From positions 43,591 through 107,590 of the forward strand of contig JBKHVI010000004.1 of assembly GCA_046570105.1 (NCBI GenBank): DNA of 64,000 nt, given 5' to 3'. Positions 1 through 64,000 of this stretch are shown here, one piece after another. The notes under the pieces are model-generated. The model was not told the DNA's origin, ran no database searches, and saw only the letters and a program-made list of their open reading frames with translations. Each line of letters opens with the position of its first letter. Within the stretch, counting starts at the first letter, position 1. Source of the DNA: Bacteriovoracia bacterium (GTDB taxonomy: Bacteria > Bdellovibrionota > Bacteriovoracia > Bacteriovoracales > Bacteriovoracaceae). The position numbers and the translations under genes were made by a program.

Positions 1-1130
<1,130 letters not shown>

Positions 1131-1135
1131 TTAAA

Positions 1136-1423
1136 TTATTGTAGAACGCCCAAGATCTCATCTTCTTTCATGATGAGGTAGTTCTCGCCGCCAACTTTAA
1201 CTTCTGTGCCTGAGTATTTTCCGAAAAGCACTTTGTCGCCTTTCTTCACATCTAGAGCTTTAACTGATCCGTCAGTCAGGCGGTAGCCAGTACCGACTGC
1301 GATCACTTCACCTTGAGCTGGTTTTTCTTTGTGATTGTCCGGGATGATGATGCCACCAACAGTTTTTGTTTCTTCTTCTACGCGCTTGATGAGAACGCGA
1401 TCTTGTAACGGCTTCACAGTCAT
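1136..1423 (-). CDS. groES: Co-chaperonin GroES
   Basis: [14 protein letters not shown]...GGIIIPD...[16 protein letters not shown] before ATG at 1423. Confidence 0.98.
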
Positions 1424-1495
1424 GGATATTCCTCCGGTTAAAATGCGCAATGCATTAAGTAAATTGAATTATGTAGTGTGCTTAATCGCAGACAC

Positions 1496-1523
1496 AATCT
1501 AATACCGGTCTCGCTGGTGTCAA
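1496..1523 (-). promoter_or_regulatory. Putative sigma70-type promoter of groESL
   Basis: Minus strand TTGACA-N16-TAGATT about 70 nt upstream of groES. Confidence 0.5.
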
Positions 1524-1600
1524 GGTTAGCCTCGAGAAGAAAATTTTTAGGTCGGTATAACCATTGAAAAACACGAGTAATGCGTTATGATAGGACCATC

Positions 1601-3129
1601 GTGAAAATGCCCTCTCTCAGCTCCGAACAAAAGTTTCTCCTCTCTACTGTGGTCATCGGTTTCACTGCGGGTCTAGTTGCCGTAGCTCTTGAGCGTCTAG
1701 TCCACCTCCTATCCCACCTTGCAGGCACTCAACAAACCTTCGGCCTCAAGGCATTTCTCATGGGGAGTGCCTTTATTTTAATGGCCGCTTTTTTAGCAAA
1801 AAAACTCCGGCCCTGATTGGCTCAGGTATCCCGCGCACCAAACTTCTTTTAGCAATTCATCATGGAATTATTCATTCCAAAGAATGGGTACAAAAGTTTT
1901 TTGCTACTGCTCTTACCCTGGGCGCAGGAATTCCGCTGGGACTTGAAGCACCTACTATTGCGGTTTCAGCGGGAATCGGATCAAGCCTTGGTCGAACTTT
2001 TTTCCGCGATGCCCGTAAAATAAGAGATCTCGTACATATCGGTTGTTCGGCTGGTATCGCGGCAGCTTTCAATGCTCCCATCGCAGCCGTCATTTTCACA
2101 CTAGAAGAAATGATTGGTAATATGAATGCTCGTGCCTTGGGGCCCATTCTTATTGGCTCTCTCGTCGCTTCTGTCACCGCTGCTACATTTAAAGGTGAGA
2201 ATTCTATCTTTATTGTGACCACCTATAAACTCGGTCATCCCTCGGAATTGATTTTCTATTTAGGCTTGGGGTTAGCTTCTGGATTAGCTGGACCACTCTT
2301 TGTTAGAAATATTGTGGGTGTCAAAAAACTCTCCAAGAAGATCTTTCGTCATCACTTTTTTACTCCCATGCTGATTGGTCTTTTATTAACGGGGCTCTTT
2401 TCTCTTTATCACCCTCTGGTAACTGGGCCGGGCGTACGTATCATTAACTCTCTTTTAGCTGGAGAAGTTTTCGATCTGAAAATTCTAGGCGGTATCATCG
2501 TTTTAAAATTCTTAGCGAGTGCATTCTGTTACGGAACTGGAATGAGTGGCGGAATTCTACTGCCTACTATGGTGATCGGAGCCGCTTTTGGAACTCTCTG
2601 GGGTGCTTTGAGTGCTCAAGTTCTGGGGTATAACGATATTCAACTAGGCGCCTATGCCTTGGTGGGTATCGGGGCCTTCTTAGCTGCAGTGATTAAAGCT
2701 CCATTCACTTCCATTGTTCTTGTATTTGAAATGACCCGTGATTATCGAATTGTTCTGCCACTGATGATTGCTAACTTGGTCGCTTGGCTGTTAGCGGAAA
2801 AACAATTCAAGGGTTCAATCTATGAATACATGGCGAATCTGGATGGACTGGAACTTCCGGCCGGAGAAGAAGATGAACTTAATCACACAGAAGTAGGTTC
2901 GTTTTATAAACCATCGCCAGAAATGCTGACAAAGACTTTGCCGTTTGGGGCCATGATTTATCCCGATCAATCAGTCTCATTAGCGCTGGTAAAATTGAAG
3001 AGAGAAAAATTTGAAGGCGAATTGGTCGTAGTTAATCGTCTCAATCCTCTCGAAAAACTCGGTACACTTCGCTTGCAAGATATTCTCAATCATCTCCAAA
3101 GCCAGGGTCAAAACGTCACCAGCAACTAA
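1601..3129 (+). pseudogene. ClC-family Cl-/H+ antiporter interrupted by a -1 frameshift near 1798-1815
   Basis: The N-terminal ORF (1580/1601-1816) stops at TGA. The -1 frame reads KKTPALIGSGIP...GLEAP...AAFNAPIAAVIFTLEE and is continuous with ORF 2110-3129 (SGGILLP, APFTSIVLVFEMT, SIYE, degenerate CBS tail). A7 run at 1798-1804. Confidence 0.85.
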
Positions 3130-3184
3130 AATACTCCGGCAATAAATTCCTGCGCATCCTCACGATTCCATCTGTTTACACTCC

Positions 3185-3211
3185 TCAAGTCCACCCCTCG
3201 CATTCCGAAAA
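3185..3211 (+). promoter_or_regulatory. Putative sigma28 (FliA)-type promoter
   Basis: TCAA-N15-TCCGAAAA versus consensus TAAA-N15-GCCGATAA, upstream of the lipoprotein gene at 3268. Confidence 0.4.
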
Positions 3212-3267
3212 GGTAAGTACGATACAATGGACCTAGAGCGTAGGGCCTTCCCAAGGAAAGGGGATGC

Positions 3268-3771
3268 ATGATCTCGATAGTTAAAAAAATGTTTCCGATC
3301 TGTCCCATGCTGATGATGCTCATCTCATGCGGAAAGAAAGTGGAAGACGGCTCAAGCACTGAGCGCCGAAGACTAGATTTGAATCTCCCTGAGACTCTAT
3401 CTATGGATTCGGAAGCGACAGGTGGTTTTAGCCGAACCGATGGAACTTATACTGTTCCACGTGATGGCGATATCGAACTTCCTGTCACAATCAGCTCTTC
3501 TGGTGCCACTGGCGGATTTGAAGTCAAACTCGAATTGAATTTGTTTGATGGAGAAGTAGAGTTCGATTGCGTCTGGAAAGGCCAAGGCAACTCTTATCGC
3601 TTCGTCTCATGCCAAGATCCTGATGGCCGCGACTTAGGTCTTACTGCAGACAATATCAGCGCATTCACCTTCCCTATTGATCAAGGCAAAACTCTTCGTC
3701 TCCGTCTCGAAGCTGCTCCTGTTAATACAACGGTCAAAGCTACTGCTTTGATGCCGGTTACTTGGAAGTAA
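3268..3771 (+). CDS. Hypothetical lipoprotein, beta-rich
   Basis: 167 aa ORF with lipobox LISC after a hydrophobic stretch; AAGGA/GGGA upstream. Confidence 0.75.
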   Translation: MISIVKKMFPICPMLMMLISCGKKVEDGSSTERRRLDLNLPETLSMDSEATGGFSRTDGTYTVPRDGDIELPVTISSSGATGGFEVKLELNLFDGEVEFDCVWKGQGNSYRFVSCQDPDGRDLGLTADNISAFTFPIDQGKTLRLRLEAAPVNTTVKATALMPVTWK

Positions 3772-3790
3772 TTCTCTAAAAAAATTTATC

Positions 3791-5629
3791 TTATTTAATC
3801 GATGCCGGAGCACGTGTCTTGTCTGGCATTAATCCTGCCTTGGATAAGGCCGCCATCTTTTCAGCTGAGCGCTGAGCAACCACACGATCGACCACTGCTT
3901 GCAGTTCTTCTTCTTTAAGAAAGCGCTGAAGGCGATGAACCAATAACACATCCAGTGCTTTGCCTGATTCTTCTTTCACCGACATCTTGAATAAGCGTGA
4001 TGAATTGGATGACAACCAACTATCTGTCACCTGTCCAAAGAGATAGTCTGTAATGACCCAATCTTTTTGCATCAGAGCGATATCAATTGGAGAACTGAAA
4101 CCTGAACCTTTGGAAGGATCGGCCCCGGCAGAGATAAGGAATTTTACGACTGGAAGATTCTGTTTATGAACCGCTACTTCTAGGGGTGTGACACCAAACA
4201 AGAGATACTGGCGGGCATTGATATAAGTGGCGTGACGAGTGTAGCTTTTTAACTCATCTAAGTTACCGCGCTCAACTAACTGCAGATAAACTCTGTTTTG
4301 CTGAACATTGGTGTAAGTCAGAAGTCCTGTTAGCATGAAAAGAGAAAAACCCATCGCTAAGGCGCGCGGAGAAGCCGCTCGAAAACTCACTTCAAGCATA
4401 CGGCTCACGGCCGATTGGTTCCAGTCGTAAGCCACACCCAGTGCAATTTTGGTACGGACGTTTTCAATACGCGTTTCAATTTCTGGATGAGTTTTAAACG
4501 GGTTCCAAGAAGGTTGACGACGGGCCTCTTCACGGAATTTGCGTGCCACTTTAAGAAGAGCCGTTTCCATATCTTCTAAACGAATACCGAGCTTCATCAC
4601 CGCAAAAGCATCAGCTTCGTGCTCTTGACGACGATAATTTCTAAACAGCCAAGAAACGATCATGATGTAACTTAAAACCAAAGTCACAACCAGTGAGCCA
4701 CCAAAGATGACGATACTGGTTGATGGATCATCACTTATGACCAGAGTCAGAACCATACTCAAGATAAGTGATGAGATAAGTGAAATAACTAAACCGAATA
4801 CCAACAAGAATGCGTACGTAATTCGTTTGAGAAGATGGCCATTGGCCATGTGACCTAGCTCGTGACAAATAACTGCATCAAACTCATCTCGGGTGAGCAG
4901 GTCACGCAAGCTGCGACCAATGAACATAGTTTGATTGGAAAAGCCAAACCACTTAAATCCCACCACAAAAGCGTTATTGAAATCGGGAATATCGATCCAG
5001 CGCAAACGAACATCTTGCCATTCGATTTGCACCAAACGTTTACGAATCATCTCCAAGTGCTCTTCTTCGACGATGGCACTGTTGGGGATCATCTTCAGCA
5101 TGAACATAACGGAGAATACGATAGTTAATAAAGACAGCACCACAATACGTCCCACTGTGAAGACCAAAACTTCCATGGCATCAATACGGCCGACAGGTGA
5201 ATCGATCAAAGTGGCATTTAAGAATTGAAAAATAAAAAAGGGCGCCAAGAGTGCAGCTGTCAAACGCAGATAAGAGAGCATTGATTTAATAAAGCGCTCA
5301 GGAGAAGTATCTGCCAGTCTTCTATGCCAAGGATAGAGCAAGGTGATCTGAAAAACATAGGTCGTTAGAATTGATCCCAAACCAAAAATGACAAATTGAT
5401 TGGAGGTAGAAAAACTATGTGGGACAAGTTGTGAGATCGCTAAGTAGGCCGCAAAGTGAGCAAAGTATAAAACACCAAAAGGCCGATTCACCAAACGATG
5501 AAATTCATCTAACGAAATATTTTGCGCGTTTTCACCTTTAAAGGGTTTCAAAAGTGAGTAATGCCACCACAAAGCGAAGCTTGAATAAATCACAAAACTA
5601 ACAATGATGATGGCAAGAATAGCAGACAC
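3791..5629 (-). CDS. Membrane Zn metalloprotease (M48/HtpX-Ste24-like) with C-terminal ankyrin repeats
   Basis: Multiple TM helices; NAFVVG, HELGH, EHEADAFA and THP motifs; C-terminal GVTPLEVAVH...LISAGADP and SPIDIAL ankyrin-like repeats. GTG start with GGAGG RBS. Confidence 0.85.
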   Translation of the reverse strand: MSAILAIIIVSFVIYSSFALWWHYSLLKPFKGENAQNISLDEFHRLVNRPFGVLYFAHFAAYLAISQLVPHSFSTSNQFVIFGLGSILTTYVFQITLLYPWHRRLADTSPERFIKSMLSYLRLTAALLAPFFIFQFLNATLIDSPVGRIDAMEVLVFTVGRIVVLSLLTIVFSVMFMLKMIPNSAIVEEEHLEMIRKRLVQIEWQDVRLRWIDIPDFNNAFVVGFKWFGFSNQTMFIGRSLRDLLTRDEFDAVICHELGHMANGHLLKRITYAFLLVFGLVISLISSLILSMVLTLVISDDPSTSIVIFGGSLVVTLVLSYIMIVSWLFRNYRRQEHEADAFAVMKLGIRLEDMETALLKVARKFREEARRQPSWNPFKTHPEIETRIENVRTKIALGVAYDWNQSAVSRMLEVSFRAASPRALAMGFSLFMLTGLLTYTNVQQNRVYLQLVERGNLDELKSYTRHATYINARQYLLFGVTPLEVAVHKQNLPVVKFLISAGADPSKGSGFSSPIDIALMQKDWVITDYLFGQVTDSWLSSNSSRLFKMSVKEESGKALDVLLVHRLQRFLKEEELQAVVDRVVAQRSAEKMAALSKAGLMPDKTRAPASIK

Positions 5630-5706
5630 GAGAATCCCTCCCAGGGTCTTACTTTCTTTTCGTCAATTTGGAGTGTTAACTATAGTACCCGAGTGAGTTC
5701 GACGGA

Positions 5707-6117
5707 TTAAAAACAAGAGCGTTTGTAGTGCATGAAAACCATTGATTGATGAACCAAACCAAGGCTGTAGTCACCAATTTTGGCCCTCACACGTACTGGA
5801 ATCTTATAGTCAGTTAATCCCGTACAATTATAACCGGCCGCTCCGCCTGCAATAAGTTGGGTCATCCAAGGTGTGAGTTTCTCTCGTAAATAATTGGCAT
5901 CGTATTCACGCATGGATTCTTTTTGGCATTCCGAGCGACAAGACTTCTGTGCTTCGGCATCATACTTTCCAAAATAGCTGGTTTTGAACTCACCCACTGA
6001 GTAACTACCGACCTTTTTGGAAACGGAAAGCGGTGCCACCGCGAAAACTTCGCACTGGCAATAATCCGCTAAAACCTGTGAGCTCCAAAGAAGGAGAATA
6101 AAACCAAATATTTTCAT
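5707..6117 (-). CDS. Hypothetical secreted Cys-rich protein
   Basis: Signal peptide (VLA/DY) and 6 Cys in 136 aa; directly downstream of polA. Confidence 0.75.
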   Translation of the reverse strand: MKIFGFILLLWSSQVLADYCQCEVFAVAPLSVSKKVGSYSVGEFKTSYFGKYDAEAQKSCRSECQKESMREYDANYLREKLTPWMTQLIAGGAAGYNCTGLTDYKIPVRVRAKIGDYSLGLVHQSMVFMHYKRSCF

Positions 6118-6146
6118 TCATTGGTTTTATCGGTTGAGTCTGAAGG

Positions 6147-8777
6147 CTACTTTAACTCGTACCAATTCAGTCCAGTTCCCATGTCGACTCTAAGAGGAAT
6201 TCGCAATTTAACGGCGTTTTCCATGCGATCACGGACAATTTTGGCAATCAGCGCTTCTTCTTCAGGGGGAACTTCTAGGATCAATTCATCGTGCACTTGG
6301 AGGAGAAGCTTGGATTTGAGTTTTTTATCCAAGAGATCCTGCTGTAAATTGACCATCGCGAGTTTAATAATGTCCGCTGCAGTTCCTTGAATCGGACTGT
6401 TGATGGCAATTCGCTCTGCCATAGATTTCACTTGGCGATTTTGTGATTTAATTTCTGGAATAAGCCGTTTACGACCAAAGAGTGTTTCGGCATAACCAGT
6501 CTCTTCCGCTTTTTCTTTGAGCGAGTCTAAGTAACCCTTCACTCTCCCGAAACGTTGAAAATAGAGCTTAATATAATCGCGCGCCTCATTTTGCGAAATT
6601 CGTAAAGATTGCGACAAACCAAACGCCCCTTGGCCATACATCAAACCGAAGTTAATCGCCTTAGCGCTATTACGCTGCTCTTTTGTCACTTCAGTAAGCT
6701 TAATTCCAAAAACTTCGGCAGCGGTTTGCTGGTGAATATCTTTATCGTTGGCAAAAGCATCCAACATCACTGGATCTTCCGTGAAGTGAGCGAGAATGCG
6801 TAGTTCAACTTGTGAATAGTCGGCGGAGAGAAGAATTTTTCCAGGCTCAGCGACAAATCCGCGACGTAAACGTCGTCCATTCTCAGTACGAACCGGAATG
6901 TTCTGTAAATTCGGATTATCTGATGACAAACGGCCAGTCGCCGCATTGCCTGGACGAAAGTGAGTATGCAAACGGCCATCACTTGCGACTAAGCGAGGGA
7001 GCACTTTTACATAAGTTGAATTAAGTTTTTCAAGTTCACGGTACTTGAGCAGCATCTCTGGAATTGGATTCACCTTCATGGCCGCCAGTTCTTCTAAAAC
7101 ATCGGCGTCTGTCGAATACCCCGTTTTAGTTTTCTTAATGACGGGCAGTGATTGCTCTTCAAAAAGCATTTGCGCGACCTGCTTGGGTGATTTTAAATTC
7201 ACCGGATGTCCTGCGAGAGTCTCCACTTCTTTTTCGATACTGGTCGTTTGAAGAGCAAATTCTTTTTCAAGTTCAGTGAAGAACTTCACATCTAGTGAAA
7301 TTCCCTCGAGCTCCATGCGTGCCAAAACTTTAATCAACGGCAAATCAAGTTCGCGATAAGGACGATCGAGATCCTGCTCTTTTAATTTACGAGAAAGCTC
7401 TTTAGACACCTGCTCAATAACTCGCGCATGAGCAACAACAGCTTCCAAATTTACACTTTGCTCCAGTAGATCGCCCTGCCCTTCCGATTCTATTGAAGGC
7501 AGACCTTCATCACGATATTCCCGCGAGAGAGTATCAAGATCGTGACGCCCCTCAGGGGAGAGCACAAAACAGGCCTGCGCCAAATCTTCGCCGTCGGTGA
7601 GTTCAAAACCAAAACGCAAGAAGCGCAACCAAATAGGCTTAAGCTCCCAGGCCAGTATTCTTTTTTGACTTAAGGCCAGAGTTTTCCAAAATTCTTTTTC
7701 GTCAGGAAAATTTCCAACGACGGCTGCAGTCTCATGTACGAGAGCAACATTTGTGAGCGCGGCAAAAGGATCAAGCTCATCGCTAAATAGTGGATAAACA
7801 CTGACACTCTCCGAGGCCTTACTTAAAAACTGCTCCAGTTCTTTAATTGAACTGATTTCTTTCATCACTTTGGGTGCTTCCGCTTTCTTTTCAACAGGCT
7901 TGGCAGTTGTGGCAGAAGGCAACCCTTCCACCGGTCCAATTTTCGCCAGGAAACTTCTAAAACCTAGACGATCTAAATAAGCTGCTAGTTCTGCATCCGC
8001 TTTGAAACTAAAGACCATGTCATTGGCCTTGAGTGGAAGAGTAAGATCACACTTGATAGTAGCGAGCTCTTTTGAAATACGGGCAAGATCGGCATGCTCT
8101 TTCAGCGCACTTTGCGTTTTTTTAGCCGTCACTTCATCTGCGCGCTTTAAGATTTCTTCTAAAGTTCCAAATTGTTTTAAGAGAGCTGATGCTCCTTTCG
8201 GCCCAATACCAGGAACACCTGGAATATTGTCCGATGAATCTCCAATCAAAGAGAGGTAATCCACTATCTGCGCTGGTGGTACACCCATCTTGTCTTCCAC
8301 ATCAGCTGGACCATAAGTTTTCTCTTTCATAGTATCGAGCATCTTCACGTGCTCGTTCACAAACTGCATAAGGTCTTTATCACCCGAAGCGATGAGGACT
8401 TCATCAAATTCGTTTTGGTGACGAGTGATGACTGTTCCAATAATGTCGTCGGCCTCAAAACCTGGCATCGCAATAGTAGGAAGATGTAATCTCTCAAGCA
8501 GTGTATCGATCAGAGCAAATTGAGGGATGAGGTCTTGAGGTGGCTCAGAGCGATTGGCTTTATATTCAGGATACAAGGCCGTACGAAAAGATGGACCCTT
8601 AGTATCACGGGCACAAATCACGTGCGTCGGCTTCATGTCAGTGATCAAACGATGAAACATGGAGAGCACGCCGTAAACAGCATTAACGGGAGTTCCGTCG
8701 GGAGCAGTTAACGGTCTGATAGCGAAGAAGGCGCGAAAAATAAAATTGCTCACATCGATGATGATCAAACGACGCAT
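6147..8777 (-). CDS. polA: DNA polymerase I
   Basis: 5'-3' exonuclease (EADDIIGT, GDSSDNIPGVPGIGPK); polymerase motifs DYSQVELR, AKAINFGLMYG and LLQVHDEL. GGAG RBS before ATG 8777. Confidence 0.98.
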   Translation of the reverse strand: MRRLIIIDVSNFIFRAFFAIRPLTAPDGTPVNAVYGVLSMFHRLITDMKPTHVICARDTKGPSFRTALYPEYKANRSEPPQDLIPQFALIDTLLERLHLPTIAMPGFEADDIIGTVITRHQNEFDEVLIASGDKDLMQFVNEHVKMLDTMKEKTYGPADVEDKMGVPPAQIVDYLSLIGDSSDNIPGVPGIGPKGASALLKQFGTLEEILKRADEVTAKKTQSALKEHADLARISKELATIKCDLTLPLKANDMVFSFKADAELAAYLDRLGFRSFLAKIGPVEGLPSATTAKPVEKKAEAPKVMKEISSIKELEQFLSKASESVSVYPLFSDELDPFAALTNVALVHETAAVVGNFPDEKEFWKTLALSQKRILAWELKPIWLRFLRFGFELTDGEDLAQACFVLSPEGRHDLDTLSREYRDEGLPSIESEGQGDLLEQSVNLEAVVAHARVIEQVSKELSRKLKEQDLDRPYRELDLPLIKVLARMELEGISLDVKFFTELEKEFALQTTSIEKEVETLAGHPVNLKSPKQVAQMLFEEQSLPVIKKTKTGYSTDADVLEELAAMKVNPIPEMLLKYRELEKLNSTYVKVLPRLVASDGRLHTHFRPGNAATGRLSSDNPNLQNIPVRTENGRRLRRGFVAEPGKILLSADYSQVELRILAHFTEDPVMLDAFANDKDIHQQTAAEVFGIKLTEVTKEQRNSAKAINFGLMYGQGAFGLSQSLRISQNEARDYIKLYFQRFGRVKGYLDSLKEKAEETGYAETLFGRKRLIPEIKSQNRQVKSMAERIAINSPIQGTAADIIKLAMVNLQQDLLDKKLKSKLLLQVHDELILEVPPEEEALIAKIVRDRMENAVKLRIPLRVDMGTGLNWYELK

Positions 8778-8794
8778 GGGAGACTCCAAATTTT

Positions 8795-9289
8795 TTAAGG
8801 GATCATCGGCTTACGATCTTCAAACCAAGTCTGGCGTCTGACACTCATACTTTGAGGATCATTGCCTACGACAGTTGTGTCTGCCATGACATCACCTAAG
8901 CGGTGAGCCGAATCGAGCTTAAATAAAAAATATAATTCTAAAAAACTGAGTGGAATCGATAAAAGCACACACAGAATCCATCCCCAAAACGGAACCATCG
9001 CTAATCCGATAGGTAAAAGGAAAGGAAGATTGCGGATAAAAGACTGGCGCATTCCGCAAGGACGACCATCTTCTAAAGAGACAACACGAAAGCCGATGAT
9101 TCTTTTACCTAATGATTGGCCGTCAAAAAGTGAGTCTGAAATGGCCAAATAACCGAGGGCCAGGGCCAATCCCCAGGGATAGCCAAAAAAAGCCAAAATG
9201 ACGACCAGTCCTAAGTCGATACTTTTAGCGATTAGTCGTGCAATGCGGGCACGGCGTGGCCCAACAGAAAGAAGGTATTTACGATCCAT
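8795..9289 (-). CDS. RDD-family membrane protein
   Basis: RLIAKSID, GQSLGKRIIGFRVV and RLGDVMADTTVV are typical RDD motifs. Confidence 0.9.
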   Translation of the reverse strand: MDRKYLLSVGPRRARIARLIAKSIDLGLVVILAFFGYPWGLALALGYLAISDSLFDGQSLGKRIIGFRVVSLEDGRPCGMRQSFIRNLPFLLPIGLAMVPFWGWILCVLLSIPLSFLELYFLFKLDSAHRLGDVMADTTVVGNDPQSMSVRRQTWFEDRKPMIP

Positions 9290-9417
9290 GGGCCAATCAT
9301 ACCGGACGTATCACTTGTTTTCCAGGTGCTTGCCTTGCCGGAAACACTGTCTTCAGCTAAAGTGAAGGTGATTATACTGTGGCGCTGCAATAAAAAGCGC
9401 CCTTTAAGGAGAACCCC

Positions 9418-9741
9418 ATGGCCAATCTTAAAAGTGTCACCAACGATAACTTCGAGCAAGAAGTCATCAATTCATCTACCCCTGTCCTGGTTGATTTCTG
9501 GGCCGAGTGGTGTGGACCTTGTCGTGCTTTGGGCCCAGTACTTGAAGAAGTAGCTGCGGAAAATACCGGAAAAGTTCAAATCGTAAAAGTTAACGTTGAT
9601 GAAGCTCCTGAGCTCGCCAACCGTTTCGGTATTCGCGGAATTCCAACGATGATTTTGTTCAAAGGTGGCGAAGTAAAAAGCACTTTGATGGGCAATCAGC
9701 CAAAAGCTGAAATCGTTAAACAAATTAACTCTCTCGCCTAA
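9418..9741 (+). CDS. trxA: Thioredoxin
   Basis: VDFWAEWCGPC active site, GIPT; AAGGAG RBS. Confidence 0.97.
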   Translation: MANLKSVTNDNFEQEVINSSTPVLVDFWAEWCGPCRALGPVLEEVAAENTGKVQIVKVNVDEAPELANRFGIRGIPTMILFKGGEVKSTLMGNQPKAEIVKQINSLA

Positions 9742-10322
9742 TGAATTTCATTCGTGAAGCGTACCAAGAGGCCCGTCACACTCTCGATCAATTTTTCGAG
9801 AGTGAGGCGCAGATTGCTTTGGTTGAAAAAGCCATCGGGACTTTTGTTACGAGCTTCAAAAATGGTGGACACGTATTTAGCTGCGGAAATGGCGGCTCCA
9901 TGTGTGACTCACTTCATTTTGCCGAAGAACTCACTGGTCGCTATCGCAAAGATCGCCGCCCCCTACCGGCGACGGGTATTAGTGAGGCAGGACATATAAC
10001 TTGCATCGCTAACGACTTCGGTTTCGAGTACATCTTCTCTCGCTACATCGAAGCATGGGGCGGAAAGAATGATACCCTGCTCGCGATCTCAACCAGCGGA
10101 AACTCAGCTAACGTCATTAAGGCCGTGGAGGCTGCCAAGGCCCACGGGATGAAAGTCGTCGCTCTTTTAGGTAAAGACGGCGGTAAGCTCAAATCCATGG
10201 TAGATGTCCCATTAATCATCCCTTGTGGCATAACTGACCGAATTCAGGAAGTTCACATCAAGCTTATTCATATCTTTATTGAGGGAATTGAGCGCGAACT
10301 TTTCCCCGAAAATTACCGCTAA
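9741..10322 (+). CDS. gmhA: D-sedoheptulose 7-phosphate isomerase
   Basis: CGNGGS, HFAEELTGRY, ISTSGNS, DRIQEVH; TAATG overlap with trxA. Confidence 0.96.
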   Translation: MNFIREAYQEARHTLDQFFESEAQIALVEKAIGTFVTSFKNGGHVFSCGNGGSMCDSLHFAEELTGRYRKDRRPLPATGISEAGHITCIANDFGFEYIFSRYIEAWGGKNDTLLAISTSGNSANVIKAVEAAKAHGMKVVALLGKDGGKLKSMVDVPLIIPCGITDRIQEVHIKLIHIFIEGIERELFPENYR

Positions 10323-10408
10323 ACGCCTGTAAAGTTTACTCAAATTTCGCAATGCATCACAATTTATGTTATGAACGCCCCGTTAAATACATTTAAACGA
10401 GGTGTTCT

Positions 10409-11296
10409 ATGCGTGGGTTTATTGCTCTAGCGTTCCTACTGTCCGCCTTTCAAGCGTTGGCAGGGGAAACATTAACAACTGTGGTCTCTGTGGTTGATTC
10501 CATGAAGACTGGACGTATCTTGATCCTTTCAGCGGTTGATGGTCGTGTCTATAAGACTGAGCCAACTGAAGGTATGAAGAAACATCTTGAAGGTTTCATC
10601 AATCGTCCTGTGCGCTTGCTTTGGACAGAACGCGGAGAAGAACGTCTCGTCACACATATCGAAGCGCTTAATCCCAACGCAGTAGCAGCTGAAGGTCTTG
10701 ACCTTAATCCATTTGCTCCAAGTGCAGATCGCGATGTTCCACCGACAGATGTTGGCTCATACAAGAACGCCGAACGCATGTTTAACACTCTTAACGATGG
10801 TGATAAGTCTCGTTCTCAGTGTTTCAAGCGCGCCCACATCTGGGCCTGGGATATGTGGTCTAACTTTGGTGTTCAAAGTCAAAAAATCTACATCTTCTAT
10901 ACTCGCCGCTACATTCAACTTGAAGAGTTCGACTGGTGGTTTCACGTAGCACCCGTAGTAACTGCTGACGGTGTTGATTATGTTTTTGATCGCACATACT
11001 TGAAGAAGCCAGCCACTATTAAAGAGTGGAAAGAAAAATTCATGAAAGGCTCAATCACATGTAGCGATATGGACAATATCGCCACTTACGATAACAACCA
11101 GTGGTCACGTCTTTGTTTCTTAATGAAGACTCCTATGTGGTACTTCCGTCCTTTGGATATTCGTAATCGTGATGAGAAAGGAATTGAGAAAAATAACTGG
11201 GTATTGATGGAACTCCAAGATTCTCGCCGCGCTTTCAAAGATGGCGAAGATATCTACGAAGCTCTCGATACCGGCAAACGTACTGTGACTCACTAA
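10409..11296 (+). CDS. Secreted protein with protein-glutaminase-like (Cys-His-Asp) domain
   Basis: Signal peptide (ALA/GE); QCFKRAH, WWFHVAP and VFD motifs match the protein-glutaminase catalytic pattern. Confidence 0.75.
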   Translation: MRGFIALAFLLSAFQALAGETLTTVVSVVDSMKTGRILILSAVDGRVYKTEPTEGMKKHLEGFINRPVRLLWTERGEERLVTHIEALNPNAVAAEGLDLNPFAPSADRDVPPTDVGSYKNAERMFNTLNDGDKSRSQCFKRAHIWAWDMWSNFGVQSQKIYIFYTRRYIQLEEFDWWFHVAPVVTADGVDYVFDRTYLKKPATIKEWKEKFMKGSITCSDMDNIATYDNNQWSRLCFLMKTPMWYFRPLDIRNRDEKGIEKNNWVLMELQDSRRAFKDGEDIYEALDTGKRTVTH

Positions 11297-11306
11297 GGAC
11301 TAACAT

Positions 11307-11732
11307 ATGAAACACTTATTAATCGCATTGGCCCTCGTAACGACCGCAGCCCAAGCCCACACCATCACAGGCCAGATGGTTTTAAAAGGGACTGCAAAAA
11401 CTAAGATCATGATTCAAGGGTCTGAAGCCAAATGTAATGTGAAGATCGATGAGATTAAAAACAACCTCATCGAAGATAGCTTTGGAAACCCGGCGTACCA
11501 CGTTTGGACAAAGATTGAGCTTGCGAGCTCACTAAGTGCAACTACACCTATCAATTATAAATTGGATGTTCGTTTCACGAATATTCATAAAACTGCTGAC
11601 GGCAAAATGGTACGCGATGATTTGTATGTTGGTGAAGACGTTCCACGCGCTCGCATGGTTGTGAATGAAAAAGGCCGTATTAAACAAGTGGTTTTCCCGG
11701 TAGGGGCAGACACCATCACTTGTAATTTCTAA
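11307..11732 (+). CDS. Hypothetical secreted beta-rich protein
   Basis: AAGGA RBS, signal peptide AQA/H, two Cys (one near the C-terminus). Confidence 0.75.
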   Translation: MKHLLIALALVTTAAQAHTITGQMVLKGTAKTKIMIQGSEAKCNVKIDEIKNNLIEDSFGNPAYHVWTKIELASSLSATTPINYKLDVRFTNIHKTADGKMVRDDLYVGEDVPRARMVVNEKGRIKQVVFPVGADTITCNF

Positions 11733-11743
11733 ATTCTCCGACT

Positions 11744-11772
11744 GCAGTACTCACCCATCGTGTGGGTACTGC
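11744..11772. terminator. Intergenic stem-loop
   Basis: GCAGTACTCAC-N7-GTGGGTACTGC (11-bp stem, one G.U pair) after ORF 11307-11732. Confidence 0.55.
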
Positions 11773-11856
11773 TACTTATCTCTTGGTTCCTGAGCGGGAA
11801 CCGCTATAATCAAACATAAGAGCTTAATTCTTCATCCACGCCAAGGGGATAGCTAT

Positions 11857-12492
11857 ATGTCTTTTTTGCAGTCAGCAGTACAGTTCATTATTGATGGTGG
11901 CTTTTTCATGTACGTCATCCTCGCCTGCTTCGCAGTAGGTTTTGCTTTCGTCGTCGAGAGAATGAAAAAACTCTCTTCCATGGATGTGGATGGACCTTCA
12001 TTCATGAATGAACTCCAACGCTACGTTCTCTCAAATGATATTCAAGGTGCCATCCGAGTGTGCTCAGGCTCACAAGGTGCGCTTCCAAAAGTTTTAAAGA
12101 GCGGCTTGAAGCGCGCCAACCAAGGGCCAGCGCAAATTCAAAATGCCATCGATGCGACAGCTCTCGAAGTGATTCCAAAACTCGAGCAGCGCCTTCCTTA
12201 CTTACAACTTGTAGCAAACCTTTCAACTTTGTTTGGTCTCTTGGGTACTATCCAAGGTTTGATTCAATCATTCGCGGCCATCTCGGCTGCTGACCCAACT
12301 CAAAAAGCTGAAGTTCTCTCAAGCGGTATCGCGATTGCGATGTATACCACTGCCATGGGTCTAGGTTCAGCCATTGTTATCATGATTTTCCACGCTGTCT
12401 TAGCGGCCAAAGCTGAAAAGATCGTCGGTGAAATCGATGAGTACTCAGTCAAAATGTTGGATCTAATCGGCACGAAGAAAGTCGAGGACTAA
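11857..12492 (+). CDS. MotA/TolQ/ExbB proton channel subunit (AglR-like)
   Basis: Three TMs, LFGLLGTIQGLIQSF, GIAIAMYTTAMGL. Confidence 0.92.
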   Translation: MSFLQSAVQFIIDGGFFMYVILACFAVGFAFVVERMKKLSSMDVDGPSFMNELQRYVLSNDIQGAIRVCSGSQGALPKVLKSGLKRANQGPAQIQNAIDATALEVIPKLEQRLPYLQLVANLSTLFGLLGTIQGLIQSFAAISAADPTQKAEVLSSGIAIAMYTTAMGLGSAIVIMIFHAVLAAKAEKIVGEIDEYSVKMLDLIGTKKVED

Positions 12493-12496
12493 GAAC

Positions 12497-13024
12497 GTGA
12501 AACTTCCCAGCGGACGGCGCAAGAAGCGCCCACAGGAGAAGCTGAATCTAGTACCCATCATGGATGCGGTCTTTATTTTCATTTTCTTCTTGTTGATGTC
12601 GGCCCAGTTCTTACAGATCATGGAAATTGGATCTGACGTCCCTATTATTTCAGATGCTCAACCACCTAAGCCTGATAAAGACCCACTTGCTCTGCAATTA
12701 AAGATCGAAGAAAACACACTCACTCTCATGCGTGGTTTGCAGTCACAAGTCGTGGCCCGTTATGCTCGTAAAGGTGATGGCAGCTATGATCTAGAACCAC
12801 TTCATCAGAAGTTGGTCGAGATCAAAAAGACTCGCGTGAATGAAGAGAACATCATTCTTCAGCCTGAGTGGGACATTAGTTACGAAGAAATCATTAAAAT
12901 CATGGATACAGTACGCCTACTCAACAATACCGACGATGCCATTTTCAAAAAAGGCAAAGACGGGATTGATGAGAAGGTTAAAACGCTCTTTGCCAAAATT
13001 ATCTTTGGCAATCTAATGGGTTAA
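12497..13024 (+). CDS. ExbD/TolR-family protein (AglQ-like)
   Basis: LNLVPIMDAVFIFIFFLL transmembrane motif with the conserved Asp; GTG start. Confidence 0.9.
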   Translation: MKLPSGRRKKRPQEKLNLVPIMDAVFIFIFFLLMSAQFLQIMEIGSDVPIISDAQPPKPDKDPLALQLKIEENTLTLMRGLQSQVVARYARKGDGSYDLEPLHQKLVEIKKTRVNEENIILQPEWDISYEEIIKIMDTVRLLNNTDDAIFKKGKDGIDEKVKTLFAKIIFGNLMG

Positions 13025-13026
13025 TT

Positions 13027-13536
13027 ATGGGTTCACGCCGCATTCAAGGTCGCCGCCGTAGAAAGACGATGCAAGCACTCGATCTTGATATCACGTCTCT
13101 ACTCGATATCTTGACCATCCTTTTGGTGTTTTTGATCCAAAGTTATAACGCTTCAGGCGTTATCATTAACGTTCCAGATGGCATCACACTTCCGCGTTCG
13201 GCTTCTGAAAACCAAAATACCTTTGGTGTAAACGTTCAGGTCTCGGCCGACAAGATTTGGGTGGATGACGTTGAGGTCTTTAATACCGCAGCCATGCCAG
13301 AAAAAGTCTATGACAACGACGGCCGTCGCATCATTGCGCTTTATAACGAGCTGGTTCGCGTAAAAGAAAACATCAAGCGCACCGAAAAAACCTCACCCGA
13401 TGCAAAGAAATTTTCAGGTATCGCCAACCTCGTGATCGATAAGACTTTGAAGTACAACTACGTAAAGCGCGTGATGTTCACTTGCGCTGATGCCGGCTTT
13501 AAAGAATTTAAGTTTGTTGTTCTGACGACGAAATAA
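13027..13536 (+). CDS. ExbD/TolR-family protein (AglS-like)
   Basis: DITSLLDILTILLVFLI transmembrane motif; C-terminal DK...Y..VKRVMFTCADAGF. Confidence 0.9.
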   Translation: MGSRRIQGRRRRKTMQALDLDITSLLDILTILLVFLIQSYNASGVIINVPDGITLPRSASENQNTFGVNVQVSADKIWVDDVEVFNTAAMPEKVYDNDGRRIIALYNELVRVKENIKRTEKTSPDAKKFSGIANLVIDKTLKYNYVKRVMFTCADAGFKEFKFVVLTTK

Positions 13537-13556
13537 TTTTTATCTTCATTTGAAGC

Positions 13557-13590
13557 AATAAAAAAGCCCCAGCAATGGGGCTTTTTTATT
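13557..13590. terminator. Bidirectional rho-independent terminator
   Basis: Perfect inverted repeat AATAAAAAAGCCCCA-GCAA-TGGGGCTTTTTTATT between convergent operons. Confidence 0.92.
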
Positions 13591-13606
13591 TCGTATGTTG
13601 TTTAAA

Positions 13607-15622
13607 CTAGATTCGCTTCGGATAGAAGTTCATCGGCTGCTTCACTTCAACTGTACCGCCACCCATGGGCTCGGGGAATTGGATACCGCGCAGGACATCG
13701 ACGACACAGCGTTTGACCTGACCGGGGAGACTGGAAGCATCATCCACACCCGCTTGAGCGACGTGGCCGGAAGCTCCGATGACAAAGTTCAACTTGATCA
13801 CCGCTTGCAGCTCAGCCCCTGAACGATCGAGCTCTGATTGATAACAGAAGCGAAACTTTGGCAGGTTATCCATCAAGATTCGACGAATCACATCGGGATC
13901 CATTGAACCCAGTACCACCGTTTCGGCTGGTATACCGGCGGTGAAGATAGCACGTTTGGCGGAAAGTCCTTCAGCACCTTTGGATGTTCCGATTGTTCCC
14001 GTCGTAGCACCAGTGAGACTTCCGCCTCCTGCTGTCACGGCCGCTTTTTGTAGCTCAGTACCTGAACCAGAACCTTGCACAGCACCTGAACCGAAATCAC
14101 TGCCCGAACCTGTTGCCGATTTAGTCGTCACACCTGAAAGTGAGCCGCCTTTAGCGAGCATGGTATTAACTGTGCTCGAGAAATCAGCTGATTTATAAAC
14201 ATCAACAGGACCGCGAGTCGCCGATGGGTACTGAGACTTCACAGTCGCGCTCTTGGCCGTTTGAGATTTAGCAGGATTGCCCGCACCAGCAGTCGCCGGT
14301 TTAGGTGTGGTGAGTTTTGGATCACCTTGCTTCACTACGACTTTTTGTGGAGCAGTCACTTTACCTGGATCAGGCTTACCTGTTTTTTTATTTTCTTGAA
14401 TGTCAGGTTTCTCGATTGGCTTAGCTACTTTAGGCTCTTCTTTTTTCACTGCAACTTTTGGAGGAGCTTTTTGAGGTTGAGGCTTCTCTTTAGGAGTGCT
14501 CTCCACTGTTTTATTGGTGTTCACCATCAGCTTTTGGCGATAGAGAATCGTCGCCAAACGCTCTGGGGCCTTTTCTTCTTCTTTTTCTTCTTCTTCAAAT
14601 TGAGCGAACTGAATGCCACCACTCAAAAGTGCGGTAAAAAACAAGAATAAGAAAAGATAGCGACGAAGAACGGGATCACGTCGCAACATTGGAGCTGCCG
14701 CTACTTTCGGAGGAGCTTCAACATTTCTTACAAAGATTTGAATATCGCCTTTAAAGAAGCGCAGAATATCTTGCGGCTTAATATCGACCGGCGCTCCGCC
14801 TTGATTAACGGACTTAGATTGATTCTCACTTAAATGAAGAATCTCGTAGCCTGGTAATTTATGAACTGAGGCTTGGCCGCCACGCATTTCAATAAAGGGA
14901 ACTTTTTCAGCTTTACCTAAATAAGGAAATTCTAAATCTTTGCCCTCAGGCCTAAATCCTGCCAAATGATAAGTGCCGTCTGAGTCAGGCAAATAGTCGA
15001 CAGCGTACACGCGATCTTTAAATAGTATGATGACTTCAACTGCTTGCTTGGCAGCATCGTAGCGAAAGATGGGATAGAGCGTTTCAACATCTTCAAAAAT
15101 GTATTCACTCTGATCGGCCTTAGGATCTGCCGCGAGAGGATAAATAATATAAGGAGCATCCGTGACCGCCACTGTCGGAGCGACAGGTGGCTTTTTTGCT
15201 TGTAAGTCTTCAGTCGGAAGTTGCGGTGGAAGCTTAGTAGAAGCTGTTCCTGCCGCAGGCTCAAGTGACTCTAGTACGGGAGGAAGATTCTCCTCGGGAC
15301 GATACGCAATAAATGAGAGATCAATATCAGCGAGTGAAAAACTGTCGCCTGGTCGAAGATCTGCGACAACGACTTTCTTACCGCCTACCCAAGTGCCATT
15401 GGTTGAATTCATATCGTAGATCTTTGCGCTATCAGCAAAAACTTCGATAACCGCATGAATGGCTGAAATTGAATCACTGTCTATAATGACATCACAAGAT
15501 TCAGCTCGACCCACCAAAAGGCGACCTTTACTGATAACATCCCCTTCCACTCGCACACGAGGGTCACGGGCCTTGAGACGAAACAACAGACGCTGACCGG
15601 CTTTTTGAATATCCACGCTCAA
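13607..15622 (-). CDS. FHA domain + TM + TonB-like C-terminal protein (GltG/PglI-like gliding transducer)
   Basis: FHA motifs (VGR..CD...SISAIHA, DMNSTNGT), TM YLFLFLFF, Pro/Lys- then Gly-rich linker, C-terminal RFCYQSEL...CVVDVLRGIQFPEPMGGG. TTG start after AAAGGA. Confidence 0.85.
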   Translation of the reverse strand: MSVDIQKAGQRLLFRLKARDPRVRVEGDVISKGRLLVGRAESCDVIIDSDSISAIHAVIEVFADSAKIYDMNSTNGTWVGGKKVVVADLRPGDSFSLADIDLSFIAYRPEENLPPVLESLEPAAGTASTKLPPQLPTEDLQAKKPPVAPTVAVTDAPYIIYPLAADPKADQSEYIFEDVETLYPIFRYDAAKQAVEVIILFKDRVYAVDYLPDSDGTYHLAGFRPEGKDLEFPYLGKAEKVPFIEMRGGQASVHKLPGYEILHLSENQSKSVNQGGAPVDIKPQDILRFFKGDIQIFVRNVEAPPKVAAAPMLRRDPVLRRYLFLFLFFTALLSGGIQFAQFEEEEKEEEKAPERLATILYRQKLMVNTNKTVESTPKEKPQPQKAPPKVAVKKEEPKVAKPIEKPDIQENKKTGKPDPGKVTAPQKVVVKQGDPKLTTPKPATAGAGNPAKSQTAKSATVKSQYPSATRGPVDVYKSADFSSTVNTMLAKGGSLSGVTTKSATGSGSDFGSGAVQGSGSGTELQKAAVTAGGGSLTGATTGTIGTSKGAEGLSAKRAIFTAGIPAETVVLGSMDPDVIRRILMDNLPKFRFCYQSELDRSGAELQAVIKLNFVIGASGHVAQAGVDDASSLPGQVKRCVVDVLRGIQFPEPMGGGTVEVKQPMNFYPKRI

Positions 15623-15628
15623 ATCCTT

Positions 15629-15883
15629 TTAGCGAATACCACTTGCTGATTTACGCATTTCTTTGGCAAAACTTTTTCTCTCCGGCAACTTATTGCCATA
15701 GTTCTTACGAGGAGTCGGTGCCACAGAGATATCCCCCGGCGCTCCTGACTCACCTTCGACTCCGATTTCTTCGAAATCAAATCGTTCAAATTTTTTATAT
15801 TCATAAATCACTTTCTTCTTTGGCTTCGATTGTGCCAAAGCCGAGAGTGAAGACATTAAAACTAAAATCAAGAATAGCTTCAT
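15629..15883 (-). CDS. Small secreted protein, GltF-like
   Basis: Signal peptide, YKKFERFDFEEIGVEGE..PG and RKSF motifs; lies between the TPR gene and the GltG-like gene. Confidence 0.7.
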   Translation of the reverse strand: MKLFLILVLMSSLSALAQSKPKKKVIYEYKKFERFDFEEIGVEGESGAPGDISVAPTPRKNYGNKLPERKSFAKEMRKSASGIR

Positions 15884-15884
15884 G

Positions 15885-16781
15885 CTAATCTCCTATGACC
15901 CGTTTAAGTTCGTTGGCGTAACGCTTGGCCAAACCTTCAGCATCAGTTGCTGATAATAAATCTTTTGCCAGATCTTTTTTACCGAGACGATAGGCCGTGA
16001 GAGACATATTTAAACCTACATCGCTTCTGCGGCGTAATTTATCGGGAACCAAAGAGAAATGTTCCCAAGCTTCTTCCCAACGTGCGAGTACCGCTAAGCT
16101 ATTGGCTAAGCCAATACGAACTTCAACATCGTTAGGGGCTTCATTCGATAGACCTTGGAAAATCGGGAGCGACTTATCAGCAAGACCATAATTTAAAAGA
16201 AGATGGGCTTGATTGTAGCGAGGTGTGCGAGTGAACTGACCATTCTTCAAAGCTCTCTGCAACGCTACCTGCGCTTTCTGATCTTGATTGTTTTTTCCGT
16301 AGATCACACCAATATTGTTTAACGCTGGTACATAGTCAGGAGAGACTTCGATCGCTTTGTTATAGAACAACAAAGCTTTGCGTTCATTGCCCTGTAAGAG
16401 GTAGCAAGTCGCTATTTGATTCCAATAAGTCGGAAGCTTCAGATGAGTATTGAAAATAGCTTCGGCAATCCCAAAGGCACGCTGATAATCACGCTCATAA
16501 CAACTTGCCATCATCACAGCGAGTGGATCTTTTCCGGCCAGAATCTCTTTCATCTCAGCATCAGAGGCATTATTAGCTGACTCACTCAAAAGAACGTTGT
16601 CGCCCTTACCTTTAGCATTGTAGTGATCTTGTCCCGGAGTATAGACGATAGGTTTCTTTTTTGCGAAATCTTGATTGCTGATGACAACACCAGCGGCTGG
16701 ATCAGCTTCCAATGCCTTCTTAGAGCTTGGTCCACCAGCGCAACCTGCCAAAAGAATGGATAGAACAAATGCGTATTTCAT
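15885..16781 (-). CDS. TPR lipoprotein (GltE/AglT-like)
   Basis: Lipobox LAGC, TPR repeats (ALNNIGVIY), gene context. Confidence 0.8.
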   Translation of the reverse strand: MKYAFVLSILLAGCAGGPSSKKALEADPAAGVVISNQDFAKKKPIVYTPGQDHYNAKGKGDNVLLSESANNASDAEMKEILAGKDPLAVMMASCYERDYQRAFGIAEAIFNTHLKLPTYWNQIATCYLLQGNERKALLFYNKAIEVSPDYVPALNNIGVIYGKNNQDQKAQVALQRALKNGQFTRTPRYNQAHLLLNYGLADKSLPIFQGLSNEAPNDVEVRIGLANSLAVLARWEEAWEHFSLVPDKLRRRSDVGLNMSLTAYRLGKKDLAKDLLSATDAEGLAKRYANELKRVIGD

Positions 16782-19660
16782 TTTACGCCTCCACGATCCA
16801 TTAGCACCATTGAGCCCTGCTTCTGATAGGAAGGAACAACATCAGCACCTTGAATGGCCAGCATTTCAAAATTGTCTTCAGACAAAATGGTATTTTTTTG
16901 GATCAATTGTTTTACATCCATTCGTCTTTTCTGTGCTGTTTGGAGAATAGGCGTCCAAACACCTGACATCGCCTTTCGGAAACTTTCAACGTACTCAGGA
17001 CTTTTACCTTCAGGAGAAAACAGTCTAAGTTCTTCAGCGAAGGCTTCATAGGAGTTGATCAGAATTTTGTAAGCTTTTACGATGCCTTTACCTGAACCTG
17101 TCTTTTGGATTTCATTGACATCAACAGTAAGTGAATCAAGCATTGAGAGTTTGGCTTTAACAGTCTGATTGAAGTTTTGCTCAGGGAACACCAGCTTCAT
17201 ATTTCCAAGTTGAATGCGTTTTTGCTCAAGCTTAGGCATTAAGCCGAGGGCGATAATATCCAGGGCTTCTACTGGAATATCTAGGTTCTTTGCTTTGGCG
17301 CTTCGATAGATTGCAAGTATTTGGCTTCCAAGTAGCTGTGCCTTATCGGTATCACCCAGGCCAATATATGTTTGGCGTAAATTTTCCAAATAAACAATTG
17401 TAAGGGGTGCCTGGGATTTACTTTCAGTCACGGGTCTGATGACTTCAGCCAACGATTCCCAACGCTTCAACCGTGCATATTCTTTGGCAAGCTCAAGACG
17501 GGCTTCATTCATTGTGCCAACATCGATTCCACAACGTGCGCCAAGCCCCATCACTTCTTCAGCTTTATCTATTTTTCCTTCTGCTAACCAAAGGAAAACC
17601 GAGTTCTTGAAGGCAGTGTTCTTGGCCGCGAGACCCTCAGTGCAAAGTTTGGCGACTGTTCGCGCTCCAAGATCTGCTGACTGCTGAAAGCGCTGCCTGA
17701 GGAAGAGGTTGCTGGAAATTGCTAAGAATGAGGTTGAGAATTGTTTGGCCTCTTTGCCATCCATTTCTTGTAATGCTACGACCGCCCACTTGTAGCTTTC
17801 TGGTAAATCACCGGCTTCATAATAAAGCGCTGCTAAGTTGTAAGCAGCGTTCGCCTTAGCGCGCGGAGTACTTTCGTTGCTGTTGTAGATGCGAATATAG
17901 CTTTTAAGCGCTGTGCTCTTATCACCTTTATCAAGTGCCATTTGGGCACCTTCAATTTGAATCTTTGTCATGAGCTGACGAAGAGCATCTGCATACTTCT
18001 TAGAAACTTTATAAGTCCCATTATTGATTTCAGTCACAAAGAATTTAACTTTTGAATAGTCTTTCTTCTTACGTGCATGCTCCATTACTTCTGCTAGCAT
18101 CGCTTCCTGAGTTTTAAAATCTTCGGGATAAGTTTTGGCATAGCCGTTCATCACTTTCTCAGCGTTATCAACGTCATTACGACTCATATACACTTTGAAA
18201 AGTTTTTGACGAATGACTTTGGCACGAGCAGAGCTTCCGTCCTGCGCTAAGTATGATGTGTATACCGGAACATAGTATTTTTCCGCCAACGATTGAGGGA
18301 AGCCTTTCTGACCTAGCGCCGCCAACATCCCTTCCATTGCCTGCGAGGCTACTTTTGAATTTTTCTCTTTCAAGGCCGAGCTATTCGCAAGCTGATAGGA
18401 TTCCATCGCCTCAGTATATTTTCCTGCTGCGTAAGCCGTTTCACCTTTAAAGAAAGTCGGCTCCGCTGTCTGCCCAGGACGTAAGCGTGCCAATAAAGTA
18501 AAGTACGCATTGGCCTGACGGGCACGTAGCTCACGGGTTTTCTTCACATTTTTATAGATATCAGAGGCAGCCGCTTTTTGAAGTTCGGCAGCTTTCTTCG
18601 CCACTTGATACTCTAAAATCTTAGTTTGAGAGCGATCTAGCTTACGGTCTTCAAAAAGTTTTGTGAGTTCCTCTGAAGCCTTTAAATGAGGTGGGACTTT
18701 TTCGAATTTATCAAACAGATCTAACTGCAAAGTTAGGACTTCAGCACGACCCTCTGTCGTTTTCTGCATGGAGGCAGCTTCATTGGCCAATTGCTCAGCT
18801 TGAGTAAATTTACCTTGAGCAATCAGTACTTTCGCAATTTTGATCAGATGATTTGAAAAATCGATATTCTGAGCTTTATACCACTTGATCGCTTCGTCAG
18901 TACGACGTGCCTCAATAAAGAATCCACCCAGATCTCTTTCAACAAAATGACTCATATTGATGAAACGTTGATCAGAGGACTTCTGATGAATTTCTTTCAT
19001 CAGATTAATGGCTTTGGTGTAATTCTTCACACGGTAGTAACACCAAGCAAGATTAAAAGCGTCTTTAGTCCACCATGTTTCATTTATTTTAGAAAGAGCA
19101 CTTTCATATAGAGGAATGGCCTTAGAGAACTGAGCCTTATTATATAGAGAGTCAGCTAGGGCTAATTGTGATTTATGAAAGGTATTACTCCCCTTGCGCG
19201 CCTTCTTGGTGGCAAGAGCGAAATATTTTTGAGCTTGATCGTATTGCTTCAGCTCACGTGCATTGTAGGCAAGGATATAATAAACGTCAGCAATGTCTTT
19301 ATAATTAGGGAATTGCTTAGTCACAGCCGTTGCATATTGATTGGCCACCTGAAAGTTTCGATTTGATCCAGCGTAGGCTTTGTTTTGATCGGCAGATCTT
19401 CGCTGTTCAGCTGGCAAGGCCAAGAAACGCTCGTTCTCACTCTCGCGTACTAGACGAGCTTTTTCTAAGTTCAGTTCAGCCGCACGCAACAATAGTTCTG
19501 GATCTCGGTTGCCTCTTTGCTTAGATAAGCGAGTCACCTCATTGAGTTCTTCATCAATGATATCGAGAATGCGACCACGACGCTCATCTTCAGAGATTTT
19601 AGCTCCCCAAATATTAGTCGTGGCGATGAGGAGTAGTACCGTTAGTACGTGCTTTAACAT
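16778..19660 (-). CDS. Large secreted TPR protein (GltD/AgmU-like)
   Basis: 960 aa with signal peptide and many TPR-like helical repeats (FNLAWCYY, AAYNLAALYY); overlaps its neighbours. Confidence 0.8.
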   Translation of the reverse strand: MLKHVLTVLLLIATTNIWGAKISEDERRGRILDIIDEELNEVTRLSKQRGNRDPELLLRAAELNLEKARLVRESENERFLALPAEQRRSADQNKAYAGSNRNFQVANQYATAVTKQFPNYKDIADVYYILAYNARELKQYDQAQKYFALATKKARKGSNTFHKSQLALADSLYNKAQFSKAIPLYESALSKINETWWTKDAFNLAWCYYRVKNYTKAINLMKEIHQKSSDQRFINMSHFVERDLGGFFIEARRTDEAIKWYKAQNIDFSNHLIKIAKVLIAQGKFTQAEQLANEAASMQKTTEGRAEVLTLQLDLFDKFEKVPPHLKASEELTKLFEDRKLDRSQTKILEYQVAKKAAELQKAAASDIYKNVKKTRELRARQANAYFTLLARLRPGQTAEPTFFKGETAYAAGKYTEAMESYQLANSSALKEKNSKVASQAMEGMLAALGQKGFPQSLAEKYYVPVYTSYLAQDGSSARAKVIRQKLFKVYMSRNDVDNAEKVMNGYAKTYPEDFKTQEAMLAEVMEHARKKKDYSKVKFFVTEINNGTYKVSKKYADALRQLMTKIQIEGAQMALDKGDKSTALKSYIRIYNSNESTPRAKANAAYNLAALYYEAGDLPESYKWAVVALQEMDGKEAKQFSTSFLAISSNLFLRQRFQQSADLGARTVAKLCTEGLAAKNTAFKNSVFLWLAEGKIDKAEEVMGLGARCGIDVGTMNEARLELAKEYARLKRWESLAEVIRPVTESKSQAPLTIVYLENLRQTYIGLGDTDKAQLLGSQILAIYRSAKAKNLDIPVEALDIIALGLMPKLEQKRIQLGNMKLVFPEQNFNQTVKAKLSMLDSLTVDVNEIQKTGSGKGIVKAYKILINSYEAFAEELRLFSPEGKSPEYVESFRKAMSGVWTPILQTAQKRRMDVKQLIQKNTILSEDNFEMLAIQGADVVPSYQKQGSMVLMDRGGVK

Positions 19661-21060
19661 TCAGACCCCAATGCGAAGACATAGTCGCCTAACTCATCGG
19701 CCCAGAACTCACCATTAAAGTCCCAGAAGTATTGTTTATCGTTGCGGTCGATGTAGCGAATATCTCCTCGCTTCCCACCCGATGATTTTGACTCATAAAG
19801 TGACTGTTTCTTGCGAGAGAGAACTTCGAGCTTGATAAAACTCATATCCTGGAAAGACTGTGTGAGGGCGGTGTATTTATCATGCATTTGAGCACGGGCG
19901 TAACTTCCCAGAAGGTCTTGGTAATTACCCACAACTTCTTTTACGTTTCTCATCAGTGCAACGGCCATGCGACCATTGCCCAAAGACTTTAGAGTACTAA
20001 ATTCTTTGATCGCATCTATGTAGGCTTGTTTCATCTCTTGCCAAGCAGGATCTTTAGAAACCGAAAGCAACAAGGCCTGCATCAAAAAATCTTTTGCCGA
20101 TCTATCTTGTTCAAAGGTTGTGACTAAACGGAAGTAATAGTTATAGTCGCGACCATGTGACACAAGAAAGCTGCGAAGATCTTTTGAGGGCTCAAGCCAG
20201 CGAGTGTAGAAATCTTCGACGATGCCATTTACATCGCTGTAGAGACACATTCTTAAGTAAGCCATCGCCTTCAGAACTTCAATCTCTGGATTAAAGACGA
20301 AATCAAAGACTGGGGCCTTATAGGAAACTAATTTACCGAGGGTTCTATTGTAGTTTTTTAGATAGTAACTCGACCAAGCTTCCTCGAATAAAATTTCAGG
20401 CCAGACATATGACGATTTAGGGACATCTAAATAGAGGAAGTCAGCTTTAACATAATCACCACGACCGAAGGCTGTCCGTGCGATTCCGGCTATACAGGAA
20501 TCACGGTTGATCAGTAACTGGCGCATTTTTACTGGATCGGACTCTCCATTAAAGCGTGAGCGAGAAAAGTTCACACAGTCTTTATAGTCAGACTCGGCTT
20601 CAGCGTGTTTACCTTGGATACCGTGAATCGCGGCCCGCAAATGAGCTGCAAAGGGATAAACAGGATGATTGGCATTCACTCGAGTTAACTCGGTAAGTGA
20701 ATCATTCCAACGGCCTTTTCGAAAATGTTTCTTGGCCAGAATGTAGCGAATCACTGATGAGCGCGACTGACCAAGAATATTGTCAGGCAAAGTTTCAAAA
20801 GGACGAACGCCTGTGCGTGCGATCATCTTATCAAATGCACGATCGAGATCTTCGTCAATGATAGATCTATTTTGCACAAGGTAGTCTTTCATGAAGGGAA
20901 CGGCCGCAAAGGGATAACCGTCATCAACAAGTTGAATAACTAGTTTTCTCCACGAGGATGGCCCCGAGCTTGATTCCCAGATTTTTTGTGCATCATTAAG
21001 ACTGGCCCAAACTGTTGAGCTCATCATAAGTGTTGCGATTAAGACGAGATGGTGGAACAT
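19654..21060 (-). CDS. Secreted TPR protein (GltC-like)
   Basis: Signal peptide after ATG 21060 (GGGAG RBS); WPEILFEEAW and C-terminal YFWDFNGEFWADELGDY..SEC resemble GltC. Confidence 0.8.
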   Translation of the reverse strand: MFHHLVLIATLMMSSTVWASLNDAQKIWESSSGPSSWRKLVIQLVDDGYPFAAVPFMKDYLVQNRSIIDEDLDRAFDKMIARTGVRPFETLPDNILGQSRSSVIRYILAKKHFRKGRWNDSLTELTRVNANHPVYPFAAHLRAAIHGIQGKHAEAESDYKDCVNFSRSRFNGESDPVKMRQLLINRDSCIAGIARTAFGRGDYVKADFLYLDVPKSSYVWPEILFEEAWSSYYLKNYNRTLGKLVSYKAPVFDFVFNPEIEVLKAMAYLRMCLYSDVNGIVEDFYTRWLEPSKDLRSFLVSHGRDYNYYFRLVTTFEQDRSAKDFLMQALLLSVSKDPAWQEMKQAYIDAIKEFSTLKSLGNGRMAVALMRNVKEVVGNYQDLLGSYARAQMHDKYTALTQSFQDMSFIKLEVLSRKKQSLYESKSSGGKRGDIRYIDRNDKQYFWDFNGEFWADELGDYVFALGSEC

Positions 21061-21076
21061 CCTGTTCTCCCTTAGC

Positions 21077-21769
21077 TCAGAAAGCAAACATTATGCCGAC
21101 ACCGAAATCATAATTTGAGAACAGTTGAGATTTGTCACTCGTATTAGATTTACGGTCAGCATTATAGTGAATTCCAGTGAAATCAAGTCTCATACTCCAT
21201 GCCTGGTTGATGTGAAACCGCATGGCCGTTGACCAAACACCACCTGTGATACTTTCACTGGTAAGTGAATCTCCGGCGCCAGGAGTGAACTTATTACGGT
21301 TATCAAGCGTTGTGACTTGCGCAACACCTGCACCAAACATCCAATCGAAATAGAAGATTTCATTGAAAGTATTAATCTTGGCATAGAATGGTGACCACCA
21401 AAGAATCCCACCCATCACCGTATCAAATTTACGATAGAACGGAACAGTTCCCTGCTCCTTCACACCTTTGGCAGTATCGTTTTCATCACCTGTGTATTTG
21501 GCGTAGAGAAATTCAACACCCCAATCCTCTTTGAAGAAGTAGCCAACGCGTGCACTACCACCAAGTGAATCAACGAAAGCACCAGAGATGGTTTTTATTC
21601 CACCCATACCAACATAGAGTCGGCCGTCCTTTCGAAATTTTCTGTTTTGAAGTACGTAGATTTCTTTGTCTTTATCTAGCCAAGAAAAATCATAAACAGA
21701 TTTTTCACTGGCCATCACACTGGTAGTGATCAAAAAACAAAAGCCTAGGGCCCATAGCATTTTCTTCAT
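21077..21769 (-). CDS. Outer-membrane beta-barrel protein (GltA/GltB-like)
   Basis: Signal peptide, alternating beta strands, C-terminal Phe, VLQNRKF and WSPFYAKI motifs. Confidence 0.8.
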   Translation of the reverse strand: MKKMLWALGFCFLITTSVMASEKSVYDFSWLDKDKEIYVLQNRKFRKDGRLYVGMGGIKTISGAFVDSLGGSARVGYFFKEDWGVEFLYAKYTGDENDTAKGVKEQGTVPFYRKFDTVMGGILWWSPFYAKINTFNEIFYFDWMFGAGVAQVTTLDNRNKFTPGAGDSLTSESITGGVWSTAMRFHINQAWSMRLDFTGIHYNADRKSNTSDKSQLFSNYDFGVGIMFAF

Positions 21770-21810
21770 GTCCTCATCCTAAGAAACAGGGGTAATGCGC
21801 TTCTATCTTC

Positions 21811-21838
21811 ATGATAACACGCACTCAACCTGGTGCAA
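21811..21838 (-). promoter_or_regulatory. Putative sigma70 promoter of the glt-like operon
   Basis: TTGCAC-N16-TATCAT with a TGn extension on the minus strand. Confidence 0.45.
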
Positions 21839-21839
21839 G

Positions 21840-24800
21840 CTAACGTGGACAGAAGCCTCTATAGGGGCATTTTGGACAATGAGATTCATCGATTTTGTCT
21901 AACTCTGAGAGACGCTTCCAGATTGGGAAAAGTTCTGTTTGAACTTCAGTATAAGAAAGTTTTTTTGTCAGGAGTTGTTGCGTGTCTAAATAGCAAAGAC
22001 GCAAAACAACCTCTGAGGCGCGAGAAACAAGCCCGCTCTCCCAATGGCCCCACGCGTATATCATTAGCTGCTGCCAGTATTTTAGTTGAGTGCTCTCGTC
22101 AGGACGACCTGTTTTGTAGTCCCAAATCTCGAGATCGTTTCCATAAGCAACTAAATCAGGAATACCGGTAAGCATGAAACCAAAAAGGGGAAATTTCATC
22201 TGCACTTCGGATTTCAAGTGAGCACCGGCACAAAGTGTCTGCACTTCTTGGAGTGCCCACTCCATCTTTTGCCTGTCAGGACTATTCACCCATTTCACAG
22301 GCAAGGTGAAACGATTTAACACTGCTTCAGACAATCCTAAGTGAATAGCACTGCCTCGCTCTGACGATGACATCGGACGTGATTCATCTTCACTGACATA
22401 AATAACATCGTTTTCCTCATCTTCTTTCAGACGAAGTACCTGCTTGTAATAAAACTTCCGCGGACATTCCCATAGACTATTTAGTCTTGTGACAGCTAGT
22501 TCTGGACTCACTCCATAGGCCGGGAGTTCGTGTGTAGATTCTTTTTTACTCAACCCCAATGTATTGATATGGAAGAAGGGCCTGGCAGTTGCTTGAGATC
22601 CAAAATCATCTGGTGTCAGCTTTATCTCGCTTCTTTCATATAGCGCAGTCGTCGCTCTTTCAAGATAGGCCTCTAAACCTTTTGCCCACGACAACTCGGA
22701 CAATGTGAGTTGCTTTTCTTGAGCTTGAAAGCGCACAAACACCAGTTCTTCTTTGGCGCGAGTACAAGCGACATAAAAAAGACGCTTCGATTCAGCAAAG
22801 TCTTTTTGCTTATTGAGAACTTTTTCAAACTCTAATTGTGGTGTTGGCGTTCGTTTTCGACTCGAAGCCTCTTCGACCCACAAAGCTGCTCCTGGCAATG
22901 AACCAATCCAATCTTGCTTGGGTCGACTTCTGCCATTGGTTACAAGTCCAGCAACTATCACCACTTCGTATTCCAACCCCTTAGATCCGTGTGACGTTTG
23001 TAATACCACTTTGTGGGGATCTTTTCCGAAGCGGAAATTTGCCGACCAGGTTTGTGATCCTTTTGCCTTAATTTTCAGTGCAACTGTTTCGAGATCGCCT
23101 CCGCTTAAGCTCAGAAGTTCACGTAATTCTTTTAAATTACCCTCGTGCAAACTATTCGTTATCCCGAGACGGGCCAAGAATAAATCAAATGCGAGTGTGC
23201 CTCCGTATAATCTAACATCATTTGCAAAACTCTCAATTGCTGAAGCAACTAATTCAATTGAATCTACCTGCAGAATTTGCAAGTAGCCCGAAATCATAAA
23301 CTGTGACCAGGCCTTCTCTTTTTTACCTAAAATATCTTCGATTAGACTTAAAAGTATTCCCGTTACCGGATCGTCTTTAAATGGAATTTTAGCTTGGGCG
23401 GTAAATCCTATTCCGCGCTTCATAAGCGAAGCCATTAAACTCGCTGACGGAGCTAAGCGCTTATAAAGAACTGCGATTGTGCCAGCACCTAAGTTTTCTT
23501 TTCGTTTGAGTATGTATTCAGCAATCACCTCGGCTTCCGCCTGATTAATATAAGCGGAACTCCACTTAGGACTCTTTTTCTCTTTCTGTGATTCATCAAC
23601 CAAAACTACATCAGGTAAAAGAGTCTCAAAAATGGTGACTTTACCTTCGGCAATCTCTTTATCTGGAATTGACTGAGATTCCATTTCAACAGCATGAGCG
23701 TCGTGCCCTTCCCAACCGACACCCAATGGAAAAATCTTTTCAAACAAGTCATTGTTGAACTGAATAATATTTGAAAGAGAGCGATAATTTGATCGCAGTG
23801 GAAGAGTGGTGATACCTCGACTTTGTTGTAAATCCAGAAATACCTGCAACTCACCACCACGGAAACCGTAAATGGCTTGTTTTGCATCACCTACACAAAA
23901 CAGCTTGCGGCTATCATTATTAGTAAGTTCGCGTAGTACATCGAATTGAACGCGTGAAGTATCTTGAAATTCATCAACTACAAAATAAGTGAATTCATTT
24001 CTAATCTTTTCCGCAATGGGCTTTTGTCGAACCGATCGCAGCACATGGTATTCCAGATCGCCATAGGTCAAACCATCGGTAGGACGCAGGCCAGCTTCAA
24101 CAAATCGAACAAGACCATGGAGGGTTTGTAGCCACGGAAAAATTCTTTGTTTGAAGTGAGTTTGATAGGCATCAAAGAGATCGCTCCACTCTTTGATACC
24201 TTCTTTTAAATTCTTCCAGCCTTCGATGAATTCATCACCGACATGTTCTTTATGCCCACCAAAATTTAAGCGAGTCGCACCCACTTCGGAGCGTATAAAC
24301 TCATTCCATCGATGGATATCATCCCAGTTTGAGATATTTTTATCATACGTATTCAAAGCATCTACTAGCGCAACCCATTTATTATTCTTTTTGCGGGCCT
24401 CTTCCGGGACATCGACAGGTGGGAGTTTTATAAAATTATCCCACCCAAGCATTTGGCTAAGTTCGGGCACCATCCAACCGAGCTTCGAAGGTTCAGCATC
24501 CTTAGGGTTAAAACTCATCCAGGAATCACGAAGGGCGGGATCATTAAAAATTTCGATGAGTGTGTCGCCAAGCTGTGTGCGATACATCGCCGCGTCTCTT
24601 GCCGCGTCCGGCGCTAGCTTTGAAGCAGAGAGCTCCCACCATATATCAAAAAGCGCTAAGACTTTCTTTTGTCTTGGAGCATCCATAATAATCGCCACAT
24701 CCGGCGGTAGATCTGGAAAGAATCCACGCCTGACAAGGCGATAAAAGAAACCGTCAATAGTAGTGACTGCTAATCGTTCAATTTGAGTCAGAGCTTCTTG

Positions 24801-25106
24801 CCACCAAGACTTTTCACTTGCTTGTGCGTTTTCAAATTCTTTTTGAAAACGGTTTGTTAAGCGAACAAGAATTTCTCCTGCGGCCAACTTAGTAAATGTC
24901 ATCAACACCGTAGCCGAATATTTCTCAGCTAAATAATCTGTAAACTCACCCTGCCGCTTACTCTCCCACTCACTTCTCCAAGAACGTGTGAGATAAATCA
25001 CATGCTCAACGAGAACAAATGTTTTTCCTGAGCCGGCCCCCGCCTTTAGGAGGATGCCACCTTGATGCTCAATTGCCGGCTTTTGTTCGTGATTTGCTGT
25101 GCTCAT
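21840..25106 (-). CDS. addA: AddA-like UvrD/SF1 helicase-nuclease
   Basis: AGAGSGKT, DEFQD, VGDAKQAIYGFRG, NYRS, HGSKGLEY, YVACTRA; C-terminal PD-(D/E)xK (GIPD..DYKTG). ATGA overlap with the addB stop. Confidence 0.9.
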   Translation of the reverse strand: MSTANHEQKPAIEHQGGILLKAGAGSGKTFVLVEHVIYLTRSWRSEWESKRQGEFTDYLAEKYSATVLMTFTKLAAGEILVRLTNRFQKEFENAQASEKSWWQEALTQIERLAVTTIDGFFYRLVRRGFFPDLPPDVAIIMDAPRQKKVLALFDIWWELSASKLAPDAARDAAMYRTQLGDTLIEIFNDPALRDSWMSFNPKDAEPSKLGWMVPELSQMLGWDNFIKLPPVDVPEEARKKNNKWVALVDALNTYDKNISNWDDIHRWNEFIRSEVGATRLNFGGHKEHVGDEFIEGWKNLKEGIKEWSDLFDAYQTHFKQRIFPWLQTLHGLVRFVEAGLRPTDGLTYGDLEYHVLRSVRQKPIAEKIRNEFTYFVVDEFQDTSRVQFDVLRELTNNDSRKLFCVGDAKQAIYGFRGGELQVFLDLQQSRGITTLPLRSNYRSLSNIIQFNNDLFEKIFPLGVGWEGHDAHAVEMESQSIPDKEIAEGKVTIFETLLPDVVLVDESQKEKKSPKWSSAYINQAEAEVIAEYILKRKENLGAGTIAVLYKRLAPSASLMASLMKRGIGFTAQAKIPFKDDPVTGILLSLIEDILGKKEKAWSQFMISGYLQILQVDSIELVASAIESFANDVRLYGGTLAFDLFLARLGITNSLHEGNLKELRELLSLSGGDLETVALKIKAKGSQTWSANFRFGKDPHKVVLQTSHGSKGLEYEVVIVAGLVTNGRSRPKQDWIGSLPGAALWVEEASSRKRTPTPQLEFEKVLNKQKDFAESKRLFYVACTRAKEELVFVRFQAQEKQLTLSELSWAKGLEAYLERATTALYERSEIKLTPDDFGSQATARPFFHINTLGLSKKESTHELPAYGVSPELAVTRLNSLWECPRKFYYKQVLRLKEDEENDVIYVSEDESRPMSSSERGSAIHLGLSEAVLNRFTLPVKWVNSPDRQKMEWALQEVQTLCAGAHLKSEVQMKFPLFGFMLTGIPDLVAYGNDLEIWDYKTGRPDESTQLKYWQQLMIYAWGHWESGLVSRASEVVLRLCYLDTQQLLTKKLSYTEVQTELFPIWKRLSELDKIDESHCPKCPYRGFCPR

Positions 25107-27520
25107 TCTTCTTCCTCGCCGCCATAAGGGCACAAAGGTCGAAGGGAGCAATTGGTGCAAATTTCTTTTTCGCGAGGATGCGCTGCAAATACCCGCTCGT
25201 TTCTTAGTTTTTGAACTTGCTCTGATTCAAATTGGGCGTAGCGATCAAGCGCACCCATAACATCATCCCAGGGTTCGGCCCACTTTGCGATGTGCGTATC
25301 AATGACAGAAGCAAGGAAGCTATCTGTAGCTATCCAAGAGTTTTCCATGTCTTTGAAGAACAAGTATCCAACTGCTACTTTGCTATGGGCAGTCAGCACA
25401 CCTTCTAACTTCAAAGCGTTGAGATAGAACCAAAGTTGCACCTTCGGGTAACCATCTTCCCAGTTTTTAAAACTAGGATTTTGTCCTTTCGAGCGTTTGA
25501 AATCGATGAGAAATATTTGATCTTGATAAAAGCCAATGCAATCGATTGAACCATTGCGATCCGGTGCCTTCAGGGGTCTTTCAAATTCAAACTTTAGACC
25601 TGGGAAAACTTTCGCCAATTGCTGCAAACGCTGTAAACCATTACGAGCATACAAAGTTGCTTCACTTATAGAGGCAGCTTTTAGCGAAGGTGTGAGCCGT
25701 TTACTCCCAGAACGCGATTCAATTAATTGAACGGCTTCTCTTTGCATATTAGTCTCACTCGCCCAATAAGCTTCTCCTTTGGCCCAGCAAATGGCCAAAA
25801 GCTTGTGCTCGACATCACCAATCGCCATGGCATCAAGCTCTAAGGTACTTTCGACTCGCGGGATAATTTTGGCAATTCTATCGGCGTGATACTTGCGCGG
25901 ACAATCGAGATAGTCTTGTAAACGAGATGCCGAAATATAGGGTAAGTCAGCCGTGCTATTTACAGGAGCAGAAAAGAAATCTCTTTCAAGGATTTTTTGC
26001 TTGGGAATTTCATTTAGGGGAGTATCTATCAAACTAATTTTTTCAAAGATCTTCTTCCAACCTAAATCGTGTTTTAATAATCCTTCTTCAATTAAAAGAT
26101 AAAGATTTGGTCTAAGGAGCACCTCAGATAATTCGGCTCGCAGAAATGAAAACTCTAATTCAGGACGACGAACCGGGCCAAGCTTAGCTAAAAGTTTTTC
26201 AAGCTGTGGTGAGAATGGTCGATAATCGCTCTTTAGACCCCCTAAGCTACTATCAATACAAAGGACCGCAGCTCCCTCGCCTGGTAATGCATGTAAATCT
26301 TTAAGACTAAAGACTTGCAACTCTTGCTGATTTTTCATTAAGGGAATCATACTGTTGCGAGGTGAATCCATCGCGGTTACTTCTTGCAACAAATCTAGCA
26401 AAAATTGATCCAGTGGTTGCTGATCAAGTGCATGGGGTATTGCGGACAGCGCTTCTTCGATGACTTGAAGAACCGCGAGTTCGCGGCTCAAGCTAAAATC
26501 TTTGGCCGCTATAATCTGAGCACGATCCTCGGCGATCCATTGGTTAAGGGCTTCGGCCATTTGAGTTTTAGTTTCAAGGCGAATTTTTTTCTGCCACCGC
26601 GAGAAAATCACATCACGCGTTTCAGCTAAAATATCAATGGGACGCTTTATAAATATTTCAGCAAAAGGTATTTCTTGAAGCGTTCCTTCACTCAGATTTT
26701 TTCCGCCAAGAATTACATGGGATGCATCAGGTATTTGCTGTTTCCATGCTCGCAAGGCTTGTCCTAAATTACTTCCCACGTGGTAGCTTGCTTGAAGATT
26801 TGCAACTGTCGTCTCAGGTTCTTGAGTATCAAGCACATTCTTCGCTACTAATTTGAGGGCTTCAGGCCAATCAAGTGGGTGGGATTCAGCTAATACTTGT
26901 CTTGGCAATGGAACAATCACTTCCTGACGAATCGCCAAGGCTTCCAAAAAAGAGAGCTGAGCTGGTGTTAAAAAGGTGAAGCCATCAAAAACTAAAACCG
27001 CTTGGTCTTGCCAGTTGATTTCCCCAACTTTTCTCAAAAGTGCTGTTAATTCAAAGAGAGCGGCATGTTCATCCAAAGTACCCGTGGCATGACAGGCCTG
27101 GTGGAAAAGCTGGGCCATCGTGGCCACAGACTCATCAAATTGAAGTAAAATTTCATCCGGCAACTCGGGACCATCTACGTAGGCTCGTAGATCAGAAAAA
27201 ATTTGATAAGCAGATTTAAATGAACCGTAGTCCAAATTTTTTCCCGCGGGATGCATGTGACGAAAAGCATTCAACTGCAACAGAAGACGCGATTTTCGCA
27301 TTGGCCCTTTAGTCTCAAGGCCTGCTTCTTTAAACAAATCTTGCGTGAAGCGCGAAAGTGTAAGGACATCCGATTTAGGGTGCTTATTCCAGGCCATGCG
27401 AAGTGCATCCGCCTTAGCCGGGTAAGGCGTAATGAACTTAACTCCCTGTTCGGGCAGCAGTTGGGCTTGCAGATGATTAAGAAGTCCACGCTTTGACGCG
27501 TAAGTTAAGAGCGTTAACAT
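25103..27520 (-). CDS. addB: AddB-like PD-(D/E)xK nuclease subunit
   Basis: Degenerate helicase-like N-terminus; SASRLQDYLDCP, GSID..IDFK, QLWFY, CxxCxxxxxC. Confidence 0.85.
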   Translation of the reverse strand: MLTLLTYASKRGLLNHLQAQLLPEQGVKFITPYPAKADALRMAWNKHPKSDVLTLSRFTQDLFKEAGLETKGPMRKSRLLLQLNAFRHMHPAGKNLDYGSFKSAYQIFSDLRAYVDGPELPDEILLQFDESVATMAQLFHQACHATGTLDEHAALFELTALLRKVGEINWQDQAVLVFDGFTFLTPAQLSFLEALAIRQEVIVPLPRQVLAESHPLDWPEALKLVAKNVLDTQEPETTVANLQASYHVGSNLGQALRAWKQQIPDASHVILGGKNLSEGTLQEIPFAEIFIKRPIDILAETRDVIFSRWQKKIRLETKTQMAEALNQWIAEDRAQIIAAKDFSLSRELAVLQVIEEALSAIPHALDQQPLDQFLLDLLQEVTAMDSPRNSMIPLMKNQQELQVFSLKDLHALPGEGAAVLCIDSSLGGLKSDYRPFSPQLEKLLAKLGPVRRPELEFSFLRAELSEVLLRPNLYLLIEEGLLKHDLGWKKIFEKISLIDTPLNEIPKQKILERDFFSAPVNSTADLPYISASRLQDYLDCPRKYHADRIAKIIPRVESTLELDAMAIGDVEHKLLAICWAKGEAYWASETNMQREAVQLIESRSGSKRLTPSLKAASISEATLYARNGLQRLQQLAKVFPGLKFEFERPLKAPDRNGSIDCIGFYQDQIFLIDFKRSKGQNPSFKNWEDGYPKVQLWFYLNALKLEGVLTAHSKVAVGYLFFKDMENSWIATDSFLASVIDTHIAKWAEPWDDVMGALDRYAQFESEQVQKLRNERVFAAHPREKEICTNCSLRPLCPYGGEEEE

Positions 27521-27591
27521 GTGGCCATATCTTACCCTGAACATGGCCCGAAAGTACTGACAATCCCCCATCAATATCGTATTTTGACACG

Positions 27592-28443
27592 ATGTTAAAA
27601 CCTAGCCGTCTCTATAGTTTTCTTGATCCTAAAAGTGGCTTTGCGCTTCACTTTCTAGATGGTCAAAAACTCATCTATGATCTTGCCTTGATCCACACTT
27701 TCAAGGGTGCTGGTTTTGCTTTCTTTCGAGATATGGTTTTGAGTTTTATGCCCATGATCAGCTTTCTGAAGCCAGGCGAAAATTTAGGAATTTATGTTGA
27801 TAGTGAAGAACCCTACTTTCGACTCAAAATTGAGACCAGCTTTGGTGGTCAAACACGCACACTGCTCCTTCCGGAAAATTTCTCTGAATTTCCTATTAAG
27901 TTAAGTGGAGCGGCACGGGTCACTAAACAGTTTCCAGGTGGAAGAGCGCCCTATACTTCAGTGGTAAGTTTTAAAGAAACTGATAGCAAAGAAGTTATTA
28001 ACGATATTTTGCGTACTTCTTATCAAGCCAACTCCGAAATTGTTGTTTCTGATATCGCTGATCAAAGTGTTATGGTGATTAAACTTCCTCCCGTAAATGT
28101 GAACAAGAACAACGATGAAACACCCTCACTGGAAGAATTTCTTAAAATCAACAAGCCTTTGTTTCAAAATATTTTTGACGAAAATCATAACGATACCGAA
28201 AGTGTTGTGAAAGCATTTGAAAAAAGTCAGTTTGCCTATTTATCAAGTCGTCAGGTTGAGCTGTTCTGTCCTTGTTCCAAAGACAGAATGATCGATAATC
28301 TGCGTATGCTATATGCCCAAGACGCAGAAGCGCTTTTCGCAGGCAAAGATGAATTGGAAGCCAAGTGTGATTATTGCAAAAAAGCTTACGAGATTACTCG
28401 TACCGAGCTTTCAACTCCACCCTCGCATGGTCCTGTTAATTAA
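27592..28443 (+). CDS. hslO: Hsp33 redox-regulated chaperone
   Basis: C-terminal CPCS...CDYC zinc motif; 283 aa. Confidence 0.85.
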   Translation: MLKPSRLYSFLDPKSGFALHFLDGQKLIYDLALIHTFKGAGFAFFRDMVLSFMPMISFLKPGENLGIYVDSEEPYFRLKIETSFGGQTRTLLLPENFSEFPIKLSGAARVTKQFPGGRAPYTSVVSFKETDSKEVINDILRTSYQANSEIVVSDIADQSVMVIKLPPVNVNKNNDETPSLEEFLKINKPLFQNIFDENHNDTESVVKAFEKSQFAYLSSRQVELFCPCSKDRMIDNLRMLYAQDAEALFAGKDELEAKCDYCKKAYEITRTELSTPPSHGPVN

Positions 28444-29461
28444 GAAATGGATTGATGATTTTCAACTCTAAACCTTGCTGGCGCGGTCCGCTTAACAAAC
28501 GTTCAAACAACTGCGCTTCTTCGTAAAATCCACAAAAATTTTCAGCGCGGGCCCCTTGAGCAAAGACCGGTATTGATAGTTCGCCTTTACGTACAACTGC
28601 ATTACTGCCTTTCAAATCAAATTGCTTCCACTGTGCCCCTTCCTCAGGAAAATCCACATCAATTGAAGCTGCACCGGAAACAATGACTAAGAGATCTTGA
28701 TAGGTGTTGGTCAGACGATAAAATCCTTCAATGGCTTTATCAATTTCGCGAAGTGCATCACGTGCTTGATTTATACTTTGTTTTTCTAGAGCGTGCTTGA
28801 GTGAAAAATCTCGAACAACAAAAAGATGTCTGCCAGAGTTGCGTGAAAACTGGCCATAGAGAGAATTTAAAGCTGTATGGAGAGCCGAGCCACAACCGTT
28901 GGGTCCACAGGTTTTGTCCCAATAGGTTTTTCCTGGTCGATAATCTTGCGCCACAACTGGAAGATAACTCTCGGAACCCATAGGCATTGAAGCGCGCATG
29001 CTCCACAACATACTATCGCCGAGAAAAGCCGCACCATTTTCCCCACAGGCCTTAGAGGCCAAGAGACTTTCTTCATTGCGAGCATCAACTTCCATAATCC
29101 CTGTTTTATATCCGTTCGCAGAGAGATATCCCCAAACAGGTTTCAAGCGCCAATCCTCGCATGTGCCAGCAATATCTTTTTTCCCCGTTAATTGAGAAAG
29201 CATACTGGCCTGAGCAGTTGGACGAAGACGATAAAGATTAAAACTCCATGCATGACCTGTGCAAAGCGAACCTTCGAGCGCAGTTTGATCAGCGACTGTT
29301 GGCAAACCAAAACGCAGCATCGCCAATTGCTCATGATCAAGGCCTGCGACTTGGAACCAAACAATCTTGGTAGGCTGGCGACCGAATTGATGACGGCGAA
29401 GATTGAGACTTGTGACTTGAGCACATCCCCACACCGCTAAAATGAGCACTAACCACTTCAA
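28436..29461 (-). CDS. Alkaline-phosphatase-fold lipoprotein, apparently catalytically degenerate
   Basis: Lipobox VWGC. The AP scaffold is recognisable (KIVWFQVAGL, SQLTGKK, GYKTGI, EIDKAI, LLVIVSG, IPVFAQGARAENFCG) but metal ligands and the Ser nucleophile are replaced. Confidence 0.7.
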   Translation of the reverse strand: MKWLVLILAVWGCAQVTSLNLRRHQFGRQPTKIVWFQVAGLDHEQLAMLRFGLPTVADQTALEGSLCTGHAWSFNLYRLRPTAQASMLSQLTGKKDIAGTCEDWRLKPVWGYLSANGYKTGIMEVDARNEESLLASKACGENGAAFLGDSMLWSMRASMPMGSESYLPVVAQDYRPGKTYWDKTCGPNGCGSALHTALNSLYGQFSRNSGRHLFVVRDFSLKHALEKQSINQARDALREIDKAIEGFYRLTNTYQDLLVIVSGAASIDVDFPEEGAQWKQFDLKGSNAVVRKGELSIPVFAQGARAENFCGFYEEAQLFERLLSGPRQQGLELKIINPFLN

Positions 29462-30084
29462 ACAGAAACCTCACTTAATCGAGCCGCATGAACTCGGATT
29501 TTCTCTTTCACTAAATAGGCGTTAATCATCCGATGAGTGAGAACAATCCACACCGCCATAATGACTTGCGCAGCTATCAAGATACCAGCACGCTGGAAAA
29601 TCCAATAGAGAATTGCGACGAGAAATTGTACGACAAGTATACGAGCTACATAGCGTTGAGATTTGTGGTGGACTAAAATTAATCCTGCTCCAGTCAGCCA
29701 TCCAATCGCAAAAATATACAGTCCAACTTCAGTCGAGAGAGCATGTCCGGCCAAGGCCCCCAAAATGGGAAGGCGCCACATAATTTTTCGATGTAGCTGA
29801 GTAGGTTGATCAAGCACTCCCAGGTAAACAAACGCCGGCCAACTTAGTCCCATGATTCCTAAAAATACGCCGTAAATTGAAGGGTAATGAAGCGCGAGAT
29901 AGACGCCTTTCCAAGCTAAGGCATCTGTTAGGAGCATCAAACAAAGAGTGAACAAGAAAAGCATTCCCAAGGTACGAACAGTGTCACGAGGAAAACCAAA
30001 TTGAACGACGAGAGCAAGCGTATGAACAAGTGTCAGCGTTACTAAAATTAACTGGCCAAAAAAAAGGAAAGAACTGTTCATCAT
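29458..30084 (-). CDS. Hypothetical multi-pass membrane protein
   Basis: About 7 hydrophobic segments; overlaps the next gene start. Start position uncertain. Confidence 0.7.
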   Translation of the reverse strand: MMNSSFLFFGQLILVTLTLVHTLALVVQFGFPRDTVRTLGMLFLFTLCLMLLTDALAWKGVYLALHYPSIYGVFLGIMGLSWPAFVYLGVLDQPTQLHRKIMWRLPILGALAGHALSTEVGLYIFAIGWLTGAGLILVHHKSQRYVARILVVQFLVAILYWIFQRAGILIAAQVIMAVWIVLTHRMINAYLVKEKIRVHAARLSEVSV

Positions 30085-30186
30085 GGCGCCCAAAATAAAG
30101 TATTATAATGATTATAAATATTTTTTTTCAGATGTCTTAAAGTCTTTTGCTGCATCGAGTAGCGAAGGCGCCCTTCAGGAGGCCAG

Positions 30187-32190
30187 ATGGAGTCAAGTCT
30201 AGAACTAACCCGCGAGATCATGTGGAATATCCCGACTTGGATGAAAATTGCCATGTATGGAATGTTGGCCGTCGCCACTGGAGTATTCCTTAAAGGCCTG
30301 CACGAAAAATATGTTTTTGTGACTCAAGGTAAATCTTTTAAAGAACTTCTTCCGAAAGAACTTAACTTTGCCAATTTGCTTAAAACGATTTTCTTTCAAG
30401 GTAAAGTCACTCGCTCACCGCTGGTAGCGGTTTATCACACACTCATTTTCTGGGGCTTTATCACTCTCCTGATTGCCACTGAATTTGTGGCGGTACACGC
30501 CGACACTCCTTTTAAAATTTTTAAAGGCCCTGTTTATCAAATCGTCTCTCTCATTGCTGATATCGGTGGGCTTGCCGTTCTTCTTGGTATCGCTGTCGCG
30601 TTCTGGCGTCGCTATATCAAAAAGCCAGACTACTTAAGCGCTACTAAGCCCAAACAAGAACTGTTCATGTACGCCATGCTGGTTGTTCTAATTGTGATTG
30701 GCTATGTGCTTGAAGGTATCCGTCTACATGGAACAGGAATGCCTATCGATGAAAAAATCTGGTCACCCATTGGCTGGATGGTGGCTTCATGCATTCACAG
30801 TGTTGGATTAACTGATGATACATGGGCAAACATCTATCGTGGAACTTGGTTCTTCCATATGGCGAACACCATGTTCTTTGTCGCCGTTATCCCTTACACC
30901 AAGTTCTTTCACATTGTAGCCATTCCAATTTCAGCAATCATTACACCGGCCCGTCGTGGCGGCGTTATGAATCCGATGGATTTTAACAATGAGAATGCTG
31001 AAACGTTTGGACTAGGTAAGACAAGTGAGCTAACGGTCAAAGAGCGCTTCGATACTCTCGCATGTGTTGAGTGTGGTCGTTGTACCCAAGTTTGTCCGGC
31101 TAACCTTGCTGACAAACCACTTAATCCAAAAACCATCGTCACCAAGATGCGCGACACTCTCTTGGCCAACCCTGGTCAGGACGTTAATCTTTGGGAAAAT
31201 CCCCTCTATGCCTCGAATGAACTTGATTCATGTACGACCTGTGGAGCGTGCATGGAAGAGTGTCCTTCAAATATTGAGCACGTGCAGATCATTATGGATC
31301 TCAAACGCTATAAAGCTCTCACTCTCGGTGATCTTCCACCTGCCGCTGCAGATGCGACTAACAAAGTGAAGAAGAACGGGAACCCTTGGGGTATCGCTCA
31401 AGAAGACCGCTTTAACTGGGCGCAGGGTCTTGATGTTCCCGTGATTGAAGCTGGTAAAAAAGTTGATTTCTTGTACTACGTTGGTTGTGCTGGCTCTTAT
31501 GATGGCTCTAACCAAAAAGTTGTAAAAGATACTGTCGCCCTCCTTAAGAAGGCCGGCGTGAGTTTCGCTGTTATGGGTAAAACAGAGAAATGTAATGGTG
31601 ATCCAGTACGTCGCTTTGGTGATGAATACTCATTCTATGAAATCGCCATTGAAAACATCGCCAACATGAGACAGTACGAATTTGGTAAAGTAGTGACACA
31701 TTGCCCGCATTGCTTGCACACGATTGGCAAAGAATACGCCAAATTCGATGACGGAGCCTTTGAGACAGTTCACCATACGGAACTGCTGGCCGAACTCCTG
31801 CGCAGCGGGAAACTAAAGCCGGAAAAAGCGATAAACGAAGAAATGACTTTCCATGATCCGTGTTATTTGGGTCGCCACCATGGAGAATACGACGCTCCTC
31901 GTGACGTTTTGACTAGTATTCCTGGTTTAAAGCTCAAAGAAATGGAAAAAAACAAAGATAAGGCCCAGTGCTGTGGAATGGGCGGTGGAAATATGTGGTA
32001 CGAACTTCCAGAAGGTCACCACATGGCGGAAAATCGCTTAGAGCAAATCGGTGAAGTATCATCGACGAAACTTGCCACTTCATGCTCGTATTGTATGATT
32101 AACTTCAACTCCTCTAAGGGCACGGTAAAAACCACGGAGAACCTGCAAGTTGAAGACGTGGCCTCACTACTCGCTAAATCAGTTTTATAA
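30187..32190 (+). CDS. Membrane-bound Fe-S oxidoreductase (FadF/HdrD-like, CCG domains)
   Basis: N-terminal TM domain, two CxxCxxCxxxCP ferredoxin motifs, HDPCYLGR and CCGMGGG. Confidence 0.92.
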   Translation: MESSLELTREIMWNIPTWMKIAMYGMLAVATGVFLKGLHEKYVFVTQGKSFKELLPKELNFANLLKTIFFQGKVTRSPLVAVYHTLIFWGFITLLIATEFVAVHADTPFKIFKGPVYQIVSLIADIGGLAVLLGIAVAFWRRYIKKPDYLSATKPKQELFMYAMLVVLIVIGYVLEGIRLHGTGMPIDEKIWSPIGWMVASCIHSVGLTDDTWANIYRGTWFFHMANTMFFVAVIPYTKFFHIVAIPISAIITPARRGGVMNPMDFNNENAETFGLGKTSELTVKERFDTLACVECGRCTQVCPANLADKPLNPKTIVTKMRDTLLANPGQDVNLWENPLYASNELDSCTTCGACMEECPSNIEHVQIIMDLKRYKALTLGDLPPAAADATNKVKKNGNPWGIAQEDRFNWAQGLDVPVIEAGKKVDFLYYVGCAGSYDGSNQKVVKDTVALLKKAGVSFAVMGKTEKCNGDPVRRFGDEYSFYEIAIENIANMRQYEFGKVVTHCPHCLHTIGKEYAKFDDGAFETVHHTELLAELLRSGKLKPEKAINEEMTFHDPCYLGRHHGEYDAPRDVLTSIPGLKLKEMEKNKDKAQCCGMGGGNMWYELPEGHHMAENRLEQIGEVSSTKLATSCSYCMINFNSSKGTVKTTENLQVEDVASLLAKSVL

Positions 32191-34099
32191 GTTCCTTCTT
32201 GGGATGGTACTCGTCGTACCATCCCTTTTTGCCCAAACTCCGCTAGCCACTCCAAGCTCAACCAAGTATCCCGGTGTTTTCGAAAGTTTCGAAAAGATGA
32301 TTCAGTTTGATGAAACACGCTTTGATGCCAAGGCGAAAGAGCTGAGTGATGCGAACAAAACATTAACTGAACTCAAAGATGTAAATTCAGTCGATATTGA
32401 TCCTGATTTTATGAATTCTTTGATTCTGAACTCTCCTACCGGTTATCTCAGATTAGCTGGACGGGATCGCTGTGCTTTCTACGACACCATGATTACTGAT
32501 CTTTTGCGTACAAAAGAAGGAAAGATTGAGCGCGTTTTCATTCAGTATCAGGATCAAGAAGGTCAGAATATTTCTGCCTCAGTAACGAAAAAAGATTTTC
32601 TCGATCGTATTGTTTATCAGACTTGTCCCAAAACTCGTGAAACCATTGCTCAGTTTCAAATTAAGGTCATTGATTCAACGATCAAGGCGACTAATTTTGA
32701 AATTCCCAGCAATCGTGAGCAATGTGAATTCATTTTCAATTCTTGGTCGGATGATCCCAAGACTCCCTACTGGTGCCAAATCCATGAACTGCTTGATGAA
32801 ACATCTCAGTGGGCCAAAAATCCCTCTCTCCGTAATCCTAAACTAAAAGCTCAACAAGATAATCGCATGGCGATTGCCCGAATTTTACGAAAGAAGATGA
32901 CTGATACTCAGCAGGACTACATTCGTAATTTTTGTTCTCATGCCAACAACTCAAAACTCTTTTGCGATGAATTCTTTAGCACTAACTTTTTTGCCAAAGT
33001 ACTAGATGGGTCTAAGTCAGATATTTATGTCAAAGATATTTGTCAGAATGCTTTGAACAAAACAGTTTGGTCTCCTGCAGTTCTTAAAGAATGTGTGCGA
33101 AAACTTAAAGACGATCAAGATGCCTGTATGTGGGGTGATTTTGAAACCACTGGACTTTCTCCACGACCACGCTGTGACCATCTATCGCTCGCACTTAATT
33201 ATTCAGGCCTAGAGGCCAACTACCAAGATTGTCCGCGCTATTCAGATCATCAGGGTGTAACAAATATTTCGCGTCTTCTTCGTCATCTCGATAAACCACC
33301 GGTCTTACCTTACACCGGATTCTGTTCATCTATTGTGGCCGGGACTGTTTTTGAATTCAATCGCCGCTACGGTAATGAGGATCAATGGAAAGCGGCTGTT
33401 TGCTATATGGATCGCGTGGAAGAAAAGGAACGATGCCTTCCTGTCTTCTACGGTGACTACGGTAGCTCGGCTGCCTCACTCACTAAAGTCGTTGCAGAAG
33501 TTCTCTATCGCACCAAAGGTGCTTCCAAAGACGTCACATGTAAGATTGTTCGCCAGAGTATCTGGAACCCCAACTTGTTGGAGTATCGCTACGGCTGTCA
33601 CATTCTTTTTGATGAAAACAACTGTGGTCTAGGCCAATGTGCCCACAAAGTTGTTTATAATGAAAAAGAAATCAAAGGACTCAAGGTTCGCGAAGGTCTT
33701 TCGATGGACTACTTCCCTACTAATTTGACGAATGAAAAATATAGTCAGACCTATATACTACAAAAAGATGCCCTCAAGAAGATGAAGAGCATTCAAACAC
33801 TGACTTCGCTTAAGGCATTCTTCAAAGAGAATACGAGCGGAGTGCTGCACGGTATAGGTTGTGCCGAAGATCTTTTGCCTACCTTCTTTAAGAAGAGAAA
33901 TTTTAATCAGTGCTCACCACTCCCTTTTACCGTGGATGGAGTTATTGCTGAAGGTGATCGTGTGGTGCTTGTCACTCGCTCTGCTGCCGATAGTTTACAT
34001 GCACCTCGCTTGATTTCGTGGAGTCTAATATATTCTGCTGTTCGTACTTATCAGCATCATCACCCCATCAAACAATGGACGTTGAATGCGATATATTAA
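32150..34099 (+). CDS. Hypothetical secreted Cys-rich protein
   Basis: 649 aa ORF with signal-like N-terminus (LFA/Q) and 20 Cys. Start uncertain. Confidence 0.8.
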   Translation: MKTWPHYSLNQFYKFLLGMVLVVPSLFAQTPLATPSSTKYPGVFESFEKMIQFDETRFDAKAKELSDANKTLTELKDVNSVDIDPDFMNSLILNSPTGYLRLAGRDRCAFYDTMITDLLRTKEGKIERVFIQYQDQEGQNISASVTKKDFLDRIVYQTCPKTRETIAQFQIKVIDSTIKATNFEIPSNREQCEFIFNSWSDDPKTPYWCQIHELLDETSQWAKNPSLRNPKLKAQQDNRMAIARILRKKMTDTQQDYIRNFCSHANNSKLFCDEFFSTNFFAKVLDGSKSDIYVKDICQNALNKTVWSPAVLKECVRKLKDDQDACMWGDFETTGLSPRPRCDHLSLALNYSGLEANYQDCPRYSDHQGVTNISRLLRHLDKPPVLPYTGFCSSIVAGTVFEFNRRYGNEDQWKAAVCYMDRVEEKERCLPVFYGDYGSSAASLTKVVAEVLYRTKGASKDVTCKIVRQSIWNPNLLEYRYGCHILFDENNCGLGQCAHKVVYNEKEIKGLKVREGLSMDYFPTNLTNEKYSQTYILQKDALKKMKSIQTLTSLKAFFKENTSGVLHGIGCAEDLLPTFFKKRNFNQCSPLPFTVDGVIAEGDRVVLVTRSAADSLHAPRLISWSLIYSAVRTYQHHHPIKQWTLNAIY

Positions 34100-35159
34100 A
34101 TGCCTTATAATTTTTAGTTTAATTACAATTCCGGCCTATGCCCGCATTGAGTTGCCACGTTTTGCAGCTAAGCAGGCGCTAGAAAACATTAGGTTTGTTT
34201 CTCAAGATGGCCGCTTTACTTATACCCAGAAGCGCTCTGGCGCCTTAACACTTTCCACCAGCTTCAAAAGTAATGATGTCATTGAAAGTTCCCCTGGTTC
34301 CAATTATTACGTGACAGCTTCGAGCGCACGAAAAAAAATGCTCATCGAAATTGAAACGGCTTGGCATCAAACCCTCGACCTTACCAAGTTAAATGACATT
34401 CACGTGGGAACCTTTAATGGAACTCAATTTGCACTTATTGGAAAAGGCCGTGCTCCCCGACTTCACCTCGATGATGAATGGGCGACATGGTACGACCCTA
34501 AAGAGAAAGTCATTCACGTACACTTTTTAAAGTCTTCTGAAAGGCATCACGTCATTCGCTTAGGAAAAAAACACAATCCGTTCTATACGCCCGACGTGAT
34601 TATGCTTAATCCTGAGACTGTGCTTTATACCGATATCAACGACAAAGGGTTCGCTGCACTATTGGCGTGGAATCTCGTGGAGAAAAGACTCACTGTTATC
34701 CGCAAGGCTGAGCAAAATGGAACTCGCATGGAGTTGTGTCGCCGAGGCAACTATGCCGCTCTTGGCGAATTCTCTTATGATGATGCCAACAGAGGAACAC
34801 ATGTCCAAGTGATGGCATGGAAAAATAATCCCAGTCTGGCCGGTTTTACTACGCTTTATCGTGTTTCGGACAACGATATTGGAAATATGATCTGTACGGA
34901 TGGAAAAATCTGGTTCGTGAAAACTATGTCAGAAGATCGCAAACTTAATACTAAAGTTACCGAAGCCGTTACTTTGGAATTGGCGACCGGCAAAATCACA
35001 CAGAAAAGTGAACTCGAACGTGTTACCCAGCTTATTGAAATGGATGGCCGAGTACTCATACCATTTAGGGAAGAAACATTTGTCCTAGAAGGTAATCCTG
35101 GTAGCAAAGCGGACATCCTCAAACAGCCAGATCGCACACCCATAAAGGCATCTCCATGA
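34086..35159 (+). CDS. Hypothetical secreted beta-propeller (TolB-like) protein
   Basis: Signal peptide AYA/R; repeated short beta strands (SQDGRF, PRLHLDDEWATWY). Confidence 0.7.
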   Translation: MRYIKCLIIFSLITIPAYARIELPRFAAKQALENIRFVSQDGRFTYTQKRSGALTLSTSFKSNDVIESSPGSNYYVTASSARKKMLIEIETAWHQTLDLTKLNDIHVGTFNGTQFALIGKGRAPRLHLDDEWATWYDPKEKVIHVHFLKSSERHHVIRLGKKHNPFYTPDVIMLNPETVLYTDINDKGFAALLAWNLVEKRLTVIRKAEQNGTRMELCRRGNYAALGEFSYDDANRGTHVQVMAWKNNPSLAGFTTLYRVSDNDIGNMICTDGKIWFVKTMSEDRKLNTKVTEAVTLELATGKITQKSELERVTQLIEMDGRVLIPFREETFVLEGNPGSKADILKQPDRTPIKASP

Positions 35160-36070
35160 AGTGCCTCTTTCTCATACTTTTTAGTTTTAGCTTTTCGGTG
35201 CATGCCTTTAACAAGGATTTTAATCTTGTTAATGACCGTGCTCCACTTGAATTCCGTTTGCTGTTTGAAAGTATGAAGTACTCCCTCAAGGAGCTGAATG
35301 AACAAGTCCGACTCATTGTTCTCGCTCAACATATTAACAAAGGTCTTGGTCCCTTAAAAAAAGATCAATCGTTCTTCCTACTGAAATCGGAAGTCTACAA
35401 GTCTCTCCTTGAATGGCCACATCCTCCAACTCAGTTTCAAGTTGGTAGCCACACACTTGAACGCATAAAGACTAATATCAACGCTAGCAAAGCGATCTAC
35501 ACCCCTTTCTCTCAATGGGTACTTGAAGCACTCATGGCCGATCTGGAAGAATTTCAAAAAGAAGGCCTCTTAGATCTTCCTCCTGCGCAAAAAAGTATGC
35601 TCAATGGAGAGAAGAGTCAGCGTTATCTAAAAATGCAACGAGTGCTTAAATATACTCGTGGATGGCTTGAGCAGGCCGACACTATGTCGGCCAAGGACTT
35701 CAATAAATTGACTGAAGAACTTTCTTGGAAAACGCTCGAACGAGTCAAAGAGCGCTCCTCTCTCTTCCGACGTTTTTCCTCTAAAGCAGTGCAGGATAGC
35801 AATCAAAATACCTTCAATATTCCTGAGCAGGGAATGCCACAAATGAATCAGGGCAAACCGGCCCCTCCTGCTACAACAGTAGACCCGGCCATGAAGGGCA
35901 TATCTGAGAAAGCAGCCGAAGAAAAAGCAGAAGCTAGTTCGAGTGTGGAAAATCTTGAGGTTGATTCTGCTGCTGTGCCTGCTCAAGAACTGTCAGAGGC
36001 CATTGATAAAATTGAGGAGCCGGGCACTGCAGAAACTCCTGCCGTTCAGGTCGAAGAAGAGCTGAAGTAA
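35156..36070 (+). CDS. Hypothetical secreted helical protein with acidic low-complexity tail
   Basis: Signal peptide VHA/F; ATGA overlap with the upstream gene. Confidence 0.75.
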   Translation: MKCLFLILFSFSFSVHAFNKDFNLVNDRAPLEFRLLFESMKYSLKELNEQVRLIVLAQHINKGLGPLKKDQSFFLLKSEVYKSLLEWPHPPTQFQVGSHTLERIKTNINASKAIYTPFSQWVLEALMADLEEFQKEGLLDLPPAQKSMLNGEKSQRYLKMQRVLKYTRGWLEQADTMSAKDFNKLTEELSWKTLERVKERSSLFRRFSSKAVQDSNQNTFNIPEQGMPQMNQGKPAPPATTVDPAMKGISEKAAEEKAEASSSVENLEVDSAAVPAQELSEAIDKIEEPGTAETPAVQVEEELK

Positions 36071-36157
36071 TCATAGGCTTTGCGCGTCAATTCTGGCGCG
36101 TTTGCGCTCTCTGAGTTATCATCCTGACTGGTCTCGAACTCCCTCGAAAGGTTCTCC

Positions 36158-37468
36158 ATGGCACTCTCAAAACTCCCTTATAAAGGAACGCGTGATTTTT
36201 TCCCGCCAGACATGCGGCAGAGAAATTTCTTGTTTCAAAAAATGCGTGAGATCGCAGAGCTACATAGTTTTGAAAATTATGACGGACCGATGGTGGAAGA
36301 AGTTGAGCTCTATCTAGCAAAATCCGGCGAAGAGCTTATCAATGAACAAATTTATTCGTTTATCGATCGTGGAGAGCGCAAAGTAGCTATTCGCCCAGAG
36401 ATGACTCCAACTGTTGCGCGAATGGTGGCACAAATTCATAAAGAGCAGAGTAAACCTTTGCGTTGGTTCTCGATCCCCAATCTCATGCGCTATGAAAAAC
36501 CACAGAAGGGACGCTTAAGAGAACACTGGCAATTCAACTGCGATATTTTCGGTGCTCCTGAAGGCTTGGGTGAAATCGAAATCCTGCAAGTCGCTACAGG
36601 CCTCTTAAAAAGTTTTGGTGCCACTCACGAGCACTTTGAAGTGCTCTTAAATGATCGTCGCGTGGTTGATGCAGTCTTTAAACAACTTCTACGGCTTACA
36701 GATGATCAGTCACACAAACTCTATAAGGTTATTGATAAGTCTAAAAAAGTCACAGCCGAAGCGCTTGATAAAATGATGAGTGAAATCATCACACAAGAAT
36801 CAGTGAAGGCGCACTTTAAAGAATACTTGAAACTCGATTCAATCATGAGTCTTCAAAGCTTCCTCGAACGCCACGGACTCAAAGACGCCGCTCAAGGATT
36901 TTTAAAATTTGCTGAGCGTTTGCCGGCCGCCGGTTTGTCGAAGTATATCGTCTATGACCCAACGATTGTTCGAGGGCTAGATTATTACACTGGTGTAGTT
37001 TTTGAAATCTTTGACAAGAGCCCGGATAATCGCCGTGCCATCTGTGGCGGTGGTGCTTTTGCGAACCTCCTGCAGATTTTCAACGAAGAACCCCTCGCAG
37101 GTGTCGGTTTTGGATTAGGCGATGTAACTTTGGCGGATTTCCTCCAAACTCATGGATTCTTGCCTAAGTTTGAGAAACCAGAAATCGATCTTTTAATCGC
37201 CTACCTTGATGCCGACGCCGAAAATGCTGCCTTTGAACTGGCACGAGCTGTGCGAGCGAAAGGTGTCAAAACAGAGCTGTACTTAGGTGATGCAAAACCA
37301 AAAAAAATCTTCACTCATACTGATCGCCGCGGTCATCGCGCTGTCATTATGATTGGATCAAATGAAATTCAAACCGGTGAAGTAGAAATCAAGCGCCTTA
37401 AAGATCAAGAAAAAGCGCGCATCAAGATGGATCGCCCGGAAGATATCCAACGTTTCTTGGAGCTATAG
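36158..37468 (+). CDS. hisS: Histidine--tRNA ligase
   Basis: KGTRDF, RPEMTP, RYEKPQKGRLREHWQ, RGLDYYTG. Confidence 0.98.
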   Translation: MALSKLPYKGTRDFFPPDMRQRNFLFQKMREIAELHSFENYDGPMVEEVELYLAKSGEELINEQIYSFIDRGERKVAIRPEMTPTVARMVAQIHKEQSKPLRWFSIPNLMRYEKPQKGRLREHWQFNCDIFGAPEGLGEIEILQVATGLLKSFGATHEHFEVLLNDRRVVDAVFKQLLRLTDDQSHKLYKVIDKSKKVTAEALDKMMSEIITQESVKAHFKEYLKLDSIMSLQSFLERHGLKDAAQGFLKFAERLPAAGLSKYIVYDPTIVRGLDYYTGVVFEIFDKSPDNRRAICGGGAFANLLQIFNEEPLAGVGFGLGDVTLADFLQTHGFLPKFEKPEIDLLIAYLDADAENAAFELARAVRAKGVKTELYLGDAKPKKIFTHTDRRGHRAVIMIGSNEIQTGEVEIKRLKDQEKARIKMDRPEDIQRFLEL

Positions 37469-37470
37469 TT

Positions 37471-40122
37471 ATGGAAAACCTTATTGATAAAACCTTTGAC
37501 CCCAAAGCCGCCGAAGATAAGTGGTATAACGTGTGGGAGAAAGAGGGCTGCTTTAAACCCAAGAAAGGCAAAGCTGGCAAAACATTTAGCTTGATTATGC
37601 CACCACCTAACGTGACGGGTAAGTTGCATATGGGACATGCTCTCGATGCGACGACACAAGATGCTCTCATTCGCTTCAAGCGAATGAAGGGTTTTGAAAC
37701 CTTGTGGATTCCAGGAACAGACCATGCCGGTATCGCCACTCAGTCAGTCGTAGAGAAACTTATTCAAAAAGAAGAAAAAAAGAATCGGCACGAGATTGGC
37801 CGTGAAGAATTCTTAAAAAGAATTTGGGAATGGAAAGAACAGTACGGCTCAGAGATTGTTCAACAGCAAAAGAAGATGGGTGTCTCATGTGATTGGGACT
37901 ACTCCACTTTCACCATGGACGAAGTACCCAACAAAGCTGTCCGTAAATTCTTTGTCCATATGTATAACGAAGGATTGATTTATCAATCCGACTATATCGT
38001 TAACTGGGATCCAAAACTTCAGTCAGCTATTTCTGATGCGGAAGTGGAACACAAAGAAGTGAAAGGCTTCTTCTATCATCTGCTTTATAAAGTGAAGGAT
38101 TCTGACGTTGTTCTTGAAGTTGCGACCACTCGTCCGGAAACAATCTTTGCAGATACTGCAGTCGCTGTTCATCCAGACGATGATCGCTTTAAGCATTTGA
38201 TCGGCAAGACGGCGATTATCCCGATTTGTAATCGTGAAGTTCCGATTATCGGAGATGAACATGTTGATATGGAAAAAGGCACTGGTTGTCTCAAAGTAAC
38301 TCCAGGTCATGACTTCAACGACTTTGAAATTGGCAAACGCCACGGTCTTCCCATTATTAATATCCTCAATACTAACGGCACTTTTAATAACGGTGCTCCA
38401 GAGATTGAAGGACTTAAGGTCAAAGACGCTCGTGAAAAAGTAGAAGCAATCCTCAACGAGCTAGAACTCTTAAAAGAGAAGAAGCCTCATGTTCATCAAG
38501 TCGGTCACGGAGAGCGCAGTGATGCTGTAATTGAACCTCTTGTTTCAAAACAATGGTTTTTAAATGTTCGCAAGATGGCGGAAGACGCAGTCTCAGCAGT
38601 AGAAAAAGGCAAAATGACTTTCCATCCGAAAGGATGGGAGAACACCTACTTCTCTTGGCTACGCGATCCAAAAGATTGGTGTATTTCTCGTCAGTTGTGG
38701 TGGGGCCATCAGATCCCGGTGTTTAACTGTTTAGGCTGTGGCCATCAATGGGCCAGTGAAACTGATCCCAATGAATGTCCTCAGTGTCGTGCCACAAACC
38801 TAAAGCAGGATGCGGACGTTCTTGATACTTGGTTTAGCTCTGGACTCTGGCCTTTATCAACACTTGGCTGGCCTGATGAAAAAGTGATGGCCGAGAAGCG
38901 CTTCAATGACTTTTACCCAACGGCCACATTGGTCACTGGCTTTGATATTATTTTCTTCTGGGTGGCACGCATGATGATGATGTGCCAAGAGATGACAGGT
39001 AAGGCGCCCTTTGAACATGTTTATATTCACGCGATTGTTCGTGATAAACAGGGCCGCAAAATGTCGAAGTCGCTCGGCAACGGCATTGATCCACTCGATA
39101 TGATCGCTCAGTATGGCGCAGATGCCATGAGATTCACTCTTGCTGCTGGCTCTGGATACAACAGAAATTTAAATCTCGACCCTGAACGCATCGAGGGTTA
39201 TCGCAACTTTATGAACAAGCTGTGGAACGCTTTCCGTTTCATGCAGCCTCATCTTGAACTTGCTGACGAGAAGCTTCCACCGAAGGAACAATGGCATTTG
39301 CATGATCGCTGGATTTTGGCGGAACTCAATACTGTTGCCAAGCGTATGAACGAAGCGATCGAAGAGTATCGTTTTGATGATGCCAGCTCAGCAATTTATC
39401 AATTCGTTTATGAGAAATTCTGCTCATGGTATATCGAGCTTTCAAAAAATATCCTTAACGGTACGAACGAAGCAGCGAAACGTCAGCGCGCCACTATTTT
39501 AAAATATGGCTTCCGTCAGATCATGAAGCTCTTGCATCCGATCACGCCTTACATCACGGAAGAGCTATGGTCTCATTTGGGAAGCAAGACTCTCTTGGCG
39601 ACGGAGTCTTACACAGAGTTTGATGCTCACTTAAGTGATGATCGTGTTGCCGACCTTATGAATCGTTTCATCGAAGTGGTAACAGGGATTCGTAATATCC
39701 GTCAGAGCATGAATATTAAACCTAAAGATGAAGTCGATATTCGTTTGTTCACTGATGACCAGAAGTTCGCCAAATTCATGTACGACTCTCGCCACTTCTT
39801 AGGCGATTTGGCGGCGGTAAAGTCGGGAACTATTCGTGACAAAAAATCTGACCGACCAAAAAAGTCTGTTTCTATGGCGACCACTCATACTGAGATTTGG
39901 TTACCCCTTGAAGGCCTGGTCGATATCGCTGAACAGGTAAAACGTGTTCAAAAAGATATTGAGAAGACCCAGGGTGATTATCAGCGAGTTGAGGCCAAAC
40001 TTTCTAACAGCACGTTTGTGGATAATGCACCCGAGGATGTCGTGGCCGACGTTAAAGAAAAGGCGCGTCAATTCCAAGAAAAGCTCCAGTCGCTGCAAAA
40101 CATGCTCGGACAATTTCAATGA
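37471..40122 (+). CDS. valS: Valine--tRNA ligase
   Basis: PPPNVTGKLHMGH, DHAGIATQ, WCISRQLWWGH, KMSKS; C-terminal coiled coil. Confidence 0.98.
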   Translation: MENLIDKTFDPKAAEDKWYNVWEKEGCFKPKKGKAGKTFSLIMPPPNVTGKLHMGHALDATTQDALIRFKRMKGFETLWIPGTDHAGIATQSVVEKLIQKEEKKNRHEIGREEFLKRIWEWKEQYGSEIVQQQKKMGVSCDWDYSTFTMDEVPNKAVRKFFVHMYNEGLIYQSDYIVNWDPKLQSAISDAEVEHKEVKGFFYHLLYKVKDSDVVLEVATTRPETIFADTAVAVHPDDDRFKHLIGKTAIIPICNREVPIIGDEHVDMEKGTGCLKVTPGHDFNDFEIGKRHGLPIINILNTNGTFNNGAPEIEGLKVKDAREKVEAILNELELLKEKKPHVHQVGHGERSDAVIEPLVSKQWFLNVRKMAEDAVSAVEKGKMTFHPKGWENTYFSWLRDPKDWCISRQLWWGHQIPVFNCLGCGHQWASETDPNECPQCRATNLKQDADVLDTWFSSGLWPLSTLGWPDEKVMAEKRFNDFYPTATLVTGFDIIFFWVARMMMMCQEMTGKAPFEHVYIHAIVRDKQGRKMSKSLGNGIDPLDMIAQYGADAMRFTLAAGSGYNRNLNLDPERIEGYRNFMNKLWNAFRFMQPHLELADEKLPPKEQWHLHDRWILAELNTVAKRMNEAIEEYRFDDASSAIYQFVYEKFCSWYIELSKNILNGTNEAAKRQRATILKYGFRQIMKLLHPITPYITEELWSHLGSKTLLATESYTEFDAHLSDDRVADLMNRFIEVVTGIRNIRQSMNIKPKDEVDIRLFTDDQKFAKFMYDSRHFLGDLAAVKSGTIRDKKSDRPKKSVSMATTHTEIWLPLEGLVDIAEQVKRVQKDIEKTQGDYQRVEAKLSNSTFVDNAPEDVVADVKEKARQFQEKLQSLQNMLGQFQ

Positions 40123-40125
40123 TAC

Positions 40126-40153
40126 GGGGGGCCAAGCGCCCCCTAGTCTTTTT
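40126..40153 (+). terminator. Putative terminator after valS
   Basis: GGGGGC-CAAGC-GCCCCC followed by TAGTCTTTTT. Confidence 0.6.
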
Positions 40154-40178
40154 CAAAAGACCCGATTAACCTAGAAGC

Positions 40179-40565
40179 ATGAGAGTTTTCTTACTCATCG
40201 CAATGTTTCTATCGGCAAGCTCTGCTTTTGCGCAGCTTCGTTGCGTTGATAAGTTGCTACCAATCCCCAGACCTTCTGCTTCACATCAACTCGCTTCTGG
40301 TGAGTGGACTCCAGCGCCAGGCGATGTACTAACGATTGAAGGTGCTGAACAAGCGCTTAAATCATTGGTGTTCACTAAACTCTTGTGCCGCGAAAACGAA
40401 ATTGAATTTGCCGTTCGCCCGATTTGCACAACCCTTGATCCAACGGATCCAAACTCGCACACTTGCTTTGCTCCATCGAGTCTCGGACACTTTATTATCA
40501 CGCAAGACAACGCCAAGAACGCCAATCTGATTTTTCATAAAATGAGACGTCAGCGTCGCGAGTAA
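40179..40565 (+). CDS. Hypothetical secreted protein
   Basis: Signal peptide AFA/Q; 4 Cys. Confidence 0.75.
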   Translation: MRVFLLIAMFLSASSAFAQLRCVDKLLPIPRPSASHQLASGEWTPAPGDVLTIEGAEQALKSLVFTKLLCRENEIEFAVRPICTTLDPTDPNSHTCFAPSSLGHFIITQDNAKNANLIFHKMRRQRRE

Positions 40566-41172
40566 TTTTCTTCAGAACCCATCCTGCTGGTGAATCCAAA
40601 AAATTAATTTCGCTCATTTTTCTTAGAATCACCGTTATTTTCTTCTCTTGCGCCAACATTCTTAAATCTTTAACCACCCCTAACGATGAGTATCCGTCGA
40701 CATATGCCCTTTTCAATCCTCTATGCTTTTGTTCGTTAAATAAGACGTAATGAACCGCATTTCGGGTTTCTCTTATGGAACGAAGTACATGCAAATGATA
40801 GCGCTCCAGTTGCACTCGTCCCTTACCTAGTCCCTTAGCGATAGTTACTGTCAAGGAGCGCATGCCTCTTGTTAGGATGGCGTTGTCCTGAGCCTCAAGG
40901 ATCAAATGGATGTGATTACTTTGCAGCGAGAAGTGGATCACTCTGAGTCCCATCTTACGGGCATTGAGAATCGCCCTTTTCAAAAGACTAAGGCCCCTCT
41001 TGTGGCGAATGGTTGTGCAGTATTTGAAATTTACATGCATGGCATGTCTCATTTGAACTTTTTCCCGCACTCGATGAGCGACACCTTTGGAATGAATACG
41101 CTTTCGACCAGCTCCGGGTCTTCTGCCGCCACGTGATCCTTTGTAAATATTGAGATTGAGTTGTTTTGCCAT
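40498..41172 (-). mobile_element. Y1/HUH tyrosine transposase (IS200/IS605 TnpA or RAYT-like), solitary
   Basis: HFSLQSNHIHLILEA (HUH motif), ERYH, YVLFN (catalytic Tyr), N-terminal RGGRRPGAGRK; GGAGG RBS before ATG 41172. Confidence 0.85.
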
Positions 41173-41253
41173 AGTGCCTCCATTTGAATGGGGCATATGT
41201 AAAACGTCAGATGAGAATAAGAAAATTTAGAAACGAGCTAAATTTAAGTTAAA

Positions 41254-42264
41254 TCAAAAATGAAACATCTCTGAAGTTTGTTGGAAGAGTTGCACGGGAT
41301 CAACCTGGGCGCGAGGCTTAATAATTTCTGTTTTGGCCTGAGTGGTATTCGCGATTGTGGGATCACGCAAATCCATCAAACGCCAGTTCGCATAGAATGG
41401 AATCGGCGCATCTTTACGTGGTTCGCCAGTTTCATAAATGGCGAGAGTGTCTGTACCAAGATAAGTGGCGTAAGAGATACTCGCTCCTGCTCGCGCAACT
41501 AACCCTTTTGCGTGGGCCAACATCTTACCAAGATCAATCCAATCAGAACTCAAGAACAACTCATACTTATTTGTTTTAGGGAGACGCTGGATCAATCTCT
41601 CAGCTAAAAGGCCGGCCTTAACTTCTTCTTCAGAAGAAAAAAGAATGAAGCGCTTACCTTCATGCATGGAAAAATACTCAAACCAAAAATCGTCTAACTT
41701 AACCTGATCAAATGGCCATAGATCGACCGCCAGATAGGGGCCATCCTCTTCTTTGTAAAAAGGTGGGAGCTCTTTTCCTTTTACTTTCATTTGATCGGGA
41801 ATACGGCGGTTAGTGAATTCTTTGAATAAGTAATAAAAATCTTCGCTAATATGATGACCGATGGGGCGTTTGACTGCCAAAGTTGTAAACCAGCGCTTCC
41901 ACCCTTCAGCAAAGCCGATGCGTTTTTTTGCGTCTAGAAAAGTCCCTACCGCCAATTCTTTTAACGTATCTCCGAGACATAGATAAATATCTACCGGTGG
42001 CATATTGAGATTCGCAACAAAGCGATGAGCATCTAGGAATGATTCCACTTCGTCTTCTTTCCATGGATGCCAAAAGCCCTCAAACGGAAGGGCAAAGAGC
42101 ATTTCAATTTTATGTTCAGGACAAATGAAATGAAGATCCGCTTCAGGGTAAGCTTCCCGCAATAAATGGATCATAGGAAAGGATAAAATCCTTTCCTGCA
42201 GTGGTGCGGGCATTTTGATCGCGATGGTTACGCGATCAGTTTTGGTTGCTGGCGTTTTGTCCAT
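41254..42264 (-). CDS. Glycosyltransferase family 9 (heptosyltransferase-like), divergent
   Basis: PMIHLLREAYPEADLH, AKKRIGF, LGKMLAHAKGLV..ATYLGTDTLAIY follow the GT9 layout. Confidence 0.75.
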   Translation of the reverse strand: MDKTPATKTDRVTIAIKMPAPLQERILSFPMIHLLREAYPEADLHFICPEHKIEMLFALPFEGFWHPWKEDEVESFLDAHRFVANLNMPPVDIYLCLGDTLKELAVGTFLDAKKRIGFAEGWKRWFTTLAVKRPIGHHISEDFYYLFKEFTNRRIPDQMKVKGKELPPFYKEEDGPYLAVDLWPFDQVKLDDFWFEYFSMHEGKRFILFSSEEEVKAGLLAERLIQRLPKTNKYELFLSSDWIDLGKMLAHAKGLVARAGASISYATYLGTDTLAIYETGEPRKDAPIPFYANWRLMDLRDPTIANTTQAKTEIIKPRAQVDPVQLFQQTSEMFHF

Positions 42265-42965
42265 AAAACCGTGTAGTAGCTAGTGGCGAGCGCTGGCACC
42301 ATGACATTGATAATTGGAACAGAAACAAGAAGTAAAAAAATGGCTCCTGAAAACACATTCACGATGAAATTACTCATCACATCTTTAATACAGGCACGAA
42401 GACCTAATTCATGACGAGACCATGAGTAGTCTAAGAATTGTGCTGACATCAAAAGACATAACAGTAGCAATGCTACAGGAAAAAGTACCGGGAAGAAATT
42501 AAGTCCCATTGCAAGAACTGTTGCGATAATGATCACGGTGAGTTTTTTAAATTCATTAAAAATTGTTCGTCCAAATCCAGCGACGACATCTTTAATTCCC
42601 TGGGATTTATCTACTGTTGGCATCTGACCGCGAATCTTGTTTTCAATTCTCGCACTAATCACACTGTTAAATGGTGCAGATAAAATGCCGATCATTAAAA
42701 CAAACGTCCAAGACACCAAGATAAAAAGTAGAAAAGCCATCAAGCCACTAACGAAATAGTACATAAACATGTTGGCGTTCTGACTCAAAACATACTTATT
42801 GATGACAACCTTAGTTAAGGCCATTCCGTTTTCAAGCGCGTAGGTTCCTGCCACGATATAAATCACAACAGCTAGAACACCTGGGATCAAAAATAGAATG
42901 AAATTGACTGGGTCTTTAAAAATGTTTCTAAAAGCCTCAGGGACTGTAGTCACGATGTCTTTCAT
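42228..42965 (-). CDS. EI24/CysZ-family membrane protein
   Basis: ILSAPFNSVISARIE, QFLDYSWSRH, VPIINVMVP. Confidence 0.85.
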   Translation of the reverse strand: MKDIVTTVPEAFRNIFKDPVNFILFLIPGVLAVVIYIVAGTYALENGMALTKVVINKYVLSQNANMFMYYFVSGLMAFLLFILVSWTFVLMIGILSAPFNSVISARIENKIRGQMPTVDKSQGIKDVVAGFGRTIFNEFKKLTVIIIATVLAMGLNFFPVLFPVALLLLCLLMSAQFLDYSWSRHELGLRACIKDVMSNFIVNVFSGAIFLLLVSVPIINVMVPALATSYYTVLWTKRQQPKLIA

Positions 42966-43358
42966 TTAATCCTCAAAACGTTTAAATCTAAAATTCCAAA
43001 TCGGTTCAAAGGGAGCAAGCTCAGTTGGCTTTTCTGGAATGGCGTTCACCAGATTCTCCAACTCACTCCATTGTAGCTGTTCTTCTAAAAGTGGGGAGAG
43101 AATATGTAGCTCGCGGCACTTCCTAAACTTCTCGCGGGCCTTATTCATCATACCGGCTGCCCCGACAAGTTTTCCTTCGCGGTAATGCACCATTGAAGCA
43201 GCTACCTGAATGACGGCCCAATAAACATAGCGGTGAGGATCCTGGCGATCCTCCAGCCACACATGCTCGAGCTCTTCATGACACTCCCAATAATGCTGAT
43301 CATTGAAGCACTTGATGCCCGATTTCATCTTCTCCAGATGTTCGGCATCAAAGGCCAT
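42966..43358 (-). CDS. DUF309 family protein
   Basis: FN..HYWECHEELEHVW, IQVAA..H. Confidence 0.9.
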   Translation of the reverse strand: MAFDAEHLEKMKSGIKCFNDQHYWECHEELEHVWLEDRQDPHRYVYWAVIQVAASMVHYREGKLVGAAGMMNKAREKFRKCRELHILSPLLEEQLQWSELENLVNAIPEKPTELAPFEPIWNFRFKRFED

Positions 43359-44128
43359 CAGAAACCGCCAAGAATTGAGAGACCTGCATCGACATAAAGA
43401 ATCTGACCAGTCACACCACCCGAAAGTTCGGTCGTGAGATAGACTGCCGTCCCTGCTACGTCGTCTTGCGAGACGCCTTCTTTCATCGGAGCGATCTCTT
43501 CAACTTGTGACAAGAGTGAACGGAAGCCCGAGATTCCAGAAGCTGCCAAAGTCTTGATTGGACCAGCAGAGATGCAATTCACTTTAATTTTGCGAGGGCC
43601 CAAGTCATAAGCGAGATAACGAGTCGAAGCTTCGAGAGCGGCTTTCGCGACACCCATGACATTGTAGTTTTTCACGACTTTTTGTGAGCCGTAATAGGTC
43701 ATCGCAACCACTGATCCTCCATCATTCATGATCGGCTCAAGTGTTTGACACAGACCCACGAGAGAGTACGCGGAAATATCACAGGCCATTAAGAAACCTT
43801 TGCGTGAAGTTTGCAAAAATGGTTTTGAGAGATCGTCTTTATCAGCAAAAGCGAGTGAGTGAATCAAGATATCGAACTTGCCCCACTTCTCTTCGACGAC
43901 TTTTTTAAGTGCAGGATAGTGATCATCGTTCGAGACATCCATCAGAGCGATGAAGTCTGCACCGATTTCTTGTGCCAAAGGTTCTACACGCTTATGAATA
44001 GCGTCGTTCATGTATGTGAGTGCCAGTGATGCGCCTTGCGCCTTAAGTGCTTTCGCGATGCCCCAGGCGATCGAGCGGTCATTAGCGACGCCTAAAATTA
44101 GAGCTTTCTTACCAGTTAGTAATCCCAT
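43358..44128 (-). CDS. fabI: Enoyl-ACP reductase FabI
   Basis: GVANDRSIAWGIA, YNVMGVAKAALE, SAGPIKTLAA; GAGG RBS before ATG 44128. Confidence 0.97.
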   Translation of the reverse strand: MGLLTGKKALILGVANDRSIAWGIAKALKAQGASLALTYMNDAIHKRVEPLAQEIGADFIALMDVSNDDHYPALKKVVEEKWGKFDILIHSLAFADKDDLSKPFLQTSRKGFLMACDISAYSLVGLCQTLEPIMNDGGSVVAMTYYGSQKVVKNYNVMGVAKAALEASTRYLAYDLGPRKIKVNCISAGPIKTLAASGISGFRSLLSQVEEIAPMKEGVSQDDVAGTAVYLTTELSGGVTGQILYVDAGLSILGGF

Positions 44129-44208
44129 GATGTTCCTCATTTGTTCGGTTGGCACCGGTATGGTAGTTTTTCCTTCACAAAAGAGCAAAGACAGTACGCG
44201 AGGACACC

Positions 44209-45339
44209 ATGCAGAAAAAGCTCGTTCCCGACTATATTGAGCGCCTGGAAGTCTACCAGGCCGGCAAACCTATCGATGAGTTAGCTCGTGAGAAGGGCCT
44301 TACGCGCATCTCCAAAATTGCTAGCAATGAAAATCCGCTTGGCCCTTCACCGATGGCGATTCGTGAAATGACCAATGTTCTTTGGGACACCCACCGCTAT
44401 CCTGACATGTCCGCCTATCAACTTAAAAAATCGCTGTGTGATCTCTATCGCTTGAAGCCGGAGAATATTGTTCTTGGTAATGGCTCAGAAGGCATCATGG
44501 GTTATATCTGCCGTGCTTTCTTGCAAGAAGGTGATGAGGTTGTGACAGCTTCAAATACTTTTATCGGTTTTTTGATTCTCGCTAAATCTGTCGGCGCCAA
44601 TCTCATTCAAGTGCCTCGCCGCTCTGATTACAAGTATGACATTGAAGCGATGGCAAAAAAAATCACACCTGACACTAAAGTGGTTTATATCGCCAATCCT
44701 GATAATCCAACAGGAACCTATATCACTAAGGCTGAGTTCGACTCACTGATGAAGCACGTCTCTCCTCACACTATCGTGATCTTAGATGAAGCTTATTTTG
44801 AATTCGCTAAAGAGTGGCCGGATTATCCCGACTCAATGGATTATCGCTACGACAACGTAGTGACGCTTAGGACTTTCTCTAAGGCCTATGGAATTTCTGG
44901 TGTGCGCGTCGGTTATGGTTTTGGCCATGACAAGCTGATTGGTGCACTTCATAAAGTGAAACTTCCCTTTGAGCCAAGCCTAGTTGCCCAGAAAGGTGCC
45001 TACGGTGCTTTGCTTGATCGTCCTCATCTCGATCGCACTCTTCACAACAACAAAGAAAGATTTAACGACACCTGGGAATTTCTCACTCGTCATGATTTCA
45101 AACCGATTCCTTCGGTATGTAACTTCATTAGTTTTAAAACTGGCAGTGAAGAAGCCAGCCTGGCCCTCTACAATGCTCTCCTCGACAAGGGCGTCATCAT
45201 TCGCCCGTTGCGCGCCAACTTAATGCCTGATCATGTACGCGTAAGCTTAGGGACGCGTGATGAAATGAATCACTTCTTTGAAGCGATGGAAGCCGTCTTA
45301 CCCGAATATACTAAAAAATATGGAAGGGCCCACAAATGA
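44209..45339 (+). CDS. hisC: Histidinol-phosphate/aromatic aminotransferase (HisC family)
   Basis: SNENPLGPSP, GNGS, NPDNPTG, DEAY, RTFSKAYG. Confidence 0.88.
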   Translation: MQKKLVPDYIERLEVYQAGKPIDELAREKGLTRISKIASNENPLGPSPMAIREMTNVLWDTHRYPDMSAYQLKKSLCDLYRLKPENIVLGNGSEGIMGYICRAFLQEGDEVVTASNTFIGFLILAKSVGANLIQVPRRSDYKYDIEAMAKKITPDTKVVYIANPDNPTGTYITKAEFDSLMKHVSPHTIVILDEAYFEFAKEWPDYPDSMDYRYDNVVTLRTFSKAYGISGVRVGYGFGHDKLIGALHKVKLPFEPSLVAQKGAYGALLDRPHLDRTLHNNKERFNDTWEFLTRHDFKPIPSVCNFISFKTGSEEASLALYNALLDKGVIIRPLRANLMPDHVRVSLGTRDEMNHFFEAMEAVLPEYTKKYGRAHK

Positions 45340-46346
45340 AAATTTGTACCTACACTCGTCAGTCTTCAGTTGGAATCGTTAAACGTCTGGGAATTCTCGC
45401 CAATGAATCACTGATTGTTGATCCAAACTTTGTGCTCCAAACAATTTACGAGAAAGAAGGCTACTACAATGCCGCCTCACGTGCTGAGCATAAGATCTCA
45501 ACCTCTCTGGCGCAATTTTTAAAGCACTCAGATGAGCCGATCAAAGAATTACAAACGGCGGTTGGTCTCTATTTTAAACTAGCCCAAAGTGGAGATCTTA
45601 AAACTCTTACGGGTGCAGATATTGCTTTTGATCTTAAAGATACTAAAAATGTGGGCATGGATGCTCCCCTGGATGAAATCGGTCTCTATCGAGATTTCTT
45701 TGTCCATGAAAAGCATGTCAAAACGGGTTTTGCTAAACGCCAAGAGGAAATTCCGGCGCCGTGGTTTGAGATGCCGGTTTATTACAAAGGTGCCACCACT
45801 GGATTTATCGGCCATGAAGCTACTATTCCTTGGCCTTCCTTCTCTCAGCAAATCGACTATGAGCTTGAGTTGGGTGTTGTCATAGGTCGCGATGGAAAAA
45901 ACATTAAAGCGAAAGATGCTTATAAGCACATCTTCGGTTTCACGATTTTAAACGATGTTTCCGCACGTGATATTCAGCGCAAAGAAATGCAAGTACGCTT
46001 GGGTCCAGCTAAAGGCAAAGATTGGTGTTCAGTGATTGGTCCAGTCATTGTGACTGCTGATGAATTTGGCATGAAGGATCCAGATCTTTTGATGACCGCT
46101 TCAGTGAATGGAGTGGAGTGGTCACGCGGCAGATCAGGAGATGCGAAATGGAGCTGGGGTGAAATGATTGAGCATCTCACCCGTGATGAATGGATTCGCG
46201 CCACTGACTTTTTAGGCTCTGGCACAGTCGGAACAGGTTGTGGGCTTGAATTAGATAAATGGATTCAGCCAGGGGATGTTGTTGAGTTAGAAATTGAGAA
46301 AATTGGGAAGCTGAAGAATATCGTAGGCACACCTACTAAGATTTAA
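45336..46346 (+). CDS. Fumarylacetoacetate hydrolase family protein
   Basis: DYELELG, NDVSARDIQ, GPAKGKD, GSGTVGTGC; adjacent to hmgA. Confidence 0.92.
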   Translation: MKICTYTRQSSVGIVKRLGILANESLIVDPNFVLQTIYEKEGYYNAASRAEHKISTSLAQFLKHSDEPIKELQTAVGLYFKLAQSGDLKTLTGADIAFDLKDTKNVGMDAPLDEIGLYRDFFVHEKHVKTGFAKRQEEIPAPWFEMPVYYKGATTGFIGHEATIPWPSFSQQIDYELELGVVIGRDGKNIKAKDAYKHIFGFTILNDVSARDIQRKEMQVRLGPAKGKDWCSVIGPVIVTADEFGMKDPDLLMTASVNGVEWSRGRSGDAKWSWGEMIEHLTRDEWIRATDFLGSGTVGTGCGLELDKWIQPGDVVELEIEKIGKLKNIVGTPTKI

Positions 46347-46356
46347 GGATTGAGCG

Positions 46357-47451
46357 ATGGAAAACTTTAAGGCCTCAGGAACATTCACCAAACAAGCTCA
46401 CGTAAAAATCCCAGAAGGGCATTATGAAGAAGAGCATGGCCGCAAAGGTTTTTTCGGTCGCGTCTCTCACCTTTACCACACTCATATGCCAACAGGCTGG
46501 ACGAAGATTGATGGAGACCTTCTACCACGTAACCTTCCGCCAGTTTTTGATGATAAGGCCTTAAAAAACTCCTTCAATAAAATTCTTTTTAATCACGATG
46601 TCGAAGTAAGCCTCGGAACTTGGGACAAGTCCTTTGATAATTTTTTCCGCAATGCCGATTTTGATGAAATGCTCTTTGTGCACGATGGAGAAGGAAAGTT
46701 TGAAACGATCTACGGTCATCTCCCTTTTAAGAAAGGTGACTACGTTGTCATTCCACGTGGTACGACTTACAAAATGTATCTTACAGCACCTGCTAAGTTT
46801 CTCAAGATCGAAAGTGCTAGTGAGTTTGAACAACCTACCCGTGGAATCTTGGGGCCTAATGCGCTCTATGACCAAACAGCAATCACTACTCCTGAAGCAG
46901 CACATGGCAGCGAACAAAATCTTAAGGAATATACGGTTGAAGTAAAACGTTTGGGAAAAATCACGCGCGTAACTTATCCCTTTAATCCACTCGACGCCTC
47001 AGGTTGGAAAGGCTCACTTTATCCCTGGAAGCTCTCCATCTATGACTACTGTCCTATCAATTCACACAAATATCACATCCCACCGTCAGGCCATACGACG
47101 ATGGTGTGCAAAAACTTTGTCATATGCTCGTTCGTAGCAAGGCCTCTTGAGCATGAATCAGAAGGTGTTTTGAAAGTACCTTTCTTCCACGCCAATATTG
47201 ATTACGATGAAGTCTTGTTTTATCACGCAGGAGATTTCTTCAGTCGCGATAATATCGATGCGGGTGCTCTAACCTTCCACCCACAAGGTGTCCATCACGG
47301 CCCTCATCCTAAAGCTTTCGAGCGCGGGGCCAAGAAAGAATTTACGGATGAATATGCGGTGATGATTGATACGCGCAATCCATTGCAGATGACAGATGCC
47401 TTTACTCGTTTAGAAAATAAAGAGTATTGGAAGTCGTGGATGAAAAAATAG
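46357..47451 (+). CDS. hmgA: Homogentisate 1,2-dioxygenase
   Basis: EEEHGRKGFFG, FFRNADFDE, HIPPSGH, PFFHANIDYDEVLFYH, HPQGVHHGP. Confidence 0.93.
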   Translation: MENFKASGTFTKQAHVKIPEGHYEEEHGRKGFFGRVSHLYHTHMPTGWTKIDGDLLPRNLPPVFDDKALKNSFNKILFNHDVEVSLGTWDKSFDNFFRNADFDEMLFVHDGEGKFETIYGHLPFKKGDYVVIPRGTTYKMYLTAPAKFLKIESASEFEQPTRGILGPNALYDQTAITTPEAAHGSEQNLKEYTVEVKRLGKITRVTYPFNPLDASGWKGSLYPWKLSIYDYCPINSHKYHIPPSGHTTMVCKNFVICSFVARPLEHESEGVLKVPFFHANIDYDEVLFYHAGDFFSRDNIDAGALTFHPQGVHHGPHPKAFERGAKKEFTDEYAVMIDTRNPLQMTDAFTRLENKEYWKSWMKK

Positions 47452-47472
47452 GGGCGAAAAATAATCGCCCCT
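47443..47472. terminator. Terminator hairpin between convergent genes
   Basis: AGGGGCGA-N7-TCGCCCCT with an A-run on the left, giving a U-tail for the minus strand. Confidence 0.7.
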
Positions 47473-47480
47473 CCGCTCTC

Positions 47481-47966
47481 TCAGACAAAAAACAACTTTA
47501 AATAAATGCCTGAGAATAGTGCCAAGAGCGCTCCGCCCTGCCACATCAGAAATTGGTAGAGCTTATCAAATCTTTTATCAAACTTATCTTCTAAACGATC
47601 AAATCTGCGATCTACTTCCTTAAATTTCTGATCTACTTCATTGAACCGCAAATCTACTTCATTGAACCTCTGATCTACTTCGTTGAACCGCTGATCTATT
47701 TCATTAAACCTTTTGTCGACCTCTTTAAATTTCAGATCTACTTCCCTAAATTGCTCTTTGATCTCAGTAAATTGTCGATTAATACCTCTAAATTCATCAC
47801 GATTCTCTAAATCCATATGATGAAAATGATTGGTCTGTGCTTTTAGTACCAATATGATCATTTCTTGAGTTGTGATTCTCTCTCGATCTACTTTGGACAA
47901 AATATCTTGCGCCTTTTTATCCAACCACTCATCAAAGATTTTATTATCAAACACGATAGCCCCCAT
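47481..47966 (-). CDS. Membrane-anchored coiled-coil heptad-repeat protein (DUF1640/Bdr-like architecture)
   Basis: Tandem F-x-E-V-D-x-R/K heptads and a C-terminal TM helix; GAGGAGG RBS. Confidence 0.85.
   Translation of the reverse strand: MGAIVFDNKIFDEWLDKKAQDILSKVDRERITTQEMIILVLKAQTNHFHHMDLENRDEFRGINRQFTEIKEQFREVDLKFKEVDKRFNEIDQRFNEVDQRFNEVDLRFNEVDQKFKEVDRRFDRLEDKFDKRFDKLYQFLMWQGGALLALFSGIYLKLFFV
47609..47755. repeat. Imperfect 21-bp tandem repeat (about 7 copies) within the CDS
   Basis: Units such as GATCTACTTCATTGAACCGCA / AATCTACTTCATTGAACCTCT / GATCTACTTCGTTGAACCGCT. Confidence 0.9.
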
Positions 47967-47990
47967 GGAACTACCTCCTCAATTGGAGAT

Positions 47991-47999
47991 ATTATACCA
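47991..47999 (-). promoter_or_regulatory. Extended -10 promoter for the heptad-repeat gene
   Basis: TGGTATAAT on the minus strand about 25 nt upstream of the ATG. Confidence 0.55.
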
Positions 48000-48160
48000 C
48001 AACAGAGCAAGCTGCGTACCAAGTCATATAATTACAAATCTCGAATTTTAAAGAATGAAGATCGCTTGTCGAGGAAATTTTTACTCAGCCCACGGTTAAT
48101 TTTTCCCTTCGCGAACCTGGCACTTTTTAGAAAAAATGTGATTTTTTACGAATATAGATA

Positions 48161-48418
48161 CTAATGTTCTTTATTTTCAAGATGCTTGAATTGTCGGTAT
48201 TGCTGTTGGTGAGGATTAAATCCTTCAACACCTTCGGAATGTTCTCGTGTTTCATCGTAATCAAAAAACTTCAGTTTGAGCTGGCCAGCAAAGGTACCTT
48301 TTGAGGTCTCCACCTGAGTTGCCATACCATGCTTCACTTTCATCTCTAATTCAACTTGCTCACTGATATCCTCATTGGTGAAATGGCAACAGATTACACT
48401 CTGCAAGTAAATGGCCAT
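48161..48418 (-). CDS. Possible small hypothetical protein
   Basis: 85-aa ORF downstream of the kinase gene, with no clear RBS or motif. Confidence 0.35.
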   Translation of the reverse strand: MAIYLQSVICCHFTNEDISEQVELEMKVKHGMATQVETSKGTFAGQLKLKFFDYDETREHSEGVEGFNPHQQQYRQFKHLENKEH

Positions 48419-48455
48419 GACAAAAGTTCAAACGAACTCGTAGTAATAGATCAAT

Positions 48456-49775
48456 TTACGCTTCTTCATTGATGAGCGAAGGCACAGGGATAGAAAGAGT
48501 GAATTTTACTTCTCCCTCCGTGCTTTCAAATTTTAGATTTCCACCATGCTCAATGGCGATTCGACGCGAAATATTTAGACCTAACCCTGTCCCTTTTCCC
48601 ACTTCTTTTGTCGTAAAGAACGGTTGAAAAATTTTCTCTTCGGCTTCTTTGTTAAGAACGCCCTTATTAGATACTTGAATATTGATCGACTTATCATCTT
48701 TAAAGCACTTCACTCGAATAACAGAGGCATTGATTCTGAGAGATTCATCAAAAGCGTTATTTAATAAGTTAACTAAAACTTGTGAAATATGAATCTCACG
48801 ACAATAAACTTCCAAATCATTTGATACATCTATCTCAATTGAAACGCCCTCAACTGCAAATCTTTGTTCACAAAACTCCAAAGTTGAATCAATGATTTGC
48901 TGAATGGGAACCATCCTTTTGGGGTCTTGGTCACTTTGACGAGAAAATGTCCGAAGAGCGCGAATGATTTTTGCTATTCTTTGACCAGATTGTCTAATTT
49001 TAACAAGAACATCTTGCTGCTCTTCTTTGCTCTTGGGAACTTGAAGCAAAATATCTACATGCCCCAACATAATAGTCAGTGGATTATTAATTTCATGTGA
49101 AAGGCCACTCGCCATTTCTCCCAATGAAGAAAGCCGGCTCGAGTGTTGCATCATTGCTGTTTGCTCAAGAAGATTTCTATTTGTTTCAGCTAATTTTTTA
49201 TCATCAGTATACTTCTGAACCATATGTTTATGGTAAACACGACCTTGCAAAGTCGCATACAGGGCCAGAATTACATAAGGTATAAAATAGTAAAGAACGG
49301 TGCCTAATTCTTTATACCAAAAGAGAATCGTTGCGCCACATATCGGAGTGATGAGAAAAGCCAAGTACCAACGTTGTATCTTAGGGACGGCTCCTAATGT
49401 GATAGGTGTCGCTGTGGCAAATCCTGAAATAATAAGCACAGAAATAAAAAACTTTGACCCATCAAAGCTATTCATCCAAGCGATAAGACTAAACATTCCG
49501 CTAAAAAATATAGCCGATCCGTGAATGGTAAAAAGTATTAGCGTCCAACGTACTTCGGACACAAGTTTAGTTTTTTGATATTCAAAATTTATCCAACCGC
49601 GTATAGCCCCTAATAAAATGACGATCACACTTAAAAATTTCACATGGGCCATATATGGCCCCTCACCCATGCTACTAAATGCCAAATATAGACTAAATAA
49701 AATGTAGGCCACAGAAGATGGAAAACTGCGAATCAGTACTTCCTCTCTCAGGCGCTGTTTTAATTCATTTTCCAT
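48456..49775 (-). CDS. Orphan membrane sensor histidine kinase
   Basis: About 6 TMs; H-box LGEMASGLSHEINNPL, N-box NLLNNAFD, FQPFFTTKEVGKGTGLGL. Confidence 0.93.
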   Translation of the reverse strand: MENELKQRLREEVLIRSFPSSVAYILFSLYLAFSSMGEGPYMAHVKFLSVIVILLGAIRGWINFEYQKTKLVSEVRWTLILFTIHGSAIFFSGMFSLIAWMNSFDGSKFFISVLIISGFATATPITLGAVPKIQRWYLAFLITPICGATILFWYKELGTVLYYFIPYVILALYATLQGRVYHKHMVQKYTDDKKLAETNRNLLEQTAMMQHSSRLSSLGEMASGLSHEINNPLTIMLGHVDILLQVPKSKEEQQDVLVKIRQSGQRIAKIIRALRTFSRQSDQDPKRMVPIQQIIDSTLEFCEQRFAVEGVSIEIDVSNDLEVYCREIHISQVLVNLLNNAFDESLRINASVIRVKCFKDDKSINIQVSNKGVLNKEAEEKIFQPFFTTKEVGKGTGLGLNISRRIAIEHGGNLKFESTEGEVKFTLSIPVPSLINEEA

Positions 49776-49884
49776 GATGTATGTTCCTCATCGGTAATCA
49801 GTACAAAGAAAAAAACCTACTTATTTACCCTGTTGATGTTTATCAGATTAGGCTGCAAGCTAGGTAAAATCCAAAGGAGCTTCT

Positions 49885-50697
49885 GTGAAATTCTTGACTT
49901 TACTACTCGCGTTTTCAACTCTGACAGCATGGGCCGCTGGGCCGACTCTTGATGATCTTTCAAAAGATGATTTAGAGAAAGTGGCTAACGAAATCTCAGT
50001 TAACTTTTCACATACCGCTGTTGCTGCTCCAGAGACAACTGGTCTATGGGGTATCGAAGTAGGTCTAATCGGTGGAGTTGCCGGTACACCAAAACTTAAA
50101 GATCTCGTAGAAGATGCAGGAGAAGACGGCAGTGATTTTAAAAGTATCCCGCACGCTGGCTTAATGGCCCGTGCCCATTTTCCTTTTGAGCTATTTGCTG
50201 AATTATCATTTATCCCTAGTTTTGATGTGGCTGATCTTGAAATTCAAAACAAGACTTTTGCAGCTGGATGGAATGCGGGTGGATTCTTTAGTTGGCCATT
50301 GGATGTGGCGATTGGATTTAATTACGCAAACTCTGAATTAAGTTTTGATCAAGTAATAAATAACGCTTCGACTTCTAATAATGATGTCGATGCCAACGTA
50401 AGCTTCGAAACTAAAAGTCACAGCTTGTGGGTAGGTGTGAGTAAAACAATTCTTGTTTTCACTCCTTATGCAAAAGTTGGAACATTTTCTTCAAGCTCAG
50501 ATGTTGAAGTTGATACATCTGGTGGTAATGGAACGATCTTTGCGTTCTCAAACGGGCAAAAAGAAGACGTTTCTTCTTCAGGAATGTTTGGTGCCATTGG
50601 TGTTAATGCCCAATTACTACTAATGCGTTTTGGTCTTGAGGCCTCACGTGCAGCTGGAGTAGGTCGAGTGACTGGAAAGTTCTCACTGGCGTTTTAA
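49885..50697 (+). CDS. Putative outer-membrane beta-barrel protein
   Basis: AAGGAG RBS, GTG start, signal peptide AWA/A, amphipathic strands, C-terminal Phe. Confidence 0.75.
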   Translation: MKFLTLLLAFSTLTAWAAGPTLDDLSKDDLEKVANEISVNFSHTAVAAPETTGLWGIEVGLIGGVAGTPKLKDLVEDAGEDGSDFKSIPHAGLMARAHFPFELFAELSFIPSFDVADLEIQNKTFAAGWNAGGFFSWPLDVAIGFNYANSELSFDQVINNASTSNNDVDANVSFETKSHSLWVGVSKTILVFTPYAKVGTFSSSSDVEVDTSGGNGTIFAFSNGQKEDVSSSGMFGAIGVNAQLLLMRFGLEASRAAGVGRVTGKFSLAF

Positions 50698-50808
50698 ACG
50701 TCAGATATCGAGAACTTGGCAATTAGACAAATCTCATTCAAGGCACTTTTTGAGATGAGTTTTGAGGTATAATTGTCGATAAGGTTTTTGACCGACAAGG
50801 AGGAAATT

Positions 50809-50922
50809 ATGAAATATTTAGTTCTGACTGCAGCTTTAATGATGGCGATGAGTGCCATGGCTTGCCCAGGCGGCAAGGACAAAGAAGAAGATAAAGACGA
50901 GCGCATCACCGTTATTCGCTAG
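50809..50922 (+). CDS. Small secreted peptide (37 aa), not in the ORF track
   Basis: AAGGAGG RBS then MKYLVLTAALMMAMSAMACPGGKDKEEDKDERITVIR*; clear signal peptide. Confidence 0.75.
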   Translation: MKYLVLTAALMMAMSAMACPGGKDKEEDKDERITVIR

Positions 50923-50931
50923 TATCCACAC

Positions 50932-50960
50932 TGGAGAGCAGGACAAATACCTGCTCTCCA
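50932..50960 (+). terminator. Stem-loop after the small peptide gene
   Basis: Perfect 11-bp stem TGGAGAGCAGG-N7-CCTGCTCTCCA. Confidence 0.65.
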
Positions 50961-50975
50961 TCTTAAAATCTCCCC

Positions 50976-51575
50976 ATGATTCAAGAAATACAAAACGAGC
51001 TACAAAGCTACGGATGTCATACTATTATTTTTTACGGCTCAAGGGCCCGCGGAGATTACACTCCAGAAAGCGATTGGGATATCGTGGGTATTCGTGAGCC
51101 AGGCACTCCTGCACTTTGCCTCGCTCGAAAAGTGGGTGATCAATTTATTGATGCTTGGATTCATCCAGAAGATGACCTAGAAAATGTAGACGAATTTCTC
51201 AAACTCGTTGATGGAAAAATCCTTATTCAGAAAAACCAATTTGGCACAGACTTGATGCTTCGTATTCAAGAGCGAATCGCCAACCCGGATAAATTAACTG
51301 AGGACAAAAGAAACCAAATCCATGTGTGGTATCAAAAAACTTTAGAGCGTATTAAGCGTGATGATGCCGAAGCACTTTATCGTCGCACCTGGCTCCTAAA
51401 CTCACTGCTGCCCGACTATTTTATGTTGAGAGATCAGTGGTACCAAGGACCTAAGCTTGCGCTCCAGTGGCTTGCCACTCATGATTCTATGGCCTTTGAT
51501 TTGGCGACTCGTGCCATGAAGCCCGATGCATCATCGAAAGACTTGGAGAACTGGGTAAAAAAAGTGTTATGCTAG
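50976..51575 (+). CDS. Pol-beta-family nucleotidyltransferase with C-terminal helical domain
   Basis: YGSRARGD...SDWDI motif and a third Asp (FIDAW). Confidence 0.88.
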   Translation: MIQEIQNELQSYGCHTIIFYGSRARGDYTPESDWDIVGIREPGTPALCLARKVGDQFIDAWIHPEDDLENVDEFLKLVDGKILIQKNQFGTDLMLRIQERIANPDKLTEDKRNQIHVWYQKTLERIKRDDAEALYRRTWLLNSLLPDYFMLRDQWYQGPKLALQWLATHDSMAFDLATRAMKPDASSKDLENWVKKVLC

Positions 51576-51579
51576 CGCC

Positions 51580-52212
51580 ATGACTTATCAAAGTTTCAAT
51601 ACTGATGGCGCCTTCGCAGATAACTACAAGTTTTTAATTGGTAGTATTATTCCAAGACCTATTGCTGTTATCAGCACTACAAATGTAGATGGCTCCAATA
51701 ATCTTGCTCCTTTTTCATTTTTTACCGCTGTATCTGCCAAACCTATGATCATTGCTTTTAGCCCCATGGTTCGATCTCAAGATGGCTCACGCAAAGACAG
51801 CTTGATAAATATTGAACGCGAAAAAGAATTCGTGGTGAATTTCTGTACGTTAAAAAATTATGAGAAAGTAAATCTGGCTTCGACAGAACTTCCTTATGGC
51901 GAAGATGAATTCAAATTCGCCGGCCTCCACACTCTTAAAAGTGATTTGGTGAAAGCTCCACGTATGGCCGAATCCCCAGTACACTTCGAATGTCGCCTGC
52001 GTGATATTCTCTGCTATGGTACAACTCCCGGATCGGGCTCGCTCGTCACGGGTGAAGTTGTACGAGTCCACGTTGACCCTGCGATTATGAAAGATGGTAA
52101 AATCCAGACTAATTTACTCCAGGCCGTAGGCCGTGGAGCAGGCAATGATTGGTTTAAAACAGACTCTATATTTGAGCTCGAGCGCCTTATGAAGGCGCAG
52201 ATCCAGAAATAG
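51580..52212 (+). CDS. Flavin reductase family protein
   Basis: IIPRPIA, NLAPFSFF, KDSLINI, ESPVHFEC. Confidence 0.93.
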   Translation: MTYQSFNTDGAFADNYKFLIGSIIPRPIAVISTTNVDGSNNLAPFSFFTAVSAKPMIIAFSPMVRSQDGSRKDSLINIEREKEFVVNFCTLKNYEKVNLASTELPYGEDEFKFAGLHTLKSDLVKAPRMAESPVHFECRLRDILCYGTTPGSGSLVTGEVVRVHVDPAIMKDGKIQTNLLQAVGRGAGNDWFKTDSIFELERLMKAQIQK

Positions 52213-52268
52213 TCGGGCAAGTTTGTCCTCCTTTATTCAATCTATTTTAAATGGTTTAAAATCTTTGA

Positions 52269-52820
52269 ATGAGAAAGCACCTCATATTTTTGGTCGCAAC
52301 ATTCTTTTTATCCGGCTACGGCCCAGTGGATGTTTCTATGTGTGGCGCCAAGCCTGGTTTTCTGGCAAGCCTGCTCACAGATGCCAAAGAAATTCGAATT
52401 AAGTGCATTAATGACGCTTATGAGGCCAATAAAAATAAAGTTCTCGCTGAAGCGAATGAACTAGATAAGCTACAGAGAAAATTAGGTGATGAACTTAAGA
52501 AAGTAGCCTACACCTTCGACTATTCGATGATTCGTTGCTCTCCACCATCAGGATCTCCACAAAATCCTGCTCGTACGAAAAAGTGCCAAGAACTCAATGA
52601 GGCGCGTAACGCTGTGATTGATCGGATCGATAAGCTAATGGGATGGAAAGATCTCCCCTTGCCTGCCAAGCGCGAAGAAACCACCAATGCTCAAATTACT
52701 CCGCCATGTCCTTCTAAAGAGGATCTTAAAAAGATTCAAGTCGCGAGGGCCTTTAATAAAAGACTCTATGAGACTTGGGAACGCTGCGTGACGCTGCAGC
52801 CAGAAAACTTCTATAACTGA
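52269..52820 (+). CDS. Hypothetical secreted Cys-containing helical protein
   Basis: N-terminal hydrophobic segment ending LSGY; 6 Cys. Confidence 0.7.
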   Translation: MRKHLIFLVATFFLSGYGPVDVSMCGAKPGFLASLLTDAKEIRIKCINDAYEANKNKVLAEANELDKLQRKLGDELKKVAYTFDYSMIRCSPPSGSPQNPARTKKCQELNEARNAVIDRIDKLMGWKDLPLPAKREETTNAQITPPCPSKEDLKKIQVARAFNKRLYETWERCVTLQPENFYN

Positions 52821-52899
52821 AACTACGCATCAATCAATGAGCTTGTGAGGCGCTCGCAAGAGTCGCTAAAATGTCTGGGATTCACCAAAAGGGTTCCCC

Positions 52900-53427
52900 A
52901 TGACATTACTATTAAAACAGCTCTTCGGATTTTTTAAACTTCTCCACTCTGAAACTGGTAACAACCAACTTGCTTGGGGTGTGGCCTTAGGTTTCGTGTT
53001 AGGAATGACGCCAGCACTTTCGTTACAAAGTTTGCTCGTGTTCTTGTGCCTTTTCTTTTTTCGCATTCAAATCGGCGCAGCACTACTCTCAGCATTCTTT
53101 TTTAAATTCATCGCCTTCTTACTCGATCCAGCTTTTGATCTTGTTGGTCAGTGGGCACTCGAGTTACCTGCTTTGCAAGGCTTCTACACAGAACTTTACA
53201 ACATGCCGATTATTCCCTTCACACGCTTTAACAACTCAATCGTGATGGGTGCAGGAATATTAGCCTTTTGTTTGGTTCCATTTGTCTTAGCAGGTTCAAA
53301 ATGGGCCATCATTAAATACCGCAAATCAGTCGTCGAAAAATTCCGTGATACCAAACTCTTTAAGCTCTGGACAAAAACAGCGCTCTACCAGTGGTATTAC
53401 AAGTACGACACCTTCTTCGGAAACTAA
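52900..53427 (+). CDS. TIGR03546-family membrane protein
   Basis: QLAWGVALGFVLGMTP and YNMPIIPFTRFNNSIVMG; paired with the next gene. Confidence 0.85.
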   Translation: MTLLLKQLFGFFKLLHSETGNNQLAWGVALGFVLGMTPALSLQSLLVFLCLFFFRIQIGAALLSAFFFKFIAFLLDPAFDLVGQWALELPALQGFYTELYNMPIIPFTRFNNSIVMGAGILAFCLVPFVLAGSKWAIIKYRKSVVEKFRDTKLFKLWTKTALYQWYYKYDTFFGN

Positions 53428-53436
53428 GGACTCGCT

Positions 53437-55320
53437 ATGAATGATAAAGTAACAAAAGCTCCGAAGAAAAAAGGCCCGATTCGTTTTGAGGCGATTATAC
53501 CAGTCGCTGTTATTTACGTCGCAGCCTATGCCTATTTCGCTTGGTTTTTTGACCAACATCTTAAACAAGGTATTGAGTATGTCGCGACACAAGCTAATGG
53601 CGCTGAAGTAAACGTCGCTGCTGTCCGTACTAGTTTTTTGCGCGGAACATTTGATCTCGATGGCCTAGAAGTCACGGACAAAGAGCAGCCCACTCGCAAT
53701 ATTCTCTCTTTGGATAATGTTCACTTTGGTTATATGTGGGACGCACTTCTTCGCATGAAATTTGTAGTAGATGAAGCGAGTATCAACCAAGTTCAAGTTT
53801 ACTCGCCTCGCAAAAAAGCTGGATTCGTCTTACCTCCAGAGCCTGCGAAGCCATCTAAGCTTGATCAAATGCAGAAAGAAGTTATCTCCCAGGTTAAACA
53901 AGAATACGCCCAAAACATGCTAGGTGATCTCATTTCCCTTTTAGAAGGCGCTGACCCAAAAGATCAATTAGAGAAAATCCGCGAAGAACTTGCCTCAGAA
54001 AAACGAGTCAAAGAAATGATTGAGGACGTCAAAACCAAACAAGAGACTTGGGACAAAGACATCAAGCGTTTGACTGATACATCAAAGATTAAAGAACTAG
54101 AAAGTGAGATTCAAACGCTTAAAGGCGAGAAGAATGTCCTTAAGCAAGTCCAAGGCATTAAAGAAGTTACTGATAAACTGAAAGACATTCAAAAACAGGC
54201 GAAGGAAGCTCAAAAAGCTGGCAAAAAACTTGAAACAGAAATTCGCGCGGTGGCTGCCTATCCAAAAGAAGTTGAAGCACTCGTTAAAAATGACATTGCC
54301 TCACTTAAGAATCGCTTTCAAATTCCACAACTCGATGTGAAAGACATGGCGATGGCACTCTTCTCGAAAGAACTTGGCGGCTACATTTCTCAAGCGCGCA
54401 AGTATCAAGCACTCGCCAAACAATATTTACCCGAGAAGAAAGAACGTGAAGAGGTTCTTCCACCACCACGCTCAGTTGGAAAGTCTTATGAATTTCCAAT
54501 CACAAAAAGTTATCCCCTCTTTTGGCTCAAAAAAGCTGCCATCAGTTCAAAAGGCACGGCCGATAGTTACTCTGGCAATGTTACAGGTGAACTCACTAAC
54601 GTCACAACAAGTCCTAAATGGGTCAAGAAGCCCACCGTGCTTAATTTGCAAGGCGACTTCCCTGGTTCACAAGTTTTTGGGGTTAAAGCTACTTTGACAG
54701 CTGACTTCACTCGCGAAACGGCTCGCCAAATGCTTGATATGCGAGTCAATGAATTCGCTATTCCACCGCGTGATTTTTCTAAAAGTGATAAATTAAAATT
54801 TGGTCTCACTAAGGCAAGTGGCTCAACTGTCATCACGGCCCAACTACAAGAAGACCAAGTGGAAATGAAATGGATCGGAACGATCACTAAACCTCAGTGG
54901 CTAGTAGAAGCTAAATCAAAACTGGCACAAGAACTTCTCACTGGCATCGTCGACGGAATTCCAGTTGTTTTTATCAACGGATCAGTTGGTGGAACATGGA
55001 AGAACCTAGATATGAAGATCAACTCTAATCTAGGTGATGAGCTTGCTAATGGAATGAAAGAGCAAGTTGGCAAAAAAATCCAAGAAGCTGAAGGAAAGCT
55101 TAAAGCGATGGTGGATGAGAAAATTAAACTTCCACAGCAACAACTCATGTCACAGTTGAACACCAATGGAGATCTGCTTTCTCAGATTAAAAACATTGAT
55201 AAGTTTTACAAGAATAACGAAGACAAGATTAAGTCCGAGATCGCTAAGCTCCAGAAAGGCGGCGGAGCCGGCTCACTTAAAGACAAGGGTAAGAAGCTGC
55301 TTAAAGGTTTTAGCCTCTAA
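53437..55320 (+). CDS. TIGR03545-family protein
   Basis: KKGPIRFEA, N-terminal TM, NGAEVNV, central coiled coil, YPLFWLKK, INSNL. Confidence 0.85.
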   Translation: MNDKVTKAPKKKGPIRFEAIIPVAVIYVAAYAYFAWFFDQHLKQGIEYVATQANGAEVNVAAVRTSFLRGTFDLDGLEVTDKEQPTRNILSLDNVHFGYMWDALLRMKFVVDEASINQVQVYSPRKKAGFVLPPEPAKPSKLDQMQKEVISQVKQEYAQNMLGDLISLLEGADPKDQLEKIREELASEKRVKEMIEDVKTKQETWDKDIKRLTDTSKIKELESEIQTLKGEKNVLKQVQGIKEVTDKLKDIQKQAKEAQKAGKKLETEIRAVAAYPKEVEALVKNDIASLKNRFQIPQLDVKDMAMALFSKELGGYISQARKYQALAKQYLPEKKEREEVLPPPRSVGKSYEFPITKSYPLFWLKKAAISSKGTADSYSGNVTGELTNVTTSPKWVKKPTVLNLQGDFPGSQVFGVKATLTADFTRETARQMLDMRVNEFAIPPRDFSKSDKLKFGLTKASGSTVITAQLQEDQVEMKWIGTITKPQWLVEAKSKLAQELLTGIVDGIPVVFINGSVGGTWKNLDMKINSNLGDELANGMKEQVGKKIQEAEGKLKAMVDEKIKLPQQQLMSQLNTNGDLLSQIKNIDKFYKNNEDKIKSEIAKLQKGGGAGSLKDKGKKLLKGFSL

Positions 55321-55328
55321 AATAGTTT

Positions 55329-55358
55329 GCCCGGGTCAGCTGATCCGGGCTTTATTTT
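55329..55358 (+). terminator. Rho-independent terminator
   Basis: GCCCGGGTC-AGCT-GATCCGGGC followed by TTTATTTT. Confidence 0.75.
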
Positions 55359-55461
55359 CAGTATGTTAGCCACTCCTTCCTTCGTGATTTAAAGTAAGTT
55401 TTACCCGATATTCCCCGCACAATCCTTTATCGACCTAGAATTCCCCTCAAAAGGGAATGCG

Positions 55462-57309
55462 ATGTTGAGGTTTGTCATCATACTCATGGGGCTTATGAGT
55501 GCCGCTTTGGCGGGCGAACGTCCCGTTATGCGCGTCTCACCTGATGTCGCCCTCATGCTTGAGATGGATCTCATGATGCTCGAAGGCCTTGGGGGCCAAG
55601 TTCTCACTCATCCAGAACGCAAGACAGTCATCGAAGTCACATCATTTAGTCGAAAGGGTCTTCTGAACGAAAACCTATGCGACGATAGTGTGAGCAAAAC
55701 ATATGCACGCGTGAAGCACTGGTTTGGCAAATCAACGATTCAGATCAATGAGGAATTCATCCGCTTAGTGTATTCGCAACAAGGTATCTTTCCTTGTAAG
55801 CATGGATCATTTCGCCAATTTCTTACCGCAAGTTTATGGCATGAGCTAGGCCATGTCTGGGACAGGGAAAACGATTTCAGCACAGAAGGTCAGTACGCAG
55901 CCTTGATGGGTGGCGCTTCAGCCTTTAAATACAGTGAAAATCGTGCCGCTCCAAGTAGTCCAGATGCCTATGAACATAAAAACCTCAGAGAATCTTTTGC
56001 CGTCAATCTTGAATGGTTTCTTCTCGACTCCACCTTTGCTTGCAAGCGACCAGCGACTCAGGCCCTGCTGGAGAAAGCCTTGGGCTTTCGACCATTCAAC
56101 AATGAATGTGACTTAAACTGGAAACTCCTCACACAATCGGCTTACCCAGAAGATCACTACACACGAGTCTTTGATATTAATCCAGCACGTATCTATCAAG
56201 TTCATTATCTCTTTGCAGGCAAGGGCACCTCACTCATGAGTCGCTGGGGCCATGCCATGCTCAGACTTGTCGTCTGTGCCCCTCATCGTCAAACTCCAGG
56301 CCCTGAATGTATGCAGGACGTTTCTCATCATTTGGTCTTGAGTTACCGCGCATCAGTAGAGAATCCAGAAATCAGTCATTGGGATGGTTTAAGAGGGAAA
56401 TACCCTTCTCTCATGTTCATCTATCGCTTTCATGAAATTCTTCAGGAATACACGAAACAAGAATTACGTGAGCTATGGAGTATCCCTCTTCCGCTTGAGC
56501 GTGAGCAGATCGAGTTTTTCATGAAGGTGACACTTGAGCGTTTTTGGGGTTACCAAGCTAAGTACCTCTTTCTTAGCAACAACTGTGGCACAGAATCACT
56601 TCGTCACCTGACTGCTGTTGATGAAAAGTTATTTGATGAAATCGGAGACTTTACTCCTCTTCAACTATTTAGGGGTCTCTCTCGCCTCAGTGGCTTTGAA
56701 GAAATTAATAATCGTAAGGATGAACTTCAAACCAAGGGACTCTATTTCCCATCGCATCGACCTCTTTTAGAAGAAGCTGTGATGGCGCTCAATCAGTATG
56801 GGCTGACAAATAAAAAGAGCCTTAAAAAATTCCTAGAAACAAATCCAAAAGAAAGATTAACGGTTTACCAGAATTTCCTCTGGGAAGATCTAAGTATGCT
56901 TGATTCTCGGGCTGCACTTATGAGTCTGCAGTATCTCGAGCGTTATGCGAACTTGAACTACAATCTTAATCTTCTAAAAAATATAATGAAGAAGATTGAG
57001 AACAATGCTGAACTTAAAAAGTTAGTTGAGTCTGAAATTCAATCTTTCATGTCACTCTCACTGAGACCTTGGGAAATTGTTCGTGACAGCTATGGTGTTC
57101 CGTCGAGTGAAAGCTTCGAACAACAATTTGCAGAATACTTAGCTAAACGCCAAGTAGGAATGAATCAATCCAAGAGTGCGCTGGATGTATTGTTGCAACA
57201 TCCTCTTTTGAGACAAGAAGCAGACGACATTAAAAACCTAAAAGAAATTTCAGATATTATCACAATCGAACTTGCACGACCTATTTGGTATAGTCAGGAG
57301 GCCCTATGA
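55462..57309 (+). CDS. Secreted protein: N-terminal HExxH metallopeptidase-like domain + DUF4105 (Lnb_N-like) His/Cys domain
   Basis: Signal peptide; HELGH...SPDAYE..NLRESFAVNLEWF; SRWGHAMLR, GKYPS, EY...ELRELWS and YLFLSNNCGTE. Confidence 0.8.
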   Translation: MLRFVIILMGLMSAALAGERPVMRVSPDVALMLEMDLMMLEGLGGQVLTHPERKTVIEVTSFSRKGLLNENLCDDSVSKTYARVKHWFGKSTIQINEEFIRLVYSQQGIFPCKHGSFRQFLTASLWHELGHVWDRENDFSTEGQYAALMGGASAFKYSENRAAPSSPDAYEHKNLRESFAVNLEWFLLDSTFACKRPATQALLEKALGFRPFNNECDLNWKLLTQSAYPEDHYTRVFDINPARIYQVHYLFAGKGTSLMSRWGHAMLRLVVCAPHRQTPGPECMQDVSHHLVLSYRASVENPEISHWDGLRGKYPSLMFIYRFHEILQEYTKQELRELWSIPLPLEREQIEFFMKVTLERFWGYQAKYLFLSNNCGTESLRHLTAVDEKLFDEIGDFTPLQLFRGLSRLSGFEEINNRKDELQTKGLYFPSHRPLLEEAVMALNQYGLTNKKSLKKFLETNPKERLTVYQNFLWEDLSMLDSRAALMSLQYLERYANLNYNLNLLKNIMKKIENNAELKKLVESEIQSFMSLSLRPWEIVRDSYGVPSSESFEQQFAEYLAKRQVGMNQSKSALDVLLQHPLLRQEADDIKNLKEISDIITIELARPIWYSQEAL

Positions 57310-57743
57310 AAAAGATATTAGTTGTATGCTCACTACTTTTAGTGACATCCACTGTCTTTGCACAGAATCGTATCTCAGCTTATCTCATGTCACCTTTCGC
57401 ACTTGTCACTCGACTGGCCGAAACTGGCATTGTGGTGACATCGGCTGGAGTCCAAACACTCTTGGGCCCCTTTCTCACAACCAGAGCAACCTTAGAGGCT
57501 CGCGGAGTTGCAGGCCAAGAACAAATTAAAGATGAGCTTCTCGTCTTTGATAAAGACATGCGTTTAGGTCTTGTTGGTGACATCCAAGACATTCGCCAAC
57601 CAGGAATTCGTGAGCTCTTTGAAGAAATCTCACGTGATGAAGAAGAGTTGAAACGCATTCATAACTTCTATCCTGAAGGTTCACTCATTTTGAAACTATC
57701 GACCATTATTACTCTTAAGCTTTTTATTAAGGAGCACTTATGA
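57306..57743 (+). CDS. Secreted small protein, paralog 1 (DUF2388-like by context)
   Basis: Signal peptide VFA/Q; ATGA overlap; clearly paralogous to 57740-58141. Confidence 0.75.
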   Translation: MKKILVVCSLLLVTSTVFAQNRISAYLMSPFALVTRLAETGIVVTSAGVQTLLGPFLTTRATLEARGVAGQEQIKDELLVFDKDMRLGLVGDIQDIRQPGIRELFEEISRDEEELKRIHNFYPEGSLILKLSTIITLKLFIKEHL

Positions 57744-58141
57744 AATATCTTTTGTTGTCGCTTTTCATTGCCAGCAATGTTTTCGCTCAAGTTGATGGCT
57801 GGTACATCTCTATGGAGTTGTCGCTATCACCATTTATCATGACTCGTGACTCTACTCGTGCCGTCGGCGATCTCTCGGCTCGCCTATTTAATGGCATCCA
57901 GAACCGTGGTGTCGGTGGTGTTGAGCAGTTGCGTGATGATTTGTATGCCTACGATCAAGACTTACGGGCCGGACTTGTAAAAGACTTTGGCGACATTCGC
58001 CAAGCGGCTTTAAAGGAACTGGTATTGGAAGTAATTAACGATAAAGAAGTGCTAGCTGAGATCGAAGGAAAGTTCGACCAAGGCACAACGGCTGACAAAG
58101 TTATTGCAGCCATCGGCCTTGGTCTATTTCAAAAAAACTAG
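57740..58141 (+). CDS. Secreted small protein, paralog 2 (DUF2388-like by context)
   Basis: AAGGAG RBS; signal peptide VFA/Q; shares RGVxGxEQ and GLVxDxxDIRQ with paralog 1. Confidence 0.75.
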   Translation: MKYLLLSLFIASNVFAQVDGWYISMELSLSPFIMTRDSTRAVGDLSARLFNGIQNRGVGGVEQLRDDLYAYDQDLRAGLVKDFGDIRQAALKELVLEVINDKEVLAEIEGKFDQGTTADKVIAAIGLGLFQKN

Positions 58142-60321
58142 TATTTAACCAACTTACGAAGCGCATTCGTGACGTCTGAGACTTGGGGGAGGATAACCTC
58201 TTCCAAGTCAGGACAGTAAGCGACGTGCACATCTTGCGAAGCCACACGCAGAACCGGCGCATCTAGTAACTCAAAACACTCTTCATTCACGCGAGCACAA
58301 ATCTCACCGGCGTAGCCCGAAGTTTTATGTTCTTCATGAGCAACCAACAATCTGTTTGTTTTCGCCAATGATTTTTTGACCGTCTCCATATCAAACGGTG
58401 CAATTGTGCGTGCATCGATCACTTCAATCTCGAAACCTTCCTGAGCTAACTCTTTAGCAGCTTCGATAGATTTCTGGACCAAAGCTCCCCAGCAAACGAC
58501 TGTAGCGTGTTTGCCTTCGCGGGCGACACGGGCTTTACCAAACGGAATCATATACTCTTCGCCTGGATCAGCTGAGCGGTTGTAGCCTTGATAGTACAAA
58601 TGCTTGTGCTCCAAGAACATGACTGGGTCATCACAGCGAATAGCTGTGCGAAGAAGACCAATCGCATCTTGAGCATTAGAAGGGAATACGACGCGAATAC
58701 CTGGAACGTGACTGAAGAGGGATTCACCTGATTGTGAGTGGTACATAGCACCACCACGCAAATAACCACCAATTGGAACACGCACAACCATCGGACACTT
58801 GAAGTCACCACCAGAGCGATAGCGTGTCGTCGACATCTCGTTTTTGAGCTGCATATAAGCAGTCCAGATATAATCGAAGAATTGAATCTCTACGACGGGC
58901 TTAAGTCCACGCATCGCCATACCAATCGCACGGCCAATAATGTTGGCTTCAGCGAGTGGTGAGTTGAAGACTTGGCCAGGCTTGCCTGCTTTCTGAACAC
59001 CGTGAGTCACCTTAAATACGCCGCCCTTTCCTTTAAGATCCGGATTGTCGTATTTCTCAACTTCAGTGAAGTCAGCCACGTCTTCACCGAAAACCATCAT
59101 AAGAGGATTTTTCTTAATCTCACTCTTAAGAGTCATGTTGATCGCGGTCGCAAGAGGAATATCTTCTTTGCCAGTCATCTGAGCTTTGGTTTCAAACTCC
59201 GAGCTCGTGGGATCAACTTCGTGCGAATACAAGTGATCCATATAAGTTGATTTATCAGGCCAGGCAGTCGCCAGTGCTTGAGTCATGGCTTCACGAACTT
59301 CTTTATTCGCTTCATCCAACACTTCTGTGACTTCAGCTTGAGTCATCAAACCTGTATCAGTTAAGAAGCGTGGGTAAGCATTAAACACATCACGATAAGC
59401 TTCATCCGCAAGATCTTCTTTGGTGCGGTAGTAGCCGTGATCATCAGAAAGAGAGTGTGAATAAGGACGTGTGACTGTCGCATGCACCAGTGCAGGACCG
59501 TTACCTGCACGTAAGTATTTCTCTGCTTCGACCATGGTGTTGTAAGAGTCGATAGGACAGTTACCGTCACAATTGAAAATTTTAAGTCCAGGGAAATTCG
59601 CCAAAGCTACCGAGATCGAGGCACCCGGTGTCTGCACGCGAACAGGAACTGAAATGGCATAACCGTTGTCTTCTACCATGAACAAGACTGGCAGCTTGTT
59701 CACGCAAGCCGTAGTGAGCCCTTCCCAGAATTCACCTTGAGAAGTTGTGCCGTCACCAGTTGAAACATAAATGATCTCGCGGTCTTCATAGGCCGGAGAA
59801 TCTTTGAGTTTGTTTTTCTTAAGATGAAGACCCGCTTCCGCCAGACCGACAGCTTGTAAGAACTGTGTGCCAGTACAAGATGATTTAGAAACGATGTTCA
59901 ATCGCTTACAGCCCCAGTGTGCTGGCATCTGACGGCCATGAGAAGCCACATCACCGACGTTACCGTTGGCCTGACAAAGCATCTCGTACGGAGTCATACC
60001 AAGACCTAAGCAAAGCGCGCGGTCGCGGTAGTAACCGATAAACCAGTCATGAGCGGGCTTAAGCACACGGGCAGTTGCCGAAAGAATTCCTTCATGGCCC
60101 GCGCCTGAAATTTGGAAGAAGGCTTTGTTTTGCTTCTTCATCAGAATTTCGGTGTCGTCGGTTTTACGTGAAAGATAAATATTCTTCAAAAACCAGCGAA
60201 GATCGGTTTTTGCCAATTTATGTTTTTTGATGAGTTCAAGCTTCTTGTCGTACACAGCATTCCCCTTTTGGGCTTCGCTAGAGGTCTTCCCTGCTTTCGT
60301 TTCAGATGTGTTGGCGCGCAT
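58138..60321 (-). CDS. 2-oxoacid (branched-chain-type) dehydrogenase E1, alpha/beta fusion
   Basis: GHEG, YYRD, GRQMPAH, GDGTTSQGE...N TPP motif, HSLSDD; beta part FGEDV, EIQFFDY, YHSQ. Confidence 0.93.
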   Translation of the reverse strand: MRANTSETKAGKTSSEAQKGNAVYDKKLELIKKHKLAKTDLRWFLKNIYLSRKTDDTEILMKKQNKAFFQISGAGHEGILSATARVLKPAHDWFIGYYRDRALCLGLGMTPYEMLCQANGNVGDVASHGRQMPAHWGCKRLNIVSKSSCTGTQFLQAVGLAEAGLHLKKNKLKDSPAYEDREIIYVSTGDGTTSQGEFWEGLTTACVNKLPVLFMVEDNGYAISVPVRVQTPGASISVALANFPGLKIFNCDGNCPIDSYNTMVEAEKYLRAGNGPALVHATVTRPYSHSLSDDHGYYRTKEDLADEAYRDVFNAYPRFLTDTGLMTQAEVTEVLDEANKEVREAMTQALATAWPDKSTYMDHLYSHEVDPTSSEFETKAQMTGKEDIPLATAINMTLKSEIKKNPLMMVFGEDVADFTEVEKYDNPDLKGKGGVFKVTHGVQKAGKPGQVFNSPLAEANIIGRAIGMAMRGLKPVVEIQFFDYIWTAYMQLKNEMSTTRYRSGGDFKCPMVVRVPIGGYLRGGAMYHSQSGESLFSHVPGIRVVFPSNAQDAIGLLRTAIRCDDPVMFLEHKHLYYQGYNRSADPGEEYMIPFGKARVAREGKHATVVCWGALVQKSIEAAKELAQEGFEIEVIDARTIAPFDMETVKKSLAKTNRLLVAHEEHKTSGYAGEICARVNEECFELLDAPVLRVASQDVHVAYCPDLEEVILPQVSDVTNALRKLVKY

Positions 60322-60379
60322 GGTAAAATCCTTAGTTTCGGGATGCACCATCCTAATCAATCAGAGTCGAAAAATCTAT

Positions 60380-61417
60380 TCAGGGGTTCATTCGATTGTG
60401 CAGTTTTCGTAAGAGACGGCCTGCTTCATCGCGAGCACTGTCTAATATGCGGTTTTCAGTACATGTTTGAGAGGAAAAACTGTCTAAGATGCGCTCATAA
60501 TTGCTAGGAGATAAATCGGCTTTTTCTTCATAGCGGCGCAACACTTGATTCACCAGATAACGATAGCTCTCCACGACTGACAGATCCTTGGGAATAGCAC
60601 TCTCAGTCATAGCGGCTAAATCCTGCAAACATCCTTTATTTTCCTGAGCAGGGCGACGAGCATCTGAGACCACAAAACTCGCTTCTCCATCTCCGGCAAG
60701 CCGATCTCCGTCCAAAGTGACAAAATATTTCAAGTTGGTAGCTTGCTTTGATTTAATTTTGAAATAAGGTCCGGTATGCCCTGAAAAAGGTCCTTCAACA
60801 CTCACAAAAGATCGGTTCGTCTTTACTCGTAAATCAAAATCTTCGGAAGAGTAAATGGAATATCCCCGCATATCTTTAATAGAAACGTAAACCCTTAGAG
60901 CATCTTCTCCGTCAGAGCGGATGCGTTTTTTGTAAGTAAAACTTTGTGAGTTAAGAACATCCACTTCGTGAATTTGAAAATGAATTTGTTTAAAGTGCTC
61001 AACTCGCTGACCACCTATTACAAAACCGACTTTGATCACACTTTGTTCAGTAGTGAGCTCTAGTTTCACATCCCAAACTCCGGGGGAAATTCTTTTAATC
61101 CATGAGAGATTAGCTTCTCCCTCTAAAATCATCTCCGGAGGAACAGCACTATCCATTAAGTTGCCTTCTTGGTCTCGTACCGTCAGTCGATAGAGTCGAT
61201 GGGAGAAGCTGCCTTTTCTGACAAGCTTCCATTCTGAGCGCGAGAGACTGGGCGGTTTGCTATAAACTGGGGCCTTCGCCAACACTTCATCAGAAATAAC
61301 CGTGGCAGGAACACGTTTGAGTTGGTGACTCGTACCGGGCCAAAAATGGGGATCGGGCTGCATATGAGCACAGCCCCAAACAAAGAAGAGAATTAGAAGT
61401 TGAATATACCCAACCAT
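60380..61417 (-). CDS. Hypothetical lipoprotein with two Ig/invasin-like beta domains
   Basis: Lipobox VWGC; LTVRDQEGN and SDG...VSIKDMRG are reminiscent of Big/invasin repeats; helical Cys-containing tail. Confidence 0.65.
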   Translation of the reverse strand: MVGYIQLLILFFVWGCAHMQPDPHFWPGTSHQLKRVPATVISDEVLAKAPVYSKPPSLSRSEWKLVRKGSFSHRLYRLTVRDQEGNLMDSAVPPEMILEGEANLSWIKRISPGVWDVKLELTTEQSVIKVGFVIGGQRVEHFKQIHFQIHEVDVLNSQSFTYKKRIRSDGEDALRVYVSIKDMRGYSIYSSEDFDLRVKTNRSFVSVEGPFSGHTGPYFKIKSKQATNLKYFVTLDGDRLAGDGEASFVVSDARRPAQENKGCLQDLAAMTESAIPKDLSVVESYRYLVNQVLRRYEEKADLSPSNYERILDSFSSQTCTENRILDSARDEAGRLLRKLHNRMNP

Positions 61418-61495
61418 AGCTATCAAGCTTTTCGGCTGGGTATCGGAATTACTGAACTAAAAAGATCAACTGGAGGTGACCCTAAGTATCTATAA

Positions 61496-64000
61496 TTACA
61501 AAACCCTGAGTTCCGTTGCGACTTTAATTGGTCGCTCAACCTCAAGGCCTAGCCCTTTAAATATCGAGGACAGTTCGGAAGGACGAATCCCAGAACCTGC
61601 GGTAATCGCCGTTTTCACCATCACTCCCGGCATCTTGCAGGGTGAAACCTCATCGATGATATCCATCACATCTGAACTCAAATTCAATTGTCCGGCCGAA
61701 ACATCCAACAAAAGTGGCTTCACATCTTTCTCGATATTTCTTTCTTCTTTTTTAGAGAACGACTGAATGGTTAGTTTTTCCATTCCCTTCAAGTCAGCAA
61801 GAACCTTTTCCATTAATTCGCCGTTCTTCACCGGTAAGAAATAAGTAAACGAGCTCGCTTGATCTTGGATCGATGGAGTTTTTGAACTTATTTCTTCGAT
61901 ACTATGAAAAAGCAGACCTGGTTCAGCATGTTCACGCAATTTATTTAAGACGTAATCGAAATCCGTCCACGCCTCAGGAACACGTACATCAAAACTTTCA
62001 CTCAAAGAGCTAATACCTAGGGCAAGAGCTGGACCGAAAGATAGTAATGGGCGAACGTGATAACCTTCAGATCTTAACGTGTCCAGATCAGCACGTTTGA
62101 AAACTCGCGCCATAATTTTTTGTAAATCAAGGTGTGAAATAAAAGTGATGGGGCCTACTTTGGCAAAACTAATCCGGTACTTGAAGCCCGTGTTGTGGCC
62201 CTTCTTTTCACGGAAATCGAGAATATCTTTGCGTAAAACTTCTGGAGCGACATAGGGTACATCAGCGACTGCATCCATCTCACCTAAGAACTCACGGCGT
62301 TCCTCCACCATGCCCTTCAGGTCACAAGCAACACCGCAGTGATAACAAACAAGCTTCTTCTTATCGATGCTAAAAGTTTTCTCTAGTGCTTCAAGACTTG
62401 AATGGTGAACGATCATGCCTGCCACCTTTCCACAAGGCGGAGAAAGACGATTCTTAACTGCTTTTTTCCATTCAATTTCTAAGAAGCGATCTGTGAGGCC
62501 CACATCAATGTGACTCCAGGCAAGTTTGCCTTCAACAGGAATCGTGCCGAGGAAAATATCCGGATCAATGCCCGACTCTTCAACTGACTTGATCCAAAGA
62601 TCGTATTTAAATTGGTCGTCCCAACCATCGAAGCGTGCCCCACCTTTCCAGGCGGCATAGATGATGTTGGCAACGCGACGGTCACCGCGTGAAACAATAC
62701 CTTCAAGGTGACTGATCTTTGATACGTGCTTTCTGAAATTAAGTTTATATTCTTTAGCCAGCTGCCAGAGCATTTCTTGCTTACGTACAATCTCACTATG
62801 AGTAATCATCGCCGCCCACTGAAAAGGCGTGTGAGGTTTTGGAACAAATGAGGAAACTGAAACGGTAATCGCTGGGCTATGAACCCCCACTCGGCGAGCT
62901 GTTAAGCGCGCATCACGACCTGTTTCCATGATGGCACGAACATCCTCATCATCTTCTGTCGGAAGGCCAATCATGAAATAGAGCTTCATCTTGCTCCAGC
63001 CGCGCGAGAAAACATCGGCAGCGGTTTTCATCATGTCTTCGTTAGAAATATTTTTGTTAATCACATCACGCATACGCTGACTGCCGGCTTCTGGTGCAAA
63101 CGTGAGTGATGAGTTTTTGACTTCGGCGAGCTTGTCAAAAATGCGCTCATCCAAACCATAAGCACGCAAAGAGGAAATACCGAGGGTGGCATTTTCTTTT
63201 TGCAATTTATCGAGAAGTTCTAGCACTAAGGGAGTCACGGCCGAGTAATCAGCTGTTGAAAGACAGGTCAATGAAGCTTCGTCGAAGCCGCCATTTTTTA
63301 ATCCACTCATCACCATATCAATCACGCTCTCTGGTGAGCGCTCACGTACTGGGCGATAAATCATGCCCGCCTGGCAGAAGCGGCAACCTTCAGTACACCC
63401 TCGAGAAAGTTCTACAGAAAAGCGATCAAAGATCGCCGTCATGTGAGGGATCGGAGACTTCGTAGGAAACGGATAGTCCTTCAGTGATTCAATAATAAAG
63501 CGCTTCACGCGCTTAGGAAGAACCCCATCAAACTCAGGTTTCGGACCTGTCACAACTTCCATACGAGTCATGGGATCAATTTCAGTATCGTAAAATTTAG
63601 GAACGTAAATCCCAGGCCACTGAGCAATTTCAAAAAGGATGGTGTCGCGTTTTTTTCCTGCCGCACGAGATGTTCCGATAAAGTGAACTAACTCTCCAAT
63701 CAGTTTTTCACCATCGCCAACGACGACGAAATCTAAGAATGGGGCCAACGGCTCAGGGTGAGTCGCGCAGGGCCCACCGGCCGTGACAAAGGGATCATCT
63801 TCACTGCGATCTTTTGTCCAAACAGGAATTCCACCCAGTTCAAGCATATTCAAAATATTTGAATAGCTCATTTCATACTGAAGGCTGAAGCCGACAATAT
63901 GAAAATCTTTAAGTGGTTTGAAGTTTTCTAATGTAACGAGAGGAAGATTTCTTTCGCGCAGTTCTTTCTCCATATCGACCCATGGAGCAAAACAGCGTTC
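61496..64000 (-). CDS. B12-binding radical SAM protein (TIGR03960-like) fused to a TIGR03936/DUF2344 domain; N-terminus beyond the window
   Basis: GFSLQYE, AGGP, RGCTEGCRFCQAG, TFAPEAGS, FVPKPHTPFQW; C-terminal FISHLD, SEGYHVRP, FGPALALG. Confidence 0.9.
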   Translation of the reverse strand, partial: ERCFAPWVDMEKELRERNLPLVTLENFKPLKDFHIVGFSLQYEMSYSNILNMLELGGIPVWTKDRSEDDPFVTAGGPCATHPEPLAPFLDFVVVGDGEKLIGELVHFIGTSRAAGKKRDTILFEIAQWPGIYVPKFYDTEIDPMTRMEVVTGPKPEFDGVLPKRVKRFIIESLKDYPFPTKSPIPHMTAIFDRFSVELSRGCTEGCRFCQAGMIYRPVRERSPESVIDMVMSGLKNGGFDEASLTCLSTADYSAVTPLVLELLDKLQKENATLGISSLRAYGLDERIFDKLAEVKNSSLTFAPEAGSQRMRDVINKNISNEDMMKTAADVFSRGWSKMKLYFMIGLPTEDDEDVRAIMETGRDARLTARRVGVHSPAITVSVSSFVPKPHTPFQWAAMITHSEIVRKQEMLWQLAKEYKLNFRKHVSKISHLEGIVSRGDRRVANIIYAAWKGGARFDGWDDQFKYDLWIKSVEESGIDPDIFLGTIPVEGKLAWSHIDVGLTDRFLEIEWKKAVKNRLSPPCGKVAGMIVHHSSLEALEKTFSIDKKKLVCYHCGVACDLKGMVEERREFLGEMDAVADVPYVAPEVLRKDILDFREKKGHNTGFKYRISFAKVGPITFISHLDLQKIMARVFKRADLDTLRSEGYHVRPLLSFGPALALGISSLSESFDVRVPEAWTDFDYVLNKLREHAEPGLLFHSIEEISSKTPSIQDQASSFTYFLPVKNGELMEKVLADLKGMEKLTIQSFSKKEERNIEKDVKPLLLDVSAGQLNLSSDVMDIIDEVSPCKMPGVMVKTAITAGSGIRPSELSSIFKGLGLEVERPIKVATELRVL

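Follow-up and report, generated by a model that had tools for sequence, protein, structure and literature searches.

A predicted secreted zincin–Lnb_N enzyme and its dedicated small partner proteins as a candidate extracytoplasmic module in a Bacteriovoracia bacterium

Within a 64,000-nucleotide stretch of a Bacteriovoracia bacterium genome (the window; GenBank assembly GCA_046570105.1, contig JBKHVI010000004.1, positions 43,591 to 107,590), we find a three-gene unit that may encode a self-contained extracytoplasmic module, in which an enzyme with two apparent active centres forms a stable complex with a small cognate protein whose flexible tail serves as a tethered substrate or pseudosubstrate. 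We put the probability of this reading at roughly 45%. Computation shows linkage of the enzyme and partner genes, co-diversification of the two, conservation of the catalytic residues and a predicted docking of the partner on the enzyme.

The unit (55462-58141, all on the + strand) consists of the enzyme gene followed by two genes for small partners, here termed sA and sB (Table 1). Adjacent genes overlap by ATGA at each junction, with AGGAGG and AAGGAG lying just before the overlaps, and sB, third in the unit, lies directly against a gene of convergent orientation. On the 5' side, the unit appears to be limited by a terminator-like hairpin that would close the upstream TIGR03545 gene. A functional link with this upstream TIGR03545/TIGR03546 pair was considered and rejected, because the synteny is common only to one same-genus locus (L027). 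All three proteins begin with predicted signal peptides of the K/R-hydrophobic-AxA type, identified by eye, with cleavage predicted between AALA and GE in the enzyme, between VFA and QN in sA, and between VFA and QV in sB. The co-oriented, ATGA-coupled arrangement of signal-peptide-bearing genes described in an earlier note on this DNA is thus borne out by the reading frames, the overlaps and the sequence-read signals. Judged from sequence, the three are real conserved genes, with chance reading frames excluded.

Table 1. The three-gene unit, the domains of its enzyme and the hairpin upstream, in window coordinates.
Feature	Positions	Strand	Details
Terminator-like hairpin	55329..55350	+	9-pair stem then T run, 3' of TIGR03545 gene
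Enzyme gene	55462..57309	+	615 aa ORF
Enzyme signal peptide, residues 1-17	55462..55512	+	MLRFVIILMGLMSAALA, followed by GE; read from sequence
Zincin-like domain DUF7844, residues ~20-215	55519..56106	+	HELGH, E177/N182/E184
Lnb_N (ex-DUF4105) permuted NlpC/P60 domain, residues 240-404	56179..56673	+	Pfam 3.5e-21
C-terminal helical domain, residues ~440-615	56779..57306	+	structure model
Small partner gene sA	57306..57743	+	145 aa ORF
Small partner gene sB	57740..58141	+	133 aa ORF

Sequence, Pfam matches and a structure model (pLDDT 87, pTM 0.88) together divide the enzyme into a Sec-type signal peptide, a zincin-like DUF7844 domain, an Lnb_N domain and a C-terminal helical domain. In the Pfam scan, Lnb_N (76 bits against a cut-off of 22.2, residues 240-404) and DUF7844 (PF25226; 67.7 bits against 27, in two stretches) alone score above cut-off, the former confirming the DUF4105 assignment made earlier; no NCBIfam model matches, and the Pfam peptidase families all stay below their cut-offs (Peptidase_M91, E 0.054). 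PF13387 and PF25226 occur together in 119 of the 120 best homologues, drawn from 1116 clusters among 8000 candidates scored, and a tblastn search of 72,556 plasmids with the enzyme gave no match. The residues proposed to form two catalytic centres are present as described: a HELGH motif (residues 127-131, nt 55840-55854) with E177, N182 and E184 downstream in NLRESFAVNLE, and H264 in WGHAMLR (nt 56251-56253) with C375 in SNNCGTE (nt 56584-56586). They are near-invariant across 48 homologues, H127 being kept in 45 and E128, H131, E177 and E184 in 46 each (two of the 48 are without the zincin region), and G263, H264, N374 and C375 in all 48; D286 is a candidate for the third triad residue of the Lnb_N site. 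The enzyme apparently carries, then, a gluzincin HExxH+Glu centre and a Cys/His acyl-enzyme centre. Four cysteines (C194, C216, C272 and C283), kept in 47-48 of the 48 homologues, fit an oxidising compartment.

Fold comparisons suggest known relatives for both centres. For the zincin domain, VIA returned the anthrax LF catalytic domain (Z 7.7), BACCAC_01431 (Z 6.8) and PPEP-2 (Z 6.6), Foldseek gave PPEP-1 as its best match (E 0.025, TM 0.55 on the target), and a sequence profile run against the PDB found MtfA (E 2.8e-4 over enzyme positions 125-223); these matches are mutually consistent but middling, the Z values lying in a range common for VIA. The Lnb_N region (residues 242-434) was matched by VIA to TseH (6v98, Z 8.3), 3kw0 (Z 7.7) and YiiX (2if6, Z 7.5). 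The helical domain, in which the model has long helices at 479-512, 549-578 and 581-614, drew generic helical-bundle matches only (VIA, Z ~6-7); beyond the signal peptide the model is free of membrane segments, with residues 440-615 forming a soluble helical domain.

The small proteins are indeed paralogues, as had been suggested (36% identity over 141 columns, E 4e-20). sA comprises a signal peptide (residues 1-19), a Ser/Thr-rich tail (20-64) with SPF and GPF, and a conserved helical core (65-145) that starts RGVAGQEQIKDEL; its model (pLDDT 80.7) has helices at 54-65, 67-86, 99-109, 112-121 and 127-144. In sB, the signal peptide (1-16) is followed by a tail (17-54) that is shorter and more polar than that of sA and by a core that runs from residue 55 and starts NRGVGGVEQLRDDL. 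The layout of variable tail and conserved core holds across 36 family members, with a mean pairwise identity of 22% and 25% gaps in the tail (residues 21-64) against 47% and no gaps in the core (65-110). An sA/sB-type core is also found at the C terminus of lipoprotein-like proteins of 870-890 residues encoded elsewhere, as expected of a portable recognition module; one such protein, P0050, carries a lipobox.

This family is rare, with 50 representatives among 1.84 billion proteins, and neither Pfam nor NCBIfam includes it: scanning the two gave no family above cut-off for the small proteins or for five other partner types. Fold searches with the sA model reached Z 4.8 at best in VIA and nothing at E <=0.001 in Foldseek, and an sA sequence profile found nothing below E 0.07 in the PDB. 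TraO clusters that the ESM Atlas gave for sA (score 0.91) were treated as chance matches, having only 122-126 features in common with it and a structure TM of up to 0.35. Searches with sA as a single sequence (5 proteins by word index; 3 of 301 phylum genomes by single-protein search) are limited in sensitivity, and profiles were therefore used afterwards.

Across genomes, 17 of the 18 loci encoding a family member have an enzyme orthologue next to the small gene, so that the two co-occur as the reading of the earlier note supposed. Clade-A loci hold one to three copies of the small gene in varying gene order, and the enzyme–partner pair is the sole element that the window's gene context shares with the other clade-A loci. 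Since type-A loci were picked via the small gene, the reverse frequency comes from paralogues only, with a crude signal-peptide rule: among DUF7844-Lnb_N paralogue loci in the bacterial family, 25 of 30 have an adjacent signal-peptide reading frame, the five loci without a secreted neighbour being short contigs or contig ends. These paralogous enzymes carry other secreted neighbours, and neighbour type tracks enzyme clade; on a quick IQ-TREE tree of the enzymes, partner type requires 8 label changes (minimum 7), compared with 25.1 when labels are shuffled. All five Lnb_N proteins of the source genome have a small secreted neighbour, which is a DUF3015 protein for four of them. A profile search of 151 family genomes, with 27 candidates scored per genome, found the A2 family in 7 and DUF7844 in 44.

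Prediction of the complex, carried out for the single pair of enzyme and sA, gave ipSAE values of 0.87, 0.88 and 0.85, with 0.01 for the best control; partner pLDDT was at least 68, and contacts agreed by at least 53% between runs. When the predictor was calibrated, 116 of 157 solved complexes attained the mark applied, as did 2 of 215 mismatched pairs; this calibration is only approximate here because the alignments given to the predictor were own-made and unpaired. Fold and profile searches found no similar solved complex. In the model, the sA core (residues 65-110 and 129-141) docks on the junction of Lnb_N and the helical tail of the enzyme (residues 480-494 and 600-612 of the latter) through 202 contacts involving ~38 enzyme residues; the confident contacts include none of H127, E128, H131, H264 and C375, and the sA tail (21-64) is unplaced. 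The contacts predicted with least error join R494 and K332 to partner residues E72 (near-invariant) and D76 (invariant).

The docking surface has co-diverged with the partner. S226, E230, D231, A273, D286, S288, E325, Q328, K332 and R494 are each conserved in 17/17 clade-A enzymes, and the clade-A consensus residue is found in paralogues at 14% of positions within the interface versus 31% elsewhere. The predicted docking, with contacted residues invariant only in clade A, favours the core as the recognition element, the role that had been suggested for it. Because the interface is large and helix-packed, it resembles that of a stable subunit more than that of a transient substrate; as modelled, and with translational coupling of the genes, it would suit a permanent subunit or an inhibitor no less than a substrate.

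The tail of the sA/sB family contains a conserved xPF motif, which is common to the type-B partners of paralogous enzymes. With signal peptides removed, the SPF...PF tail is the sole stretch over which types A and B can be aligned (probability 93.6%, E 2e-7; 0.1% for a reversed control), and their cores do not align (probability 0.8%), indicating that the tail holds a shared functional element and that the core is clade-specific. As to the earlier comparison with RiPPs, in which the variable region would be the product, the tail is variable, but its xPF motif is conserved, unlike free-form RiPP cores, and no RiPP family in Pfam was matched by the enzyme or the small proteins. The association of DUF4105 genes with tandem DUF2388 genes that the earlier note mentions for Pseudomonas would apply here only indirectly, through the partners of paralogous enzymes rather than through sA and sB. 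DUF2388 (PF09498) matches neither sA nor sB at E <=10 and none of the 36 family members, and TIGR02448 in NCBIfam matches neither protein; sub-threshold, near full-length matches are instead seen in type-B partners (DUF2388 in 1/4 and 4/33, TIGR02448 in 3/20). The best PF09498 match in the 151 genomes adjoins a DUF7844 enzyme, and in 14 control genomes no match to DUF2388 exceeded the cut-off.

As we envisage the module, the enzyme would be exported by the Sec pathway and the small proteins would be exported too, after which the conserved helical core would bind the enzyme stably at the junction of Lnb_N and the C-terminal helices. Docking would tether the flexible, Ser/Thr-rich xPF tail next to the catalytic domains, and the tail may then be the element on which the enzyme acts, either as a tethered substrate undergoing clipping, acylation or both, or as a pseudosubstrate that gates the enzyme until clipped. 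Counting against this reading are the family members with very short tails (13-23 residues), the fast divergence of the partners, the absence of catalytic residues from the confident contacts, and the narrower spread of the A2 family than of DUF7844 in the profile search. An inhibitor or immunity role for the small proteins, also raised earlier, is as likely as a substrate role. A bolder scheme, which we think improbable, is lipobox-independent protein lipidation or sorting: the helical core, on the small proteins and on the large lipoprotein-like proteins, would be a tag that recruits the enzyme, the zincin would cut the tethered tail at xPF, and the Lnb-type head would acylate, moving an acyl chain taken from phospholipid onto either the amino terminus thus exposed or Ser/Thr.

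A self-protection pair is a plausible but less probable alternative. The enzyme would be a predator's secreted attack or remodelling enzyme, directed at prey lipids, lipoproteins or proteins, and periplasmic partners in the producer would hold it inactive until export. The Bacteriovoracaceae are a predatory lineage in which a genome holds as many as 4 DUF7844 matches, and a self-protection protein exists for Bdellovibrio endopeptidases. Every clade of the enzyme comes with a partner family of its own that is very divergent, the partners diverge much faster than the enzymes, as is typical of immunity proteins, and the small genes occur in both tandem and orphan copies. Translational coupling and a predicted stable complex would also suit such a pair, as would the nearest structural relative, TseH, a T6SS effector, and the Tox-Act1 sister clade, described in PMC12994826 as toxins often tied to antibacterial secretion systems. 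The predicted interface, however, leaves both active sites uncovered, type-B partner genes show divergent transcription relative to the enzyme gene, an uncommon arrangement for immunity genes, and the core also terminates the 870-890-residue proteins; moreover, window reading frames between 50000 and 64000 include no secretion-system or polymorphic-toxin genes, and the conserved tail has no obvious inhibitor role.

It is also conceivable, if rather unlikely, that the partner is an accessory subunit for membrane or lipid access, its hydrophobic tail anchoring the complex or handing over lipid, much as an activator protein might for a soluble lipid enzyme. The enzyme has neither the 5-TM domain that Lnb possesses nor the barrel seen in its outer-membrane paralogues, the docking site takes in its long C-terminal helices, and the partners keep a constant design of signal peptide, small-residue-rich hydrophobic stretch and helical docking domain, the last being found also on lipobox-bearing lipoprotein-like proteins. 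The 19-residue hydropathy maximum after the signal lies at 1.7-2.4 in several members (P0044, 2.41; type F, 1.78-1.95; one type B, 1.91), but sA is weakly hydrophobic (1.34), sB not at all (0.78), and the G034 orthologue reaches 0.92; some sA/sB family members have tails of just 13-23 residues, no lipid-binding fold was found for sA (best Z 4.8), and a Gp-FAR-1 match in 2 of 33 type-B proteins is weak and below cut-off. Far less probable still is a housekeeping Lnb-type lipoprotein N-acyltransferase beside unrelated small neighbours, for which one could cite the His/Cys pair of the Lnb_N domain and a Bdellovibrio homologue auto-named 'lipoprotein N-acyltransferase'. We deny this role because the genome has a canonical Lnt (TIGR00546, 220.4 bits against a cut-off of 132.9) and the enzyme model lacks a membrane domain; the enzyme also lacks an NCBIfam match, both it and the small genes are missing from the same-genus genome G178, and linkage and predicted binding speak against unrelated neighbours.

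Several known systems resemble parts of the proposed module. Lnb of Bacteroides, according to bioRxiv 10.1101/2024.05.31.596883, has a conserved His and an essential-type Cys in a permuted NlpC/P60 fold, with TseH as closest structural match, and the window enzyme agrees with it in catalytic domain family, His/Cys pair, fold and best structural match. Both would act outside the cytoplasm, as the signal peptide suggests for the window enzyme; the latter differs in having a soluble helical tail in place of Lnb's five-helix membrane domain, in its added N-terminal zincin domain and dedicated small partner, and in that, with Lnt present, it is no stand-in for a missing Lnt. TseH and Tox-Act1 proteins share the permuted NlpC/P60 fold and His/Cys chemistry (TseH Z 8.3 over 242-434), and in them, too, small cognate protein genes come after the enzyme gene (PMC12994826). 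Unlike them, the window enzyme has its own Sec signal rather than T6SS delivery, a zincin fusion, and a predicted partner site beside the active site rather than on it, and some partner types of DUF7844-Lnb_N enzymes are divergently transcribed.

HExxH with a downstream Glu is common to MtfA (M90), an aminopeptidase, to LF and Pro-Pro endopeptidases (M34), and to the window enzyme, whose zincin domain differs in its fusion to an acyl-enzyme domain and in falling below Pfam peptidase cut-offs. LnsA and the protease-like LnsB are two membrane-associated Gram-positive proteins, in contrast to the one fused soluble enzyme of the window. In the Staphylococcus aureus LnsA/LnsB system, according to bioRxiv 10.1101/2024.05.31.596883, lipoprotein N-acylation needs an NlpC/P60-superfamily protein together with a second protein. 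Outer-membrane modules of DUF3015 and DUF7843-Lnb_N-DUF7840, of which the source genome has four, also join an Lnb_N enzyme to a small secreted neighbour, but have other flanking enzyme domains, no zincin, and Cys-containing partners of an unrelated family. DUF2388/TIGR02448 proteins, which occur in tandem copies in Pseudomonas, resemble the small partners in size, signal peptide, tandem copies and position beside an Lnb_N-family enzyme; the sA/sB family is unmatched by DUF2388, and its tie to type B runs through the tail, not the helical core.

A full-text literature search found no paper on DUF7844 or on the enzyme–partner pairing, and DUF2388 in table entries only. The pairing is conserved yet unstudied, and therefore probably marks an undescribed cell-envelope machine. 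To our knowledge, Lnb_N has one proven job so far, the third acylation of Bacteroides lipoproteins; here the same catalytic domain lies in a soluble, predicted-secreted protein, fused to a zinc-peptidase-like domain. With a small secreted neighbour for all five Lnb_N proteins of the genome and in 25 of the 30 paralogue loci, our results point to a general, undescribed rule by which membrane-domain-free Lnb_N enzymes each have a small secreted protein dedicated to them. Should the partners be substrates, the system would constitute a new extracytoplasmic route of protein lipidation; were the lipidation or sorting scheme true, its products would be acylated envelope or secreted peptides of a new class, and the DUF3015 and DUF2388 partners that accompany other Lnb_N enzymes would follow the same principle. 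If the partners are inhibitors, they would represent new self-protection pairs for the lipid- or protein-attacking enzymes of predatory bacteria. DUF7844, the DUF2388-like proteins and the sA/sB family, three families with no assigned function, are thereby made testable.

Inspection of the window shows three co-oriented genes that encode an enzyme combining DUF7844 with an Lnb_N (formerly DUF4105) domain and two small partners, here called sA and sB. ATGA stop/start overlaps at both junctions, each preceded within a few bases by a Shine-Dalgarno-like motif (AGGAGG or AAGGAG), together with an upstream hairpin and a convergent downstream gene that meets sB, indicate a compact three-gene unit, and we infer that the genes are co-transcribed. 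Each product appears to begin with a typical Sec signal. The convergent ORF, which overlaps the sB stop codon by four bases, looks by eye like a fused alpha/beta 2-oxoacid dehydrogenase E1 component. Directly upstream of the unit is a TIGR03546 (DUF2062)/TIGR03545 gene pair, common to a same-genus locus (L027) and absent from the other loci with enzymes like the window's own (clade A). A same-genus relative carries a third small gene upstream of the enzyme, at a position that in the window is a 141-base spacer with the terminator-like hairpin.

Coordinates of the three-gene unit, its flanks and related loci (L, locus; G, genome; C, contig)
Feature	Location	Strand	Remark
Three ORFs (enzyme, sA, sB)	window 55462-58141	+	615, 145 and 133 codons
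Terminator-like hairpin	window 55329-55350		ends gene upstream of enzyme
Convergent ORF	window 58138-60360	-	740 aa
TIGR03546/TIGR03545 pair	window 52900-55320
Third small gene, same-genus relative	L069 4281-4670		129 aa
Core-bearing large gene, G282	L011 1486-3132	-
Orphan family members, G335	L071 781-2379; L070 1712-2182
Orphan type-A small gene	L023 1685-4237 (region)
DUF2388-like gene	L080 292-1639 (region)		21.7 bits
DUF3015-paired Lnb_N loci	L001 472-2977; L002 646-2827; L003 534-2973; L004 701-2973		this genome (G000), contigs C32, C45, C22
Widely varying partner types	L060 130-1029; L066 862-1899; L061 80-487; L079 12-410

Pfam assigns enzyme residues 240-404 to Lnb_N (76 bits) and part of the N-terminal region to DUF7844 (67.7 bits), with a Peptidase_M91 match below its cut-off; no NCBIfam model matches. 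An AlphaFold model built with 44 homologues (pLDDT 87, pTM 0.88) has three parts. In fold comparisons, whose Z values the tool itself rates as middling and draw their weight from agreement with the motifs, residues ~15-215 resemble zincins, including the catalytic domain of anthrax lethal factor (Z 7.7), a Bacteroides zinc peptidase (Z 6.8), PPEP-2 (Z 6.6) and PPEP-1 (TM 0.55 on target, E 0.025), and residues 242-434 resemble the permuted NlpC/P60 enzymes TseH (Z 8.3), 3kw0 (Z 7.7) and YiiX (Z 7.5). The HExxH...E stretch is also matched to MtfA in a profile search of the PDB (E 2.8e-4). Two papers report the same TseH-type permuted relatives for Lnb (bioRxiv 10.1101/2024.05.31.596883) and for DUF4105/Tox-Act1 clades (PMC12994826). 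Residues 440-615 form long helices with generic fold matches only. Both catalytic centres that the earlier note had read in this protein are conserved: H127, E128, H131, E177, N182 and E184 are kept in 45-47 of 48 homologues (two sequences are truncated in this region and another reads NELAH), and G263-H264 and N374-C375 in 48 of 48. From this conservation at the zincin and Cys/His sites, both centres look functional. Four cysteines are likewise kept in 47-48 of the 48, as expected for an oxidising compartment. A housekeeping Lnb was considered and rejected: Lnt is encoded in canonical form elsewhere in the genome (220.4 bits against a cut-off of 132.9), the enzyme has no membrane domain, and searches of G178, a same-genus genome that is 99% complete, turned up neither the enzyme nor the small genes.

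The partners sA and sB are paralogues (36% identity, E 4e-20) of a family that is new to Pfam and NCBIfam, matching no Pfam model at E up to 10 and no NCBIfam model. An exhaustive profile search of 1.84 billion representative sequences returned only 50 at E up to 0.001, 35 of them at E up to 1e-10. The layout described earlier from sA and sB, in which a signal is followed by a variable tail and a conserved core, proves general across the family. The Ser/Thr/Ala-rich tail spans 13-46 residues, usually carries SPF plus a second xPF ~11 residues ahead of the core, and has a mean pairwise identity of 22% with 25% gaps, versus 47% for the gap-free core, which starts RGVAGxEQ(L/I)(K/R)DEL. From residue 54 onward, the model of sA forms a helical bundle (pLDDT 80.7), for which no solved look-alike was found (best Z 4.8; nothing with Foldseek). 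The same core forms the C-terminal 70-80 residues of 870-890-residue proteins (P0050, P0038 and P0043) encoded away from the enzyme, of which P0050 has a lipobox-like start; in G282, a core-bearing large gene adjoins prfB-like genes and not the enzyme. The same-genus genome G335 holds two orphan members with longer membrane-like tails, one of them convergent with a 353-residue secreted HEMQH protein whose match to Zn_peptidase_2 is sub-threshold (E 0.003).

Among GTDB species genomes, a family member is encoded at 18 loci, all assigned to Bacteriovoracia by record title, and an enzyme orthologue adjoins it at 17, in line with the co-occurrence that the earlier note had asked for; Peredibacter, a cultured relative, is named among the carriers of the module. 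The exception, L023, holds an additional copy, a full locus being present in its MAG as well; this orphan type-A gene lies near a secreted protein with an esterase-like Gly-x-Ser-x-Gly, and no DUF7844 enzyme is present there. Most loci have one small gene, L013 has two, and L017 and L027 have three, placed before or after the enzyme depending on the locus. The window's flanking genes are common to the same-genus locus only, the other clade-A loci sharing another context, and this change of flanks around a constant pair indicates that the pair has moved as a unit.

Complex prediction for mature enzyme and mature sA, run on our own alignments, gave ipSAE values of 0.87, 0.88 and 0.85 (best of three controls, 0.01). 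Among the cases used to calibrate the tool, this mark was reached by 116 of the 157 solved complexes and by 2 of the 215 pairs that were mismatched, counts that hold only roughly here given those alignments. The runs had at least 53% of their contacts in common, and pLDDT for the partner did not fall below 68. The confident interface takes in sA residues 65-110 and 129-141, so that the conserved core docks in the prediction as the recognition element that the earlier note had made of it. On the enzyme it comprises residues 226-235, 273-288, 322-332, 424-439, 480-494 and 600-612, which in the model make up one face of the Lnb_N domain and the C-terminal helices; the confident contacts contain no catalytic residue, and the tail (21-64) is unplaced. 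Conservation lends this interface independent support: ten of its residues (S226, E230, D231, A273, D286, S288, E325, Q328, K332 and R494) are invariant in 17 clade-A enzymes, and the clade-A consensus is kept in paralogues at 14% of interface positions versus 31% elsewhere. The lowest-error contacts join R494 and K332 to the partner's near-invariant E72 and invariant D76. A cognate complex, with the helical core as predicted docking element that has co-diverged with the enzyme surface, is well supported.

Of 151 genomes examined in the bacterial family, 44 have DUF7844, frequently more than one copy of it, and 7 have the window's small family by profile search (27 candidates scored per genome). 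By a crude signal-peptide rule, a signal-peptide ORF adjoins the enzyme at 25 of 30 paralogue loci; the other five come from short contigs or border the end of one. These neighbours, none of them in Pfam, can be sorted into at least six types, 101-349 residues long, and vary widely: type C comprises repetitive secreted proteins (299-345 residues), and type D and one other (132-137 residues) pair a His/Arg/Cys-rich or His/Gly-rich start with an acidic helical end. Partner type changes 8 times (minimum 7) on a maximum-likelihood tree built by a quick method from 44 enzymes, versus 25.1 when shuffled, the clade-A label not being independent, as that clade was gathered through the small gene, and the other labels being independent. 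On this tree A' is the sister of clade A, with B as the next branch out.

The link to DUF2388 raised in the earlier note fails for the window's own family (0 of 36 aligned members) and survives, below threshold, for type B partners of paralogous enzymes, which give repeated near full-length matches to DUF2388 (1 of 4 and 4 of 33) and TIGR02448 (3 of 20). The best DUF2388 match in the 151 genomes (23.7 bits; cut-off 25) is a 115-residue secreted protein encoded divergently from a DUF7844 enzyme; at L080, a DUF2388-like gene lies near a secreted, esterase-like Gly-x-Ser-x-Gly protein and not a DUF7844 enzyme. Once the signal peptides are trimmed off, the alignment between types A and B reaches 93.6% probability (E 2e-7), against 0.1% for the reversed control, and is confined to the SPF...PF tail; between the cores there is no alignment (0.8%). 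The genome's other four Lnb_N proteins are of similar lengths (561-639 residues), three ending in aromatic residues and the one scanned having a DUF7843-Lnb_N-DUF7840 architecture, and each adjoins a DUF3015 secreted protein.

Our leading reading, to which as a whole we give a probability of roughly 0.45, is a stable cognate complex with the tail as tethered substrate or pseudosubstrate: the core would dock on the enzyme and leave the tail free beside two conserved active sites, where it would act in either capacity. This placement favours such a tail, as do its being the element shared by otherwise unalignable partner types and the fixed distance of its xPF motif from the core; the large, subunit-like predicted interface and the shortness of some tails argue against this reading of the tail. 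The predatory lineage, the fast divergence of the partners and the tandem and orphan copies of their genes would suit an immunity or inhibitor role, a serious rival that we rate somewhat less likely; it sits less well with the divergent transcription of type B, with the presence of the core on large lipoprotein-like proteins, and with a modelled interface that leaves the active sites uncovered. It is improbable that the partner is a membrane- or lipid-access subunit, as the hydrophobic tails of several types might suggest, given hydropathies of 1.34 for sA, 0.78 for sB and 0.92 for the G034 orthologue.

In full-text literature on DUF4105/DUF2388, DUF7844, PF25226, PF13387, PF09498 and TIGR03545, nothing was found on the architecture or the pairing, and DUF2388 appears in table entries only. 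The DUF7844-Lnb_N architecture is catalogued yet unstudied, and, within the scope of these searches, neither the enzyme-partner rule nor the predicted docking mode has been described. We class the enzyme with the Lnb-type permuted NlpC/P60 enzymes of the envelope.
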